The notes beneath the pieces are model-generated. The model saw nothing but the letters and a program-made list of their open reading frames with translations. It searched no databases and had not been told where the DNA came from. From Promethearchaeota archaeon (GTDB lineage: Archaea > Asgardarchaeota > Lokiarchaeia > Sigyniarchaeales > SOKP01), in assembly GCA_029838195.1 (NCBI GenBank), contig JALGVJ010000008.1, positions 70,132 through 134,131 of the forward strand: a DNA stretch of 64,000 bases, written 5' to 3'. How positions within the stretch are numbered: position 1 is the stretch's first letter; every line of letters begins with the position of its first letter. Of the stretch, positions 1 to 64,000 are shown in pieces. Made by a program: the position numbers and the translations under genes.

Positions 1-221
1 GGATGATGTTCATATAAAAATTCTGATCATTCTCATTATTATTATTATTTTATATTATTTTTGTTTTTTTGTCCCTCGGAATTTATTCACTCGAAACCAA
101 CAGGAATGTTCTTTAATTCATGTGGGCTTTTCTCCATTTTTTTACCTCAGAGATGAATAAACAATTAATATTAGAAAAAATAATATTTTTATAATTAATC
201 GAGAAAAACGGGAAATTATTA

Positions 222-1751
222 ATGTCAAAAATAAAAACCGCTTTTAATGAAATAAAAAATATCGTGGGAGATGATTTCATAACCGATAAAGATTTTATGA
301 AAGCAGCCTATTCAAGAAATGTAGATCCCGCTTTTCCAGACAGATGGGCAGACATGATCGTGCGACCTGAATCAACTGAAGAAGTCTCTGAAATTGTCAA
401 AATTGCTAATAAATACAAGATTCCCATGGTCCCTCGAGGCGGAGGCGCGGATCTGGTCGGAGGTTCGGTAAGCGATGGGGGAATTTTAATTGATTTAACG
501 AGAATGAACCATGTTATTGACATAAACGAGACGGATTATTATTGCGAGGTGGAATGCGGAATTACATGGGGTGCTCTCTTAGCGGAATTACAGAAAAAAG
601 AGCTAACCACGGGAGTTCTTGGTCCAGGCTCCGGCTTCTCTGCCACGATCGGCGGTGGATTATCGAACAGCACGGCAGGTTTTGGCTCTACTAAATATGG
701 TCTGGTGCCAGATATCTGCTTGGGGGTGGAAGTTGTATTACCCGATCCCAAAGGCACGATCATGCGAACGGGCGCAGCAGCAAATAAATACGCAAAACCC
801 TTTTGCAGGTATGGCGTGGCACCGGATTTTACCAGTTTGTTCATGGGGGATGTGGGCACGCTGGGAATCAAAACAAAAGCTTTTTTACGATTATTTCCGG
901 ACACGCCTTATAAGAAACAGATGCTATATATCCTTCATGAAGATAATTATGAGACCGTTTATAAATTAATGCATCTATTAAGGAAAAAAGTAAATGAGGG
1001 ATTACATGATGTTTTTGTAGTACCCTTACGGGTAGTTCAATTACTTGGTACGTTCGCTATAAATAAACCTAAAAAACGGGCTAAATTGAGAGGCCCCGTA
1101 TTTTCCATCCTTTTAGAAGCGCTTGATGAAAAAATTCTTGAACGATATCAAGAATTAGTAGAAGACATCATGAAAAATGACACGCGCCCTTTTGAATGGC
1201 AAGAAATTGATTTAGATGCGGAATCATCTAAGGATTGGAAATTTAACTTGAAATATGCTTTCAATTATTTTAATAAATACATCTCGGTAATGCCACCAAA
1301 AATTTCATGTACGACATGCCATAAAATCCCCATTTCCGCACTCCCCGAAGTAGAAAAATCAAGTAGAGAGTTTGACAAAAAACATATCAATGAATTTCCA
1401 CCTCAATCCATTTCTCTTTTTGCTACCGTGATTTTTCTCGTTCCTAATGGTAATTGCGTAGTAGTTGGGGGTTTCAACGCTGACAACGTAGATGAACATA
1501 GAGAACGTTCAATGAATTTATGGCATGAAAAACTAAGACATCAAGTGAAATATGGAGGTGTTCATTATTGGCTTGGAGAAGCGATTTCCCAATCGATCGT
1601 GGAGGCTAATGCCTATACGCCGGAGTTTTATCAATTTTTCAAGGATATTAAAAAGACCGTGGATCCCAATTATCTTCTCAGTCCCAAGAAATTTCACATG
1701 TATAGTTATCAAGAAGATGTGAGCAAATATATCATTTCTGATGAGGATTAA
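222..1751 (+). CDS. FAD-binding oxidoreductase (GlcD/D-lactate dehydrogenase-like, FAD_binding_4)
   Basis: VRPESTEEVSEIVKIAN...PRGGGADLVGG FAD-binding motif, ATIGG, GTLGI; 509 aa. Confidence 0.85.
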   Translation: MSKIKTAFNEIKNIVGDDFITDKDFMKAAYSRNVDPAFPDRWADMIVRPESTEEVSEIVKIANKYKIPMVPRGGGADLVGGSVSDGGILIDLTRMNHVIDINETDYYCEVECGITWGALLAELQKKELTTGVLGPGSGFSATIGGGLSNSTAGFGSTKYGLVPDICLGVEVVLPDPKGTIMRTGAAANKYAKPFCRYGVAPDFTSLFMGDVGTLGIKTKAFLRLFPDTPYKKQMLYILHEDNYETVYKLMHLLRKKVNEGLHDVFVVPLRVVQLLGTFAINKPKKRAKLRGPVFSILLEALDEKILERYQELVEDIMKNDTRPFEWQEIDLDAESSKDWKFNLKYAFNYFNKYISVMPPKISCTTCHKIPISALPEVEKSSREFDKKHINEFPPQSISLFATVIFLVPNGNCVVVGGFNADNVDEHRERSMNLWHEKLRHQVKYGGVHYWLGEAISQSIVEANAYTPEFYQFFKDIKKTVDPNYLLSPKKFHMYSYQEDVSKYIISDED

Positions 1752-2057
1752 TTATAGTTTGTTTTCACAGCTCCTCCTTTTCACTTAAGCTACAGATCTT
1801 TTAATTGTTTTTAAAATTTTTTGATTGTACTCAATAAAGATTATTTTAGTGAGAAAACTAGCGTAAATCTCATGATTTATTCTCATTCAATGAAAAAACG
1901 AGGGAGAGCGGAATTTGATGGAATTTAGTATTTATTGAGGCCCATGAAATATTTAAGACTTTTACAATATTCTCGAAATTATTAATAGAAGTGGTAGATA
2001 TTTATATATTTTAATTTTAATATTTAATCTGAAAAAAAAGAAAAATGGTAGGTAAAA

Positions 2058-3774
2058 ATGCCGAGTCAGTGTAAATTCGTGTTCGTGACGGGTGGTGTAA
2101 TGAGTGGTATAGGTAAAGGAGTTGCTACGGCCAGTCTGGGAAAGATCCTTCAATTCCGTGGTTTTAACGTTTCAATCGTTAAAATTGACCCTTATCTTAA
2201 CGTGGACCCCGGCACGCTTAATCCAATAGAACATGGTGAATGTTTTATCACGGAAGATGTATGGGATTTTAAACCAGTTCCCGAATCAGATGAAAAGGTT
2301 TATCGAATATCGGAAATTGACCAAGATTTCGGTACATTCCGTAATGCAATTCGCATGATGAGGTAAACACGAAAGATTTCTTGGTATTGATATTCACCCT
2401 TCCCATAACATTACTTCAGGCCAAATATACCTTGCAACCATTCTCAGAGAGAGAAAGGGAAAATTTCTTGGAAAAACAGTCCAAATAATTCCACATTGCA
2501 CGAATATGATAAAGGAGCGCTTATTAAGCATAGCAGAAAAAGAAGGACTTGAAGTTTTATTGGTGGAATGCGGGGGAACGGTAGGCGACTTGGAATCCGG
2601 GATTTTCCTTGAAGCTTTTAGACAATTAAAATTAGAACTTCCAAAAAACAACACGGCTTTTGTACATGTCACGCTTGTTCCCTATTCCACGGTGATTGGT
2701 CAGCAAAAATCCAAACCGACGCAACATTCGGTAAAAATGCTTCAGAGTGCTGGTTTGCAACCCGATATTTTGATTGGACGGAGCGAAAAACCCTTAGAAG
2801 AGGATATACGGAAAAAATTATCTTTATTCACGAACGTTCCATTGAAGGCAGTCATTTCCAATCCCGATTTGGATTGCGTCTATGAACTACCCTTATTATT
2901 TGAAGAACAATCGATTGGAGATTATTTGTGTGAAATATTGGACTTAAAAGCAAAATTAGTTTCGTTTAATGAGGTTACTAATTTTTCAGAATGGAAAAAA
3001 ACGGTTGATAAATTTAAAAATGCCAAGAACAAAATTAGGATTGCGATGCCAGGAAAATATTTTAACATTACGGATTCATATATTTCGATCAATGAAGCCT
3101 TAGAGCATGCCAGCATTCATCAAGGATTCACAACTGATTTAAAAATGATAAATATTGATGATAATACCAATATTGAGGAAGAGGTAAAAGATTGCGATGG
3201 AATAGTTCTTACTCCGGGATTTGGCAGGAGAGCCGTTGAAGGAATGATCAAGAGCGCTGAAATTGCCATGGAAAAAAAGATACCCTTTTTGGGGATATGT
3301 TTTGGTGCCCAGTTATTTTATGTAGCCTTTTGTAGAAAATATTTAGGTTTAAAAGGTGCTAATTCCACTGAAATTAACCCCAACACGCCCTATCCTGTTG
3401 TTGATTTATTAGAAAGCCAGAAAAACGTGAATGAAAAGGGAGGGACCATGAGATTAGGAGGTTTAAGAGTTATTATCGAAGAAAATACCATACTCCATGA
3501 AGCTTATAAAAAGAAAGAGATAATAGAGCGATTTCGACATCGTTATCACCTCATACCTCAAGGTCATTCGAAAGAAAAAGGTCTTATCGTCTCAAGCTGG
3601 GATGAGGAAAAAAAAATCATAAACAGCATAGAATTGGATAGAAAACTCCATGATTTCATGGTTGGAACGCAGTTTCATCCGGAATTCAAGTCCCGTCCCT
3701 TTCGTGCAAGTCCTATTTATTCTGCTTTTATCAAGGCTTGCATTCAATATAAACAAAAGAGGCAACCTTCTTAA
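2058..3774 (+). CDS. pyrG: CTP synthase, two exons: join(2058..2337,2369..3774), 561 aa after removal of a 31-nt intron
   Basis: [10 protein letters not shown] and [12 protein letters not shown] in exon 1; the join gives DQDFGT-Y-ERFLG; exon 2 continues NITSGQIY...[39 protein letters not shown] in the frame of ORF 2506..3774. Confidence 0.93.
2338..2368 (+). other. Candidate bulge-helix-bulge (archaeal tRNA-endonuclease type) mRNA intron, 31 nt
   Basis: TCCGTAATGCAATTCGCATGATGAGGTAAAC; contains in-frame TAA (2364-2366) and shifts the frame; both ends lie after the 2nd nt of 3-nt bulges flanking a GTAC/GTAA central helix; long exon-exon stem and internal hairpin. Confidence 0.8.
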
Positions 3775-4037
3775 ACCAAGAGTTTTACTATATTATTTTT
3801 CAATTTACGTTAATATTAAGCAAAAAAGCAAGATTCCTACATGTTAATCGCTATCATCCATGAAAGAAAATAGACCGAGGGTTTAAATTTTTAAACAAAT
3901 TTTAAATAAGGCATCGGATATTATCTAATGCTTTTTCTTAAGATTTACTTAAAGATGATTAAGGATTTAATAAAAGGCATGGAAAAAAATAATAGATGCG
4001 GTAAATTTAATATATAAACAATAGAAAAAAAACATCG

Positions 4038-5171
4038 ATGTTGTACAAGGACGAGCGTCCCGCAATATTAATGTTAAAAGACGGGCGTTATTTTGAGGGC
4101 ATTGGATTTGGAGCTACTAAAACCGTGACAGGAGAACTTGTTTTTACAACTATTACTGGAGCGGGCTACAACGAGACACTTACCGATCCTTCTTACTGGG
4201 GGCAAATTGTTGTCATGACTCATCCTTTAGTAGGAAATTATGGAGTCCCACCGTGGGAAAAGGATGAGCATGGTATTACCAAATATTTTGAATCAGATTC
4301 GATTAAGGTAAGCGGATTTGTAGTGAATGAATGTTGTAAGATTCCCAGTCATTATGAAAGCGTGAAAACATTGGATGAGTTTTTACAAGAACAAGACGTG
4401 CCCGGCATTGAATGGATTGATACGAGAGCGATTACAAAAATTTTACGAGAAGAAGGGGTGCAAGTCGGACTATTATCGGTCATGGATGAAGGAGAAACAC
4501 CCGATTTAAACCATCTTAAAGAGATTGTTAGTAAGGCTAAAGATCCTAATTTAAGAGAGTTAGCAAGGGAAGTTTGCACGCCAGAAGTTAAAACATTCAC
4601 CCCTACTAATCCCATGGGAAAGGTTGTTGTAATAGATCTGGGCGTGAAATTAAACATCCTCCGTAATTTATTAAAAAGGGGATTAGAGGTCATTTTAGTC
4701 CCGTATGATTATTCACATGAGCAAATAATGGCGTTCAATCCTAATGGCGTGTTAATTTCTAATGGCCCAGGTGATCCAAAAATCTATACTGCTACAATAG
4801 ACACCTGCAGAAAGTTAATGGATAATAATATCCCCATGTTCGGAATCTGTTTAGGAAATCAAATAATTGGATTAGCTGCCGGAGGAACTTCTTATAAATT
4901 AAAATATGGACACCGGGGAGGTAATAAAACCGTAATTAATCTTCAAACAAAACAGTGCTATATTACCTCTCAAAATCACGGCTTCTGCGTGCGAGATTTT
5001 GAAAAAGGAGGCTTTATTGAATTTTTAAAAAATATTGATGATAATTCCAACGAAGGGATAATCCACGAGGAAAAACCCATTCTTGCCGTTCAATTTCATC
5101 CCGAAGCGTCTCCAGGCCCTTTAGATTCTCTCTACTTGTTTGATAAATTCATGGAATTAATGAAATTATAA
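4038..5171 (+). CDS. carA: Carbamoyl-phosphate synthase small subunit
   Basis: LTDPSY, SNGPGDP, GICLG, SQNHGF, QFHPEASPGP. Confidence 0.97.
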   Translation: MLYKDERPAILMLKDGRYFEGIGFGATKTVTGELVFTTITGAGYNETLTDPSYWGQIVVMTHPLVGNYGVPPWEKDEHGITKYFESDSIKVSGFVVNECCKIPSHYESVKTLDEFLQEQDVPGIEWIDTRAITKILREEGVQVGLLSVMDEGETPDLNHLKEIVSKAKDPNLRELAREVCTPEVKTFTPTNPMGKVVVIDLGVKLNILRNLLKRGLEVILVPYDYSHEQIMAFNPNGVLISNGPGDPKIYTATIDTCRKLMDNNIPMFGICLGNQIIGLAAGGTSYKLKYGHRGGNKTVINLQTKQCYITSQNHGFCVRDFEKGGFIEFLKNIDDNSNEGIIHEEKPILAVQFHPEASPGPLDSLYLFDKFMELMKL

Positions 5172-5399
5172 CCTATCAATTTTTTATCAAAAAATAGAAA
5201 ATTTCTGAGAACGATTTTAAATTTATTAATCTATGTTAAAAAAATATCGCTAAAAATAAATTAAATTCGTCCCGCGATTAAAATTAAAACATTGATTGTC
5301 AGATTTAAATATTTCTTCAAATTAAGAATTCCGAGAGAAAAATTAGTTGCGGTTGGAATCAATTGATTTAATAGAAATATTTGTATCTTCTTTTGTTTT

Positions 5400-5753
5400 T
5401 TAAATTTTATTTTTCCGAGTTTCTAATTTTTCAAATAACTTCTCTGATTTTTTCAATTCTAACTCCATTTCTTCTTTTGTCAAGGATGGAGATTGAATTC
5501 TCTCACGATCTAGATATTCCATCATCTCGTAGAGTGATACTTTAGCCATGGTTGCAGCTTCAGCTAAACTAATTATACCTTTTCTATATTTTTCTGCCGC
5601 ATTTTTCATTCGATATTCCTTCATTTGAATAAGAAGGAATTTTCGAATTAGTGTAGATCGATCAACTTTTTCTTTCTCACATATTTTATTTAATTCTTCA
5701 ATTTCTTTTTCGTCTAGACGGGTTGATATTACATTAGTCATCTTACTATTCAC
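5400..5753 (-). CDS. UPF0175-family (RHH/HTH) antitoxin-like protein
   Basis: ISTRLD...DRSTLIR, YRKGIISLAEAATMAKVSLYEM; adjacent to a PIN gene. Confidence 0.75.
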   Translation of the reverse strand: MNSKMTNVISTRLDEKEIEELNKICEKEKVDRSTLIRKFLLIQMKEYRMKNAAEKYRKGIISLAEAATMAKVSLYEMMEYLDRERIQSPSLTKEEMELELKKSEKLFEKLETRKNKI

Positions 5754-5757
5754 CTTG

Positions 5758-6246
5758 TTATTGATTTAATTTTTCTAAAAAAAATAAGATGGATTTTGGT
5801 TTTGTAGCATTTACAGTTTCTAATTGCTCTAAAATATTCATGAATTCATTTTTCTTCAAAATTCGTTTCTGATATGCATGAAAGAAAAAAGTATCTAATC
5901 GTATTGTGTTCAGTTCAAAATTAATGAATTTTTTATAAGCCCTCTCGTCAGAAGTTATACAAATTCCATGATCCTTAGCTAAAATATAACAGCTCGTCTC
6001 ACCAGCATCTCTAAATAAATAAATCTCTTTTGAAACATCGACAGATATTACCGGAATCATGAATTCTTTTAATAATTTCTCTATTTCAAAAGCATCTTTA
6101 TGTTCTTCATGTTTACCTCTTATAACTACTTCCTCATAAACGGTTGAATCAATTACAACGGGAAATTGAGTCAACTCAATAAATTTCCTAAATATTCTTG
6201 CTTTCGCCAAATAAATTAAAGTACAAGCATCCAATATCCATCTCAT
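5758..6246 (-). CDS. PIN-domain (DUF3368-like) protein, putative toxin
   Basis: ILDACTLIYL, VYEEVV, DAGETSCYILA, ITSDERA acidic PIN residues. Confidence 0.75.
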   Translation of the reverse strand: MRWILDACTLIYLAKARIFRKFIELTQFPVVIDSTVYEEVVIRGKHEEHKDAFEIEKLLKEFMIPVISVDVSKEIYLFRDAGETSCYILAKDHGICITSDERAYKKFINFELNTIRLDTFFFHAYQKRILKKNEFMNILEQLETVNATKPKSILFFLEKLNQ

Positions 6247-6498
6247 TATTAATATATATACATCTACTTATTTATATTATTATCGATTGTATACAACATT
6301 CTCAAAATCTTTATTAAATTATTTTTTAAATTAGAAGAATCTGAAAATTTTCAAGTAGATCTCTGAAAATCAAAATACCAGATATTCGGAAATTAGTTCC
6401 TTATCAAAAAATGTTTCCTTCGAAATGAACTAAATGATTATACGTGAAATTTTTTATAATAAAATTAATAAAAAAATAACGGGCTTAAAATCCCTTGA

Positions 6499-6942
6499 TT
6501 ATTCAATGATTTCGATATACCCCTCATTTCCATTGACATGTACTAAAGTTCCATTTGGAATTTGTTTTAATTTCTCAAAATCTATTTGATCTACGATGGG
6601 AAATTTAAGTCCAAAAAAGATATCTGAAATTACTGCGCCAGAACTCATGAGAGGTTCGCCTCTCTCGCAAACAATAGCTTTAGGGGCAATTCCTCGATGA
6701 ATTGTTTCAAGTAATACAAAACCTAAAGTTGTCGTGCCAATGGGATAGGGAAAAATTAAAACCTTATTTGAAACATTTTTCTTATAAAGTTCATGAGTTC
6801 TATCGGCTACTTTCAGCTTTTTACTAAACTGTATTAAGGGGAAAGTAAAGGCGGCGGAAATGCTAAACGGTTGAGAAGTGACCACTGCTTCTCCCTCTAC
6901 AATACCTTCACTCAATCCTCTTCCTTTTAAGATTTTAGTCAT
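6499..6942 (-). CDS. Aconitase X small (swiveling-domain, DUF126) subunit
   Basis: GRGLSEGIVEGEAVVT, KVLIFP..IGTT, APKAI, VHVNGNEG; start moved to the ATG at 6942, which overlaps the end of the large-subunit gene. Confidence 0.8.
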   Translation of the reverse strand: MTKILKGRGLSEGIVEGEAVVTSQPFSISAAFTFPLIQFSKKLKVADRTHELYKKNVSNKVLIFPYPIGTTTLGFVLLETIHRGIAPKAIVCERGEPLMSSGAVISDIFFGLKFPIVDQIDFEKLKQIPNGTLVHVNGNEGYIEIIE

Positions 6943-8131
6943 TATTCGTACCCCTCTCTGCAATTTGAATACATTCATCAATATTTTTATACGTGGCATT
7001 ACTATAAAAACAAGTTTTAGCTGAATTAGTAATTAAAGGACGAGGCAAGGCTGTTAATAAAGGACAAAAATGGGTAAGGTGGGCGCCCGAATCTTTTAAG
7101 ATTTCATTATATTCTGAATTAACGATCTCATCTTTTATTTCCTTATTTGTACAAATCCAAAAATTTATTCCGGGCGCAATTTTTTTACCTTTCAGCTTTT
7201 CAAGAACAATAAGAACCTCGTCCCTACTCAAATGGGGGCAGCCGATTGAAAGGTTTTTGGGTGGCAAAGACCATTCTGTACTATATTTTTCCCTCACTTC
7301 ATTTATATCATCCATGGTAATTTCAATTACGTCCTCCGGTTTATCATTTTGAAATGCTACTTCTACGTTTTTTGCCTCTGGAGTTTTTCCGATCACGTGT
7401 ATCAAAGCAACGGCACCGGTGGACGCAGAAGCAGCGCCTAAATTTTTAATCTCATCATTGGAAGCGTGTTCTAAGCCTTCTATTACCGGAATTTTATTTC
7501 CTGCAATTTCACCAATGATTAATCCCATGGAGGTTAAATTAAATAAATCGTGTTTATCAACATCATCAGAAAGCCGAAAAAGCAAATCTCCTTTGCGGTT
7601 TTCAGTCAGGTGAAGCCCATGATAAGATGTCTTGCCAAGAATCCCACACGCAATGTCTACTAACCCTCCTTCTCTATTTGATCGCGCTCCTATTACGGAA
7701 TTTAAATAGATGACGGCAGAGGATTCAGACCATGCGCAATGTTCGCCAAAATTAGGCCTATTATCAAGAAAATATGGCGTGCAAGTAAACCCATGAATTC
7801 CAACATGAAGTAAGTCATCAATCAATTGATCATGCAGAGTAAACATGGGATAGACCATGCTAAGTTCGTCTTTATAATCCATGTCAATGATGGGATCTGC
7901 TGTGGTTCTAACTTTCACTTTTAAATTTGCTTCCCGAATTTCATGTATTACTTGGGCAGCCGCATTAACAAAATTTAATCCAAAGTTTAATACGGTATGG
8001 GCTGACGTGATATCTATTAATTTCTCTGCTCCGAACGATTCTCCTAATTTTACGATTAATTTCATCAATTTTGCGAGCATTTCCCCTTTGTTTCCGGAAA
8101 AAATAGCTTCTTCTTCGCGATTTAAAAACAT
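6935..8131 (-). CDS. Aconitase X catalytic (DUF521) subunit
   Basis: TCTPY, AWSESSAVIYLNSVIGARSNREGG, GCPH, FCP cysteine ligands. Confidence 0.88.
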   Translation of the reverse strand: MFLNREEEAIFSGNKGEMLAKLMKLIVKLGESFGAEKLIDITSAHTVLNFGLNFVNAAAQVIHEIREANLKVKVRTTADPIIDMDYKDELSMVYPMFTLHDQLIDDLLHVGIHGFTCTPYFLDNRPNFGEHCAWSESSAVIYLNSVIGARSNREGGLVDIACGILGKTSYHGLHLTENRKGDLLFRLSDDVDKHDLFNLTSMGLIIGEIAGNKIPVIEGLEHASNDEIKNLGAASASTGAVALIHVIGKTPEAKNVEVAFQNDKPEDVIEITMDDINEVREKYSTEWSLPPKNLSIGCPHLSRDEVLIVLEKLKGKKIAPGINFWICTNKEIKDEIVNSEYNEILKDSGAHLTHFCPLLTALPRPLITNSAKTCFYSNATYKNIDECIQIAERGTNND

Positions 8132-8375
8132 CCCGATTTCACTCCTATATTGTGTTACATTTAAGGATGAAAGGTTTGTTTTAAAAGATTACCATTCGAT
8201 TATTAATTGGACAAGGGATACTCAAACCATTAATAATATAAAGTGAAAAAAAATAATAGATTTCTTTTCTTATACTTCTTGAAGGTTGAAAGTGGAGGAA
8301 TTATTTAAATTTTTAAGGGTTACTAATGAAAAAAACGAAAAATCTTTTAACACTTTTAATAAAAGGTCATTTAAC

Positions 8376-11300
8376 ATGCCATTAGATAAAACAATTAAGA
8401 AAGCATTGGTTTTGGGCTCAGGAGGAATAAAGATTGGGCAAGCCGGCGAATTTGATTATTCGGGAAGTCAAGTTCTCAAGGCATTAAAAGAAGAAGGAAT
8501 TGAAGTCATATTAATTAATCCCAATATTGCCACGATTCAAACAGATCCTCAATTATCTGATAAGGTATATCTTCTGCCCTTAAATGTAAACTATGTCGAG
8601 GAAGTTATAAAAAAAGAAAGACCGGATGGAATTTTATTGTCATTTGGCGGACAAACCGCTTTAAACGTGGGAGTTGAGCTTAAAGAACAAGGCATTTTAG
8701 AAAAACATGGTGTAAGAGTTATGGGGACACCTATTGAAGCAATTGAGGCTACTGAAGATCGTGATCTATTCGTTAAAGCCATGATGCGAGCTAATGCGAA
8801 AGTTTGCAGGAGTAAAGCTGTTAATTCTTATAGTGAAGCGATTAAAGTAGCAAAAAGTTTTGGATTTCCGTTAATGATTCGAGTAGCATATACTTTAGGA
8901 GGCAGGGGATCTGGAATTGTTAATAACATGAAAGAGTTTGAAAAGGTGGCTAAAAGAGGACTTGCGCAATCAAGAATTAATCAGATTTTAATTGAAGAAT
9001 CAATTTGGGGTTGGAAGGAGATTGAATATGAAGTGGTAAGAGATGCTGCAGATAATTGTTTTATAAATTGTAACATGGAAAATTTCGATCCCGTAGGGAT
9101 TCATACTGGTGAAAGCATTGTTATTGCTCCGAGTCAAACCCTCACGAATGAAGAATATCACATGCTCCGCTCGGCTTCTATAAGAATTATTAGAAGTCTT
9201 GGAATTATTGGAGAATGCAATATTCAATATGGACTAGATCCTAATTCAAAAGAATTTCGAGTCATCGAAGTAAATGCACGCCTTTCTCGCTCTTCAGCAT
9301 TAGCCTCTAAAGCAACAGGCTATCCTCTGGCATATATTGCCGCTAAATTAGCCATTGGGTATACCTTGCCAGAATTAAAGAATAAAATCACGGGCATTAC
9401 AACCGCATGTTTTGAGCCTGCTTTAGATTATGTGGTATTAAAAATCCCCCGGTGGGACCTCACAAAATTCAAGAGGGTAGATAGAATGATTGGAAGCCAA
9501 ATGAAATCTGTTGGAGAAGTAATGGCCATAGGTAGAACTTTTGAAGAAGCTGTCCAAAAAGCCATTAGAATGCTAGATATTGGAATGAAAGGATTTGTTG
9601 CGAATGATCTAAAGCCCATTGAAGATATCGATGAATTAAAGTTCGTGTTGAAAAATCCTACTGATCTGAGATTATTTAGAATTGCAGAAGCTATTAAACG
9701 GGGACTTTCAATAGATGAAATTTATCGCTTGACCCGAATAGATAAATGGTTCTTATATAAATTAAAAAATATCATCGATATAGAACTACAGTTAAAAAAA
9801 TTAAATATTTTAAAAACTCCTCGTGAGGAATTAAAATATTGGTTTACACGGGCCAAGCGCTTTGGATTTTCTGATGGACAAATTGCTAAAATTTTAAATG
9901 TCGATACGATTAAAATTAGAAATTTAAGAAAAAACTTGAAAATCCAGCCATTCGTCAAGCAAATCGACACTCTTGCGGCAGAATGGCCCGCACGGACTAA
10001 TTATCTTTATTTAACCTATAGTGCCGCGGAACATGACATTGATTTTGAAAAAGAACGACAACAAAATGATTTGCGCAAGGTAATCGTGCTCGGAAGTGGA
10101 ACATATAGAATTGGGGCCAGTGTCGAATTCGATTGGGGCTCAGTAAATTGTTTATGGGGGTTGAAAAAATTAGGAATTAATCAAGCGATAATGATTAATT
10201 ACAATCCGGAAACCGTATCTACTGATTATGATATTTCAGATAAGTTGTACTTTGAAGAGCTCTCCGGTGAACGAGTTATTGATATTTGCGAATATGAAAA
10301 GGCATATGGAATCATAGTGAGTGTCGGAGGGCAAATCGCTAATAATTTAGCATCTAAATTCTCAAAATATTCTGAAGTCTTCAGGAAAACAAACTTAAAC
10401 ATATTAGGAACGCATGGAAGTCGAATCGATATGGCAGAAGATCGCTCAAAATTTAGTAAATTGTTAGACCAATTAGGAATTAAACAACCTGAGTGGAATG
10501 TTTTAATTGATAAAGAAGAGGCAATTAAATTTGCCAAGAAAGTAGGCTTTCCCGTTCTCGTTCGCCCTTCTTATGTATTAAGTGGGGCTGCAATGAGAGT
10601 ATCTTACGATGAAAATACTTTAAAAGATACCTTGGAACTCGCAGCAGCCGTCTCAAGAGAATATCCCGTAGTTATTACAAAATTTTTTACTAACGCACGT
10701 GAAGTAGAATGTGATGGAATCTGTGATGGACAAAACGTGTTTATTGGAGCCATAGTTGAACATATAGAAAATGCGGGCATTCATTCTGGGGATGCAACCA
10801 TGACCATTGGTCATTATACCATTTCAAAGAATGTTATCGAAACCATTGAAGATTATACTCAAAGAATTGCTAAAGCTTTGCAAATCCATGGCCCCTTTAA
10901 CATTCAATATTTAGTAAAAGATGAAATGGTATATGTTATTGAATGTAATCTTCGCTCTAGTCGAAGCATGCCTTATGTATCGAAAACTAGAGGAATAAAT
11001 CTAATGAGACTTGCGGCCGAAGTATTTCTCGGGAAAAAAATACCTGAACGCTTATTACACATGCCTTATGGAGAATATGTCTCTGTTAAAGCCCCCATAT
11101 TTTCCTTCATGCGATTAGACAAGGCTGATCCCGTTTTGGGTGTGGAAATGGCAAGTACGGGAGAAGTTGCGTGTCTTGGAGATACATTTTCAGAAGCACT
11201 CCTAAAAGCTCTCGAAGCCGCTGAAATGAAAATCCCCATCCATGGAGGTAATGTATTCATTTCTGTAGGAGGAGAAACACTAAAGCAACAAATCATTCCT

Positions 11301-11690
11301 TTAGCAAAAATGTTAAAGGCTCTTGGATTTAAGATATTCGCAACGGAAGACACTGCTCAAGTATTAAAAATAAACGGTATTTATGCTGTGAAGCTATATA
11401 AAATTCATGAAGCAGGAATGGAACCCAATATCATGGAATGCCTCCAAAATGGTGCGATTGATTTAGTCATCAATATTCCTCATCCAAACACTACAGAAGA
11501 AAAATTTAGAACAATTTTGGAGGATGAATATAAAATCAGGAGATTATCTGTAGATTATAACATCCCAGTATTCGTAAACTTACAATTGGCAGCGGCTGTC
11601 ATTAGTGCGATTGAAAAAATGCGCAGAAAGCAATTCGATATTAAATCTCTTAATGAGTACCATGAAACTTTAGAAGAAATTTATTGGTAG
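8376..11690 (+). CDS. carB: Carbamoyl-phosphate synthase large subunit
   Basis: LGSGGIKIGQAGEFDYSG, duplicated ATP-grasp domains, NPETVSTDYD, C-terminal MGS domain; probable start MPLDK at 8376 rather than 8286. Confidence 0.97.
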   Translation: MPLDKTIKKALVLGSGGIKIGQAGEFDYSGSQVLKALKEEGIEVILINPNIATIQTDPQLSDKVYLLPLNVNYVEEVIKKERPDGILLSFGGQTALNVGVELKEQGILEKHGVRVMGTPIEAIEATEDRDLFVKAMMRANAKVCRSKAVNSYSEAIKVAKSFGFPLMIRVAYTLGGRGSGIVNNMKEFEKVAKRGLAQSRINQILIEESIWGWKEIEYEVVRDAADNCFINCNMENFDPVGIHTGESIVIAPSQTLTNEEYHMLRSASIRIIRSLGIIGECNIQYGLDPNSKEFRVIEVNARLSRSSALASKATGYPLAYIAAKLAIGYTLPELKNKITGITTACFEPALDYVVLKIPRWDLTKFKRVDRMIGSQMKSVGEVMAIGRTFEEAVQKAIRMLDIGMKGFVANDLKPIEDIDELKFVLKNPTDLRLFRIAEAIKRGLSIDEIYRLTRIDKWFLYKLKNIIDIELQLKKLNILKTPREELKYWFTRAKRFGFSDGQIAKILNVDTIKIRNLRKNLKIQPFVKQIDTLAAEWPARTNYLYLTYSAAEHDIDFEKERQQNDLRKVIVLGSGTYRIGASVEFDWGSVNCLWGLKKLGINQAIMINYNPETVSTDYDISDKLYFEELSGERVIDICEYEKAYGIIVSVGGQIANNLASKFSKYSEVFRKTNLNILGTHGSRIDMAEDRSKFSKLLDQLGIKQPEWNVLIDKEEAIKFAKKVGFPVLVRPSYVLSGAAMRVSYDENTLKDTLELAAAVSREYPVVITKFFTNAREVECDGICDGQNVFIGAIVEHIENAGIHSGDATMTIGHYTISKNVIETIEDYTQRIAKALQIHGPFNIQYLVKDEMVYVIECNLRSSRSMPYVSKTRGINLMRLAAEVFLGKKIPERLLHMPYGEYVSVKAPIFSFMRLDKADPVLGVEMASTGEVACLGDTFSEALLKALEAAEMKIPIHGGNVFISVGGETLKQQIIPLAKMLKALGFKIFATEDTAQVLKINGIYAVKLYKIHEAGMEPNIMECLQNGAIDLVINIPHPNTTEEKFRTILEDEYKIRRLSVDYNIPVFVNLQLAAAVISAIEKMRRKQFDIKSLNEYHETLEEIYW

Positions 11691-11933
11691 CTCCTACATG
11701 ACCAAATAATATAGGATTAAAAATTTTACCGCTTATTTTCTTAAAAAATTCAAATTTTAATATGAGAGATCCTGATCAATTACACGGCAATCTCTCTTTA
11801 ATTGTTCCATGGAACGTGAAAGGGCAAGAATTATAAATGCCACCTATTTTTTTTCAATGGAGCTTGATTTAATGTTAAAATTTTTATAAATGAAAAAAAA
11901 AAATATATATTAATAAATAAGCCTTCATGAACC

Positions 11934-12596
11934 ATGAATCTTAAAGGATGGAAAAATAAAGCCTATCTTTTCATTATTATTGGAGGAATTCAATATATTA
12001 TCTTAATTCTAATCGCAACCATGTTTTATGCTGGTGGTACTAAAAGTAATCCTGGACGGCCAGGATATTCTTTTTGGTCAAATAGCTTGAGTGATCTGGG
12101 GAGAACTATTGCCTATTCAGGAATTCACAACACCACTTCAATGATAATATTTACCATTACATTGACCATTTGGGGAAGTTCGCTCATTCCATTTTTTTTA
12201 GCCTATCAATCTTTTTTCAAGGAAGAGAAAAAACAAAAAATTAGTAGCCGTCTTGGAAGTATATTTGGAATGATCGCAGGGGTTTGTTTAATAGGGATCG
12301 CTTTTACTCCCGCAGATATTCTAATTGCCCCACACATGATCTTTGTATATATTGGGTATACAGCTATTTTATTAGTGGGCATCTCTTACACGGTTGCTGT
12401 ATTTTTAAATAAAAATTTTCCAAGAATTTATTTTTATATCTTTCTTATTTTCACGATAATATTTTACGTTACAGTTTCAATCGCATTAATTGGTTTAAGT
12501 GGGAGTGAAACACTTTTAGCCACCGGACAAAAAATTGGACGCTTTTCAACGGTTGCTTGTTTCGCAATTGCTGGATATGGTGCCTTAAAACGATAA
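11934..12596 (+). CDS. Multi-pass membrane protein (DUF998-like)
   Basis: GYSFWSNSLSDLG motif, about 6 hydrophobic helices. Confidence 0.6.
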   Translation: MNLKGWKNKAYLFIIIGGIQYIILILIATMFYAGGTKSNPGRPGYSFWSNSLSDLGRTIAYSGIHNTTSMIIFTITLTIWGSSLIPFFLAYQSFFKEEKKQKISSRLGSIFGMIAGVCLIGIAFTPADILIAPHMIFVYIGYTAILLVGISYTVAVFLNKNFPRIYFYIFLIFTIIFYVTVSIALIGLSGSETLLATGQKIGRFSTVACFAIAGYGALKR

Positions 12597-12888
12597 GATT
12601 GCTTTTTTATTTATTTTTTTTTTTCTTGATATAATCCATCTTATAATTAAAGGAAAAAATTTTAGTGATTAGAAGCGAACTTCAGTTCGCAAGGAATTTT
12701 TTTTATTTTTTATAAATTTTCGCTTCGATTCTGTACATGATGATAATATTTGACCTGTTTTTAATAAATTAGGGTTTCTGTTTTTTATTTTGGAAATTAA
12801 AGAATGAATTGTTTAAGAAAAAAAGATGTTCTATTAGAATAAATTAAAAAAAGTTAGACCACTAATTTGAAGTTTTTTTAATAATTAC

Positions 12889-14340
12889 CTATTCTTGGGA
12901 AATAAATCTCTTATCAGTTAATCTGTGAAAGGGAATTTTATAGCCCTCGGGAAATGGACTCTCGTAAACCTTCCCCTTTAAATCTTTTTTGAATTCTTTT
13001 TTAGCTTCCTTGACTAACTCGGGATTCCTCATGAAATCTAAAGCTGTATACGCCAATACTTTGGAAGCAGCAAGCATGCCTTTATGGCCAATACTCATCC
13101 CTGCCGTCGCTACATTCTGCCAACAATGTCCTAATGCTCCCATTACATAGCATGTCATCACGAATTGCCCTAAAGGAGTGACCCAAGAGACATCTCCTAC
13201 ATCTGTTGACCCCGGCGCTACTTTTCCTTTATCAAAATCCGCTATTATTGCGGGAAATAAGGGCTGACTAAATAATTGAGTTGCTAATTCTTTATACTTC
13301 TCAGGTACTAAACTCATTATTCCATCCATGGCTGTAGAGGGGATGGTTTTTTTTAATTTCTGAGCAAATTCTTGCTCTTCTTTATTAAAACGAGGTGCCC
13401 CCACTATTTTCATATTTTTATGAATGACTTTACAAACCACTTCATTATGGATGGGATTATATAATCCTCCAAGATAATCAATTTCAACCTTTGTTTCGGT
13501 CATCAGGGTGGCACCCTTGGCAATATTTACCAATCGATGATAAATCTCATCGACTTGATATCTTTGCGGAGCTCGAATAAAATAATATACCTCTGCCTCC
13601 TCAGGTACCACGTTTGGCGCTTTTCCTCCATTGGTTATGATATAATGAAGCCGTGCATCGGGAATGATGTGTTCTCTCAAATAATTAGCACCCACGTTCA
13701 TTAATTCTACCGCATCTAAGGCACTGCGCCCATTATACGGGTCAGCGGCAGCATGGGCTGCTCGCCCCTTGAACTTAAAAATAGCGGAATCTAAAGCTAA
13801 ACAAGACGTTAGCATCACTGCGTTAAGATAAAAAGGATGCCAAGTGAGCGTAATGTCTACATCATCAAATAATTTACCCGGATGAATCATGTAACCCTTA
13901 CTATTAAATGATTCTTCAGCCGGACATCCATAATATCTAATGGTACCGTTTACCTCGCCCGCGTCTATTGCTTCTTTTACTGCTAAAACGGCAGCCAGCG
14001 CCCCGATTCCTAAAAGGTTATGCCCGCAGCCGTGTCCAGGGGCTCCCTCTTTTAACGGTTTTCGAATAGGTTCTGCGGCTTGACTCATTCCAGGTAAGGC
14101 ATCATATTCTCCTAAAATTGCAATAATTGGTTTTCCTTCCCCGTAACTTGCTGATATGGCTGTTGATAATTCTAATACACCTAATTGTACAGAAAATCCC
14201 GCCTCTTTTAAAGCATTTTCTATTAATTTTGAAGTTTTATACTCCTGCAATCCCGTTTCAGCAAACTGCCATGCCTGATTACTAAGGAATATGAATTTTT
14301 CCTTGTTATTTTTAATCCATTTTCCGTACTTTTTCCACAA
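12889..14340 (-). CDS. M20 amidohydrolase (AbgB-like)
   Basis: GEYDALPG, GHGCGHNLLG, GCPAEE, GSTDVGDVSW. Confidence 0.88.
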   Translation of the reverse strand: MWKKYGKWIKNNKEKFIFLSNQAWQFAETGLQEYKTSKLIENALKEAGFSVQLGVLELSTAISASYGEGKPIIAILGEYDALPGMSQAAEPIRKPLKEGAPGHGCGHNLLGIGALAAVLAVKEAIDAGEVNGTIRYYGCPAEESFNSKGYMIHPGKLFDDVDITLTWHPFYLNAVMLTSCLALDSAIFKFKGRAAHAAADPYNGRSALDAVELMNVGANYLREHIIPDARLHYIITNGGKAPNVVPEEAEVYYFIRAPQRYQVDEIYHRLVNIAKGATLMTETKVEIDYLGGLYNPIHNEVVCKVIHKNMKIVGAPRFNKEEQEFAQKLKKTIPSTAMDGIMSLVPEKYKELATQLFSQPLFPAIIADFDKGKVAPGSTDVGDVSWVTPLGQFVMTCYVMGALGHCWQNVATAGMSIGHKGMLAASKVLAYTALDFMRNPELVKEAKKEFKKDLKGKVYESPFPEGYKIPFHRLTDKRFISQE

Positions 14341-14584
14341 TTAACCTTTTCACCACTCGAATAAAATTCAATCTTTCGTGTTTCCCTTGAACATAAAACG
14401 GTTTTTAATTAAAACCTTTGCTTTTAAATTTTTTTTAACTCTCTAATGCATTACTTAACAAGTCATTTTGCTCATTCATTCATTATAAAATACTTGAAAT
14501 TATTCATGTTATTGATTTGGAATAAGCTTTTTAATGATGGCAATGTATTTTTATCTATTAATCATGTTAAATGAATGAATTAAA

Positions 14585-16225
14585 ATGAATGAGATTTTAA
14601 TTAAGCAAGGAACAATAATCGATGGAACTGGTGCAAGATCTTATAAAGCAGATGTATTAATAAGGGGGGATCTCATAGCAAAAATAGGAAATCTTGAAAA
14701 TCTTTCCATTTCTAAGAAGATCAAAGCCGAAGGATTAGTCGTGAGTCCTGGTTTCATGGATGTGCATTCTCATTTAGGTTTTTTGATGGCTTCCCCTCGA
14801 CATTCCAAATTATTAGAAAATTGGACACGACAAGGCGTCACTACGATTGTTTCAGGAAATTGTGGATATAGTCCCGCTCCTATTAATCCGGAGATGCTAC
14901 CAGATTTAGAAAAATATTGGTATTTTGCCTTTCCAAAGGAAGGATTGCAGTTTAACTGGAAAACCATGGAAGATTTTTTTAATTATTTAGAAAAGAAGGG
15001 AATCTCTCATAATTTAGCCATGCTAACTGGACACAATACGTTAAGAGCAAATGTCATGGGATTTGAGAATCGATCTCCCTCAAAAAGGGAAATGGATGAA
15101 ATGAAGGAAATGCTGGAAGAATCGATTCGAGCTGGCTCAATTGGTCTTTCCTTAGGATTAGATTATGTTCCGGGAATCTTTTCGAAAACTGAGGAGCTCA
15201 TGGAATTAGCTTCGGTATTAACGCCTTTTCAAGCACCTTTGGTTCCACATGCTAGAGGTTTTTTAGGAAATTTATTTACCCAAGGAATGAGAGAAATTAT
15301 TGAAATTGCTGAAAAGAACAAGATTCCATTACACATTTCCCATCATGCGGGAGGAGGGGTAAGCAGAGCACGAAAAATTATTTCAGAAGAAATAATAGAA
15401 GCAATCCAAAGAGGGGTAAAAATTAGCCATGATAACATTCCCTTTCCCAATGCTTCAACCACCGTACTAAACCTATTTCCTCCTTGGGCATTTAGCGGTG
15501 GAATGAAAGAATTTTTTAATCGCTTGAAAGATGCTAATATTAGAGAGCAAATCAAAAAAGAAATGAGTAGCTTCACTCCAAAATGGCCTCCTTGGGAATA
15601 TAAGTGGTGGACCCATAGAGGATTTAACAAGAATCTTTTCATCTTCGGACTCACCAAAAAAGAAAATCATCGATTAAATCACAAGAAATTATTTGAGATT
15701 GCTGACATTCTTAATAAAGACCCCGCGGATGCATTAATTGATTTGGTTCTTAGTGAAGATGGCAAAATTTTTTATATTAGCGGTCAATTTGATAGTCCTC
15801 TGGGGGAAGATTATGTTAAAACCATCATATCTGATCCAAATTGTTCAATAGGCACTGATATCGTGGGACTCGATTTTAATACCATTTCTCCCGTGATAAA
15901 CGGCGCATTTACGAAAATCGTGGGAAACTATGTTCGAGAAGAAAAATTATTTTCATTGGAAGAAGCCGTACGTAAAATCACATCATTACCCGCTTCTCAA
16001 ATGCAAATCGAAAATAGAGGGGTAATAAAAGAAGGGTTTCATGCTGATATAACAATATTCGATCCGGCCACTATCAGTTGCACAGCTTCGTATAAAAACC
16101 CTCATGTACCTCCAGAAGGAATTGAACATGTCATTATTAATGGGCAAATAATATATGAGCAAGGAATCTATTATAATAATGTATTAGCCGGAAAAGTTTT
16201 AAGAAAAAATTACTCGTTTTCATGA
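14585..16225 (+). CDS. N-acyl-D-amino-acid deacylase family amidohydrolase
   Basis: PGFMDVHSH, QGVTT..GNCG, LEEAVRKITSLPA, ADITIFD. Confidence 0.88.
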   Translation: MNEILIKQGTIIDGTGARSYKADVLIRGDLIAKIGNLENLSISKKIKAEGLVVSPGFMDVHSHLGFLMASPRHSKLLENWTRQGVTTIVSGNCGYSPAPINPEMLPDLEKYWYFAFPKEGLQFNWKTMEDFFNYLEKKGISHNLAMLTGHNTLRANVMGFENRSPSKREMDEMKEMLEESIRAGSIGLSLGLDYVPGIFSKTEELMELASVLTPFQAPLVPHARGFLGNLFTQGMREIIEIAEKNKIPLHISHHAGGGVSRARKIISEEIIEAIQRGVKISHDNIPFPNASTTVLNLFPPWAFSGGMKEFFNRLKDANIREQIKKEMSSFTPKWPPWEYKWWTHRGFNKNLFIFGLTKKENHRLNHKKLFEIADILNKDPADALIDLVLSEDGKIFYISGQFDSPLGEDYVKTIISDPNCSIGTDIVGLDFNTISPVINGAFTKIVGNYVREEKLFSLEEAVRKITSLPASQMQIENRGVIKEGFHADITIFDPATISCTASYKNPHVPPEGIEHVIINGQIIYEQGIYYNNVLAGKVLRKNYSFS

Positions 16226-16534
16226 TCAAGGGGGATATCTCTTGTAAAAAAGCGTCTATAAATTAAGATTTAAAAAAAGTTCTTTTTTTATGATATTGCT
16301 GGTATTCTTAAAGGGCGAGAAGTTATCGGAATTAAAACATCGTGTTTTAACGACGATTTTAAAGGAAAAATCATTCATGTTTCAAATGAGCACTATTATT
16401 TATAAAAATAAATTCAAGAAATTTCATTTCCAATTATTGGAATTATACGTAAATTAGTTTTTATATCACGGACTAATATTATAAAAAGAAAAATAGAATC
16501 GATTTCAATATAAACAAATTTCCAATTCGTATTA

Positions 16535-18661
16535 ATGTCGATAAAAAAGAAGGCTGAAGATGAGGAGGAAATCCATGTTTTCGAATTTTACGAGGTAGAT
16601 CATGAACCTTCTCTTGAATTTAAAGATATTGCCAGGGCCAAATATAATGAAATTGATTTTGAAAACGATCTGAATGAAGAGCAACTAACCATCATTAATA
16701 ATCTTAAAGGTCCCATGCTTGTCATCGCTGGTGCAGGTTCAGGAAAGACAAGAACTATTGTCTATGCGGTGGCTAAGTTATTGTTATCAGGAGTCAAGCC
16801 CTCAGAAATCATGCTTGTTACGTTCACGAATAAAGCGGCTAATGAAATGATTAAAAGAGTGGAAACCCTTTTAGGAGAGCGCCCAAAAGGGATGTGGGCG
16901 GGTACATTTCATGCTTTAGCAAATCGATTTCTAAGAATTTACTCAAAAACAATAGGAATTAAACCAAATTATGTCATCATGGATGAAAGCGATTCGGTAG
17001 CCCTCATGAAATTATCCATTGATTTAGCCAACGTGTCAGAAATTGAAGAACGATTTCCCTCTTCCAAAGTTGCGAAAAGCATCCTTTCTTATTCCATTAA
17101 TTGTAATAAAACGATTAAGGATGTCATTCTATGGAAATATTCAAATTTCGATAATCCTAAAATCATTTTGAAGCTAGAAGAAGTTTATAAAATCTACAAG
17201 AAGAAAAAAGCAGAAGCTGGATTATTAGATTTTGATGATCTGTTAGTTTTTTGGAATCAGTTATTATCAGAAAAAAAAGTGGCTCAGTTAATTGCTAAAA
17301 ACATCAAATACATATTGGTAGATGAGTATCAAGATACAAATTACATTCAAGATGAGATCATTTATAAGATAATCTCACTTAATCCCGAGCGGAATATTAT
17401 AGTAGTGGGAGATGATGCTCAAAGTATTTATGCCTTTCGAGGGGCTAATTACGAAAACATTTTGAATTTCCCAAAAAAACATGCAGATTGTAAGATTTAT
17501 TACATCACGTATAATTATAGAAGCATTCCCGAGATATTAGAATTGGCAAATGATTCCATAGACCATAACATGCGCCAGTTTAAAAAAAACATGCGCCCCA
17601 CGAAACCTTCCGGCATTAAGCCTTTTCATGTTCAAGTAGCGGATGATGATGAACAAGCTCTATTTATCGCTAATCAAGTTTTAAAATTGCTTTCTGAGGG
17701 TTATGAATTAAATGAAATAGCGATTTTATGCAGAGCGGCCTTTCATACATTTAAAATTGAAATGCAATTGAGAGCAAAGAACATTCCTTTTGAAGTGCGG
17801 GCAGGGGTTGCTTTTTTTGAAAGGGCCCATGTTAAAGATGTATTAGCTCACCTCCACTTGATTGAAAATCCACATGATGAGTTGTCGTGGCATCGAATAT
17901 TTTCTATGATTCAAGGAATTGGATCCTCTTCAGCTGTAAAAATTTTTACAGCCCTCTTGAATATCGAAAATCCCATTGAACAACTCTGTTCCAAGGAATT
18001 TTATTCCACACATTTAAAAGGTGAAAGAATTCCTCAAAAAGGCATTAAGAACCTCATGAACCACGTTGCTAACATGAGACATTTTAGTTCTGAGGATAGA
18101 CCCGAAGAACTGATAGTAACGATCAGTAAGTTTCTCGAATCTTACATTCAAGCTCGTTACGAAAATTGGCAAGATAGAATGGATGATCTAAAACAACTAG
18201 CAATATATGCACAAAATTATGATTCTGTTAAACGATTTTTGGACAGTTTAGCTCTTAATCGCTCCACTATTGAAGCCAAAAGGTGGTTATTAGGGGACCA
18301 ATCGGAAGAAAAAGCGCCTTTAATCATATCGACCATTCATCGTGCTAAAGGCTTGGAGTGGCGAGTAGTATTTATTCCCATGTTGTGTGAGGGATTTTTT
18401 CCTTCCTCTCGTGTGTATGGAGATGGAGAGGCATTTGAAGAAGAGCGAAGAGTTTTTTATGTTGCTGCCACTAGGGCAAAAGAGAAACTTTATCTCATCA
18501 CACCAGCCATGATTCGAGGGTTTAGAGGATACGATATTCATGGTACATCTCAATTCATTTCTGAATTAAATCCACGCGTGTATAAAAAAGCTACGGTAAG
18601 ATTTGATTCGAAGGAAAATGAAAAAAATATAGGATTCACGTCCGCAGCGGATTTATTATGA
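16535..18661 (+). CDS. UvrD/PcrA-like SF1 helicase
   Basis: AGAGSGKT, TFTNKAA, VDEYQDT, GDDAQSIYAFRGA, STIHRAKGLE, EERRVFYVAATRA. Confidence 0.93.
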   Translation: MSIKKKAEDEEEIHVFEFYEVDHEPSLEFKDIARAKYNEIDFENDLNEEQLTIINNLKGPMLVIAGAGSGKTRTIVYAVAKLLLSGVKPSEIMLVTFTNKAANEMIKRVETLLGERPKGMWAGTFHALANRFLRIYSKTIGIKPNYVIMDESDSVALMKLSIDLANVSEIEERFPSSKVAKSILSYSINCNKTIKDVILWKYSNFDNPKIILKLEEVYKIYKKKKAEAGLLDFDDLLVFWNQLLSEKKVAQLIAKNIKYILVDEYQDTNYIQDEIIYKIISLNPERNIIVVGDDAQSIYAFRGANYENILNFPKKHADCKIYYITYNYRSIPEILELANDSIDHNMRQFKKNMRPTKPSGIKPFHVQVADDDEQALFIANQVLKLLSEGYELNEIAILCRAAFHTFKIEMQLRAKNIPFEVRAGVAFFERAHVKDVLAHLHLIENPHDELSWHRIFSMIQGIGSSSAVKIFTALLNIENPIEQLCSKEFYSTHLKGERIPQKGIKNLMNHVANMRHFSSEDRPEELIVTISKFLESYIQARYENWQDRMDDLKQLAIYAQNYDSVKRFLDSLALNRSTIEAKRWLLGDQSEEKAPLIISTIHRAKGLEWRVVFIPMLCEGFFPSSRVYGDGEAFEEERRVFYVAATRAKEKLYLITPAMIRGFRGYDIHGTSQFISELNPRVYKKATVRFDSKENEKNIGFTSAADLL

Positions 18662-18867
18662 TTTTTTTCGAAATAACTTCAAAAATTATTAAAAACGTAT
18701 TAAACGAAAATTAGAAATTATCCTGGATAATTATTTAAAAATAAACTTTTATGAGTAATTTTAAAAATTCAAAAGGAATCATTAGATCTCATTAATTAAT
18801 CTCTTACTTTATCGTTCTTGACCATCATGTTAGCGGTCAAGAAGTTCAATATCTAATTAATCAGCTT

Positions 18868-19938
18868 CTAATCTACGTTAATGATATTATAACTGGCCGC
18901 TTTTCTTAATCTATTCATGATAGCCAATCCGATACCTTTAAGTGAGATCCCTTCCGCAATCACCACATCGACATTTTCCTCATCAAATTCTCTCAATAAG
19001 CGAAATAAGTTTCTTGCTATTTCAGTAAAATCGTTTCTATTTCCTGCTGATTTTATTACATCCGCATTATACATGAACTTGCTCTCATTATTTGCTAAAA
19101 TACCCACTTTTTTTCCTTCTTTCATGTATTCATGAGCAATTTCTTGAACTTTATTCATTATCTTTTCCATCTTTTTCCCTTCAATGATGATTAGTTTAGC
19201 ATTTGGAGCATAATGTCTATGTTTCATGCCGGGTGAGGGTATTTTTTCTACAAGAAGCGATTTTTCTGAGAGAACTGTGGGATGCAGTTCTACTTTTCCT
19301 AAGATATTTTTCAGTTGTTCAAGAGTAATACCTCCTGGTCTTAAAAGCATGGGAACGGCACTTGTCATGTCGATTACTGTCGATTCTACGCCAATATTGG
19401 TGGGACCTGCATCGATAATAGCATCAATCCTTCCGTATAGATCTTTTTTGACGTGTTCCGCAAGGGTTGGACTTGGTTTTCCTGCTAAATTAGCACTTGG
19501 TGCTGCAATCGGAACCCCTGCTTGCTCAATCAATGCTAAAGCCACCTCATGTTTAGGCATTCTAATAGCAACAGTATTCAAACCCGCTGTTGTTTCATTC
19601 GGAACGATCTTTGATTTTTTTAATATTAACGTGAGAGGGCCTGGCCAAAAATTTTCAATTAAAAGCTCTACTTTTTCGGGTAATTCTTCAACCAAAAAAT
19701 GAATTTCTTCCTTGCTGGAGACGTGTACTATTAATGGATTGTCTGCCGGTCTGTTTTTAGCAATAAATATTTTCATTACAGCATCGGAATCGAGGGCATT
19801 TGCTCCGAGGCCATAGACAGTCTCTGTAGGAAAAGCAACGGTCCCTCCCTCTTTAATGATCTCTGCGGCAATTTTAATCACATGAATTTCTGGATTTGAG
19901 GGGGTTACCTTTAAAATCTTGGTTTCCATTTTCCTCAT
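18868..19938 (-). CDS. sua5: Threonylcarbamoyl-AMP synthase (Sua5)
   Basis: FPTETVYGLGA, KNRPADNPLIVH, APSAN, PGMKHRHYAP plus SUA5 C-terminal domain. Confidence 0.95.
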   Translation of the reverse strand: MRKMETKILKVTPSNPEIHVIKIAAEIIKEGGTVAFPTETVYGLGANALDSDAVMKIFIAKNRPADNPLIVHVSSKEEIHFLVEELPEKVELLIENFWPGPLTLILKKSKIVPNETTAGLNTVAIRMPKHEVALALIEQAGVPIAAPSANLAGKPSPTLAEHVKKDLYGRIDAIIDAGPTNIGVESTVIDMTSAVPMLLRPGGITLEQLKNILGKVELHPTVLSEKSLLVEKIPSPGMKHRHYAPNAKLIIIEGKKMEKIMNKVQEIAHEYMKEGKKVGILANNESKFMYNADVIKSAGNRNDFTEIARNLFRLLREFDEENVDVVIAEGISLKGIGLAIMNRLRKAASYNIINVD

Positions 19939-21020
19939 TTTTTCCCTTTCCTCTAATTTTGAGCTCTTATTAATTAAAATTTTGCTGTTAAAAATTTTAG
20001 ACCATTTTATTTTCGCAGTCCCTTAAAATGAATGGTTCCAATGTTCCCCTAAGGGATTTTTATAAATATTTGCTACTTTTAATTCAATAATGAGAGGAAA
20101 ACACTATAATTTTTAATTAAATATCAGAATTTTTTTTTATGACCTTTTAGGTTGTCTTGGCTTTTTTGCTCTTCTTTAATATAGAGAAATATTTCTGATC
20201 ACCAATTAGAATGCATCAGATTAATACTTGAGGCTCTTCTTTAAATCTCTTTTAAAATCTAAAGTATGGTTATCCTTAAATATTTTTTCTTAATGATAAT
20301 TTGATCCATCTAAGATATAATGTTAAGCATTTCAAAGATTTAATAAAAAAAGTGTCATGGAAGTTTATGAAAGATTACATTGATTTGATATCTTAAGAGA
20401 ACTAACCAAAATGGGGGCCATGCAGGAAAATTAAAAGTAAAGAATTGCCAGCATTTTAACCTTATTGATAGTAGGTCATTCTTATTTAATGTTTTTAAAA
20501 TTAGAAAAAATTAATTGCTCTTTACTTTTTTTCCTAAATCCAAATAAAATTGAAACCAAATGAATTTTTCAAAAAAAATGTTCAATTTTCGATTTGTATA
20601 AGAACACAAAATTATTTCCTTATTAATTAGCTATATTTTGATTAGCTTAATCTATATTGTAATTGGATATGTATCAAGAATAATTCAAGGGAAAGAAATT
20701 GTTTTTTCACCGATTATAAGCATTTTAATAGGAACACCTTTTTTCTGGCCCATGATGGTATATGCTGATATTATCCATGTTGGCCTTAAAATAGAAGATT
20801 GAGCCAATTCTTTATTATATTCAAATTTCACCGATTCAAGATTTTTCTCCTATTATAAAATATATGATTGCGTTATCAGATAATAAAGTTTAACCTTGAA
20901 AATTTTTTATATCGTACAATTTTGTTCCATTATCTATTAGAAATACCCATTCACAGCTTCTATTATCGAGTAATAAAAAAATAATTAAATTTGTAAAAAA
21001 AAAGAATATTAAAAAATTAA

Positions 21021-22436
21021 TTAAATTAAACCCTTCTCTTTTAACGATTGAAGATATTTCTTTTCTTTTTCCTCGTGGATTTTATTCAATTCTTCTTTTT
21101 GCTTGATCCATTCAGGTCCTCCAAGCGGATAAAATTTCACCGCAAGCCCTCCAAGCAAAAGAATTATTCCAGGAATCACACTAAATGCCAATAAAATTCC
21201 AAAACGAGCACTAGCGGTCTGAATTGCTAAGGTTTCATCAAATCCAAACGCAACAGCGACCCATAAGAATACTGCGGGAGCAATGGATATGGCGGGTTTT
21301 TGAACGAGCGCCTCCGTTCCAGCGTATGTAGCTTCTCGTCGCTTACCGGTTTTAATCTCATCATAATCCACGACATCTGCAAAAACCATTTGGCCCATTA
21401 AATAATAGCCTGAAAATGCTCCGCCGATTAAAATTAATCCAATGACTGCAGTCGCATAAAGTTCTCCTAATATTAAAAAGGAGATAAAGCCAACTCCCAT
21501 TAATATTAAACTAATCATGAAGGCTCTTTTAAGACCCCATTTTATTACGGCTCTATACCAGATCGGCAGAAAGATAATAATCATTATGAAGAACAACAGA
21601 ATGGGTAGAAGGGCTAAAAATCCCGTGACTTCGAGAACAAAATCAATGTAGTAAAAGGTTGCTGTTCCTAAGAGTTCTTGAGAAAAATAAAAGCAGAAAT
21701 AGGGAATCAAATAGATGAGAAATGGTTTGCTGCTGAACGTAGTTTTAATTGCCTCAATGAATGGCATGGGTTCTTGAAGAACTGTAAATTTATTTTCGGT
21801 GATATAATAGGAGCTGATAAAAAGTAAAATTCCGCAGATCACTCCTATGATTACCATGAAAAGAATAATGGGCATGTTTATCCCTTTTTCTTCCGTGCCC
21901 GTGAAAAGTAATAAAGGAATCGTCATGGAGATGAGACTAGACAAGGTATTTGCCACGCCTCCATATGTCATCAGTTGTCCTCGCCCCTTTGATGATAAAG
22001 CCATTTCGGCTGGTAGAATCCAAGTTACCATTAAAATTATGGTAATCATGGTATCAATCGCAAAAAGTACAAATATGAAATATAAAAAGAGAGCCATTTG
22101 ATTATTTAAATCTACTAATGGGATCCAACAAATAATAAATGCAAGAGCGAAAAAGGGAGCACCAAATCGAATGATGGGAATTCTTCGTCCATATTTCTCA
22201 CTATGTATTCTATCTTCAATGTAACCAATGATAGGGTCATTAATTGTATTCCAAATTAAAAATATTACCCATCCAATAGAAATTAGTTGTGCGGATAATC
22301 CCAATATGATATTATAGTAATACGTTATAGCGATCATTGGAATTCCGCCGAGAAGATTGCCGGAGAACTGTGCAATTCCAAACCCAAGTTTTTGGCTTAA
22401 AGGAATTTTTTCTTCAAATTCTTCAATATTGCTCAT
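21021..22436 (-). CDS. MFS transporter, GPH (MelB-like) family
   Basis: INDPIIGYIEDR, GRRIP, ADVVDYDEIKTGKRREATYAG; about 12 TM. Confidence 0.88.
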   Translation of the reverse strand: MSNIEEFEEKIPLSQKLGFGIAQFSGNLLGGIPMIAITYYYNIILGLSAQLISIGWVIFLIWNTINDPIIGYIEDRIHSEKYGRRIPIIRFGAPFFALAFIICWIPLVDLNNQMALFLYFIFVLFAIDTMITIILMVTWILPAEMALSSKGRGQLMTYGGVANTLSSLISMTIPLLLFTGTEEKGINMPIILFMVIIGVICGILLFISSYYITENKFTVLQEPMPFIEAIKTTFSSKPFLIYLIPYFCFYFSQELLGTATFYYIDFVLEVTGFLALLPILLFFIMIIIFLPIWYRAVIKWGLKRAFMISLILMGVGFISFLILGELYATAVIGLILIGGAFSGYYLMGQMVFADVVDYDEIKTGKRREATYAGTEALVQKPAISIAPAVFLWVAVAFGFDETLAIQTASARFGILLAFSVIPGIILLLGGLAVKFYPLGGPEWIKQKEELNKIHEEKEKKYLQSLKEKGLI

Positions 22437-22560
22437 GAACTCATTCTCCTAGGTTTTTTTATTCATTAGACTTCATAAAATTGAAATGAGTTATGATGGA
22501 TCAAGGAAAGAATTTATTTAAATATGTGGTACCATGAAAATGATATCATGAAAAAGTTCG

Positions 22561-23844
22561 TTATTTCATAGGCAAGAGATTTTTAAATGTAGATTTCCAA
22601 TCAAAATCGGGAGCGACTTCTTGAGATTCTTTTAACAAGGGTTGGATGGATTGAATATCCTTGAACCCGCTGCCTGTTATTAAGCACGTAATTCTTTCAT
22701 CGGGCTCAATTAAATTCATGTCTAAAAGCGGTTTAAGTGCTGCGATGGTCGTGCAACTGGAGGGTTCTGCCCAAATTCCTTCTAAGCTACTTAACATTTG
22801 ACTGGCAGCTAAAGTTTCTTGATCGGAAACTGTTATTGCCGTTCCTTTTGAATTTTTAATGGCGGGGATACCCAAATAGCAATCTAATGGAATATCATCT
22901 GCTAAAGCGGTTGAAATGGTTTTTATTTCTTTCCAAGGGTGTTCGAATAAATAAGAGGGGGATAAATTGTTCTGGATCGCTTGTACAAAAGGAGCGCAAC
23001 CTTCAGGCTGAATCGCAAATAATTTGGGGATTTTATCAATGAAGCCTATTGTTTTTAATTCTTTAAATCCTTCAAAAATAGCGCTTAATAATCCTGACCC
23101 TCCTACGGGGATTATAATGGCATCGGGAAGCGCATTTTCTTCATTGAAAAATTGGATGGCAAGTTCATAAGCGATTGTCTTGGCACCATTGATAATGAAT
23201 GGGTTATACACGCTTGCTGTTATTAAATTTGCCATATTAAATTCCGTTTTTGCTTTTTCCACGATTTCAGAAATGAATTTGGTAGAATCTGACTTGATTT
23301 TAATAACATTTCCGCCGTATATTTTAATTTGAATTATTTTTGCCTCAGGAGCAATGGATGGAATGAGGATGATGTTTGGTAAACCAGCTCTCGCGGAGTA
23401 TGCCGCAACAGCGGCACCGACATTTCCAGAACTCATGGTAATCACCGATTTCTTATTCATTTCCACGGCTTTACTCATGCCCATCGAAATCTGCCTGTCT
23501 TTAAAAGAACCCGTGGGATTGAGAAATTCTAATTTTAAAAATAAGTGGGAAAATTCGAATTTTTTAGCCAATCTTTTCCCTTTCAGCAAGGGCGTGTTTC
23601 CTTCTTTTAAGGAAATGATATTCTTCTTGTTATTGAGAGGTAAAAAATCGAAAAAAGTCCACATAGATGAGATTTTTAACTTAAAAAATTCGGTTTTCGA
23701 CCATTTTTCTTTTAATTTCTCTTCATTCATGGCAATGGAGAGAGGGCCTACCTTACATTTAGGACATTTTGAAAGTTCCTCATTTAATTTAAAATAAGTC
23801 TCGGAACAATTGGCACATTTAAAAAAATACTTTTTTATCATCAT
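22561..23844 (-). CDS. thrC: Threonine synthase
   Basis: EGNTPL, NPTGSFKDR (PLP lysine), SSGN, PVGGSG, TGSGFKD. Confidence 0.88.
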   Translation of the reverse strand: MMIKKYFFKCANCSETYFKLNEELSKCPKCKVGPLSIAMNEEKLKEKWSKTEFFKLKISSMWTFFDFLPLNNKKNIISLKEGNTPLLKGKRLAKKFEFSHLFLKLEFLNPTGSFKDRQISMGMSKAVEMNKKSVITMSSGNVGAAVAAYSARAGLPNIILIPSIAPEAKIIQIKIYGGNVIKIKSDSTKFISEIVEKAKTEFNMANLITASVYNPFIINGAKTIAYELAIQFFNEENALPDAIIIPVGGSGLLSAIFEGFKELKTIGFIDKIPKLFAIQPEGCAPFVQAIQNNLSPSYLFEHPWKEIKTISTALADDIPLDCYLGIPAIKNSKGTAITVSDQETLAASQMLSSLEGIWAEPSSCTTIAALKPLLDMNLIEPDERITCLITGSGFKDIQSIQPLLKESQEVAPDFDWKSTFKNLLPMK

Positions 23845-24003
23845 TTTATTTGGTTTTTTATAAGAATTGGGGATGTTAAATTATAAAAATGAATGATATA
23901 ATGATTAAATTAATGAAAACCTTGAAGGATATTCTCTTTCGTGTGAACTTTTATTTTTCTTTTAAATACCCTACTAACAAGATTATATTAAAAATGAAAA
24001 AAG

Positions 24004-24507
24004 TTAAAGAGGAGCTTTATTGTAGGAAAATTTTTTAATAAATTTTGGTAAGGTAAATTCAATATAATATAAAATTGAACAATTTAATTGTAAAATTCGA
24101 GTAATAAGAAATAATTCCAAGGGAAGTGTAATGAAGCTCTCAAGTAAAACTCCAAGAAAACCGGTGATAGTAGCTAAAAAAATAAATTTTCCTCTTAATT
24201 GCGTTTCTTTTTTCAAAGACGTCATCGCTCGTAATGAGAAGATTATCGGAATGATTAAATGTATAATTAAGATTGTTCCAATATACATCATTTTAAGAAA
24301 AGGGAATTGAGGATTTAAAGGATCATTAATGGCCATGATACCACTTGCTCCACAGAAAAAGAATTGAATATAATAGTGAATTTTAAGAACGATAAATAAG
24401 AAAAATACAGGCATGATGTAAATTTTTTGATTTTTTTCCAATAATAGAGCATGACTCCTTATTACTCTTTCATCCTTAGGTGTTCCTAACATCGGCTCAG
24501 CCTCCAT
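24004..24507 (-). pseudogene. 5'-truncated membrane protein related to 34308..35054
   Basis: C-terminus LRGKFIFLA...RI...YYIEFTLPK resembles WKGRFFFLA...RI...YYLGFFLPK of 34308..35054; the N-terminus is lost at the island edge. Confidence 0.5.
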
Positions 24508-24584
24508 ATTTAAATCTTTCAGTAAATTTTTACACCAAAAGCTTTATTAATTATTTTACCTATATTTATAAAAAGGTGGTAAAA

Positions 24585-24762
24585 ATGGGAGAAATCACTG
24601 TGCTTAACAAAGCTACTACAAAAAGCAGGTCTTTAAGAACCACCATTCCCATGAGCATTGTTACGCAGGTTAACCTTTCAGAAGGAGATAAGCTTAATTG
24701 GGAAATTAATTAGGGCTGAAGGTAGAGAGCTGATAATCGTTGTGAAACCATTAAGGCAGTGA
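24585..24762 (+). pseudogene. AbrB/MazE-like DNA-binding protein, frameshifted
   Basis: SRSLRTTIPMSIV..NLSEGDKLNWEI; a 4-nt AATT duplication near 24705 shifts the frame before RAEGRELIIVVKPL. Confidence 0.65.
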
Positions 24763-24766
24763 AAAG

Positions 24767-24985
24767 ATGATAAGAATTGAAAGATCCGATGAGCATGTTG
24801 TTGTTAAAATAAAGAAAGAGGTTACAGTTCATTCCTTGAGGCATTCATTTGCCACCCATCTGCTCGAAAGTGGAGTTGATCTGAGATAAATTCAAGAGTT
24901 GCTTGGTCACAAAAGTTCAAAAACTACAGAGATTTATATATGCGTTCCAATGAAAGATTTGGGAAAAAAAAGAAGTCCGTTAGAT
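24767..24985 (+). pseudogene. Tyrosine recombinase/integrase C-terminal fragment
   Basis: [38 protein letters not shown]...SPLD; in-frame TAA at 24887; most of the N-terminal region deleted. Confidence 0.88.
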
Positions 24986-25032
24986 ATAATGGCCCTTATC
25001 TTCTCTAGCGATGGACATGCGGAGAGGCAAAG

Positions 25033-25428
25033 GTGCACTTTAACGATGCGAGAAAACACGCACAGTCAACAAATGTTAATTTAGAAAGAGAGTGGAATAG
25101 AAATTTCATAAAAAAGGAGAAGGAATTCATAAGGGTTCTTGAATCGCAAGAGAGAACCTTGGATGATATTGAAAATGAAGAAATGGTTGATGTCCTCCAC
25201 AAAGTTCTCCTGCTCTGGAAAATTGGTAGAAAAGAGGAGATGAGAGATGTTCTTGTGGAAACCAGATACGGAAAGAAGGAGCCATTTTACAGAGTTGCCC
25301 AGATTATATCGGAAACTCTGCCCATGGTAAGCAAAGAGAAAAAGCTCCTTGATGGGTTCTTAGGCACAAAAGATAAATTAAGGGATGAGATTAAAAATAT
25401 AAGCAGGCAAAAGAGGTTGTTTGAATGA
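25033..25428 (+). pseudogene. C-terminal fragment of DUF1156-type adenine DNA methylase
   Basis: FNDARK.AQS...FIKKEKEFIRVL...DVLH.VLLLW...FYRVAQ.ISETLP..SKEKKLLDGFL; upstream of a DUF499 remnant. Confidence 0.65.
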
Positions 25429-25721
25429 AGGCCCTTAAAGAGATAAAAGATACACTCGCAGCTCATGAAGAAGAAATCAGAAAAAAGTATGGAGTGGTTA
25501 TTTTAGGAATATTCGGATCTTATGCGAGAGGGGAACAGAATGAGCTTAGTGATATAGACGTACTTGTTGATGTGGAAAAACCCATTGGTCTCAAGTTTTT
25601 TGAACTATGGGATGAACTTGAAAATCTTTTAGGGGTGAAAGTTGATCTGCTCACCATTAAAGCGGTAAAGCAAAAACCAAAGCTTTGGGAAAGCATAAAG
25701 GGGGATGTTATTCATGTTTAA
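25425..25721 (+). CDS. Minimal nucleotidyltransferase (MNT antitoxin)
   Basis: FGSYARGEQ...SDIDVLV, VDLL; intact 98 aa. Confidence 0.92.
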   Translation: MKALKEIKDTLAAHEEEIRKKYGVVILGIFGSYARGEQNELSDIDVLVDVEKPIGLKFFELWDELENLLGVKVDLLTIKAVKQKPKLWESIKGDVIHV

Positions 25722-26069
25722 GAGGGACTGGAGGCTTTTTATCCATGATATACTTGAGAGCATTAAAAAAATTGAGAAATATATATCTGGTCTCTCTTAC
25801 GATGACTTCATTAAAGATGATAAAACAAAGGATCTGTTGTGAGAAATCTTGAGGTTATAAGTGAATCAGCAAATCAGATTCCTATGAATGTTAGGAAGAA
25901 GTATAAAAACATACCATGGGCACAAATTATTGGATTGAGACACCGTTTAATTCACGGCTACTTTGTCGTAGATTACGATATTGTTTGGAATATAATTGAC
26001 AAAGAAATACCTAATTTAAAAATTAAAATAAAGGAAATTTTAAAGGATCTGGAGGAGAGTGAAACATGA
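25714..26069 (+). pseudogene. HEPN (DUF86) RNase toxin, frameshifted
   Basis: MFKRDWRLFIHDILESI...KTKD, then a 1-nt loss near 25833, then VVRNLEVI...GLRHRLIHGY (Rx4H). Confidence 0.85.
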
Positions 26070-26300
26070 AACCACATACCCAGATAGGAATACCACATGA
26101 GGACATTCTTGAAGGTGGCCTGATAATGGATGCTTTTGCTGTAGATCTACGGTAGGTGGCAAACAGAAAAGCACCTTTAGACTACCAAGATGCTGATGAA
26201 AAGGAGGCTAAAAAGGTTGTAAATGATTTTGTTGAATATGCTAAAAACGAGGGGTTACTCTCAGGTGAAGGGCTCGCAGATTCCATGATTTCAAAAATGA
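26066..26300 (+). pseudogene. DUF499 ATPase N-terminal remnant
   Basis: MKPHTQIGIPHEDILEG..MDAFAVDLR*VANRKAPLDYQDAD; TAG at 26153, then an apparent jump to an internal segment. Confidence 0.65.
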
Positions 26301-26685
26301 GAGAAAAATGGTATTATAATAAAGTTGGTCATGAAAACGTCCTTGATTCCACAATACCCTACTTAATTTGTAATTTCTCTTTCCCGCTTAAAAGATTCGC
26401 AATTTTCAATCCTGACATGAAAAATTACAAAGAAATTATGAAATCCTTGGAATGATTTACTTTATTCTAATTAACCAAAACAAAAATTGAACTATTCAGA
26501 GATTCATTTCATGAAAATATTTTCAGATTTTAGCATTAAAATAAGATTTAAGTAAAATATATAATTCAAGGAACGTTAAAAATACATGAAATTTTTTTTC
26601 AAGCAAAATAAATATTCATATCAAGATTTTATTGAAAAAATAAAAGTAATATCACTTCTTAATAACAAATTTACAAGGGATTTAC

Positions 26686-27378
26686 ATGAAAAGATCTGCA
26701 ATTAATCAGATAATGAGAGAGGCGGTAAAGTTCATTAAAGAAATGAGGTTTCACCTGCCTCCTTTTGCCTGCTGGACGGTTAAAGAATGGCAATCAAAAG
26801 GACCGGAAATTCAAGAGATAATAGAAAATCAATTAGGATGGGATATTACTGATTTTGGAAGGGGAGATTTTTATAAATATGGATTAATATTATTTACTCT
26901 GAGAAATGGAAAGTTCAAAGATGCTTCAAAACATGCTAAACCTTACTGTGAAAAAATATTAATTGTTGAAGAAAATCAAAATACTCCGTTACACCATCAT
27001 TTTTCTAAGAAGGAAGATATTATCAATCGCGGAGGCGGCACTTTACAAGTTGAGATTTATAAAACTGATGATAATGATCAATTGTCGGAAAAGCCGGTAT
27101 CCGTTTATATCGATGGCATTAGAAAAACATTTGAAGCGGGAAGCATTATAGAATTAAATCCGGGAGAATCCATTTATTTAACTCCGGATATATATCATCG
27201 ATTTTGGGCTAAAAATGGGAGTGGAAAAGTCTTAATCGGTGAAGTTTCGACGGTAAATGATGATTACATGGATAATAAATTTCATGAAGAGGTGAAAAGA
27301 TTCAGCGACATTAAAGAAGATGAGGAGCCTCTGTATCTTCTCTATAATGATTACAAGAATTACTTAAAGATCAATTAA
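26686..27378 (+). CDS. D-lyxose/D-mannose isomerase family (DUF1498 cupin)
   Basis: LGWDITDFG, LFTLRNG, TPLHHH..KKEDIINRGGG, GEVSTVNDD. Confidence 0.88.
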   Translation: MKRSAINQIMREAVKFIKEMRFHLPPFACWTVKEWQSKGPEIQEIIENQLGWDITDFGRGDFYKYGLILFTLRNGKFKDASKHAKPYCEKILIVEENQNTPLHHHFSKKEDIINRGGGTLQVEIYKTDDNDQLSEKPVSVYIDGIRKTFEAGSIIELNPGESIYLTPDIYHRFWAKNGSGKVLIGEVSTVNDDYMDNKFHEEVKRFSDIKEDEEPLYLLYNDYKNYLKIN

Positions 27379-27604
27379 AAAAGGAAAGAAAGAATTTTGA
27401 TAACTAAACGACAAGATTAGCACTTTAATTGATTTAGAAAATTTAAATATTCTTACTTTCAAACGCCTAAAACTAATTTTGCTGATAAATGATCATTCTC
27501 AGCTTTGCTTTTCATGGTTCTCTCTATGAAATACTTATTATTTCGCCAACCAGATAAAGAAAAGGTAAATAAACTTCTTTACGTTTATGAATTTTAATTT
27601 TTTT

Positions 27605-29317
27605 TTATAACGTATCCGTTCCGCTTGTCAACCATTCTAAATTAAATTCTACATAGGAGATGACATCGGAATATCCTTGTCGCCCTCGCTCAAAGAAGCA
27701 AATCATGGTATAATCGCTTTTTACGGCGAGGTCTGAATATCCAGAAGGCCCTTCATAGAGTAACTTTGAAATTTTCCAGCTCTGACATTCATCATAGCTC
27801 AGTCTTATCGTCATTCTTGCTCTATTTACGTGATCGGCTGGATTAGCGAAAATAACCCTGTTTTTGGAGTTTTCCTTTACAGATGTAACTCTACAAATCG
27901 AAGCAGAACAAATGGGCGTAGGGAGTTCTAATTCTTCTCTAGCTTTTGTCCACGTTATTCCTCCATCACGAGACCATGAGTATAATCTATAATCCTTATT
28001 TAACGTTCCTAAAGGAGCGTTTTTGCGCATTGTCATGTATACCTTCCCGTAAATAGTTTCAACTACTTGACATTCATCTCCATCTCCTACATCCTTACCA
28101 TCTTTCCATGTCAAACCATGATCGTCGCTATATATTACGGAAGAGGAATCTCCCGAAGTTCCCTTGTAACTCGTGAAAATCAAGCGACCACGATAAGCAC
28201 CCCATTTTAATTGAATCCCATGACCAGAACTGGGAAGATTCACATCTAATAATCTAGGTGCGGACCAAGAAATTCCTCCATCATCGCTTTGAATAATGTA
28301 TGGTTCCGATGGAGAATCTGGAGCTTTTTTAAGAAAAATTAGGAAAACTACACCCTTAATTTCATCGAAAACGCACATTTGATTTCCATATTTTACCCTC
28401 GCAAGATCATTTCCCCAAGTCACCAAAATTTTCATGGGGCTCCACGTATTTCCTCCATCCTCACTCCTTTTCATGACGATATCAATCGTCCCCGTATCCA
28501 AAGCACTAAATTTTCTTCCTTCAGCAAAAGCGAGAATGATATCTTGTTCCACGCGTTCCCCATTCTTAAGAATTGATCCTTCTGGGATGACGAGTATCGA
28601 AGGGATTCTATACGTTTTATAACCATCTTCACCCCCTACGAATAAATCAATTTTTCGAGTTAAACCAGGAGAAAATTGGGGATTGTTCATGAAATATGCA
28701 CCAAAATATGCCGGGACGGAAAATAAAGCAAGAATGCTGAAGATTATCATTCCTGGAAGAATCTTTGGTTTTAATTGTTGGCGTGCGCCCTTCTTTTTAT
28801 TTTTCATGATTTGAATTTTTTGGCGAAAAAAATTCACGCTACTTATAATTAATAACATGGCATAGCTTGCCATCATCAAGGCTAAAGAAGTGATCACGGC
28901 ATTGAATAAGGAAACAGATTGGTAATAATCAAAGACGGTCATGAAAAAAAACGCTAATATGATGGCTACACTAAGGAACAAATGAAAAATTGCCATTTTA
29001 GTAGAGTGCATGAATTTTTTTTCCAATTTGAATCGTTTCAAGAGTTCAATAGATCTTTTTTTATAGAGAAAAATCAATCCCGTTATACCGTAATAAAATC
29101 CATGGAGAGCAACGGTTCCTACATAAGAACCCATGACAAGAATCATGAAAAAAAGATTGGTAAATCCGGAATGGTTATAATAATAATAGAGAATTGTCGT
29201 GATAATCAATAAAGCGCTGGCTACGATTTGAAGTAGCGAATAAACGAGATACCAAGGGGGATTTTTTGAATTTTTTAATATAGAATGGGAATTATCTATC
29301 ATGGTAAAATAATCCAA
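27605..29317 (-). CDS. Membrane-anchored sialidase-family (GH33/BNR) protein
   Basis: YRIPS motif, Asp-boxes SEDGGNTW, SDDGGISW, SDDHGLTW, SRDGGITW, SYDECQSW; about 5 N-terminal TM helices. Confidence 0.85.
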   Translation of the reverse strand: MDYFTMIDNSHSILKNSKNPPWYLVYSLLQIVASALLIITTILYYYYNHSGFTNLFFMILVMGSYVGTVALHGFYYGITGLIFLYKKRSIELLKRFKLEKKFMHSTKMAIFHLFLSVAIILAFFFMTVFDYYQSVSLFNAVITSLALMMASYAMLLIISSVNFFRQKIQIMKNKKKGARQQLKPKILPGMIIFSILALFSVPAYFGAYFMNNPQFSPGLTRKIDLFVGGEDGYKTYRIPSILVIPEGSILKNGERVEQDIILAFAEGRKFSALDTGTIDIVMKRSEDGGNTWSPMKILVTWGNDLARVKYGNQMCVFDEIKGVVFLIFLKKAPDSPSEPYIIQSDDGGISWSAPRLLDVNLPSSGHGIQLKWGAYRGRLIFTSYKGTSGDSSSVIYSDDHGLTWKDGKDVGDGDECQVVETIYGKVYMTMRKNAPLGTLNKDYRLYSWSRDGGITWTKAREELELPTPICSASICRVTSVKENSKNRVIFANPADHVNRARMTIRLSYDECQSWKISKLLYEGPSGYSDLAVKSDYTMICFFERGRQGYSDVISYVEFNLEWLTSGTDTL

Positions 29318-29444
29318 AGGTATTGATCCTACACTAGTCCCTTGAAATATTAAATCTTTTTATTATACTTTATTAGCGGATTAATATTCAGCGTATAGCA
29401 GAACATTCAACAATAAATCTATTAAAATTGAAAAAATAACGTTA

Positions 29445-30755
29445 TCATAAAGAAAGAAATCCTTGAGCCAAGAAAATGATTATCAAACAAGTGGCGGTTG
29501 GTAATATTAAATATCTTGCGGTACTCTTATAATCCATTTTAAAATAATTAATACTATAAGCCACGCAAGGATGGATGGGCGTAATTAAATATCCAAGAAA
29601 AATGGACCAATAAAGTAGCACGAAATCTAGTAAAATCATGGAAGCCAGTCCATTTTGAATTAAATAAATCGGAATTAATATAGATAAGGGTAATTGAACG
29701 CGCCCAGTTATGAATCCTAATCCAAACCCTATTAATAACAAGAATAAGAAGTTAAAGTGTAAATTTCCTAAAACTTGAGGGACGCCTGATAATAAAAAAA
29801 TTTCTAAAAACAGAAAAATTGCCAATATTAATAGCGGAAATCTCCAAATCTTCATTTTTTTAATCGTCTTTACCAATTTCTCGCCATTAAATTGAGCAAA
29901 TTTTAGAGCAATAAAAATACTCAAGCCTAATCCAATAATTAAAAATAATTCGGGAAAAATGAAAGGGAAAAAGGTTCGACCTATGAAATCAATAATGGGA
30001 GCTATAATGAGGGGAATTAAATTATGGAGCACTCTTTTCATATCTCGTTCTAAATCTTCTTTTTTAGATTGAACTGAGTGCACTAATGAAAAATATCCCG
30101 TGAGAAACATGATGAAGGTAGGAAGGATTAAAGCTAAAACAATAACATACAGCGATATATTTGCTAAAATACTTCCTACGATTAATTGAACCGATAAGGG
30201 ATATATGAAAATTAAAACATGACGGTACCAAACATTAATGGCAATTTTTTTTGTAGGTCTTGTTTCTTTATCAATTTTTTCAACGATGGGAGCTGACATG
30301 AGGGCCCCTCCCGCAATCGGTAAAAGTCCAAAAAAGGCAGGAGCAAGCATCATTGCAGATCTTTTTGAAATATTCATTTTTTGAATTAACTCTAACATCA
30401 GCCCAGATTCATCCATGATTCCCCCTAAAATGGGAATTAAGGTCACCACTAACAATAATAATAAGATGGATAAATTGGTAAGGACGCTGAATAATGCGAG
30501 AAACAAATTTACTCCTGTTAAAACCGCTAAAATGATGGCTGCGAGGGTTAAAACTAAACTTAACTCTTTTTTTGAAAAAACAATTATAATAGCAATAATG
30601 AGAATAAAACTCATCCAAACGGGAATCATGAAATAAACCATTCTTTTATCTATCTTGCATCTTATATTCTCATGCAAGGGTAAAAAGAGTCCATTTGATT
30701 TATATTCATCTGATTTAAACTCATGCTTATATCGTGAATGATTGTGTGTCAACAA
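29445..30755 (-). CDS. DUF401-family membrane protein
   Basis: GLLPIAGGALMSAP, NVWYRH, ITPIHPC; true start probably downstream (MIPVW). Confidence 0.75.
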   Translation of the reverse strand: MLTHNHSRYKHEFKSDEYKSNGLFLPLHENIRCKIDKRMVYFMIPVWMSFILIIAIIIVFSKKELSLVLTLAAIILAVLTGVNLFLALFSVLTNLSILLLLLVVTLIPILGGIMDESGLMLELIQKMNISKRSAMMLAPAFFGLLPIAGGALMSAPIVEKIDKETRPTKKIAINVWYRHVLIFIYPLSVQLIVGSILANISLYVIVLALILPTFIMFLTGYFSLVHSVQSKKEDLERDMKRVLHNLIPLIIAPIIDFIGRTFFPFIFPELFLIIGLGLSIFIALKFAQFNGEKLVKTIKKMKIWRFPLLILAIFLFLEIFLLSGVPQVLGNLHFNFLFLLLIGFGLGFITGRVQLPLSILIPIYLIQNGLASMILLDFVLLYWSIFLGYLITPIHPCVAYSINYFKMDYKSTARYLILPTATCLIIIFLAQGFLSL

Positions 30756-30871
30756 AAAAAAGAATGAATATTATTAAATGTTCAAAAGCAATGAATCGCT
30801 TTAAAAAATATCTTATTTCGAGATTATTGTATTATTTATGAAGTTAATGAAAAGAGGTGACTCAAAGAATA

Positions 30872-31687
30872 ATGCCTATTAAATCTATTAATCAAGATAA
30901 ATGTACGGCATGCTTGCAATGTTATAAAGATTGCCCCGCTTCATGCTTTGTTTTAAATGAGGATAAAAACCAAGTAATTTATGATAAACGGCAATCATGC
31001 ATTCTCTGTGGCCATTGCATTGCTATTTGTCCACATGATGCGATAAATTATAAAAATCTAAAAGATGAGCCAATTACCTTTCAAGGAGTGCAAAATCCGC
31101 AAGAGTTAATTCCATATAAAACTTTACACGAATTTCTCATGGCAAAAAGATCCATCAGGCAATATAAAAAGAAAAAAGTTCCAAAAAACGACTTAGATAA
31201 AATATTAAATACCATGCGATATGCCCCCACTGCGTCGAACGTTCGAAGTTTAAAATGCCGCATCATTTCTAATGAGAAAAAAATCAAGGAATTATCTGAG
31301 GCCATCGTGAATGCACTATTATCCTCTCCCAACGTGCCGAAATTGTATAAAAACGTGTTAAAGCGAAGATTAGATTACCACGATGATATTATTTTTTACG
31401 AAGCTCCTCACATCATTATTGTGCATTCACAAAATCTTTCGGACATGACCAACGCAACGATTTGCATTACATACGGAATGCTCGCAGCGCAAACCTTGGG
31501 ATTGGGCACGTGTTGGATTGGATTAGCCTTTGAAGTCTTACGTTCTGATAAAAAAATACGGACAGAACTAGCAGGAATTTTGGATAAAGTGCTTGGAGTT
31601 TTCACCTTAGGGTATTCTGAAACTAAGTATTACAGAACCCCGCCCCGACCTCCCCTCAAAGTAGAGGGATTAGAAGAATTAGATTAG
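30872..31687 (+). CDS. Nitroreductase with N-terminal 2x[4Fe-4S] ferredoxin domain
   Basis: CTACLQCYKDCP, CILCGHCIAICP, KRSIRQY, APTASN, GLGTCWIG; GAGGTGA SD upstream of ATG 30872. Confidence 0.9.
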   Translation: MPIKSINQDKCTACLQCYKDCPASCFVLNEDKNQVIYDKRQSCILCGHCIAICPHDAINYKNLKDEPITFQGVQNPQELIPYKTLHEFLMAKRSIRQYKKKKVPKNDLDKILNTMRYAPTASNVRSLKCRIISNEKKIKELSEAIVNALLSSPNVPKLYKNVLKRRLDYHDDIIFYEAPHIIIVHSQNLSDMTNATICITYGMLAAQTLGLGTCWIGLAFEVLRSDKKIRTELAGILDKVLGVFTLGYSETKYYRTPPRPPLKVEGLEELD

Positions 31688-31772
31688 GACTCACGTGAAG
31701 AAGAATATTCAAGCTGAATTAGACTCGGTACAAGTGGATTTTTAAATACAAAAAAATGCTAATTAACAAAAT

Positions 31773-31925
31773 TTACAAAGCAACTTCTTCATTTACTTGA
31801 ATAACTCCTTTTCCCCCACAAGCATCGCATTTTTTTTCAGCCGTATTGAAAAAAATACCATTCCACATATATCCTATTTTAATATATCCCATTCCATTAC
31901 ATTTTTTACATTTTTTTAGAGCCAT
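31773..31925 (-). CDS. 50-aa DnaJ-type zinc-finger microprotein (not in ORF track)
   Basis: MALKKCKKCNGMGYIKIGYMWNGIFFNTAEKKCDACGGKGVIQVNEEVAL; two CxxCxGxG repeats; GAGG SD upstream. Confidence 0.8.
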   Translation of the reverse strand: MALKKCKKCNGMGYIKIGYMWNGIFFNTAEKKCDACGGKGVIQVNEEVAL

Positions 31926-32059
31926 TTTTATTTCCTCTTTTTCTTAAAAATTTAATAAATCTTAATTGAGAAATATAGACGATTCTAATTAGATTGAAAG
32001 AAATTATAAATTTCATGTTTAAGAGAATGTGTTATATTTACCTCATCTTTCTCGGAACT

Positions 32060-33412
32060 TTAAAGTCTTGAGATGTATCGTTCTCGTTCCCATTCTGACA
32101 CGTTGATTCGGTATGCATCAAATTCTTCCAATTTAGCATAATAATAATTCTTCCATGCCTCTTCTCCAAAAACTTCTCGCATGAGATCAGATTGACGGAA
32201 TTCATTCAATGCTTCTCGTAAACTGCCCGGTAGTGAATCTATACCCGCTTTTTCAAGGTCTTTAGTTGAGAAATTGTACACATTCTTATCCGTTGGCTTA
32301 GGGATCTTAATATCATCTCTCATCAGCCCGTCGAGGCCGGTAGCTAAAAGAACTGCGAATTGTAAATAAGGATTTCCGGCGGGGTCTGGGCATCTAATTT
32401 CACACCTCGCTGCAGAAGGTTTTTTGTGGAAATCCGGGACACGGATCAAGGGAGAGCGATTTCTAAAGCCCCATGCCACGTAAACAGGTGCTTCATAACC
32501 CGGTACTAGTCGCTTATACGAATTGGGCCAGCTATTCAACACCGCACACATGGCTTTCGCATGCAATAATTGCCCGGCGATCCATTTCTTCATCGTGAAT
32601 GAAATACAATTCGGGTCAGATTCATCATAAAATACATTTTTTCCGTCTTTCCATAAACTTTGGTGGCAGTGCATGCCCGATCCGTTTATTCCGGGGAAAG
32701 GCTTGGGCATGAACGTGGCGACCATGTTATTCTGAGCAGCAACCGTTTTTATGATGGTTTTAATGGTAACAGTTTTGTCTGCCGCGTTTACCGCTAAATC
32801 ATATCTAAAATCCACTTCATGCTGACTATAAGCAACCTCATGGTGCAAAGACTCAATTTCAATTCCCATGGCATCACAATATTGAGCTATCAAGTATCTC
32901 ATTTGCTCATTGATATCATACGGATCATAGTCAAAATAACCTCGCATGTCTGATGGTTTATACACGTGCTTCGTATCTTGATTCAGAATGAAGAATTCCA
33001 TTTCAGGGGCACAGTAGTAAGTATATCCCATCTGTTCAGCCTTATCCACGGCTTTTTGCAATATATAGCGTGGATCGCCCTCATATCGCTCGCCATTTGG
33101 CTTATATATGTCACAGATGAAGCGAGCCACTTTATTATTGGTCCGCCATGGGAGTAAACTGAAGGTAGTTGGGTCAGGAATAGCTATCTTATCGCTTTCT
33201 TCAATTGCTCCATAACCTGTAATGGATGAGCCATCAAAATTTTCACCATCTTTCAAAAAATCTTCGATGCGCTTGGAATTTATCTCGAAACTTTTTATAA
33301 TTCCGTGGATGTCTGTAAATTGAAGGTAAATAAATTTTATGTCCTCTTCCTTGACCTTTTCGATCACTTCTTCGCAAATCTCCTTTCTTTTAGGATCTTT
33401 TAATTTGATCAT
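32060..33412 (-). CDS. glnA: Glutamine synthetase type I
   Basis: FDGSSI, HHEVA..QHE, ATFMPKP, NGSGMHCHQS, SYKRLVPGYEAP, EIRCPDP. Confidence 0.97.
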   Translation of the reverse strand: MIKLKDPKRKEICEEVIEKVKEEDIKFIYLQFTDIHGIIKSFEINSKRIEDFLKDGENFDGSSITGYGAIEESDKIAIPDPTTFSLLPWRTNNKVARFICDIYKPNGERYEGDPRYILQKAVDKAEQMGYTYYCAPEMEFFILNQDTKHVYKPSDMRGYFDYDPYDINEQMRYLIAQYCDAMGIEIESLHHEVAYSQHEVDFRYDLAVNAADKTVTIKTIIKTVAAQNNMVATFMPKPFPGINGSGMHCHQSLWKDGKNVFYDESDPNCISFTMKKWIAGQLLHAKAMCAVLNSWPNSYKRLVPGYEAPVYVAWGFRNRSPLIRVPDFHKKPSAARCEIRCPDPAGNPYLQFAVLLATGLDGLMRDDIKIPKPTDKNVYNFSTKDLEKAGIDSLPGSLREALNEFRQSDLMREVFGEEAWKNYYYAKLEEFDAYRINVSEWERERYISRL

Positions 33413-33675
33413 TTTTTTTCTTATTTTCTTCTTAATTGTTTTAATAAACCATCTTACTTATCATCATATAATGTACTATCCTTAATAAACAGTGACTATT
33501 TGTCCATTGATATAACCGAAAAATATATAAATGATCAAAATCACGACAAAATCACTTACAAATTATCTCTTCACACTTTTATTTCAAATGTAAAGGATTT
33601 TTAAATAAACATTTGATTATAAAATTTGAAAAATGATTAACATTTATTTAATTATTATAACCCTACTATAAATAT

Positions 33676-34167
33676 ATGAATAAGCCCATGGAGATAGAGG
33701 AAATTGATATAGAAATCTTGAAAAAACTTAGTGTAAATAGCCGTAAATCTTATCGAAAATTGGCGAAAGAATTAGAAAAATCACCAATGACCATTAAAAA
33801 GCACGTCGAGAATTTAGAACAGAAAGGAATTATAAAAAATTATGGTATTACCATTGATTACGAGAAACTGGGATATGATATTATAGCTTTAATTGAGTTG
33901 ACAATCTCTGAAGGCGATATGATAAAAATAGAACAAGAAATTGCCGATGATCCCCATGTATTTGCGGTGTACGATCTGACCGGGACTTACGATTCCATCA
34001 TTCTTGTGAGAATTAAATCGAGATCAGACCTGAATAAATTAGTGAAACGAATTAATAACATGAAAGCAGTTGTTCGGACTAATACGCATTTAATCTTAAA
34101 TGTCATTAAAGAAGGTACGGATCTTGCCAAACTCATGGAAATGGATATTTTAAACAAGGAATCCTAA
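33676..34167 (+). CDS. Lrp/AsnC transcriptional regulator, divergent from glnA
   Basis: N-terminal HTH (NSRKSYRKLAKEL), IDYEKLGY, VYDLTGTYD. Confidence 0.92.
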   Translation: MNKPMEIEEIDIEILKKLSVNSRKSYRKLAKELEKSPMTIKKHVENLEQKGIIKNYGITIDYEKLGYDIIALIELTISEGDMIKIEQEIADDPHVFAVYDLTGTYDSIILVRIKSRSDLNKLVKRINNMKAVVRTNTHLILNVIKEGTDLAKLMEMDILNKES

Positions 34168-34307
34168 TTCTTCGAGCGTGTTCGATTTGATCAAAAACAA
34201 AATGGAAAAGAAAATAAGATTAAATTATTTTATTAAATTTAAAAAAGGCAAGGTTTAAATGATATTAATTTTATTATAATTTAGAATTATCTATTTAGAG
34301 ATGCGTA

Positions 34308-35054
34308 ATGCTAATAGGAATCGAACAATTTACTGAATTGGACATAATACGAGCTTGGTTTTCTTTATTATTTGTACTATTTTCCATAATCATTGGACTC
34401 CGGATTTTAATCAAATATAGGGCATTTAAAAGAAAGGAATTAATTACTGTGGGATTGACGTGGATCTTTTTAAGCAGCCCATGGTGGCCATTGCCCCTTA
34501 CCTTCATTCTGGCGTTTGTTTTTAACTCTGGATTAGACCCCTTAGTGTATCGGTATTTAATGTCGGCATTTATTCCTTTTGTATTAATCTGTTGGATTTA
34601 TTCCATCAATGCCATTGTATATTCGGGAAAAAAGAGAAATCTATTATATGCGTATCTAATAACATGTATTGGATACTCTGCCGTGTATCATGCATTATTT
34701 TTCATCAATCCGGATTGGATTAGCGTATATAGTGGAGGATTTCAATTCAATTATACACTCTTCGTTTATTTCATCTTCATTTTTACCCTGCTCTCTGCCT
34801 TCATTACTGGATTTATCTTTGCATTAGAATCCGTGAGATCGCAAAACATTACCGTTCGGTGGAAAGGTAGATTCTTCTTTTTAGCTCTTTTAATTTTTAT
34901 AAGTGGAGCGTTAATGGATACATTCAGTTTTGGAAGTATTATAATTCAAACTATTGCTCGAATCGTTCTTACTATCTCTTCCCTTTTCTATTATCTTGGC
35001 TTCTTCTTACCGAAAAAATTAGAAGAACTTTTAGCAAAGAAAGACTCTACATGA
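34308..35054 (+). CDS. Multi-pass membrane protein of unknown function
   Basis: About 7 hydrophobic segments. Confidence 0.7.
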   Translation: MLIGIEQFTELDIIRAWFSLLFVLFSIIIGLRILIKYRAFKRKELITVGLTWIFLSSPWWPLPLTFILAFVFNSGLDPLVYRYLMSAFIPFVLICWIYSINAIVYSGKKRNLLYAYLITCIGYSAVYHALFFINPDWISVYSGGFQFNYTLFVYFIFIFTLLSAFITGFIFALESVRSQNITVRWKGRFFFLALLIFISGALMDTFSFGSIIIQTIARIVLTISSLFYYLGFFLPKKLEELLAKKDST

Positions 35055-35278
35055 AACTATTCATTTCATTTAAAATCCCTTACATAATTTATTTTTTTTT
35101 CCCCTTTTTTCCTTATTTTTCTCTTTTTTTCCTTTCATTTAATGCCTCAATTGGAGGGAATAATTATTTTCCTCCTTAGATTTTAAACTTCTTTAATATG
35201 AATTCATTTGTTAGAACAATCGTGAATGCTAAGAATATAGAAGATACATTTAAATCAATTTAATTTATCAAGAGGATA

Positions 35279-36109
35279 ATGAATGAGATCGAATTTTTCA
35301 GCTTAATTTTAATGTTTTTCATTAGACTATTAGGGATTTTATTTTCTTTGGAATTCTACATGGATTCAAAAATGCTTCGGTATAAATTTTTCATGCTGGG
35401 ATGGTTTTTTTTAATGCTGGGGGGAGTGTTTCCGTTTTTGAGTACTAATGAGAATGCATTTGTTATTATTAATTTCTTTTCGTTTCTTAATAATTTTTTT
35501 ACCCATGTGGGAGGAGTATTTTTAACGCTAGCTTTCTTATCTTATTTTATTAAATTTAACTTATTCAAAGCGTCCCTCATCGCATTAGTAATATCGGGCG
35601 GACCAATTATACTACTATTCATGATGATAACAAGTTTTTCTCCTAATTTTTTATTTATCATGATCGTAGCGATCCATTCGTATATTTTACTAATTTTAAT
35701 GACAAGTAGAAAAAGAAAACTACTCTCTGTTAAAAGAAGCATGTATTGGTTCTTCGTTTTATTGTTTTTTGGAATCGCTCACGTTCTCAATTCCATCACT
35801 TATTTATTCACTTCTCATGAAAATATTACGACCAAAGAAATAATTTATTATTTCTTCTCGGTAAATTTAATGGTCTTGCTCTTGCTCTTTTTTATCCATT
35901 TAGAGCACGAAATTTCGACTAATCAGAAATTAGATTTAAAAGACAAGTATTCTCATTCGTTAGGCAATGAACTTCAAGCGATTCTTAGCGGGATTGAATT
36001 AATTGAATTAAAAAAGGAAACGAGCGTTCAAAGTCAAGAATCCATCAAAATAATAAAAAATAAAGTAATAGAAGCATCTAAATTCTTAGAAGAAATAAGA
36101 AAACTTTAA
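35279..36109 (+). CDS. Membrane protein ending in a HisKA-like helical hairpin, no ATPase domain
   Basis: About 7 TM then LKDKYSHSLGNELQAI H-box-like segment; ends EIRKL. Confidence 0.6.
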   Translation: MNEIEFFSLILMFFIRLLGILFSLEFYMDSKMLRYKFFMLGWFFLMLGGVFPFLSTNENAFVIINFFSFLNNFFTHVGGVFLTLAFLSYFIKFNLFKASLIALVISGGPIILLFMMITSFSPNFLFIMIVAIHSYILLILMTSRKRKLLSVKRSMYWFFVLLFFGIAHVLNSITYLFTSHENITTKEIIYYFFSVNLMVLLLLFFIHLEHEISTNQKLDLKDKYSHSLGNELQAILSGIELIELKKETSVQSQESIKIIKNKVIEASKFLEEIRKL

Positions 36110-36142
36110 TTTAGAAAATTTTTATTGGCATTTCTATCTCAA

Positions 36143-37549
36143 TCAGGGGTATTCAACCTTAAAGGTGGGAAATTCCTTTACTGCCACTTTTTTTTGTTTC
36201 CATAATCGCTGGGCTCCCGCAACCCATTCATCAAATTTCGTTGGAGTTTCCGGATATTTTTCATAATATTTTTTTATTTTCCCCGCTAAAAAGTTCGCAT
36301 GTAATAATTGCTTGACGTGCTTATATGATAATCTTCTTTTTAATAAACCTGCCACTAATTTTATCGAAAAATTAAGCATTTCCCCTAACGACATCTCCTG
36401 CTCATATTCCTTGTTCGGTTCCGGTAATTCCTCCTCGTCATCCCCTCCGCTCTTATATATCATCTCTTTTTCGAGAAGGTAATTCCATTCTTTTTCTGAC
36501 ATGTTCAATATTCCTGATAATTGGGTCAAGAGACCCGCAAATTTCGCCCCTTGATCGCGGAAATAGTTCACGTTAATATCCCAGAGTAAGTCTTTCGAAA
36601 TGTATCCGTTTTGTTTAAGTGCCTTGTCCAAGACCTCTGCAACAATTTTGCATAAGTTCCAAGTAGCCGTGACGCCGTGTCCCGTGAAAGGATACGTAAT
36701 GCAAGCCGCATCTCCAATGCAAACAAAACCATCACTCACTAATGAGAACGGAGGCCGCCTATAAGGCGTGATACCTTGTTCTTTTTTAATGATTTCGTAA
36801 GGAGGGAAGTTTGCTTTTTGGAGTAATATTTCTCTTGCTTTTCTCGCATTTTCATACGAGCCTCCTTGACCAATACCAAGAATTGCGCCATCTTTCGTGA
36901 AAGAAGGCCCAAACCATGCTTGATAATAGATATAAGAATTTTCCACGGAAGGATGCGGTTTTTTCGGTTCTTTCCATTTAATATATTGTAAAAGCACGTA
37001 CATTACATCATGGGGGCCCAATTTGAAAGTTTCCACCCCATAATCTTCTGGCAGAGACGTTCGCACTACAGCCGCGGTTCCAGAAGCATCAATTATGGTT
37101 CTAAACCGAAATTCCACTTCTTTTCCTCCCGTTTCAGCAAAGCATCCCACAATTTTATTATCTTTGAATAGTAGCTTTTTAAATGAATGGCTGAATTTCA
37201 AAATAACACCATCCTTCTCGATTAATTCATACATTCTTTGAAGGAACGGCGATAATCGCATGATTGTTTGATACGCCTGGACGGTTATTCTCGTTTTAAA
37301 ATCGGGTGAATTAATAGTGGAGCGGATAAATGTTCCTAAATATTCAGGCATGCCCTCTTTCGGCATCGGAATTCCGGAATTTTCAAACCGATCGGTTTCA
37401 AAATGAATCACATCTAATCGTTTACCCACCTCATTTCGGGCATCTTTATCCAATACGATTACGGAATGCCCTTTTTTTGCCAATAGCCAACTCATGTAGG
37501 TGCCTGCCGTACCGGCTCCCACGATGAGCACGTCTGATTTTTCTACCAT
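36143..37549 (-). CDS. FAD-dependent oxidoreductase (geranylgeranyl reductase-like)
   Basis: DVLIVGAGTAG, IIDASG, IGDAAC..PFTGHG. Confidence 0.8.
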   Translation of the reverse strand: MVEKSDVLIVGAGTAGTYMSWLLAKKGHSVIVLDKDARNEVGKRLDVIHFETDRFENSGIPMPKEGMPEYLGTFIRSTINSPDFKTRITVQAYQTIMRLSPFLQRMYELIEKDGVILKFSHSFKKLLFKDNKIVGCFAETGGKEVEFRFRTIIDASGTAAVVRTSLPEDYGVETFKLGPHDVMYVLLQYIKWKEPKKPHPSVENSYIYYQAWFGPSFTKDGAILGIGQGGSYENARKAREILLQKANFPPYEIIKKEQGITPYRRPPFSLVSDGFVCIGDAACITYPFTGHGVTATWNLCKIVAEVLDKALKQNGYISKDLLWDINVNYFRDQGAKFAGLLTQLSGILNMSEKEWNYLLEKEMIYKSGGDDEEELPEPNKEYEQEMSLGEMLNFSIKLVAGLLKRRLSYKHVKQLLHANFLAGKIKKYYEKYPETPTKFDEWVAGAQRLWKQKKVAVKEFPTFKVEYP

Positions 37550-38118
37550 GTTATTAAATCATTCCTTTCATGTGTTATGATATTTATTAAGTAAGAGAAG
37601 CGTATTTCTTAAATTCTTGGATTTTTATAATACATTAAAATTCTTAGCGTTTTTGCATTCAATAATTGAATGAAGCGACATGTACATGGTTTTTTATCAT
37701 TCACTTAGGTTATCATTGAAAAAATTTAATCGAAAGTAATGCAAGTAATTTATATATTAAAAAGATATAATTATTCGATTTTTCATTAAATTAGTTATAT
37801 CTGTTTAATGGGTAGCTTTTCCCACTATTCCTGGTAGAAGATAATCGATGATGGAAAAAAAAAAGAGAGGATTTGGATTTCTTGAAATTTTTTATGAGTG
37901 AAGAGTGTAATGAAAAAATCGGAAAAAAAGTATCAAAATTGAAAAATGTTCACATATTAATTAATTTTGAAAAACAAACCTTCAATAATTATACTAACTA
38001 TATTAACTATACTCAAAACTTACCCAAAAAATTTAAACAAAATTAAAAATTAAATCATAATAGAATAATATAATAAATATAATTTTTAAAAGAAGATACA
38101 AATTTGGAGGTAATTTAG

Positions 38119-39768
38119 ATTACAAAATTTAATTTGATTACCCACAGATCCAGTATGATCGGGGCAATGACTCGAGTTGAAGACTCATGCGAGAGCGGAC
38201 TATGCCCCATTTGTATTGCGGATTGTCCCGTGTGGTGCGAGGTTAGTAAAAGCGCATTACGTGGAAGAGAAGTGCTTTATCCTCTCAGGCAGCATTTTGG
38301 CAATTCTACAGCAGGGACTCCGAAAGATTTTGGATTTAGTTATGGCGATTTCCAAATCATGTTCGAATGTCGAGGTGCGCAAGGGCTTGATGGAGTTAAT
38401 GAAGATACCGTAATCTTTCCCAATGTTGATCTCACGTCAAAATGGGGAAATGTTGAGCAAAAGCTTCCGATTGTAATTGCTGGATTGGGAAGTACTTACG
38501 TGGCTAAGAGAAATTGGGAAGGTTTAGCCAAAGGAGCAGCGCTGGCGGGGGTTAGCTTGACTATTGGTGAAAATGTTGTAGGAATGGATCCTAACGCCAC
38601 TTTTGAAAATACTCGACCTTATCCTAAGGTCGTGGATACAGAGGATATGAAATATAGAGTAGAATCGTACAGGGTTTTCTGGGATGGCAAGCACGGTGAT
38701 ATTATTGTTCAGAAAAACGTAGAAGACACGCGATTAGGCGTGTTTGATTATGTAATGTCAAAGCTGGATGTAAATTCATTAGAAATAAAGTTTGGCCAAG
38801 GAGCGAAAGCAATAGGGGGTGAAGTAAGGTTAGATACAATTGAACGTGCGAAATTATTACAAGAACGGGGCTATTTAGTCATTCCTGATCCGAGTGATCA
38901 TATAGTCCAAGAGCAATATAAAGCTGGACTCATCATGGATTTTGAGAGACATTCACGGGTGGGATTAGCCTCGACGGAAGAAGTTTTGGAAGAAATAGAC
39001 CAATTGAGGGAGAAAGGAGCAAAGAACATTTTCATAAAAACGGGAGCCTATAGACCCGCGGCAACTGCATGGATCATAAGAATAGGGGTAGAAGGAAAGG
39101 TGGACGGTATGACTTTTGATGGTGCTGGAGGCGGAACTGGCATGTCTCCTGTAAGTATGATGAATGAGGGCTCAATTCCTACGGCATACTTGGAGGCTCT
39201 CGTGGTAGGATGTCTTGACATGATAAAAAGAAAGAATCCAAATGCTCGAATTCCCTCTATTGCAATAGCAGGAGGGTTCGCAAATGAAACGCAGATTTTC
39301 AAGGCATTAGCTATGGGGGCTCCTTATGTATCATGTATAGCAATGGCAAGAGCGCCCATTACTGCAGCTATGAAGGCTAGATACGCTGGAGAAATGATCA
39401 AACATAAAAATGTTTCACCCGCCATGTTAAAAAATCTTGGTTTTCCTTCCAATAAGGATCCGGAATCTTTAACTTTAAGAGAAGCGTTCTTGGAATATGA
39501 TTATTTGGAGAAAAAATATCCAAATAAAGAGATTCCTCCTGCTGCCATTGGCGTATATACGTATTTTTCCAGCAAGTTAGGTATTGGTTTAAAACAGTTG
39601 TTAGCGGGGGCGCGGAAATTTAAATTGAATTTAATTGATAGAGAGGATATTGCGTGCATATCTCAGCGTGCTGTTGACGTTTGTAAGAAATGGAGTTTAG
39701 GCATTTCAGCCATGGAAGATTTGGATATGGAATTGGTGAAAAAAGAAATTTATTCAGGAAATTACTAA
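38119..39768 (+). CDS. FMN-binding glutamate synthase family protein
   Basis: CPICIADC..CEV cysteine cluster, EIKFGQGAKAIGGE, KTGAYRP, DGAGGGTGMSP, AGG, KALAMGAP; proposed ATT start at 38119 (ORF track uses TTG 38134). Confidence 0.9.
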   Translation: MTKFNLITHRSSMIGAMTRVEDSCESGLCPICIADCPVWCEVSKSALRGREVLYPLRQHFGNSTAGTPKDFGFSYGDFQIMFECRGAQGLDGVNEDTVIFPNVDLTSKWGNVEQKLPIVIAGLGSTYVAKRNWEGLAKGAALAGVSLTIGENVVGMDPNATFENTRPYPKVVDTEDMKYRVESYRVFWDGKHGDIIVQKNVEDTRLGVFDYVMSKLDVNSLEIKFGQGAKAIGGEVRLDTIERAKLLQERGYLVIPDPSDHIVQEQYKAGLIMDFERHSRVGLASTEEVLEEIDQLREKGAKNIFIKTGAYRPAATAWIIRIGVEGKVDGMTFDGAGGGTGMSPVSMMNEGSIPTAYLEALVVGCLDMIKRKNPNARIPSIAIAGGFANETQIFKALAMGAPYVSCIAMARAPITAAMKARYAGEMIKHKNVSPAMLKNLGFPSNKDPESLTLREAFLEYDYLEKKYPNKEIPPAAIGVYTYFSSKLGIGLKQLLAGARKFKLNLIDREDIACISQRAVDVCKKWSLGISAMEDLDMELVKKEIYSGNY

Positions 39769-39960
39769 AGAATTATATTTTTATTTTTATTTTTTTTCCT
39801 TCATTGTAGGAAGCTTGGTTTACTTTTTTTACTAGGATTTAAAGCTCTTTGATGGAAATTTGGGAATTTCCTCACATTAAGGGCCTATTGATGTTTAAGA
39901 AAAGGACGATTAAAGGAAAAAAGAAGGAAGGTGTGATTTAAATGGATGCTTCTATCATGT

Positions 39961-41520
39961 TTATTCGTATTCGATTGTCCCGGGGGGTTTATTTGTAATG
40001 TCGTATAAAACCCTATTAAACCCTTTTACCTCATTAATGATACGAGTTGCTATTTTATCCAGTAATTCCCAATCGAGTTTAGCGAAATTAGCCGTCATGG
40101 CGTCTTTTGATTGGACGGCTCGAATGGAACAAATATTTTCATAGGTTCTATAATCTCCCATGATGCCCACGGTTTTCACGGGGATGAACACGCAAAAAAT
40201 TTGCCATAACTCGTTATAAAGTCCGGCTTTTTTAATTTCTTCTATTAAAATGTGATCTGCTTCTCGTAAAGTATCTAATTTATGTTTATCGACGGCTCCA
40301 AGGCATCGTACCGCAAGGCCTGGACCCGGAAAAGGATGTCGATTGATGAGTTCCTCATCCAAACCTAATTTTAATCCAATTTTCCTTACTTCGTCTTTAT
40401 AAAGATCTTTCAAGGGTTCTAAAAGTTCTAATTTCATGTTTGAAGGGAGGGTAACGTTATGATGAGATTTAATTTTTGCTGCGACCTTGCTCGTGGCTGC
40501 AGTTTCTACTCTATCGGGATAAATGGTCCCTTGTGCCAGGAATTTAATATCCGGATATAATTGTTCTAATTCTTTAGTGGTTTGCTCGAACAGTTCAATG
40601 AAGGAATGACCAATAATTTTCCGCTTTTCTTCCGGATCTTCGATGTTTTTTAATTTATTGAGAAAAAAATCTTCTGCATCGATGTAATGAAAATTTTTAA
40701 AGCCTAATTTTTTTTTAAATCTTTCTTGAACTTCCTCGGCTTCATTTTTACGTAATAACCCGTTATTTACGAAAATACAATGGAGGCGATCGTTCAATGC
40801 TTTATGAAGAAGTATGGCCGTGACGGAAGAATCCACTCCTCCGCTGACACCTAAAATCACTCGATTTTTAGGACCAACTTTTTGCTTAATCCAATTAATT
40901 GTATTTTCAATCCAATTTCCTAATTTCCATTCCTTCTTGCATTGGGCGATGGTGGATATAAAATTTTCTAATATCACGGGTCCCTTTAACGTATGAACCA
41001 CTTCAGGATGAAATTGTACACCAAAAATGGATTGATCCTTATTTTCGTAAGCTGCAATGGGACAAGTATCCGTAGTGGCGAGAATTTTAAATCCCTTAGG
41101 CAGTTGCCGGATTTGATCGCCGTGCGACATCCATACGGTTTCTTCCGAATCTAAAGATTGGAACAATGAATCCGCATGAAGCACGTTTAAAGTAGTCCTT
41201 CCATATTCTTTTCTTTCGTGAGGTTCAATTTTTCCTCCTAAAAGCTGAATGATGAGGTGGTGGCCGTAGCAGATCCCCAAGAGAGGTATTTTTTTCTTGA
41301 GAATGAACTCAAATACATCCTTTTTTACTTTAGGACTATTCGGTTCATACACGCTGTCAGGACCACCAGAGAAAATAATCCCCTTCGGCGAAATTTTTTC
41401 AATTTTGTCTAAATCCGTGTCATGAGGTAAAATTTCCGCATATACGCTCAGATCTCTAATACGCCGAGAGATTAAATGGCAATATTGTCCGCCAAAATCT
41501 AAAACAAGAATAGTATCCAT
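39961..41520 (-). CDS. guaA: GMP synthase (glutamine-hydrolysing)
   Basis: LDFGGQY, GICYG, QFHPEV, SGGVDS, IKSHHNV, RHPFPGPGLA, KPPGTIEYE. Confidence 0.97.
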   Translation of the reverse strand: MDTILVLDFGGQYCHLISRRIRDLSVYAEILPHDTDLDKIEKISPKGIIFSGGPDSVYEPNSPKVKKDVFEFILKKKIPLLGICYGHHLIIQLLGGKIEPHERKEYGRTTLNVLHADSLFQSLDSEETVWMSHGDQIRQLPKGFKILATTDTCPIAAYENKDQSIFGVQFHPEVVHTLKGPVILENFISTIAQCKKEWKLGNWIENTINWIKQKVGPKNRVILGVSGGVDSSVTAILLHKALNDRLHCIFVNNGLLRKNEAEEVQERFKKKLGFKNFHYIDAEDFFLNKLKNIEDPEEKRKIIGHSFIELFEQTTKELEQLYPDIKFLAQGTIYPDRVETAATSKVAAKIKSHHNVTLPSNMKLELLEPLKDLYKDEVRKIGLKLGLDEELINRHPFPGPGLAVRCLGAVDKHKLDTLREADHILIEEIKKAGLYNELWQIFCVFIPVKTVGIMGDYRTYENICSIRAVQSKDAMTANFAKLDWELLDKIATRIINEVKGFNRVLYDITNKPPGTIEYE

Positions 41521-41764
41521 ATCAAGTCTAATTGAAAGTTCAAGAGTGATTAATTTAATTTATCAAACAATCATGCATTATAAACTATTTTTTTATTTTT
41601 AGATTAATATTAAGCGTGCTCAAGAAAAATAAGCATTCATGAAAAATTAATTTTCCCGTATATTCACATGATTTTTTTGTTTCAAATAATTTAATTAGAA
41701 CAAAGAAAAGTTATAGTACGTTTTTTTTCAAAACTATGGCGTTTCATGAGGCGCACGGATTGCT

Positions 41765-42616
41765 ATGTTAAATGAAATCTTAAGGAAAAAAGTGCTTACC
41801 CCCGATCACTCCATTTATGAAATGGAACTTCATGTTCCTCAATTAGCTAAAAAAGCTCGTCCCGGTAATTTTATTATCTTAAGATTGAATGAAAGGGGCG
41901 AGCGATTTCCCCTCACGATAGCTAATTATAATGCAACCAAAGGAACCATTACAATTGTATTTCAAGTAGTTGGAAAAAGTACAAAATTACTTTCGGAATT
42001 AAATCCGGGAGATCGCATTCAAGATGTAATTGGCCCTCTCGGAAATGAAATTCACGTGGAAAAATATCTTCATCCCATTATCATTATAGGGGGAGGCGTG
42101 GGAATTGCTCCATGTTATCCTCAAGCAAGAGCTTTAAAAACCCTAGGAAATGAAATCATCACCATTTTGGGTGCACGCACCCGTGCGTTATTATTTTGGA
42201 AAGAAAAAATGGCACGCATCAGCGATGAAATAATTATTTGTACGGATGATGGAACAGAAGGAATTAAAGGCTTTGTAACTAAACCTTTGAAAGAATTAAT
42301 TTCTAAAAGACCAATAAGTTTAATCATCGCAATCGGCCCTCTCATCATGATGAAAAACGTGAGTCTAATTACCCGTGGAGAGGCTGGCCTTCCAAGAATA
42401 AAAACAATGGTTTCTTTGAATCCCATCATGTTAGATGGAACGGGAATGTGTGGATGCTGTAGATTCTTAACAAAATCGGGGCAAGTCCATTTTGCTTGCA
42501 TAGATGGACCCGATGTGGATGGGCATCTCGTAGATTTTGATAACTTGATAAAAAGATCAAGGAGATACATGGAACAAGAGAAAATTTCTCTTGAAACACT
42601 TCACTCAAATGGGTAA
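41765..42616 (+). CDS. NfnA/SudB-like FAD/[2Fe-2S] electron-transfer subunit
   Basis: GERFPLTI, GPLG, GGGVGIAP, MLDGTGMCGCCR...FACIDGP. Confidence 0.9.
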   Translation: MLNEILRKKVLTPDHSIYEMELHVPQLAKKARPGNFIILRLNERGERFPLTIANYNATKGTITIVFQVVGKSTKLLSELNPGDRIQDVIGPLGNEIHVEKYLHPIIIIGGGVGIAPCYPQARALKTLGNEIITILGARTRALLFWKEKMARISDEIIICTDDGTEGIKGFVTKPLKELISKRPISLIIAIGPLIMMKNVSLITRGEAGLPRIKTMVSLNPIMLDGTGMCGCCRFLTKSGQVHFACIDGPDVDGHLVDFDNLIKRSRRYMEQEKISLETLHSNG

Positions 42617-42648
42617 ATCAACTCAGCAAAAATTGCAAGGGTAAAAAA

Positions 42649-44049
42649 ATGAGCCGAGCAAAATCTTTAAAACGACAAGAAATGGAAAAGCAAGCTCCAG
42701 AGATCCGAATTACTAATTTTGATGAGGTTTCTTTAGGTTTTACTGAAGAAATGGCATTAATTGAAGCAAATAGGTGTCTTCAGTGTGTGAAACCGACATG
42801 CGTGAATGGCTGTCCCGTTAACATAGATATACCTGCTTTTATAAAATGCATTAAGGATAAAGAGTTTGAACAAGCCATCCATGTTATAAAAGAGAGTAAT
42901 CTTTTACCATCTATTTGCGGGAGAGTCTGTCCTCAAGAAATCCAATGCGAGCAAGAATGCGTCTTAGGACGCAAGCATGAACCCATAGCTATTGGCGCCT
43001 TAGAACGATTCGTAGCCGACTGGGAGAGAAAAAACCAATTAAAAGCATGTCCGGAATGTTTGCCCCCTAACGGTATAAAAGTGGCGGTTATTGGAAGTGG
43101 ACCTGCCAGCTTGACTTGTGCGGCAGATCTAGCTCGTTTTGGTTATGAAGTTACGATTTTCGAAGCACTTCATGGGGGTGGGGGTGTCCTTCTCTATGGA
43201 ATTCCTGAATTTAGGCTTCCAAAAGAAATCGTGAAAGATGAGCTAGAGATCGTGGAAATGCTAGGAGTAAAAATTAAATATAATCATGTCATCGGAAAGC
43301 TATTAGATATACACGATTTGGAGGAAATGGGATTTCAAGCCTTTTTTTTAGGCGTGGGAGCAGGATTGCCCCAATTATTAAATATCGAAGGAATAGAATT
43401 AAATGGCGTGTTGACATCTAATGAGTTTCTTACTAGGATTAACCTCATGAAGGCATATAAGTTCCCCGAATATGATACACCCATTGATAAAGGTAAAAAT
43501 GTAACGGTAATAGGTGGTGGGAACGTCGCAATGGATTCCGCACGTGTCGCTTTACGATTAGGAGCTGATAAAGTTACGCTCGTATATCGAAGAACCAAAA
43601 AAGAAATGCCCGCTCGCAGAGAAGAGGTTCTCCATGGAAAAGAAGAAGGCATTCAATTCTTATTTTTAGCAAATCCCGTACGATTAATCGGTGATGAGAA
43701 CGGAAACGTAAGAGAAATGGAATTAATTAGAATGAAATTAAGTGAACTGGATGAATCAGGAAGACGATCCCCCATTCCTATTGAAAACTCTAATTTCAAA
43801 ATTAAAACCGATATGGTCATCATTGCTATCGGAACGCAAGCTAACAAATTGTTGTTAAAAACCATTCCTCAATTAAAACTTTCAAAAAAAGGATATATCA
43901 TTACGGATGAGGAAGGACGAACGAACATCGAAAATATTTTTGCGGGAGGAGACATCGTCACGGGAGCCGCAACCGTAATCTCAGCGATGGGAGCAGGAAG
44001 AAGAGCTGCGAAAGCCATTGATCAATATTTAAAGGAAAAATTGGGCTGA
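42649..44049 (+). CDS. NfnB/SudA-like NADPH oxidoreductase (GltD homologue)
   Basis: EANRCLQC...CVNGCPV, CGRVCPQEIQCE, GSGPA, GGGNVAMD, FAGGDIVTG. Confidence 0.9.
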   Translation: MSRAKSLKRQEMEKQAPEIRITNFDEVSLGFTEEMALIEANRCLQCVKPTCVNGCPVNIDIPAFIKCIKDKEFEQAIHVIKESNLLPSICGRVCPQEIQCEQECVLGRKHEPIAIGALERFVADWERKNQLKACPECLPPNGIKVAVIGSGPASLTCAADLARFGYEVTIFEALHGGGGVLLYGIPEFRLPKEIVKDELEIVEMLGVKIKYNHVIGKLLDIHDLEEMGFQAFFLGVGAGLPQLLNIEGIELNGVLTSNEFLTRINLMKAYKFPEYDTPIDKGKNVTVIGGGNVAMDSARVALRLGADKVTLVYRRTKKEMPARREEVLHGKEEGIQFLFLANPVRLIGDENGNVREMELIRMKLSELDESGRRSPIPIENSNFKIKTDMVIIAIGTQANKLLLKTIPQLKLSKKGYIITDEEGRTNIENIFAGGDIVTGAATVISAMGAGRRAAKAIDQYLKEKLG

Positions 44050-44143
44050 TAAAAATCCTAAAATATAATATTTTAAATATCTCACATTGCTTCTATTTTT
44101 AATAGGAAATTTTTAAATTCAATTGTTCAATTGTTCTTCTATC

Positions 44144-45400
44144 ATGGAACATAAAATTAGTCTTTATCAAGTCGCATTACAGCAATTGGACGATGCGGCT
44201 AAATTAATCAATTTAGATCCAAACATTCATGAAAAACTTAAATATATGGAACGCATTCTCATCGTATCTGTTCCCATTCTAATGGATGATGGCTCTCTTA
44301 AGGTCTTTCAAGGATACCGCGTGCAACATTCTACAGTTAGAGGTCCGGGAAAAGGCGGAATAAGATATAGTGAAAACGTGAATATGGAAGAATTAAAAGC
44401 TCTTGCAATGTGGATGACGTGGAAAACGGCACTCTTGAAATTACCTCTCGGCGGTGCAAAAGGGGGGATTACGGTGAATATTAAAAAGCTTTCACCAAGA
44501 GAATTGGAGCATTTAACCCGAAGATATACCGTGGAAATCTTAAATCTTATAGGACCTACTCGTGATATCCCCGCTCCTGATATGAACACGAATTCGCAAA
44601 CGATGGCATGGATCATGGACGTATTTTCAATGCACCGCGGCGAAACTACTCCTGGCGTAGTAACTGGTAAACCAATTGAGATTGGAGGCTCATTGGGGCG
44701 AAATAGAGCAACGGGTATGGGGTTATATTTCATAATTCGTGAAATGGCAAATAAGATGGGATATAAATTTTTAGAATTAAAATATATCATTCAAGGCTTC
44801 GGAAAGGTAGGTTCTGTAATTGCTGAGGAATTATTTAATGTTGGGTGTAAAATTATCGGGACATCGGATTCCACGGCGGGTTTATATTCACCGGATGGGT
44901 TGAACATCCGGGAGTTAATAAAATGGAAAAAGAAGGGGAATTCTTTCAAGGATTATCAAGAAAAAGGCGTTGAAATCATTGAAAAAGAGGAGATTTTAAC
45001 GAAAACATGCGATGTTTTAATACCTGCGACTACAGAAAATCAAATCACATCGGAAAATGCCGATAAAATTGATTGTAAAATACTTTTGGAGGGAGCAAAT
45101 GGACCTACCACGCCGGCAGCTGATAAAATTTTGGAAGAAAGAGGAATCGTCGTCATACCTGATATTTTGGCTAATAGTGGAGGGGTATTAGTCTCATATT
45201 TTGAATTCGTCCAAGATATTAACGCTTATTTTTGGGACTTGGAAAGAATAAATAACGAAATGAGAAAGGTACTTTTAAAAGCTCTTGAAGACGTATATCA
45301 CGTAGCTCAAGAGAGAAACATCTCTTTAAGAAAAGCAGCATACGTTCTTGCAGTATCCAACGTGGCCCAAGCGATTAAATTGCGAGGATTTTATCCGTGA
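44144..45400 (+). CDS. gdhA: Glutamate dehydrogenase
   Basis: GPGKGGIRY, GGAKGG, DIPAPD, VTGKP, QGFGKVG, EGANGP; ATG 44144 preferred over TTG 44123. Confidence 0.95.
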   Translation: MEHKISLYQVALQQLDDAAKLINLDPNIHEKLKYMERILIVSVPILMDDGSLKVFQGYRVQHSTVRGPGKGGIRYSENVNMEELKALAMWMTWKTALLKLPLGGAKGGITVNIKKLSPRELEHLTRRYTVEILNLIGPTRDIPAPDMNTNSQTMAWIMDVFSMHRGETTPGVVTGKPIEIGGSLGRNRATGMGLYFIIREMANKMGYKFLELKYIIQGFGKVGSVIAEELFNVGCKIIGTSDSTAGLYSPDGLNIRELIKWKKKGNSFKDYQEKGVEIIEKEEILTKTCDVLIPATTENQITSENADKIDCKILLEGANGPTTPAADKILEERGIVVIPDILANSGGVLVSYFEFVQDINAYFWDLERINNEMRKVLLKALEDVYHVAQERNISLRKAAYVLAVSNVAQAIKLRGFYP

Positions 45401-45608
45401 ATCGAGAATCTTGATTTTTTTTTTCAAATAGATTTTACTTAACGGTTTTAGAGGAATATATTTTTTCTTGAAGAGTTTCATTCGAAATAGATACTAACAT
45501 TTTTATGGGAGGAATTCTCAAAAATGCAAGCAAGAATCTTATGAATTAAATCACGGTGCTCAAAAAGTTAATAGATGAAAACTGATAATTTAAGATGTAT
45601 AGAGTGTT

Positions 45609-46907
45609 TTACCCATAGAAAAACCCCAATAGGAATAAATAAATAGAAGCCGTTGCGATATGAATGAAAGCAAAAGTAGCGCCTACTTTTAATAATCTTT
45701 TATAATTGAGATTTTCCACGCCAGAGTCTTGGGCAATTTTTAGCGTCACGACATCACATGCTGCTCCTTGAGGAATGATATTTCCTCCAAGGTTTATCCC
45801 AATAAGGAATGCGAAATATAAAGGAATGGAGGCAAATCCAAAATCCACGATTAACGTGTCGATGATAGGAATAAATACTAATGCAGTAGGAGTATTTGCT
45901 ACAAAACCAGAAACCAAGCTAACGATGATTAATATTAAAAAATAAAGGAGGTATCTATTCAAGTTTTCAAAGGGAATGGTGATAAAAATTTCCCGAAAGC
46001 CGGCTTCTAATAAACAACCGATGACCACGTACAGAGAGATGAAAAAGAAAATTATTTCCCATTCCACGTCCTTGAGTACATCGCTCAATTTTTTTTTTGT
46101 CATTTTTCGATTGACGAGTACTAAAATGAGGGCAGAGATAGTAGCGGTTAAATATAGCAGAGGTAAGATAGCAAATAGCACGATGGTCGTGGCAATGGCA
46201 ACGGCATTAAAATAAAAATATTTTTTATTTTTGATGATGATTTCCGTATCAATTAATTCCATGACGACTTTTTTCTGGTGGATGTCTATGGAAGGTTCTT
46301 TACTTAAAATAAAGTGGTCCATTAATATAATGGTCAAGAACAACAATCCAAAAGAAAAAAGCCAATAATATTGAATAAAATAAATGGTATCTAAGTTAAA
46401 AGCGGTGGAAATGATAATGTTTTCACCGCTTGAGAAGGGCGTGATGATAGAACCAATATTGATGCATATGGTCATGCCTAATAAATAAGTGCCCGCCCTA
46501 ATTTTAAGAAAATGGCATAGACGAACGACAACGGGTGCTAAAATGAGAACAACCACGACGTCGGTAATTATTGCGGCGAGAAGAGTGGTAATAATGCATA
46601 GTAAATAAAAGAAGATTCTCTGATCTCCTCCCGACAGCTTGAATAATTTAATTGCTACGAATTCCAAGATATTGGAATCTTGAGCAACTTGGGTGATGAT
46701 ACTCATGCTAAGAATGATAATGATGGCTTCAAACTCAATAAAAGAAATAAAAGTCTGAAAAGGCAAGCCTTTCACGATTCCCGTAATAAAACCTGCTATA
46801 AAGCAGCATAGTATAGAAATGGCTACAAAATCCAAGTCTTTCGAGGAGTAGCTAATGATAATAACAACGAACAAGATAAAAATGGTTATTAAGAGAGGTA
46901 GTTCCAT
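45609..46907 (-). CDS. ArsB/NhaD/SLC13-type ion permease
   Basis: NIGSIITPFSSGENII, EWEIIFFF, NLGGNIIP; about 11 TM. Confidence 0.8.
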   Translation of the reverse strand: MELPLLITIFILFVVIIISYSSKDLDFVAISILCCFIAGFITGIVKGLPFQTFISFIEFEAIIIILSMSIITQVAQDSNILEFVAIKLFKLSGGDQRIFFYLLCIITTLLAAIITDVVVVLILAPVVVRLCHFLKIRAGTYLLGMTICINIGSIITPFSSGENIIISTAFNLDTIYFIQYYWLFSFGLLFLTIILMDHFILSKEPSIDIHQKKVVMELIDTEIIIKNKKYFYFNAVAIATTIVLFAILPLLYLTATISALILVLVNRKMTKKKLSDVLKDVEWEIIFFFISLYVVIGCLLEAGFREIFITIPFENLNRYLLYFLILIIVSLVSGFVANTPTALVFIPIIDTLIVDFGFASIPLYFAFLIGINLGGNIIPQGAACDVVTLKIAQDSGVENLNYKRLLKVGATFAFIHIATASIYLFLLGFFYG

Positions 46908-47032
46908 TATTTAACGGGAATTTAAGTAATTAGTGTAATTAAGAGGAATACACGGATTCATTTAAAGATGATTGTTCCTAAAGAAATTCATGGATTGTGA
47001 ATGATATTGATAGAGAACTAAGAATAAGAAAC

Positions 47033-47878
47033 TCATTCCAATAAAAAAAGTCTCAAGAAATACTCTGCCAAGTTTAATTCTCTCAGAATTTTGTAATTAT
47101 TTACGATATAATCGAAGATTTTTTCTTGCAAGAAATACAAAATACATTTTTTAGGATCCAGAACTTTTTTAATGATTCGTATGACAGAATTTAAAATGAT
47201 AATTAATTGTTTTTCAGTTAAAATCATGTTAGAATTATTTGGATTAATCGCAATAATATTGAATCCAGATAAACGATCAAATGAAATTTTTTTTAATTCA
47301 GGGTCATTTTTTATATGGTCTTGTTCTTTAAAATTGGTGTACATTCGTTCTAATTTCTGATAAATGATAGATTTTTCCTCCTCGGAGGCATGCTCTTCAA
47401 TGACGTTCATGAGGAGGTTTAAGAGTTGCTGGAAAATCCCTAAAATATCAAAAAATTCCCCTATGGTTTCCACGTTCTCTGCTTGTTTCCATTGCATGTA
47501 ATATTCCATGATGGTTTTTTTGAACTCTTTATAGATATCGACGTTTCCATTCCATTTTCGCCTCCATTCTTTACCATCCTTGATATATTCTTGTAAAAAT
47601 GATTGTTTTATCACGTTTAAACGAGCCTTTAATAAACTAGAAGAAACATCTTTTGTATCCGCCGCAATGAATAATAATCTAGAAACCTTATCCTTTAAAT
47701 AAACCCATCTCAAGCCCGCCATTTCTATGCTTTCTAATCCTTGCTTGAACTCTTTCACCGTGAATTGATTCAATGCTGCTAATAATCCGGAAACCAAATC
47801 CTCATCTACAGGGAACTCTCTGAAAGATTGATACACTAAAGTAATTCCTGATTCTTCTTGAATTATCCACGTGTTCAT
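47033..47878 (-). CDS. Protein with N-terminal longin-like domain
   Basis: WIIQEESGITLV...DEDLVSGLLAALNQF...LESIEM...WNGNVDIYKEF pattern. Confidence 0.6.
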   Translation of the reverse strand: MNTWIIQEESGITLVYQSFREFPVDEDLVSGLLAALNQFTVKEFKQGLESIEMAGLRWVYLKDKVSRLLFIAADTKDVSSSLLKARLNVIKQSFLQEYIKDGKEWRRKWNGNVDIYKEFKKTIMEYYMQWKQAENVETIGEFFDILGIFQQLLNLLMNVIEEHASEEEKSIIYQKLERMYTNFKEQDHIKNDPELKKISFDRLSGFNIIAINPNNSNMILTEKQLIIILNSVIRIIKKVLDPKKCILYFLQEKIFDYIVNNYKILRELNLAEYFLRLFLLE

Positions 47879-47934
47879 TTTATTCTTATTTTACCCACAT
47901 AAACATTATTAATAAATATTAAGTGCAAATCCCA

Positions 47935-48417
47935 TTATAAAAGCTCTTTCATATCATTATTTTTACAGAATTTTTCGAGATTACGCAATAAATCCGTTAA
48001 TTTGGTTCTTAAAATCATTTCAGAAGCGCTTTTTCCTATAGAATTGAGGAAATCACTACTTAGGTTAAATTTATGAATAAAAACGCCAATTTTCGTCACG
48101 TTTTCTGCGAGGGATTTCACGCGCAAATTCCCTTCTAAATCAGTCACATCTTTATTATTCCGCACGTTAAATTCAATTAATCGCCCCTTTCCTTCTTCTT
48201 CTCCCTTATCCATCATCACGAGTTCACCTTCCATTTCTATCGGAAAATTGACGACTTTTACTTCATCGCGAATCTTGCTATAAAATACATTAGGAGCAGT
48301 AAACGTGACTTTGATTTCCTTAACGGGACTAAGACGTTCCCAGATTTTTTCCTTATAAATTGCTTTTAAGAAAACCTCTTTATTTAAGTTCTTAATTTCT
48401 AATACTTTCGAAATAAT
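47935..48417 (-). CDS. Hypothetical protein, 160 aa, proposed ATT start (ORF track gives only the last 99 aa)
   Basis: Frame is open 61 codons upstream of ATG 48234 up to ATT 48417; AGGTG SD 8 nt upstream. Confidence 0.65.
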   Translation of the reverse strand: MISKVLEIKNLNKEVFLKAIYKEKIWERLSPVKEIKVTFTAPNVFYSKIRDEVKVVNFPIEMEGELVMMDKGEEEGKGRLIEFNVRNNKDVTDLEGNLRVKSLAENVTKIGVFIHKFNLSSDFLNSIGKSASEMILRTKLTDLLRNLEKFCKNNDMKELL

Positions 48418-48641
48418 CTTTCATGCACCTTTAATTATTCACGTGAATGTGGGATAAAAAATGATAATAATAAAATTTATTTTAATTTTTTTTATAAGAA
48501 TCGTGGATAGCTTTTTGTCTCAGTTTGCCTCAGACTTCCTCAATTATATTAAATCATTTTACTCATGTACAAATATTCATCATTGGCAGATTAACACGAA
48601 AATTTTAAACTTATTCGAGGTGCCTTTAAAGTTTTATAATA

Positions 48642-48848
48642 TTATACCTCACGGATTAATTTGGAATGCTGGAGATCATTTTCATTCTTACATTTTGGGC
48701 ATATCCACGTGGTCTTATTTGCTTGAACAGAAGAAATGCAATTAGAACAGACAGAGATATCACAGATACAATAATATAGATCTTCTAAAGAATTTTCAAA
48801 GTTTTTTTTACAAACATAGCAAACCGGAGGAGGAGTTTCCTTTTTCAT
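48642..48848 (-). CDS. Stand-alone C4C4 RING-finger protein
   Basis: C-x2-C-x13-C-x-C-x4-C-x2-C-x12-C-x2-C in 68 aa. Confidence 0.75.
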   Translation of the reverse strand: MKKETPPPVCYVCKKNFENSLEDLYYCICDISVCSNCISSVQANKTTWICPKCKNENDLQHSKLIREV

Positions 48849-48926
48849 GTTTCTTTATCCGTATTCTTAATTTGAAAAGGATAATTCATGAAATTATTTA
48901 TAATTTTTCTAATTATTATATATATC

Positions 48927-49124
48927 ATGGAACTTAGTAAAAGCATGCGAATATTATATTTATTAACGATTTTTTTCATTTATAGAATGATATTTGCGCT
49001 CTTTCAAGGAAGAATGAATGAATTCCTTAGTTGGGCCCTTTTTTTGCTCATTTATTCTCTTTCTCTCACAATCTTGTATTTTGTCGCTAGAAAATGGGAA
49101 AAAAGTACCCTTAATGAGAGTTAA
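48927..49124 (+). CDS. Small two-helix membrane protein
   Basis: MELSKSMRILY... two hydrophobic helices; start uncertain. Confidence 0.5.
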   Translation: MELSKSMRILYLLTIFFIYRMIFALFQGRMNEFLSWALFLLIYSLSLTILYFVARKWEKSTLNES

Positions 49125-49135
49125 TGAAGGTAATT

Positions 49136-50665
49136 TTAATCGTGAGGAATGGCTCTCGGAAGCAAGATTGAAAAATTAGTACCGAGAGAATGATCCCTTT
49201 CTATTCGATTTTCTACCCAAATCTTTCCCCCGTAATAATTAATTATTTTTGCTACTAAGGAAAGCCCTATTCCCATTCCTTTTTTACCCTTGAATTCTTT
49301 ATATCCTTGCATGAATATTTTTTCCTTAAAACCATCGGGAATTCCCACTCCATTATCGATGATCTCTATTTTTACCATATTTAAATCTGAATTAGAAATT
49401 TTTATTAGGATTTCTATGGATTCATTTTCATTGTATTTAATCGCATTAGAAAAAAAGTTCGTAAAAACATCAAATAATAATTCATTCGTTTGAACTTCAA
49501 TTACATTATCTGGTGTTTCTACTTCTATTTTTATTTCTTTTTCTTGAAAACCTTTCTGCATGTATTCAATGGCTTTATTTAGGTATTTGTGTAAATTAAT
49601 GGGCTTTAATCCCATAGGTTCGTTTTCTAAAGAAGACAACTTATTGATATTGGAAATTAATTGTTTAGCATTCGCAATTTGACTCCTAAGAATAGAATAT
49701 AGATGGTTAAATTTCTCAGAAAAGAAAAAATTTTTCTCTTCTTTTAATTTGTAACATAATTCTAAGGATAAGGAGATATTTTAAATAATATTGCTCATGT
49801 CATGGGCAAATAAATTCTTGTAAAAATTTGCACGTTTATAAGCTTCTTGATAATTCATTTCTAATTTCTTTAAATCTTGTTCTACTTGCTCTAATTCTTC
49901 GATTAAACTTCTTTTTGGGGGTAGAATGATATAGCGTACTTGAAAGGGCTCTTGTAAATAGACCTTTACTTGATCCTTAAATAAAATGAGGAAAATTAGA
50001 AGAAAAGGGGAATACCCTAAACCCAGAATTATTTTACCTAAAATCCCGTCCGTTATGGCTGTTCCTTAATTGGGTTCCAGAAAAATCATGAATAGAGGAA
50101 ATAATAGTCCATCCAAGCATAAAATACCCATGAATGCTAAAATGTCTAGCACGTATAAAATCGAAATACTTGAAAAAAAAGTTTTCATTTTATCAAGAAA
50201 GAAAAACATGGTTAAAATTTCAATGATAAACACGAGCAAGCTAATCAAGTTCACGGTGATGGTTTTTCTAAAAATATCGGATGCAAAATTGAAAATATTA
50301 AGAATTATGGGAGAATCCAATATCGCAAACAAGAGATAATATAAGAAAAATAAGAAAAAATTGAAAATGACGGCAATAATAATGGAATTTCTCAAAATTG
50401 TCGGGTCATTAGAGAAAAGAGCTATTGAAAAAGTTAGTAAGATTAAAGAAGAATAAGATATATTACCTCCAGTAATAAGAATGTTTTCTGTAATTTGAAT
50501 TGCATAAATTAATGCACTTAGTTATGTGAAAACAAATAAGAATCCAAAATAAGCATAATATAAAGCTAAAGATTTATTTTTTTGAATATATCTTGCGATT
50601 AATATGGGAGAACTTCCATATATTAAAAAATGAAGCAAGAGAATTAAAAAAGTAGTTATTGGGAT
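49136..50665 (-). pseudogene. Membrane sensor histidine kinase interrupted by three in-frame TAA codons
   Basis: One continuous frame: TM region, FAHDMSNII* H-box, NAIKY, DNGVGI, GMGIGL; TAA at 50522-50524, 50066-50068, 49781-49783. Confidence 0.8.
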
Positions 50666-50886
50666 TTAAAAAAATATAATAATAATAATAAATTATAGCT
50701 CTATTATTTTACATCGTGGCTCATTTTTCAAATATGAGCTCATTATGTTATTTAAATAAATAAAGGGTTCTACTCAGAAAAAATTTTCGATTTCATGTTA
50801 TTAATTAAAAATTATATTACTGTGCTCTAAAACAAAAAGAAAATTTATCAATAACATTGATTTCTGTAAAAATTGAGCTAAAAAAA

Positions 50887-51804
50887 ATGAAGAAAATTGA
50901 ACATATATTATCCATTCAAGATTTGACTGAGGATCAAATCCATGCCTTATTGGATTTAGCATCCATCGTCAAGGAAAAACCTCAAAAATATTCTAATTGT
51001 TTACAAGGCAAATGTCTTGCTTTATTATTTCAAAAAACCTCCACGCGCACTCGAATATCCTTCCAAAATGGAATGTATCAATTAGGTGGAAATGCAATAT
51101 ATTTAGATTGGCGAACTACCAATTTACATTTAGGCGCTCTTTCTGATGAGATAAAATGTCTGACGAGTTATGTAGATTTATTAGTTGCAAGGGTTCATGA
51201 ACATGAAACATTAGAAACCATGAAAAGAGCTTCCAGAGTCCCGGTAATTAACGGATTATCCAATAAATTCCATCCATGTCAAGTATTAAGTGATCTATTC
51301 ACCATTAAAGAACAAGTAGGGAAATTTGATGGAATAAATTTAGCATATATAGGAGATGGAAATAATGTGTGCAATTCTCTAATTCTTGGATGTACAATGG
51401 TTGGTATTCATGTTTCCGTGGCAAATCCTGAAAGGTATAAACCCGCCCCTGACGTAATTAAATGGGTTCAAGAGCAAAAAAAATCTAAATTTTTATCTTT
51501 ATATGAAGATCCTAAAGAAGCAATAAGAGAGGCGGATTTCATTTATACCGATACATTCGTGTCCATGGGACAAGAAGCAGAAACAGATGAGAGATTAAAA
51601 GTATTTAAATCGTATCAATTAAATAAAGAATTATTACAACACGCCAGAAAAAATCCTTTTATAATGCATTGCTTGCCCGCTCATCGAGAAATTGAAATCA
51701 CGAGTGAGGTTTTGGATTCAAAAAATTCCATTGTTTTTGAACAAGCAAAAAATCGATTATTTTTACAAAAAGCCCTTTTGTTAACCCTCTTGAGTGAAAA
51801 TTAA
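50887..51804 (+). CDS. argF: Ornithine carbamoyltransferase
   Basis: STRTR, HPCQ, GDGNNV, SMG, HCLP. Confidence 0.95.
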   Translation: MKKIEHILSIQDLTEDQIHALLDLASIVKEKPQKYSNCLQGKCLALLFQKTSTRTRISFQNGMYQLGGNAIYLDWRTTNLHLGALSDEIKCLTSYVDLLVARVHEHETLETMKRASRVPVINGLSNKFHPCQVLSDLFTIKEQVGKFDGINLAYIGDGNNVCNSLILGCTMVGIHVSVANPERYKPAPDVIKWVQEQKKSKFLSLYEDPKEAIREADFIYTDTFVSMGQEAETDERLKVFKSYQLNKELLQHARKNPFIMHCLPAHREIEITSEVLDSKNSIVFEQAKNRLFLQKALLLTLLSEN

Positions 51805-51822
51805 AAAGATTATAAATGAAAA

Positions 51823-52176
51823 TTATCTTTTTTTCTTAAATAAATCTGAAATAAGTCCATCAATTCCCAGAGATCGTAAAACTGTATCTCGAGCATCGAT
51901 TTGAACTTTCATTTCTTGCATATTTTTTAACGCATCTTCCAAGGATTTAGAAAATGTCTCACTCATTTTTAATATGGATTGAGATGTAAGCTCTAAAGAT
52001 TCCTTTATTGTTTTATTGGTCTCATTCAAGATATTACTCATCTTATCTATGGAAGCCGATATTTGCTCACTAATTGTAATTACTTTTTCTGATAGATTTG
52101 AGATTTCTCGGCTCATAGATTTCATTTCTTCCTTCATTTCAGACAGTTCCTTTTTCAGATCCTTCATTCCTAGCAT
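51823..52176 (-). CDS. Coiled-coil hypothetical protein
   Basis: Heptad-rich 117 aa. Confidence 0.65.
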   Translation of the reverse strand: MLGMKDLKKELSEMKEEMKSMSREISNLSEKVITISEQISASIDKMSNILNETNKTIKESLELTSQSILKMSETFSKSLEDALKNMQEMKVQIDARDTVLRSLGIDGLISDLFKKKR

Positions 52177-52560
52177 TTGTTTTCAGCCTTCCTAAAATTA
52201 ATGCAAGATTATCGCAAAAAGCGCTTTTATGATAAAAATATTCTCCTCTTTTTACGAAACGTTAAATAATAGAAGGCATTAAATCTTATTAAATATTATC
52301 ATGAACCAAATATAAAAATTACCCATTTTTTCATTGGATTTATGGTATATCGAATTTTTTTGGATTTAGTAGTTTCATGAATTTATTTCAAATCTCATGA
52401 TCAAAAGATAAGCTGAAAATTGAACCTTGTTTTTTCTAAACTTAGAAAAATACTATTTCAATTTAATACTAATAAAAATCAGAAATTTTTCAATTTTACG
52501 GTTCAAATGCCATTCTCTCGGAAAAAATTTAAAATTAATGATTATTAATGGTGATGATGA

Positions 52561-52962
52561 TTAATGGTGTTGATGACCAAACATATCGTCCGCTTCTGTA
52601 TGTATTTTATCTATTCCATATCCCTTTCCTGCCCCCGGTTTACAGAGCCCTTCACCACCTTCTAACGTTCCATCAAGGATTTTTTTTATAACGTCCTCAA
52701 TCTTTCCTTGTACGCCGTTAATCACTTCAATGTTATATTGATTAAAAAAGTCAACGGCTTTAGGTCCCATTCCTCCCGTGATAATACATTTCGCACCTTG
52801 TTGATATATAAAGGCCGGGATATTTCCTATACTATGCCCAGGATTAGGTAATTCATTTATTTCCACCACTTTACCATCTTCAATAGTAACAAAAGTAAAG
52901 GTCGGAGCTCTCCCAAAATGGGCAGATACTCTTCCAGAATCAGAACTAATTGCAATTTTCAT
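52561..52962 (-). CDS. NifB/NifX-family (FeMo-cofactor-binding domain) protein
   Basis: MKIAI, VSAHFGRAP, IITGGMGPKA. Confidence 0.88.
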   Translation of the reverse strand: MKIAISSDSGRVSAHFGRAPTFTFVTIEDGKVVEINELPNPGHSIGNIPAFIYQQGAKCIITGGMGPKAVDFFNQYNIEVINGVQGKIEDVIKKILDGTLEGGEGLCKPGAGKGYGIDKIHTEADDMFGHQHH

Positions 52963-53176
52963 AATATATCCAATTTTTTATTAAACTTTAATTATCTAAT
53001 AGAGAGATTATTTTTAAGTTTAACGAATAATTATTCATAACCAATTTTTCATGTCTTTACATTAAGTGCAATTTAAAGGAAATTCATTAAATATTCTTGA
53101 TGATCTTATTATATTGTTATTTATTAAATTAAAAAAATCATTTCGTTCCTTTTTGATGATGGAAAACATTTCAATC

Positions 53177-54553
53177 TCATTTAATCAATTTTCGTTCGCC
53201 TACTTTTCTGTAAATAAATCCTTTCTCCTCTACCTTTTTTCTATCAAAAATATTCCTGCCATCAATGATAATTGGCGTTTTTACTTTTTTCCTCAAATCA
53301 TTTAAATCTATATCATAATATTGTTTATGATTAGTGGCAAAAATTAAAATGTCTGCATCCTTGACGGCATGATCAAAATCATCCGTTAATTCCGTGAGTG
53401 TGTAATCTTTTTCCTTCACGTACGGATCATGAGCAACATAGACAATATTATGAGAATGATATCTGTTTTGTAAAATCATGACAATATTCTCCGAAGGAGT
53501 ATTTCGCGTGTCATCCGTGTCTGCTTTATAAGAAACCCCAAGTAAGGTAATTTTAAGATTATCCACGCACATCCCTTTTTCTTGTAAAGCATCTTCCATG
53601 AGCTCCACCACGTGTTCTGGCATGTAATCATTTAAATATCTTGAATTAGAGATCATTTTAATTTTATCTTTATATTTTTTTTTCGTGTAGGCCTCATATC
53701 CATGAAGTAATAACCAAGGATCTTTAGTCAGACAATGCCCACCTACACCCGAACCGGGATAATGCATCATCCGATCATGCCTATAATTGATTAATTCTAT
53801 GATTTCATAAATGTTTCTATTGAAATCTTCGCATAAAAGAGCCATTTCATTGGCAAAGGCAATGTTTACATCCCTGTATGCATTTTCAATGCATTTTGTC
53901 AATTCTGCCGTTAATGTATCCGTGATTTGAAGCTCTTTTTTGACAACCTTCCCATATAAGAATTTAGCACGTTCATTTGCTTCCGGACATCCCCCTCCAA
54001 TAACGCGGGGAAAATTTGTAATGTATTCGATCAATTTCCCCGGCATGACACGTTCAAATGAAAACACGAGATAAAAGTCTTTTCCCCGTTTTAACCCGCT
54101 TCCTTTTTCCAAGATTGGCTGCACGATGTAATCTGTAGTACCGGGAGCTACCGTGGATTCAATAATAATTGTAACCCCTTTTTTCATGTGCTTGGCTATT
54201 TTGGCAGATACTTCTTTTAACGATTCATAGCGGGGTATTTTCATGTCATCAACAGGCGTTTGAACATCAATCAGAATATAATCCGCTGTTTCCACGTCAT
54301 CATATTTATCGGTAACCTTGAACTTGCCATTTTTTACCACGCGTTCAATTAATTCGTCTAAACCGGGCTCTTCTCCTTCAAAAGGATTTTTCCCGGCATT
54401 TAACCAATCTATTTTCCATCCAGACCGTTTTGATCTCCTTTGAATGCCTGTAACATAAAATCCATCAACATCTGCTAGTAAGGCAGCCATGGGGATCCCT
54501 ACATACCCCATTCCGATAACTATAATTCGAGTAATCCCTTTTTCATTATCCAT
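53177..54553 (-). CDS. Nucleotide-sugar dehydrogenase (UDP-ManNAc/UDP-glucose DH family)
   Basis: GMGYVG, ESTVAPGTT, ENAYRDVNIAFANE, GVGGHCL.KDP, YKADTDDTRNTP. Confidence 0.92.
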   Translation of the reverse strand: MDNEKGITRIIVIGMGYVGIPMAALLADVDGFYVTGIQRRSKRSGWKIDWLNAGKNPFEGEEPGLDELIERVVKNGKFKVTDKYDDVETADYILIDVQTPVDDMKIPRYESLKEVSAKIAKHMKKGVTIIIESTVAPGTTDYIVQPILEKGSGLKRGKDFYLVFSFERVMPGKLIEYITNFPRVIGGGCPEANERAKFLYGKVVKKELQITDTLTAELTKCIENAYRDVNIAFANEMALLCEDFNRNIYEIIELINYRHDRMMHYPGSGVGGHCLTKDPWLLLHGYEAYTKKKYKDKIKMISNSRYLNDYMPEHVVELMEDALQEKGMCVDNLKITLLGVSYKADTDDTRNTPSENIVMILQNRYHSHNIVYVAHDPYVKEKDYTLTELTDDFDHAVKDADILIFATNHKQYYDIDLNDLRKKVKTPIIIDGRNIFDRKKVEEKGFIYRKVGERKLIK

Positions 54554-54991
54554 TCTTTTTCCTCAAACTGAATTTTATATTTTTCAAAATTTTCGATGAA
54601 TTTTTAATTTTTTTAAAACATGTATCTCAATCATTCATTACATGACTATTAGAGTTGTAAGATACATTTTTTTTAATGATGCATTCTACTAAAAATTTCA
54701 TGAGTTTTAAAATTTTCAAGAATTCCATGAACCTCGCTCATCAAGCTCCTTTTTTTTTAAAAATAGAATTTTTGCTAATTTTATTGTCAAAGAAATCCAT
54801 AATAAGTGAGCTTACCGACGAGAATTTTTTAGTTTTCTTCAATCTTGGAAGATACTTTTGATAATTATGCTAACAATTTTTGAAAATATCATTTTCTACA
54901 TTCCATGCTTTGATTTTTCCCTATTGAGTATTATAAACGTAGATTCTTTTTTAACTGAACCATTAAATAGTTTCATGGCTTATTAATTATC

Positions 54992-56185
54992 ATGGAAATT
55001 GGAAAAACTCATATGAAGGATATAATACGATTAAGACCGGATTCCGTGAAAAGAAGAAGAATATCGAGCTACGATAGAACAGGGGGAAACCATGATTGGA
55101 TTGACGTGAAACCGGGAGAAAAAGTAGTACTCGCCGAAGTAAAAGGCGCTGGAATCATTACTCACATCTGGTGCACGATGATGTGTAGAGCTAAACATTA
55201 TTTAAGAAACGTGATCCTCCGCTTTTATTGGGATGATGAGTCAGAAGATACTCCCTCCGTAGAAGCGCCTATAGGAGATTTCTTCGGAATGGGGCATGCC
55301 AAGCGAGAAAATTATATTTCCTTACCCTTTCAAATGAGTCCACAGAATGGGCGCGGTTTTAATTGTTGGTGGCCCATGCCATTCTCAAAAGGGTTTAAAA
55401 TTACTTTAGAGAATGATAATCCTAAGCTATACCGCCTATATTATTATATTGATTATGAAATTCATGAAGAAGGCTTACCAAATGAAACCGATATTGGACG
55501 ATTTCACGCTCAATGGAGGCGAGAAAATCCGCCACCCGTAAAAACTCATGATCCTGAAACCAGAAAAAAGTTTACCCCTTTAAAACCCATTCATTTTAAC
55601 TTATTCGGAGGGAAAAATAAGGAACCCCTAAAATACAATTATAAAATTTTAGAAGCTCGGGGGAAAGGACATTATGTAGGATGCAATTTGAATATAGACA
55701 ACAGCACGTTTATGCCGTGGTTTATAAATTGGCCGGGGGAAGGAGATGACATGATCTTTATTGATGAGGATATCGAAAAAGGAATTCCCACTTTATATGG
55801 CACGGGTACGGAGGATTACGTGAATCAAGCTTTTTGTCCTCGAGAAAAACAAACTGCTCCTTATCACGGCACCATTAAACCCGGCGGGTTAAATTGGTGG
55901 GGAAAAATCACGTATTATCGATATCACGTTGAGGATCCTGTTTATTTTAACAAACAAATAATCGTGTCGATTGAGCATGGTCATGATAACCATAGAGCCG
56001 ATGATTGGTCATCAACCGCCTATTGGTATCAAAGAGAACCTCATGATCATTCTTTATTTCCCGTATTACTTCCACGAGAGAAACGAATACCCAATACTCA
56101 CGCATTTCATGTAATTAGAAAACTAATTTGTCTCTTAATAATTTTTGCCTCATTAATCTGGGGAATGGTGGCATTATTTGTTTAA
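54992..56185 (+). CDS. DUF2961 family glycoside hydrolase-like protein with C-terminal TM helix
   Basis: SSYDRTGGNHD, GAGIITHIW, WPGEGDDMIFID, GTGTEDY, IEHGH. Confidence 0.85.
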   Translation: MEIGKTHMKDIIRLRPDSVKRRRISSYDRTGGNHDWIDVKPGEKVVLAEVKGAGIITHIWCTMMCRAKHYLRNVILRFYWDDESEDTPSVEAPIGDFFGMGHAKRENYISLPFQMSPQNGRGFNCWWPMPFSKGFKITLENDNPKLYRLYYYIDYEIHEEGLPNETDIGRFHAQWRRENPPPVKTHDPETRKKFTPLKPIHFNLFGGKNKEPLKYNYKILEARGKGHYVGCNLNIDNSTFMPWFINWPGEGDDMIFIDEDIEKGIPTLYGTGTEDYVNQAFCPREKQTAPYHGTIKPGGLNWWGKITYYRYHVEDPVYFNKQIIVSIEHGHDNHRADDWSSTAYWYQREPHDHSLFPVLLPREKRIPNTHAFHVIRKLICLLIIFASLIWGMVALFV

Positions 56186-56303
56186 TAAATATACCTTTTT
56201 TTCTTTTAATCATCTTAAAAATTAAGAGCACTTATTTAATGATACAAGAATTAACTACCCCGGAGCATGAATAGAATATAAAATCAGAGACGGTTTTAAT
56301 ATC

Positions 56304-56690
56304 CTATTTTTTCAAAATTCTATTGATCGTATCTAATAAATCTTTTCCCGAAAAGGGCTTGGTAATGTAAAAATCAGCACCCAAGCGCTTGCCTTTTTGC
56401 ACGTCTTCATTAAAGCTTTTTACGGTAAATAACACTACGATAATGTCTTGATAATTCTCATTAGACTTAATTTCTTCTAAAACTTTGTAACCTGACTTTC
56501 CAGGCATCATGATGTCGAGGAGAACCAAGATGATTTTCTCATGATGTTCCTCGATGATTTTAATGGCTTCTTTTCCACTATTGCAAGTGATTGTCTCATA
56601 TCCTCCCATTTCGAGAAATCGTTGAGTTAATGTAACAATATCCGGTTCATCATCACATATTAGAATAGTTTGTTTTTCTTGAGCGACCAT
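56304..56690 (-). CDS. Stand-alone response regulator receiver
   Basis: ICDDE, LLDIMMP, YITKPF. Confidence 0.92.
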   Translation of the reverse strand: MVAQEKQTILICDDEPDIVTLTQRFLEMGGYETITCNSGKEAIKIIEEHHEKIILVLLDIMMPGKSGYKVLEEIKSNENYQDIIVVLFTVKSFNEDVQKGKRLGADFYITKPFSGKDLLDTINRILKK

Positions 56691-56816
56691 ATTAATATAC
56701 TACTAACCCTGGTGTTTATATCATGCTTATCTTTTTAAAACAGATGCAAATATTTTTTAAAAGAAAAATATTTTTTCTTTAAATTAAAGTTAATTCTTTT
56801 TTAAACAATTTAAATT

Positions 56817-57464
56817 TTGTCGAAATTACCAAAATTTCCCGATTCTTATATCGGAAAAGCGGCAAACGAGTATGATTCAGCGGTGTGGATGGAGCGAAAT
56901 CAGAAAAAAACCACGCTTAAATTGCTCAATCTATTAAGAGATCCTCATTTAGGCCCCTCAATTAATGTTAAAGAAAATTTTTCGAATATAATTCTGGAAT
57001 TAGGGTGTGGTACGGGGTTTTCATCGGAAATAATTTTGAATCACGGATTTCGCGTGATTGGAATAGACATTTTATGGGACATGTTATCTTTAGCTAAGGA
57101 AAAATTCAGGGATAATAAATCAAATCATCTTCACTTCATAATGGCTGATATTAATTATTTACCGATTCGAATGAAAAAAATTGACCATGTATTATCCGTT
57201 TCGGCTTATAATTTCATCATTCATGGATTAAAATCAACCCAGCAAATTAAAAAAGTGTTGAATGCTACTACACGACAAATAAACGATTGCTTGAAAGCCC
57301 ACGGGAGGGTAATTATTGAATTTTATCCGAAAAATGAAAAAGAACTGACCCTTTTCGTGGAATCCTTTCTCAATAATGGGTTTGAAGGATTCATGATAAA
57401 GAAAAAGCCAAATCAAAAAGGAGGACAAACATTTTTACTATTGAAAAAGAAATATTCTGAATAA
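56817..57464 (+). CDS. Class I SAM methyltransferase, Bud23/WBSCR22-like
   Basis: LELGCGTG motif I, GIDI..DML, EFYPKN...GFEG segment resembling Bud23. Confidence 0.75.
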   Translation: MSKLPKFPDSYIGKAANEYDSAVWMERNQKKTTLKLLNLLRDPHLGPSINVKENFSNIILELGCGTGFSSEIILNHGFRVIGIDILWDMLSLAKEKFRDNKSNHLHFIMADINYLPIRMKKIDHVLSVSAYNFIIHGLKSTQQIKKVLNATTRQINDCLKAHGRVIIEFYPKNEKELTLFVESFLNNGFEGFMIKKKPNQKGGQTFLLLKKKYSE

Positions 57465-57581
57465 AATATCCCTGCTCCACATGAAGTCATTTAGATAAAG
57501 CTACACCCATGAAAAATCATAAATATGAGCTTGGTGTTTATTATAATGGAAATTAATTGAATAATAGAGGTATACATGTAA

Positions 57582-58724
57582 ATGGGAACATGCAAATTTT
57601 GTGGCAAGACCGATAAATTAATCTCAAGCGTGCTCCAAGCTTGTCGTGATTGCATCTTATTTAAAAATTGGGAATTAATTAAATCTCACCTGCTTCAAGT
57701 TCATGCTAAAATTAGATCGCAGGTAGATTTACCAAGCTTTCCCCTTGTTAAAGATAATTTTTCCCAAATAAAATTATCTTGCAATTTATGCATTAATCAG
57801 TGCAGGTTAAAAGCCGGAGAAGTGAGCTATTGCGGTTTGAAAAGATTAGATGCAAGCGGTCTTGCAGAAATCCCGTTCCCTTCGAAAACCACGGCCTACA
57901 TGCACGGTTATTTAGATCCCAACCCAACAAACTGCTGCAATGCTTGGTTTTGCCCCGCCGGCACGAGAAGAGGATATCCAACCTATTCTACTCATGAGGG
58001 TCCCGAATTTGGCACCTATAGTTATGCAGCTTTCTTTTATGGATGTAGTTTTAATTGTCTTTTTTGCCAAAATGCTTCTCACAAATTCATTTCGGAAAAA
58101 AATTTAGTGTACGTGGACGATATTGCCAAGCAAATCGCTTCAAATGAAAAAATCACGTGTTTATGTTATTTTGGCGGCACTCCTGAACCCCATCTACCCT
58201 TTTCAATAAATTTAGCGCGCCAAACTCTTAAGAAAATCAAAAATTTGGGGAAAAAACGGGTAATGCGGTTTTGTTGGGAATGGAATGGCACGGGAAGAGC
58301 TCATTTGATCGAAGAGTGCATGAAGATTGCCTTTGAAACCGGAGGAAATATCAAATTTGATTTAAAAAGTTTTAATGAGCGGTTAAATATCGCTTTATGT
58401 GGAATAAGTAATGAAAGAACCCTTTCGAATTTTAAGTTTTTAGCAGAAAATTATTTTGGAAAAAGGAATGAGTTGCCGGAGCTTTCTGGATGTACATTAT
58501 TAGTACCGCACTACGTGAATCATGAAGAAGTGGAAGAAATTGCCCGATTTATCGCATCAATAAATGAGGATATTCCTTATAGCTTGTTAATCTTTCATCC
58601 GGACTATAAAATGAAGGATTTACCCATAACTCCTCGAGAGCAAGTAGAAAAATGTCTGCATGTTGCTAAAAAGCATTTAAAAAATGTTCACGTGGGCAAC
58701 ATGTTTTTACTCCAATTTCAATAA
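57582..58724 (+). CDS. Radical SAM protein (PFL-activase/AmmeMemoRadiSam-like)
   Basis: GCSFNCLFCQN CxxxCxxC, FGGTPEP, KFDLK, FHPDY. Confidence 0.88.
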   Translation: MGTCKFCGKTDKLISSVLQACRDCILFKNWELIKSHLLQVHAKIRSQVDLPSFPLVKDNFSQIKLSCNLCINQCRLKAGEVSYCGLKRLDASGLAEIPFPSKTTAYMHGYLDPNPTNCCNAWFCPAGTRRGYPTYSTHEGPEFGTYSYAAFFYGCSFNCLFCQNASHKFISEKNLVYVDDIAKQIASNEKITCLCYFGGTPEPHLPFSINLARQTLKKIKNLGKKRVMRFCWEWNGTGRAHLIEECMKIAFETGGNIKFDLKSFNERLNIALCGISNERTLSNFKFLAENYFGKRNELPELSGCTLLVPHYVNHEEVEEIARFIASINEDIPYSLLIFHPDYKMKDLPITPREQVEKCLHVAKKHLKNVHVGNMFLLQFQ

Positions 58725-58846
58725 TGAAACGGATATATATTTTTTGATTTTTATAAAAAAATTTAATTATAACGCTTCCCTTTACATCTTACTACTTGAC
58801 GTGAAGTATTAATATGCATGGAACATATCAAAAATATCATCGGTGA

Positions 58847-59158
58847 GTGGCCATACAAAAAGCACGAATACGATTATCTAGTACAGAATTAGATGCCTTG
58901 AATTCTGTCTGCCAGCAAATCGAATCCGTATGTAAAAGCCAAGGAATCAAAAAATACGGACCCATCCCTCTTCCTACCAAAAGATTAAAAGTGCCCGTGA
59001 GAAAAGCTCCTTCAGGACAAGGAACTGAAACATGGGCTAAATTTGAAATGCGCATTCATAAACGTCTTTTTGAAATCATCGCGAATGAACGGAGCATGCA
59101 TCTCATCATGAAGATTCAGATTCCCGAAAGTGTTTTAGTCGAAATTGAGTTAATGTAA
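58847..59158 (+). CDS. rps10: 30S ribosomal protein S10 (uS10), archaeal type
   Basis: ARIRLSS, GPIPLPTKRL.VPVRKAPSGQGTETW..FEMRIHKR. Confidence 0.97.
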   Translation: MAIQKARIRLSSTELDALNSVCQQIESVCKSQGIKKYGPIPLPTKRLKVPVRKAPSGQGTETWAKFEMRIHKRLFEIIANERSMHLIMKIQIPESVLVEIELM

Positions 59159-59287
59159 AGATTATATCTATACCTATTAAATTCCCATTTTTCGTTTAGT
59201 ACATTCTTATTTTAACAAGGTATTAATTTAAATAAGTTAAATTTATTATTTAAATGAATAAAAGAGCTCACATGAGGTATTCTTACC

Positions 59288-60016
59288 TTGACAGATTATC
59301 ACGTAAAAAGCTTTTATGGCGTAGAAACAGCCTTGATCTTCACGAGTCCCTCCCAAAAAATTCCATATATCACCTTGAATTGCTTGAAAAAAAAGAATAA
59401 TAAAGATTGGGAGGATCTCTCGAAAGGAGAAGGAAAAACCATTCATTTATCCATGGAAGAGATAATTTGCATGTTAGAAGTGTTGAAAAAAAAAATTTCT
59501 CATTGGCATGGTTATCATGTATTTAGAGAAGATAAAACTGAAATCCACGTAGGATGGGAAGATGAATCCCGCCAAGTGGTTATTTTTAAAATTGAAGATT
59601 ATGTTAAAAAACTTCGATTTCCCAACCTTAATTTTCTCACGCTCTTATTAGAACACGTGCTGTCGGAAAAAATCATACATGCAACTTCGGGAACACGAGA
59701 AGCTTTCGAGATAATGGAGGAAAAATTAAAATATGAAGAAGTGTATGGCTTGTTCTCCGAACACATAACGACAAGGGACGGACTTCAAGTGGTCGAAACA
59801 ACAGAGTATGATATAGACATTGAAACGGTAATGATTAAAGCAAAAATCAAGGTGGAAAGCCCCACGGCATTATTGATCATATTGGATTCCGGAGAGGAAT
59901 TTTGGATCCCAAAAATTATCATTCATGGGAAGTATGACCCTAAAGATACCAAACGATATCAAGATCTCCTCGTAGACAAATGGATTCTTGATAAAAATAA
60001 AGTAAAATTAGATTAA
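59288..60016 (+). CDS. Hypothetical protein
   Basis: 242-aa ORF with GAGGT SD before TTG. Confidence 0.65.
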   Translation: MTDYHVKSFYGVETALIFTSPSQKIPYITLNCLKKKNNKDWEDLSKGEGKTIHLSMEEIICMLEVLKKKISHWHGYHVFREDKTEIHVGWEDESRQVVIFKIEDYVKKLRFPNLNFLTLLLEHVLSEKIIHATSGTREAFEIMEEKLKYEEVYGLFSEHITTRDGLQVVETTEYDIDIETVMIKAKIKVESPTALLIILDSGEEFWIPKIIIHGKYDPKDTKRYQDLLVDKWILDKNKVKLD

Positions 60017-60204
60017 TTGATGATTAATTCTTTAACTAATTTAAACCATGTATTTTATCAATAAACGGATAACAGCATCGTTTTTCCTTAATCAATTTAT
60101 TATAAAAATATAATGAAGTACTACTCCTTTTCTAATTAACGCAAGATGTCCACCATTATAGGAAAAATAAATTATTTTATGGATTAACAATTCAAGATAT
60201 AATA

Positions 60205-61041
60205 ATGGATGGGTCAAAAATTAATATCGCTCTGCTTAAAGAGATGGCACAGCGTGTTCGCGAGAAAATAACTCCCTATATTGGAACACTTGCCGCCGAA
60301 GAACCATTTCAAAGAGGCGCTGGTGGCGATATTTCCATGAAAATTGATCTTTTAGCCGAAGATTTTATTGTTAAAATAATTGAAGAAAGGGGGCTAAATG
60401 TGGTATTAATTAGCGAGGAGTTAGGAACGCGCTATTTTGGGAATGCTAATCCGTCAAAAAAGGATCAAGATATTTTAATTGTGGATCCCGTTGATGGTTC
60501 TGCAAATGCCGTAAGAGGAATCCCGTTTTGTTCCATTTCCATCGCTCATGCTGTGGGAAATCGACTAAGTGATATTTTATCAGCCGTAGTCATGGATCTT
60601 ACAATCGGTGATATTTATTGGGCTGAAAAAAACCAAGGTGCCTATTGGAATGGGCATCGCATTCACGTATCCAAAAAGAAACTTTCTGATGATATTATTT
60701 TCGAATTAGATGCGGATAAAAAGGATATCATTAGTAAAATGCAAAAATATGGTTCCTTATTAGAAAAAATTTATAAAATTAGAGTTATGGGAAGTCTTGC
60801 TCTCAGTTTATGCTTGTTAGCAAGAGGGAGCATAGATGGATTATTAAACTTCACGGAGGGAACTCGAATCGTTGATATGGCTGCAGGGTATTTAATAGTT
60901 AATGAGGCAGGAGGAAAAACTTTTTCAATTGATGGATATGATTTAGAAGATAAATATACGTTCGACGATAAAATTCCTTTAATTGCAACAAATTCCAACC
61001 TTGAGTCTTTTTTTCGAAACCAATTGATGGAATGCCATTAA
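60205..61041 (+). CDS. Inositol monophosphatase/FBPase (SuhB family)
   Basis: ISEE, VDPVDGSAN, RVMGS, VDMAAG...EAGG. Confidence 0.92.
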   Translation: MDGSKINIALLKEMAQRVREKITPYIGTLAAEEPFQRGAGGDISMKIDLLAEDFIVKIIEERGLNVVLISEELGTRYFGNANPSKKDQDILIVDPVDGSANAVRGIPFCSISIAHAVGNRLSDILSAVVMDLTIGDIYWAEKNQGAYWNGHRIHVSKKKLSDDIIFELDADKKDIISKMQKYGSLLEKIYKIRVMGSLALSLCLLARGSIDGLLNFTEGTRIVDMAAGYLIVNEAGGKTFSIDGYDLEDKYTFDDKIPLIATNSNLESFFRNQLMECH

Positions 61042-61095
61042 ACATGCTCCTTTTATCTATAAAATGGATTTTTAATTTTAGATGGAAAGAATTAC

Positions 61096-61695
61096 ATGTC
61101 GGTTTATAATCGCCTTTCACGAGCTTTTTTTGCACGGGAAACAAAAACCGTTGCAAGGGAGTTATTAGGAAAATATCTTGTTAGAATCACAGAACACGGT
61201 GATATGGTTGGAAAAATAGTTGAAGTAGAAGCATATTTAGGCCCTCGGGATAAAGCTTGTCATTCATATAATTGGAAAAGAACTAAAAGGACAGAAGTAA
61301 TGTATGCTAAACCCGGCACGTTATACGTGTACCTAATTTATGGCATGTACCATTGTCTTAATGTCATAACAGAAAAAGAAGGAATGCCTTGTGCCGTTTT
61401 AATTAGACAACTATCACCTATCAAGGGAGTGGCCCTCATGAAAAAAAATAGACAAGGCAAGATCAATAAAAATAATAGTAATTTATTAAATGGCCCTGGA
61501 AAATTGTGCCAAGCATTAAATATTACAAAAGATTTATTCAATGGAAAAGATTCTTGTTCGAAGGATTCTCTCTTATTTTTTGCGGAAGGAGAAATTATTG
61601 ACCAAGATTTAATAAAGTTGAAAAAGAGAGTTGGAATTGAATATGCCCAAGAGGACAAGGATCTTCTCCTAAGATTTACCCTTTCTAAAGGATAA
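61096..61695 (+). CDS. DNA-3-methyladenine glycosylase (MPG/AAG family)
   Basis: IVEVEAYLG, YVYLIYGMYHCLNV, AVLIR, NGPGKLCQAL, RVGI. Confidence 0.93.
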   Translation: MSVYNRLSRAFFARETKTVARELLGKYLVRITEHGDMVGKIVEVEAYLGPRDKACHSYNWKRTKRTEVMYAKPGTLYVYLIYGMYHCLNVITEKEGMPCAVLIRQLSPIKGVALMKKNRQGKINKNNSNLLNGPGKLCQALNITKDLFNGKDSCSKDSLLFFAEGEIIDQDLIKLKKRVGIEYAQEDKDLLLRFTLSKG

Positions 61696-61834
61696 TTGGC
61701 GTTTAAATAATACAATCGAATATAAAAAGGAAGAATTTAAAAAGGAAATCTTTTATTGGTATTGCGAGTAAAATACAATTAATTACATGAATATATGGAA
61801 TTTCAATAAAATTATTATTCAATATAATCGTGAA

Positions 61835-62305
61835 ATGACGCGAGATGTATTAGTGTTTTTCCAGGCTTATATTAATGAAATGTTAGATATTGGAGGAGAA
61901 AATCTTCCAAAAACCATTTCTTCCCGTTTAGGCGCTAAATTAGCACGATCGTATAAAAAAAAAGGTATAAATAATATCCCTTTAGGGCTTAAAATACTTT
62001 TTAAAGGCATGAAAGCCAAAATAAAAATCAATGAAGTTCCAAATAATAAAATGGAAGTCATTAACAAATATAAATGGAAATTTTGCCCTATTGGGGGTAA
62101 ATTTAATCCTGCTCAAGCAAAAATAACCCAAGAAGCGATTTGCCGGCCTTACATGCTGGGCTTCTTAAATGAGATGGATCCCGAATATTTATATTCTTTA
62201 GAATCCATGGAATGCATGTTGGAATCGAATAAAAAGACCTGTGCATTTAGTATAACTTTTGAAGAAAAGAGAAAGGAGAATAAGAAAAATTCTAATTCTC
62301 TCTAA
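61835..62305 (+). CDS. V4R/MetOD1-like protein, paralog 1
   Basis: LGAKLA, FCPIGG...ICRPYMLGFL...ECM...CAF; ATG 61835 preferred. Confidence 0.6.
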   Translation: MTRDVLVFFQAYINEMLDIGGENLPKTISSRLGAKLARSYKKKGINNIPLGLKILFKGMKAKIKINEVPNNKMEVINKYKWKFCPIGGKFNPAQAKITQEAICRPYMLGFLNEMDPEYLYSLESMECMLESNKKTCAFSITFEEKRKENKKNSNSL

Positions 62306-62492
62306 AAACCAAACTTAGGTAATGGTAAATTTCGATTTTTTCCTATTTTTCCATTTTTTTTACTTATAAAATCACGTAAATGAATTAATTTCAATAACTT
62401 CTTTCTCCAACGAATAAATTGACGATCAATACTTTTAAATAGGTAAAAGATAAATTATTAAATAATATAACCCATGAAAAGCGTGACCAATC

Positions 62493-62975
62493 ATTACTAT
62501 CGATGCATTAAAATTTTTTCATTCGTTTTTAGGTTCTCTTATCGAAATGGGTGGGACTAATCTCCCAGCTACGGCATCTTCTCTTTTGGGCTCTAGATTG
62601 GCTAGATTATATAAACAAAAAGGAATCATCGGATTTATAAATGGTTTAAAAAAAAGCTATGAAGTATTGGGTGCCACCGTAAATGTTCAAGAACGTGAAC
62701 CAAATCTCTTCGAATTTAGCATGGAATATCCCGATAATTTCTGCCCCATCGGGGGCCATTATAATCCTGAAAAAGCTGAACTCGTTCAAAAAAGTATTTG
62801 CACGCCTTTTACAGAGGGCTTCTTAAAAGAAATGGATCCCACGTTTAAATATTCTGGCGATATTGAAGAATGCATTTTAAAAACTAATCAAAATAAATGC
62901 AAATATATCCTAAAATTAGAAAAGTTAAATACTAATGAATATTTATTGAATAAATCGAGTTCGGAAAAGAATTAA
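62493..62975 (+). CDS. V4R/MetOD1-like protein, paralog 2, proposed ATT start
   Basis: ITIDALKFFHSFLGSLIEMGG aligns with MTRDVLVFFQAYINEMLDIGG of paralog 1; FCPIGG...ICTPF..GFL...ECI...CKY. Confidence 0.6.
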   Translation: MTIDALKFFHSFLGSLIEMGGTNLPATASSLLGSRLARLYKQKGIIGFINGLKKSYEVLGATVNVQEREPNLFEFSMEYPDNFCPIGGHYNPEKAELVQKSICTPFTEGFLKEMDPTFKYSGDIEECILKTNQNKCKYILKLEKLNTNEYLLNKSSSEKN

Positions 62976-63207
62976 TATTCTCTTTTTTTTTGCTTTTTAC
63001 CTCGAAAAAATTAGTTTTTTTCTTTATTTCGGTATCCTTATCTATCTATTTTAAGTATGGCTATTGCTTGCTGTTGATTTCACGTGATTTAAATTATGTT
63101 AACACTTTTCTCAATCTATTTCTTTAATGATATAACTTCGCTATATTTCTTGTAATTTTAGAGTTGTTCCAGAAAATATTTTATTCCATGTTAATTTTAA
63201 TATACTT

Positions 63208-63514
63208 GGACAAGTTGTGCAATGTCTGAAGTCCCATGCTGGACGGACCGCGAAATGCACATGGCGGAAATTGCTTGGTTTGAGGTTTCCTGAGCGTTGC
63301 TAACCTTGTTCATGTCTCGTCGAAGCATCGGCCAATCAGGTGGACGCCTGGGCAGTATTTTTTGTAGGAAAAATACCAGCCCGTAATAACAAAACCGGAC
63401 AGGCCCGGGAGGGAGCATCCGTAAGTTGAGGTGTTCACGCTTTTTGGTGCGGGTGTGGAGAGGTATGGATTTTAGGTCTTAGCAACGGGATGGAAGCCAA
63501 AAACCAAGAAATTT
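63208..63514 (+). ncRNA. SRP RNA (7S)
   Basis: Helix 8 CAGGCCC-GGGA-GGGAGCA (~63400-63417), helix 6 with GTAG loop, long helix 5 (CTTGGTT/AACCAAG, GTTGCTAA/TTAGCAAC), GC-rich island of about 307 nt. Confidence 0.9.
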
Positions 63515-64000
63515 TACATCGAAATGTAATTGGTTCAAATGAATTTTTTTTGTTTAAGTTATTACCGTTTTCCAAAGTTATCCCTCCTTTTAAATGTTGT
63601 TTTCAAGCATTTTTTTTTCTCTAAGATTTATGAAGTTTAATTTGGATTTGTATGATAGTCTGAGCTTTTAGCTTTTTGTTTCATGGAACATTTTCTAAAT
63701 TTAATTTATAAAAATTTTGAACTTTAATAAAAAAAGGAAATTTTTCTGTCTAAAATTTTAAAAAAATTATAGATTAGTATTGAAAAGGTGAAAAAAGACA
63801 GATTAACGTCGCTTTAATTGAATTCTCTGAAATAAAGATTATTGAAATCCGAAATAAATAATTATACAATGATCAATTTTAAATATATAACTTAAGTTTT
63901 GTATTTTTTTAATGGTTGTTAGTTAGATCTTTTATTTCCTCCTTTTAATGCTTTTCTATTTCATGAAAAAAAGGGACTCGAACATCAAGCGGATTCGGAC

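Follow-up and report, generated by a model that had tools for sequence, protein, structure and literature searches.

A probable bulge–helix–bulge intron in the CTP synthase gene of an Asgard archaeon and its relatives

The CTP synthase gene pyrG lies in two pieces across positions 2058–3774 on the forward strand of the window, the 64,000-nucleotide (nt) stretch of DNA analysed here, which comes from a Promethearchaeota MAG of the Lokiarchaeia (G000). An open reading frame (ORF) from 2058 ends at the TAA at 2364–2366, and the remainder of the gene follows in the +1 frame from 2371. A preliminary description had attributed the break to 31 nt (2338–2368) carrying a stop codon and a frameshift, and had reported that their precise deletion gives a protein of 561 residues. 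All of its coordinates proved correct, and translation together with the Pfam layout confirms the protein. In silico removal of the 31 nt joins T2337 to A2369–C2370 as the tyrosine codon TAC, regains the conserved motif GTYERF and gives a product of 93 + 1 + 467 = 561 residues that contains ...DQDFGTYERFLG.... The Pfam domain CTP_synth_N is matched in exon 1 over profile positions 1–62 (E = 4e-30) and in exon 2 over positions 74–265, followed by the GATase domain. From the unspliced mRNA, a 102-residue fragment is the sole possible product. A search for an intact second copy returned no further CTP_synth_N match in this genome (4.5 Mb, 94 contigs, 96.6% complete), in which pyrG is single copy. 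The PyrG proteins of the order have an extra segment (window 2258–2318) between CTP_synth_N profile positions 62 and 74; it lies just 5′ of the intron site and is conserved family-wide. The suspected Asgard origin of the DNA is borne out by the titles of the close relatives retrieved with exon 2 (Promethearchaeota or Promethearchaeia) and by the presence of Promethearchaeum syntrophicum MK-D1 in the same order, whose members also include Lokiarchaeum ossiferum.

Table 1 Coordinates of the interrupted pyrG gene, its predicted fold and the related inserts at other sites. Positions without a prefix refer to the window; a slash within a motif marks a predicted cut or an interruption.
Feature	Position	Strand	Remarks and evidence
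pyrG exon 1	2058..2337	+	93 codons and first base of Tyr codon; ORF, translation
Probable 31-nt BHB intron	2338..2368	+	In-frame TAA at 2364–2366; frame shifted by +1
pyrG exon 2	2369..3774	+	AC of Tyr codon, 467 codons and stop; translation
Outer exon–exon helix h, 5′ strand TTTCG	2327..2331	+	Pairs with 2370–2374; also in MFE fold
Outer helix h, 3′ strand CGAAA	2370..2374	+	MFE fold, 8-genome alignment
Extended outer helix, 5′ strand ACCAAGA	2320..2326	+	Pairs with 2379–2385 across a 4-nt internal bulge; in MFE fold
Extended outer helix, 3′ strand TCTTGGT	2379..2385	+	MFE fold, 8-genome alignment
Central helix H, exonic strand GTAC	2332..2335	+	Pairs with GTAA at 2363–2366
Central helix H, intronic strand GTAA	2363..2366	+	Invariant in 8 genomes
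Bulge 1, AT/T	2336..2338	+	Predicted 5′ cut 2337/2338; BHB geometry agrees with protein junction
Bulge 2, AC/A	2367..2369	+	Predicted 3′ cut 2368/2369; BHB geometry agrees with protein junction
Intron hairpin h′	2339..2362	+	C2339–G2362, A2361 bulged, 2340–2347 paired with 2353–2360, 5-nt loop 2348–2352
pyrG site A	L063:122-196, L064:119-193, L067:122-196, L069:122-196	+	BHB fold
pyrG site A	L065:523-597, L066:515-589, L068:523-597	-	BHB fold
argG BHB intron, 32 nt	G000 C19:88218-88249 (L047:1467-1498)		Splits SGGL/D/TS; genome scan

The RNA around the insert can be folded as a motif of the bulge–helix–bulge (BHB) type, with every helix of the preliminary description found where it had been placed (Table 1). 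Bulges of 3 nt, lying on opposite strands, flank the central helix 2332–2335/2363–2366 in the canonical archaeal BHB topology, an arrangement that is identical in eight genomes, and the adjoining helices pair exon with exon (h) and intron with intron (h′). The central helix is made of three Watson–Crick pairs and a G2332·A2366 mismatch. A strict BHB has four standard central-helix pairs; because the mismatch is invariant, occurring in 8/8 genomes, the pyrG motif is a relaxed BHB. Archaeal EndA cleaves after the second nucleotide of each BHB bulge, and cuts at these places give a functional product in silico; the junction derived from BHB geometry alone coincides with the one that restores GTYERF. 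The fold of the region beats those of shuffled sequences (z of −2.3 to −2.6). The unconstrained MFE structure keeps the exon–exon stem and the hairpin, with the bulges and central helix drawn as an internal loop, and the BHB conformation lies about 8 kcal/mol above the MFE in the genome of the window and 8–20 kcal/mol above it across carriers. A far-outer helix (2305–2313/2387–2395) is not conserved in genus g4 (74% of cells paired). We take the predicted fold of the insert region to be more than chance, the covariation across eight genomes being more telling than z.

The intron site of the window, hereafter site B, was compared across 135 genomes of the family. Eight genomes from four genera have an insert after the same codon (G000 and G001 of genus g1; G010 of g10; G004, G016, G023 and G048 of g4; and G051 of g6), which is 31 nt long in each of them and differs in sequence (eight alleles). 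The site is uninterrupted in about 100 other genomes of the family and, in three further families of the order, in each of the 13 genomes that bear pyrG. In the eight-sequence alignment, both sides have changed in 8 of the 9 pairs of the intron hairpin, 94% of cells are paired and the covariation score was reached by none of 500 shuffles. When 3′ partners were slid by 1–3 columns, pairing fell from 85% to 28–43%. Across the eight genomes, 85% of cells are paired in helix h and 80% in the extended outer helix, which shows a one-base register shift in g4 and g6; the central helix is invariant in its three standard pairs and its G·A mismatch, as is the intronic GTAA. Relatives show both a presence/absence pattern at the same codon and a covarying intron hairpin.

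Alleles identical to those of four MAGs occur in five metagenome contigs, and one allele was found in two separate metagenomes; a pattern scan of metagenomes gave no alleles beyond those known from MAGs. The DNA contigs of four public runs are short and of low depth, and none spans 2284–2347. Where the intron ends on its 3′ side, contigs of two unrelated public runs start, one at 2369 (X2) and one at 2366 (X4); strain variation in the intron may break the assembly graphs there. In a PyrG tree the carriers fall into four groups on a weak backbone, where a single ancient gain with losses is indistinguishable from several gains.

Selection acts on the exons as protein and as RNA. They are uninterrupted in all eight carriers, with 466–481 codons in exon 2, and dN/dS is 0.03–0.11 between carriers versus 0.04–0.08 between intron-less relatives, with synonymous sites saturated between genera. 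The carrier values indicate that pyrG has been kept under strong purifying selection while bearing the intron; a check for relaxed selection found none, dN/dS among carriers being the same as among the intron-less relatives. Two codons in the BHB core, GGT for Gly and ACA for Thr, are each the single codon used in 8/8 carriers, and gene-wide 4.7% of invariant fourfold- or sixfold-degenerate codon columns use one codon across the same eight genomes. At these codons the intron-less relatives have GGT, GGG, GGC or GGA and ACA, ACC, ACT, TCA or TCT. We read the exonic half of the BHB as constrained at the RNA level, and in intron carriers only. None of the eight carriers has an ATG, GTG or TTG in the stretch that runs from the exon 2 frame's upstream stop to the junction; lacking a start codon of its own, exon 2 offers no way to translate the selected ERFLG...HPSHN segment separately.

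We conclude that 2338–2368 is very probably a BHB intron within the pyrG coding region that is removed by EndA and RtcB. This reading, already put forward in the preliminary description, is backed by recurrence, compensatory changes, frozen exonic codons, purifying selection and the missing exon 2 start. By analogy with tRNA and cbf5 splicing, we infer cleavage and ligation of the pyrG mRNA by these two enzymes. As the pre-mRNA folds, exon 1 would pair with exon 2 in the outer helix and four exon 1 bases would pair with the 3′ end of the intron in the central helix, the rest of the intron forming a hairpin. A heteromeric (αβ)2 EndA would then cut both 3-nt bulges behind their second base, at 2337/2338 and 2368/2369, and RtcB would ligate the exons, by which the Tyr codon T/AC and the reading frame would be regained. 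The predicted spliced junction is GGTACAT/ACGAAAGA, and the 31-nt intron would probably be circularised by RtcB as well.

Three matches to tRNA_int_endo are found in the genome, which also encodes a single intact RtcB (L046). A 202-amino-acid (aa) ORF on contig C1 (L043:1459–2067, minus strand) gives a full-length alignment with the catalytic α subunit of the heterotetrameric Aeropyrum pernix EndA (3P1Z_B, E = 6e-36) and conserves the Tyr, His and Lys positions, the His being the residue that is Ala in the mutant entry 3AJV. A 199-aa ORF on contig C8 (L044:1201–1800) encodes a second, more divergent EndA-family protein without that His, which fits an EndA β subunit. Asgard EndA has been described as a broad-specificity (αβ)2 type with an L1 loop that is associated with relaxed-BHB cleavage (PMC5829648), and, as judged from their sequences, the α and β genes found here match this published architecture. 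Contig C53 has a second β-like copy (L045:1492–1974, minus strand) that is split into ORFs of 50 and 106 aa and truncated C-terminally; possible readings are a pseudogene, contamination or a further interrupted gene. ARAGORN identified only 16 tRNA genes in this 4.5-Mb, roughly 97% complete genome, eight of them called with introns. So low a count makes the genome look tRNA-intron-rich and fits heavy non-canonical interruption of its tRNA genes.

Other accounts of the insert were weighed against a spliced intron. A +1 ribosomal frameshift at AGG-TAA-A (2361–2367) would have the insert translated as about 11 extra residues, and the frames can formally be linked between the TGA at 2359–2361 (exon 2 frame) and the TAA at 2364–2366 (exon 1 frame), with a stop codon at that place in 8/8 carriers. 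The resulting protein, however, would lack the universally conserved Tyr and have 11 extra, non-conserved residues within GTYERF, whereas changes inside the insert compensate for one another in RNA pairing and are not protein-like; the hairpin, moreover, lies upstream and not downstream of the putative shift site. Nor can one frameshift rescue the in-frame inserts at a second pyrG site (site A, with 1–2 stops) or the in-frame, stop-containing ones in argG, both described below, yet their BHB geometry is the same. Programmed +1 frameshifting or bypass calls for a slippery or take-off site that is conserved, along with a translated product that agrees with selection; the insert does not show this pattern, and we consider a frameshift highly improbable. 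Translational bypass from ACA 2334–2336 to ACA 2367–2369 was rejected, as it lands in the wrong frame. Group I and group II introns have a ribozyme core of hundreds of nucleotides; a self-splicing intron of either kind was also rejected, 31 nt being too small and Rfam giving no match at E ≤ 1 in 1800–4000.

The gene might instead be a decaying pseudogene, dispensable in this lineage, with the insert as a disabling mutation. The exon 1 match is missing in 24 of the 135 family genomes, and five relatives that are 92–99% complete (G011, G020, G024, G060 and G064) have no CTP_synth_N match at all, which suggests that pyrG may be dispensable in some relatives; in part of the family it may be absent or not assembled. 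Set against this are the lack of further stops or frameshifts in 8/8 carriers and an insert that retains its exact length and covarying structure, while the low dN/dS among carriers, with synonymous saturation between genera, excludes decay, to which we give hardly any credence. That the 31 nt are absent from the real DNA and arose in assembly or sequencing is a thought prompted by the fragmentary public contigs of the four runs, none of which bridges the insert in this strain. Its recurrence in eight independently assembled MAGs as eight alleles of identical length and position, and in metagenome contigs with the same alleles (five contigs, one allele in two separate metagenomes), indicates that the insert is no assembly artefact, and we treat this possibility as negligible. 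Finally, a real insert might be removed or bypassed without EndA and RtcB, by another nuclease and ligase or through two separately translated polypeptides that assemble. The central helix is imperfect, but expression in two pieces would forfeit the selected ERFLG...HPSHN segment, exon 2 having no start codon, and the geometry obeys the rule of EndA cleavage for both cuts and across four independent sites. Such a route is very unlikely.

An EndA-spliced intron in pyrG would not stand alone. The preliminary description had suspected an mRNA-intron system, and further BHB introns are indeed present in argG, in the TFE gene and at pyrG site A of a sister genus, along with a BHB-like insert in the E2 gene. 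At site A, seven genomes of genus g11 have a different insert, 30 nt long and in frame with 1–2 stop codons, which interrupts the P-loop motif GGVMSGI/GKG; the pyrG of the window is intact there. The site A fold comprises a central helix of GGCA with TGCT, bulges TA/A and AT/G and a flush 8-bp hairpin. Its central helix has a compensatory pair in one genome (GGTA with TACT), its hairpin has three covarying pairs with a covariation score reached by 0/500 shuffles, and one allele has a purine–purine mismatch at the central-helix mismatch position of site B. The argG gene for argininosuccinate synthase in the genome of the window has a canonical BHB intron (Table 1), directly after which the Pfam match begins at profile position 12. 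The same site is occupied by 30-nt introns in G006 (genus g6) and G004 (genus g4). There the central helix changes from GTCT with GGAC to GATT with GATC, a change that involves synonymous codon changes and two compensatory pairs, and each of the three carriers has congeners without the intron. In the TFE gene a BHB intron of 30 nt shows an A·G mismatch at the position of the central-helix mismatch in pyrG, and the 31-nt insert in E2 is of ambiguous register.

Genome-wide de novo scans, which required BHB geometry, a hairpin and restoration of the ORF, recovered pyrG and turned up argG. Their counts equalled those of slid-partner controls (about 300 loci each), leaving introns inseparable from chance, and they gave no significant excess of in-frame over out-of-frame joins (at a stricter score, for example, 18 versus 13 and 12). 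A relaxed scan of the 64-kb window found nothing convincing apart from pyrG, and a search for the POR family (PF01558) did not reveal a 29-nt intron in OFOR-gamma. Whether the Lokiarchaeia of this family possess genome-wide, dynamic BHB mini-introns of about 30 nt, in many core protein genes and repeatedly gained and lost at conserved motifs, with pyrG alone offering two independent sites, is a proposal that we hold in even balance.

If pyrG is spliced as proposed, an Asgard archaeon would require a tRNA-endonuclease splicing step to express an essential gene of nucleotide synthesis, and genes of this type in Asgard MAGs would be systematically miscalled as frameshifted or split. For eukaryogenesis, the lineage closest to eukaryotes would be one that tolerates intervening sequences in mRNA and must coordinate splicing with translation, and the origin of intron tolerance would become approachable by experiment with defined substrates and enzymes. 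Should mini-introns prove genome-wide, the expression of central metabolism and of transcription factors in near prokaryotic kin of eukaryotes would routinely depend on mRNA splicing, which would imply that mRNA processing is to some degree separated from translation in time or space.

Archaeal BHB introns in tRNA and rRNA were reportedly described by Marck and Grosjean in 2003. The pyrG intron shares their hBHBh′ architecture, size range and predicted enzymes but is hosted by an mRNA, so its splicing must also restore the reading frame and compete with translation. In eukaryotes, HAC1 and XBP1 mRNAs undergo unconventional splicing by IRE1 with RtcB or Trl1. There, too, an mRNA is cut at two stem–loop or bulge sites by a protein endonuclease and its exons are sealed by a tRNA ligase, with a change of frame; that system, however, has its own nuclease and recognition motif and is stress-regulated, and the pyrG intron does not belong to it. 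A BHB intron of crenarchaeal cbf5 pre-mRNA was reportedly the subject of work by Watanabe in 2002 and Yoshinari in 2006. This cbf5 intron of Crenarchaeota is the closest known system (Yokobori 2009, PMC2738675), and a 2020 study still listed no other reported BHB intron within a coding region of archaea (PMC7714728). Haloferax volcanii HVO_1309 has a BHB intron in its 5′ UTR (PMC7714728), likewise an EndA substrate within an mRNA, but one that lies in an untranslated leader and leaves the ORF uninterrupted. Coding-region splicing by tRNA endonuclease is recorded in searchable papers for one archaeal gene, cbf5, and in Crenarchaeota only (PMC7714728, PMC2738675); none of the searchable papers connects CTP synthase with an intron of this kind, and a 2026 preprint on intron-rich Asgard tRNA genes does not treat mRNAs (bioRxiv 10.64898/2026.10.13.758758).

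The likeness to cbf5 is close. Both genes have a short intron in a protein ORF, inside a codon of a highly conserved motif, and a relaxed BHB in which the frame is regained by cutting behind the second base of the bulge; like that of cbf5, splicing of pyrG would rely on a heteromeric EndA, and patchy presence among relatives is shared as well. As in the cbf5 type, the pyrG intron lies in an ORF under purifying selection, in a genome that encodes a heteromeric EndA. For cbf5, splicing has been demonstrated through cDNA and cleavage in vitro, whereas for pyrG we infer it. The pyrG case differs further in its phylum (Asgard/Promethearchaeota) and its gene, in having two intron sites in sister genera and in the interruption of several other genes of the same genome. 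On this comparative evidence, the 31 nt in this Asgard pyrG are almost certainly a tRNA-type coding-region intron, a new occurrence of a device documented in searchable papers for one other archaeal gene only.
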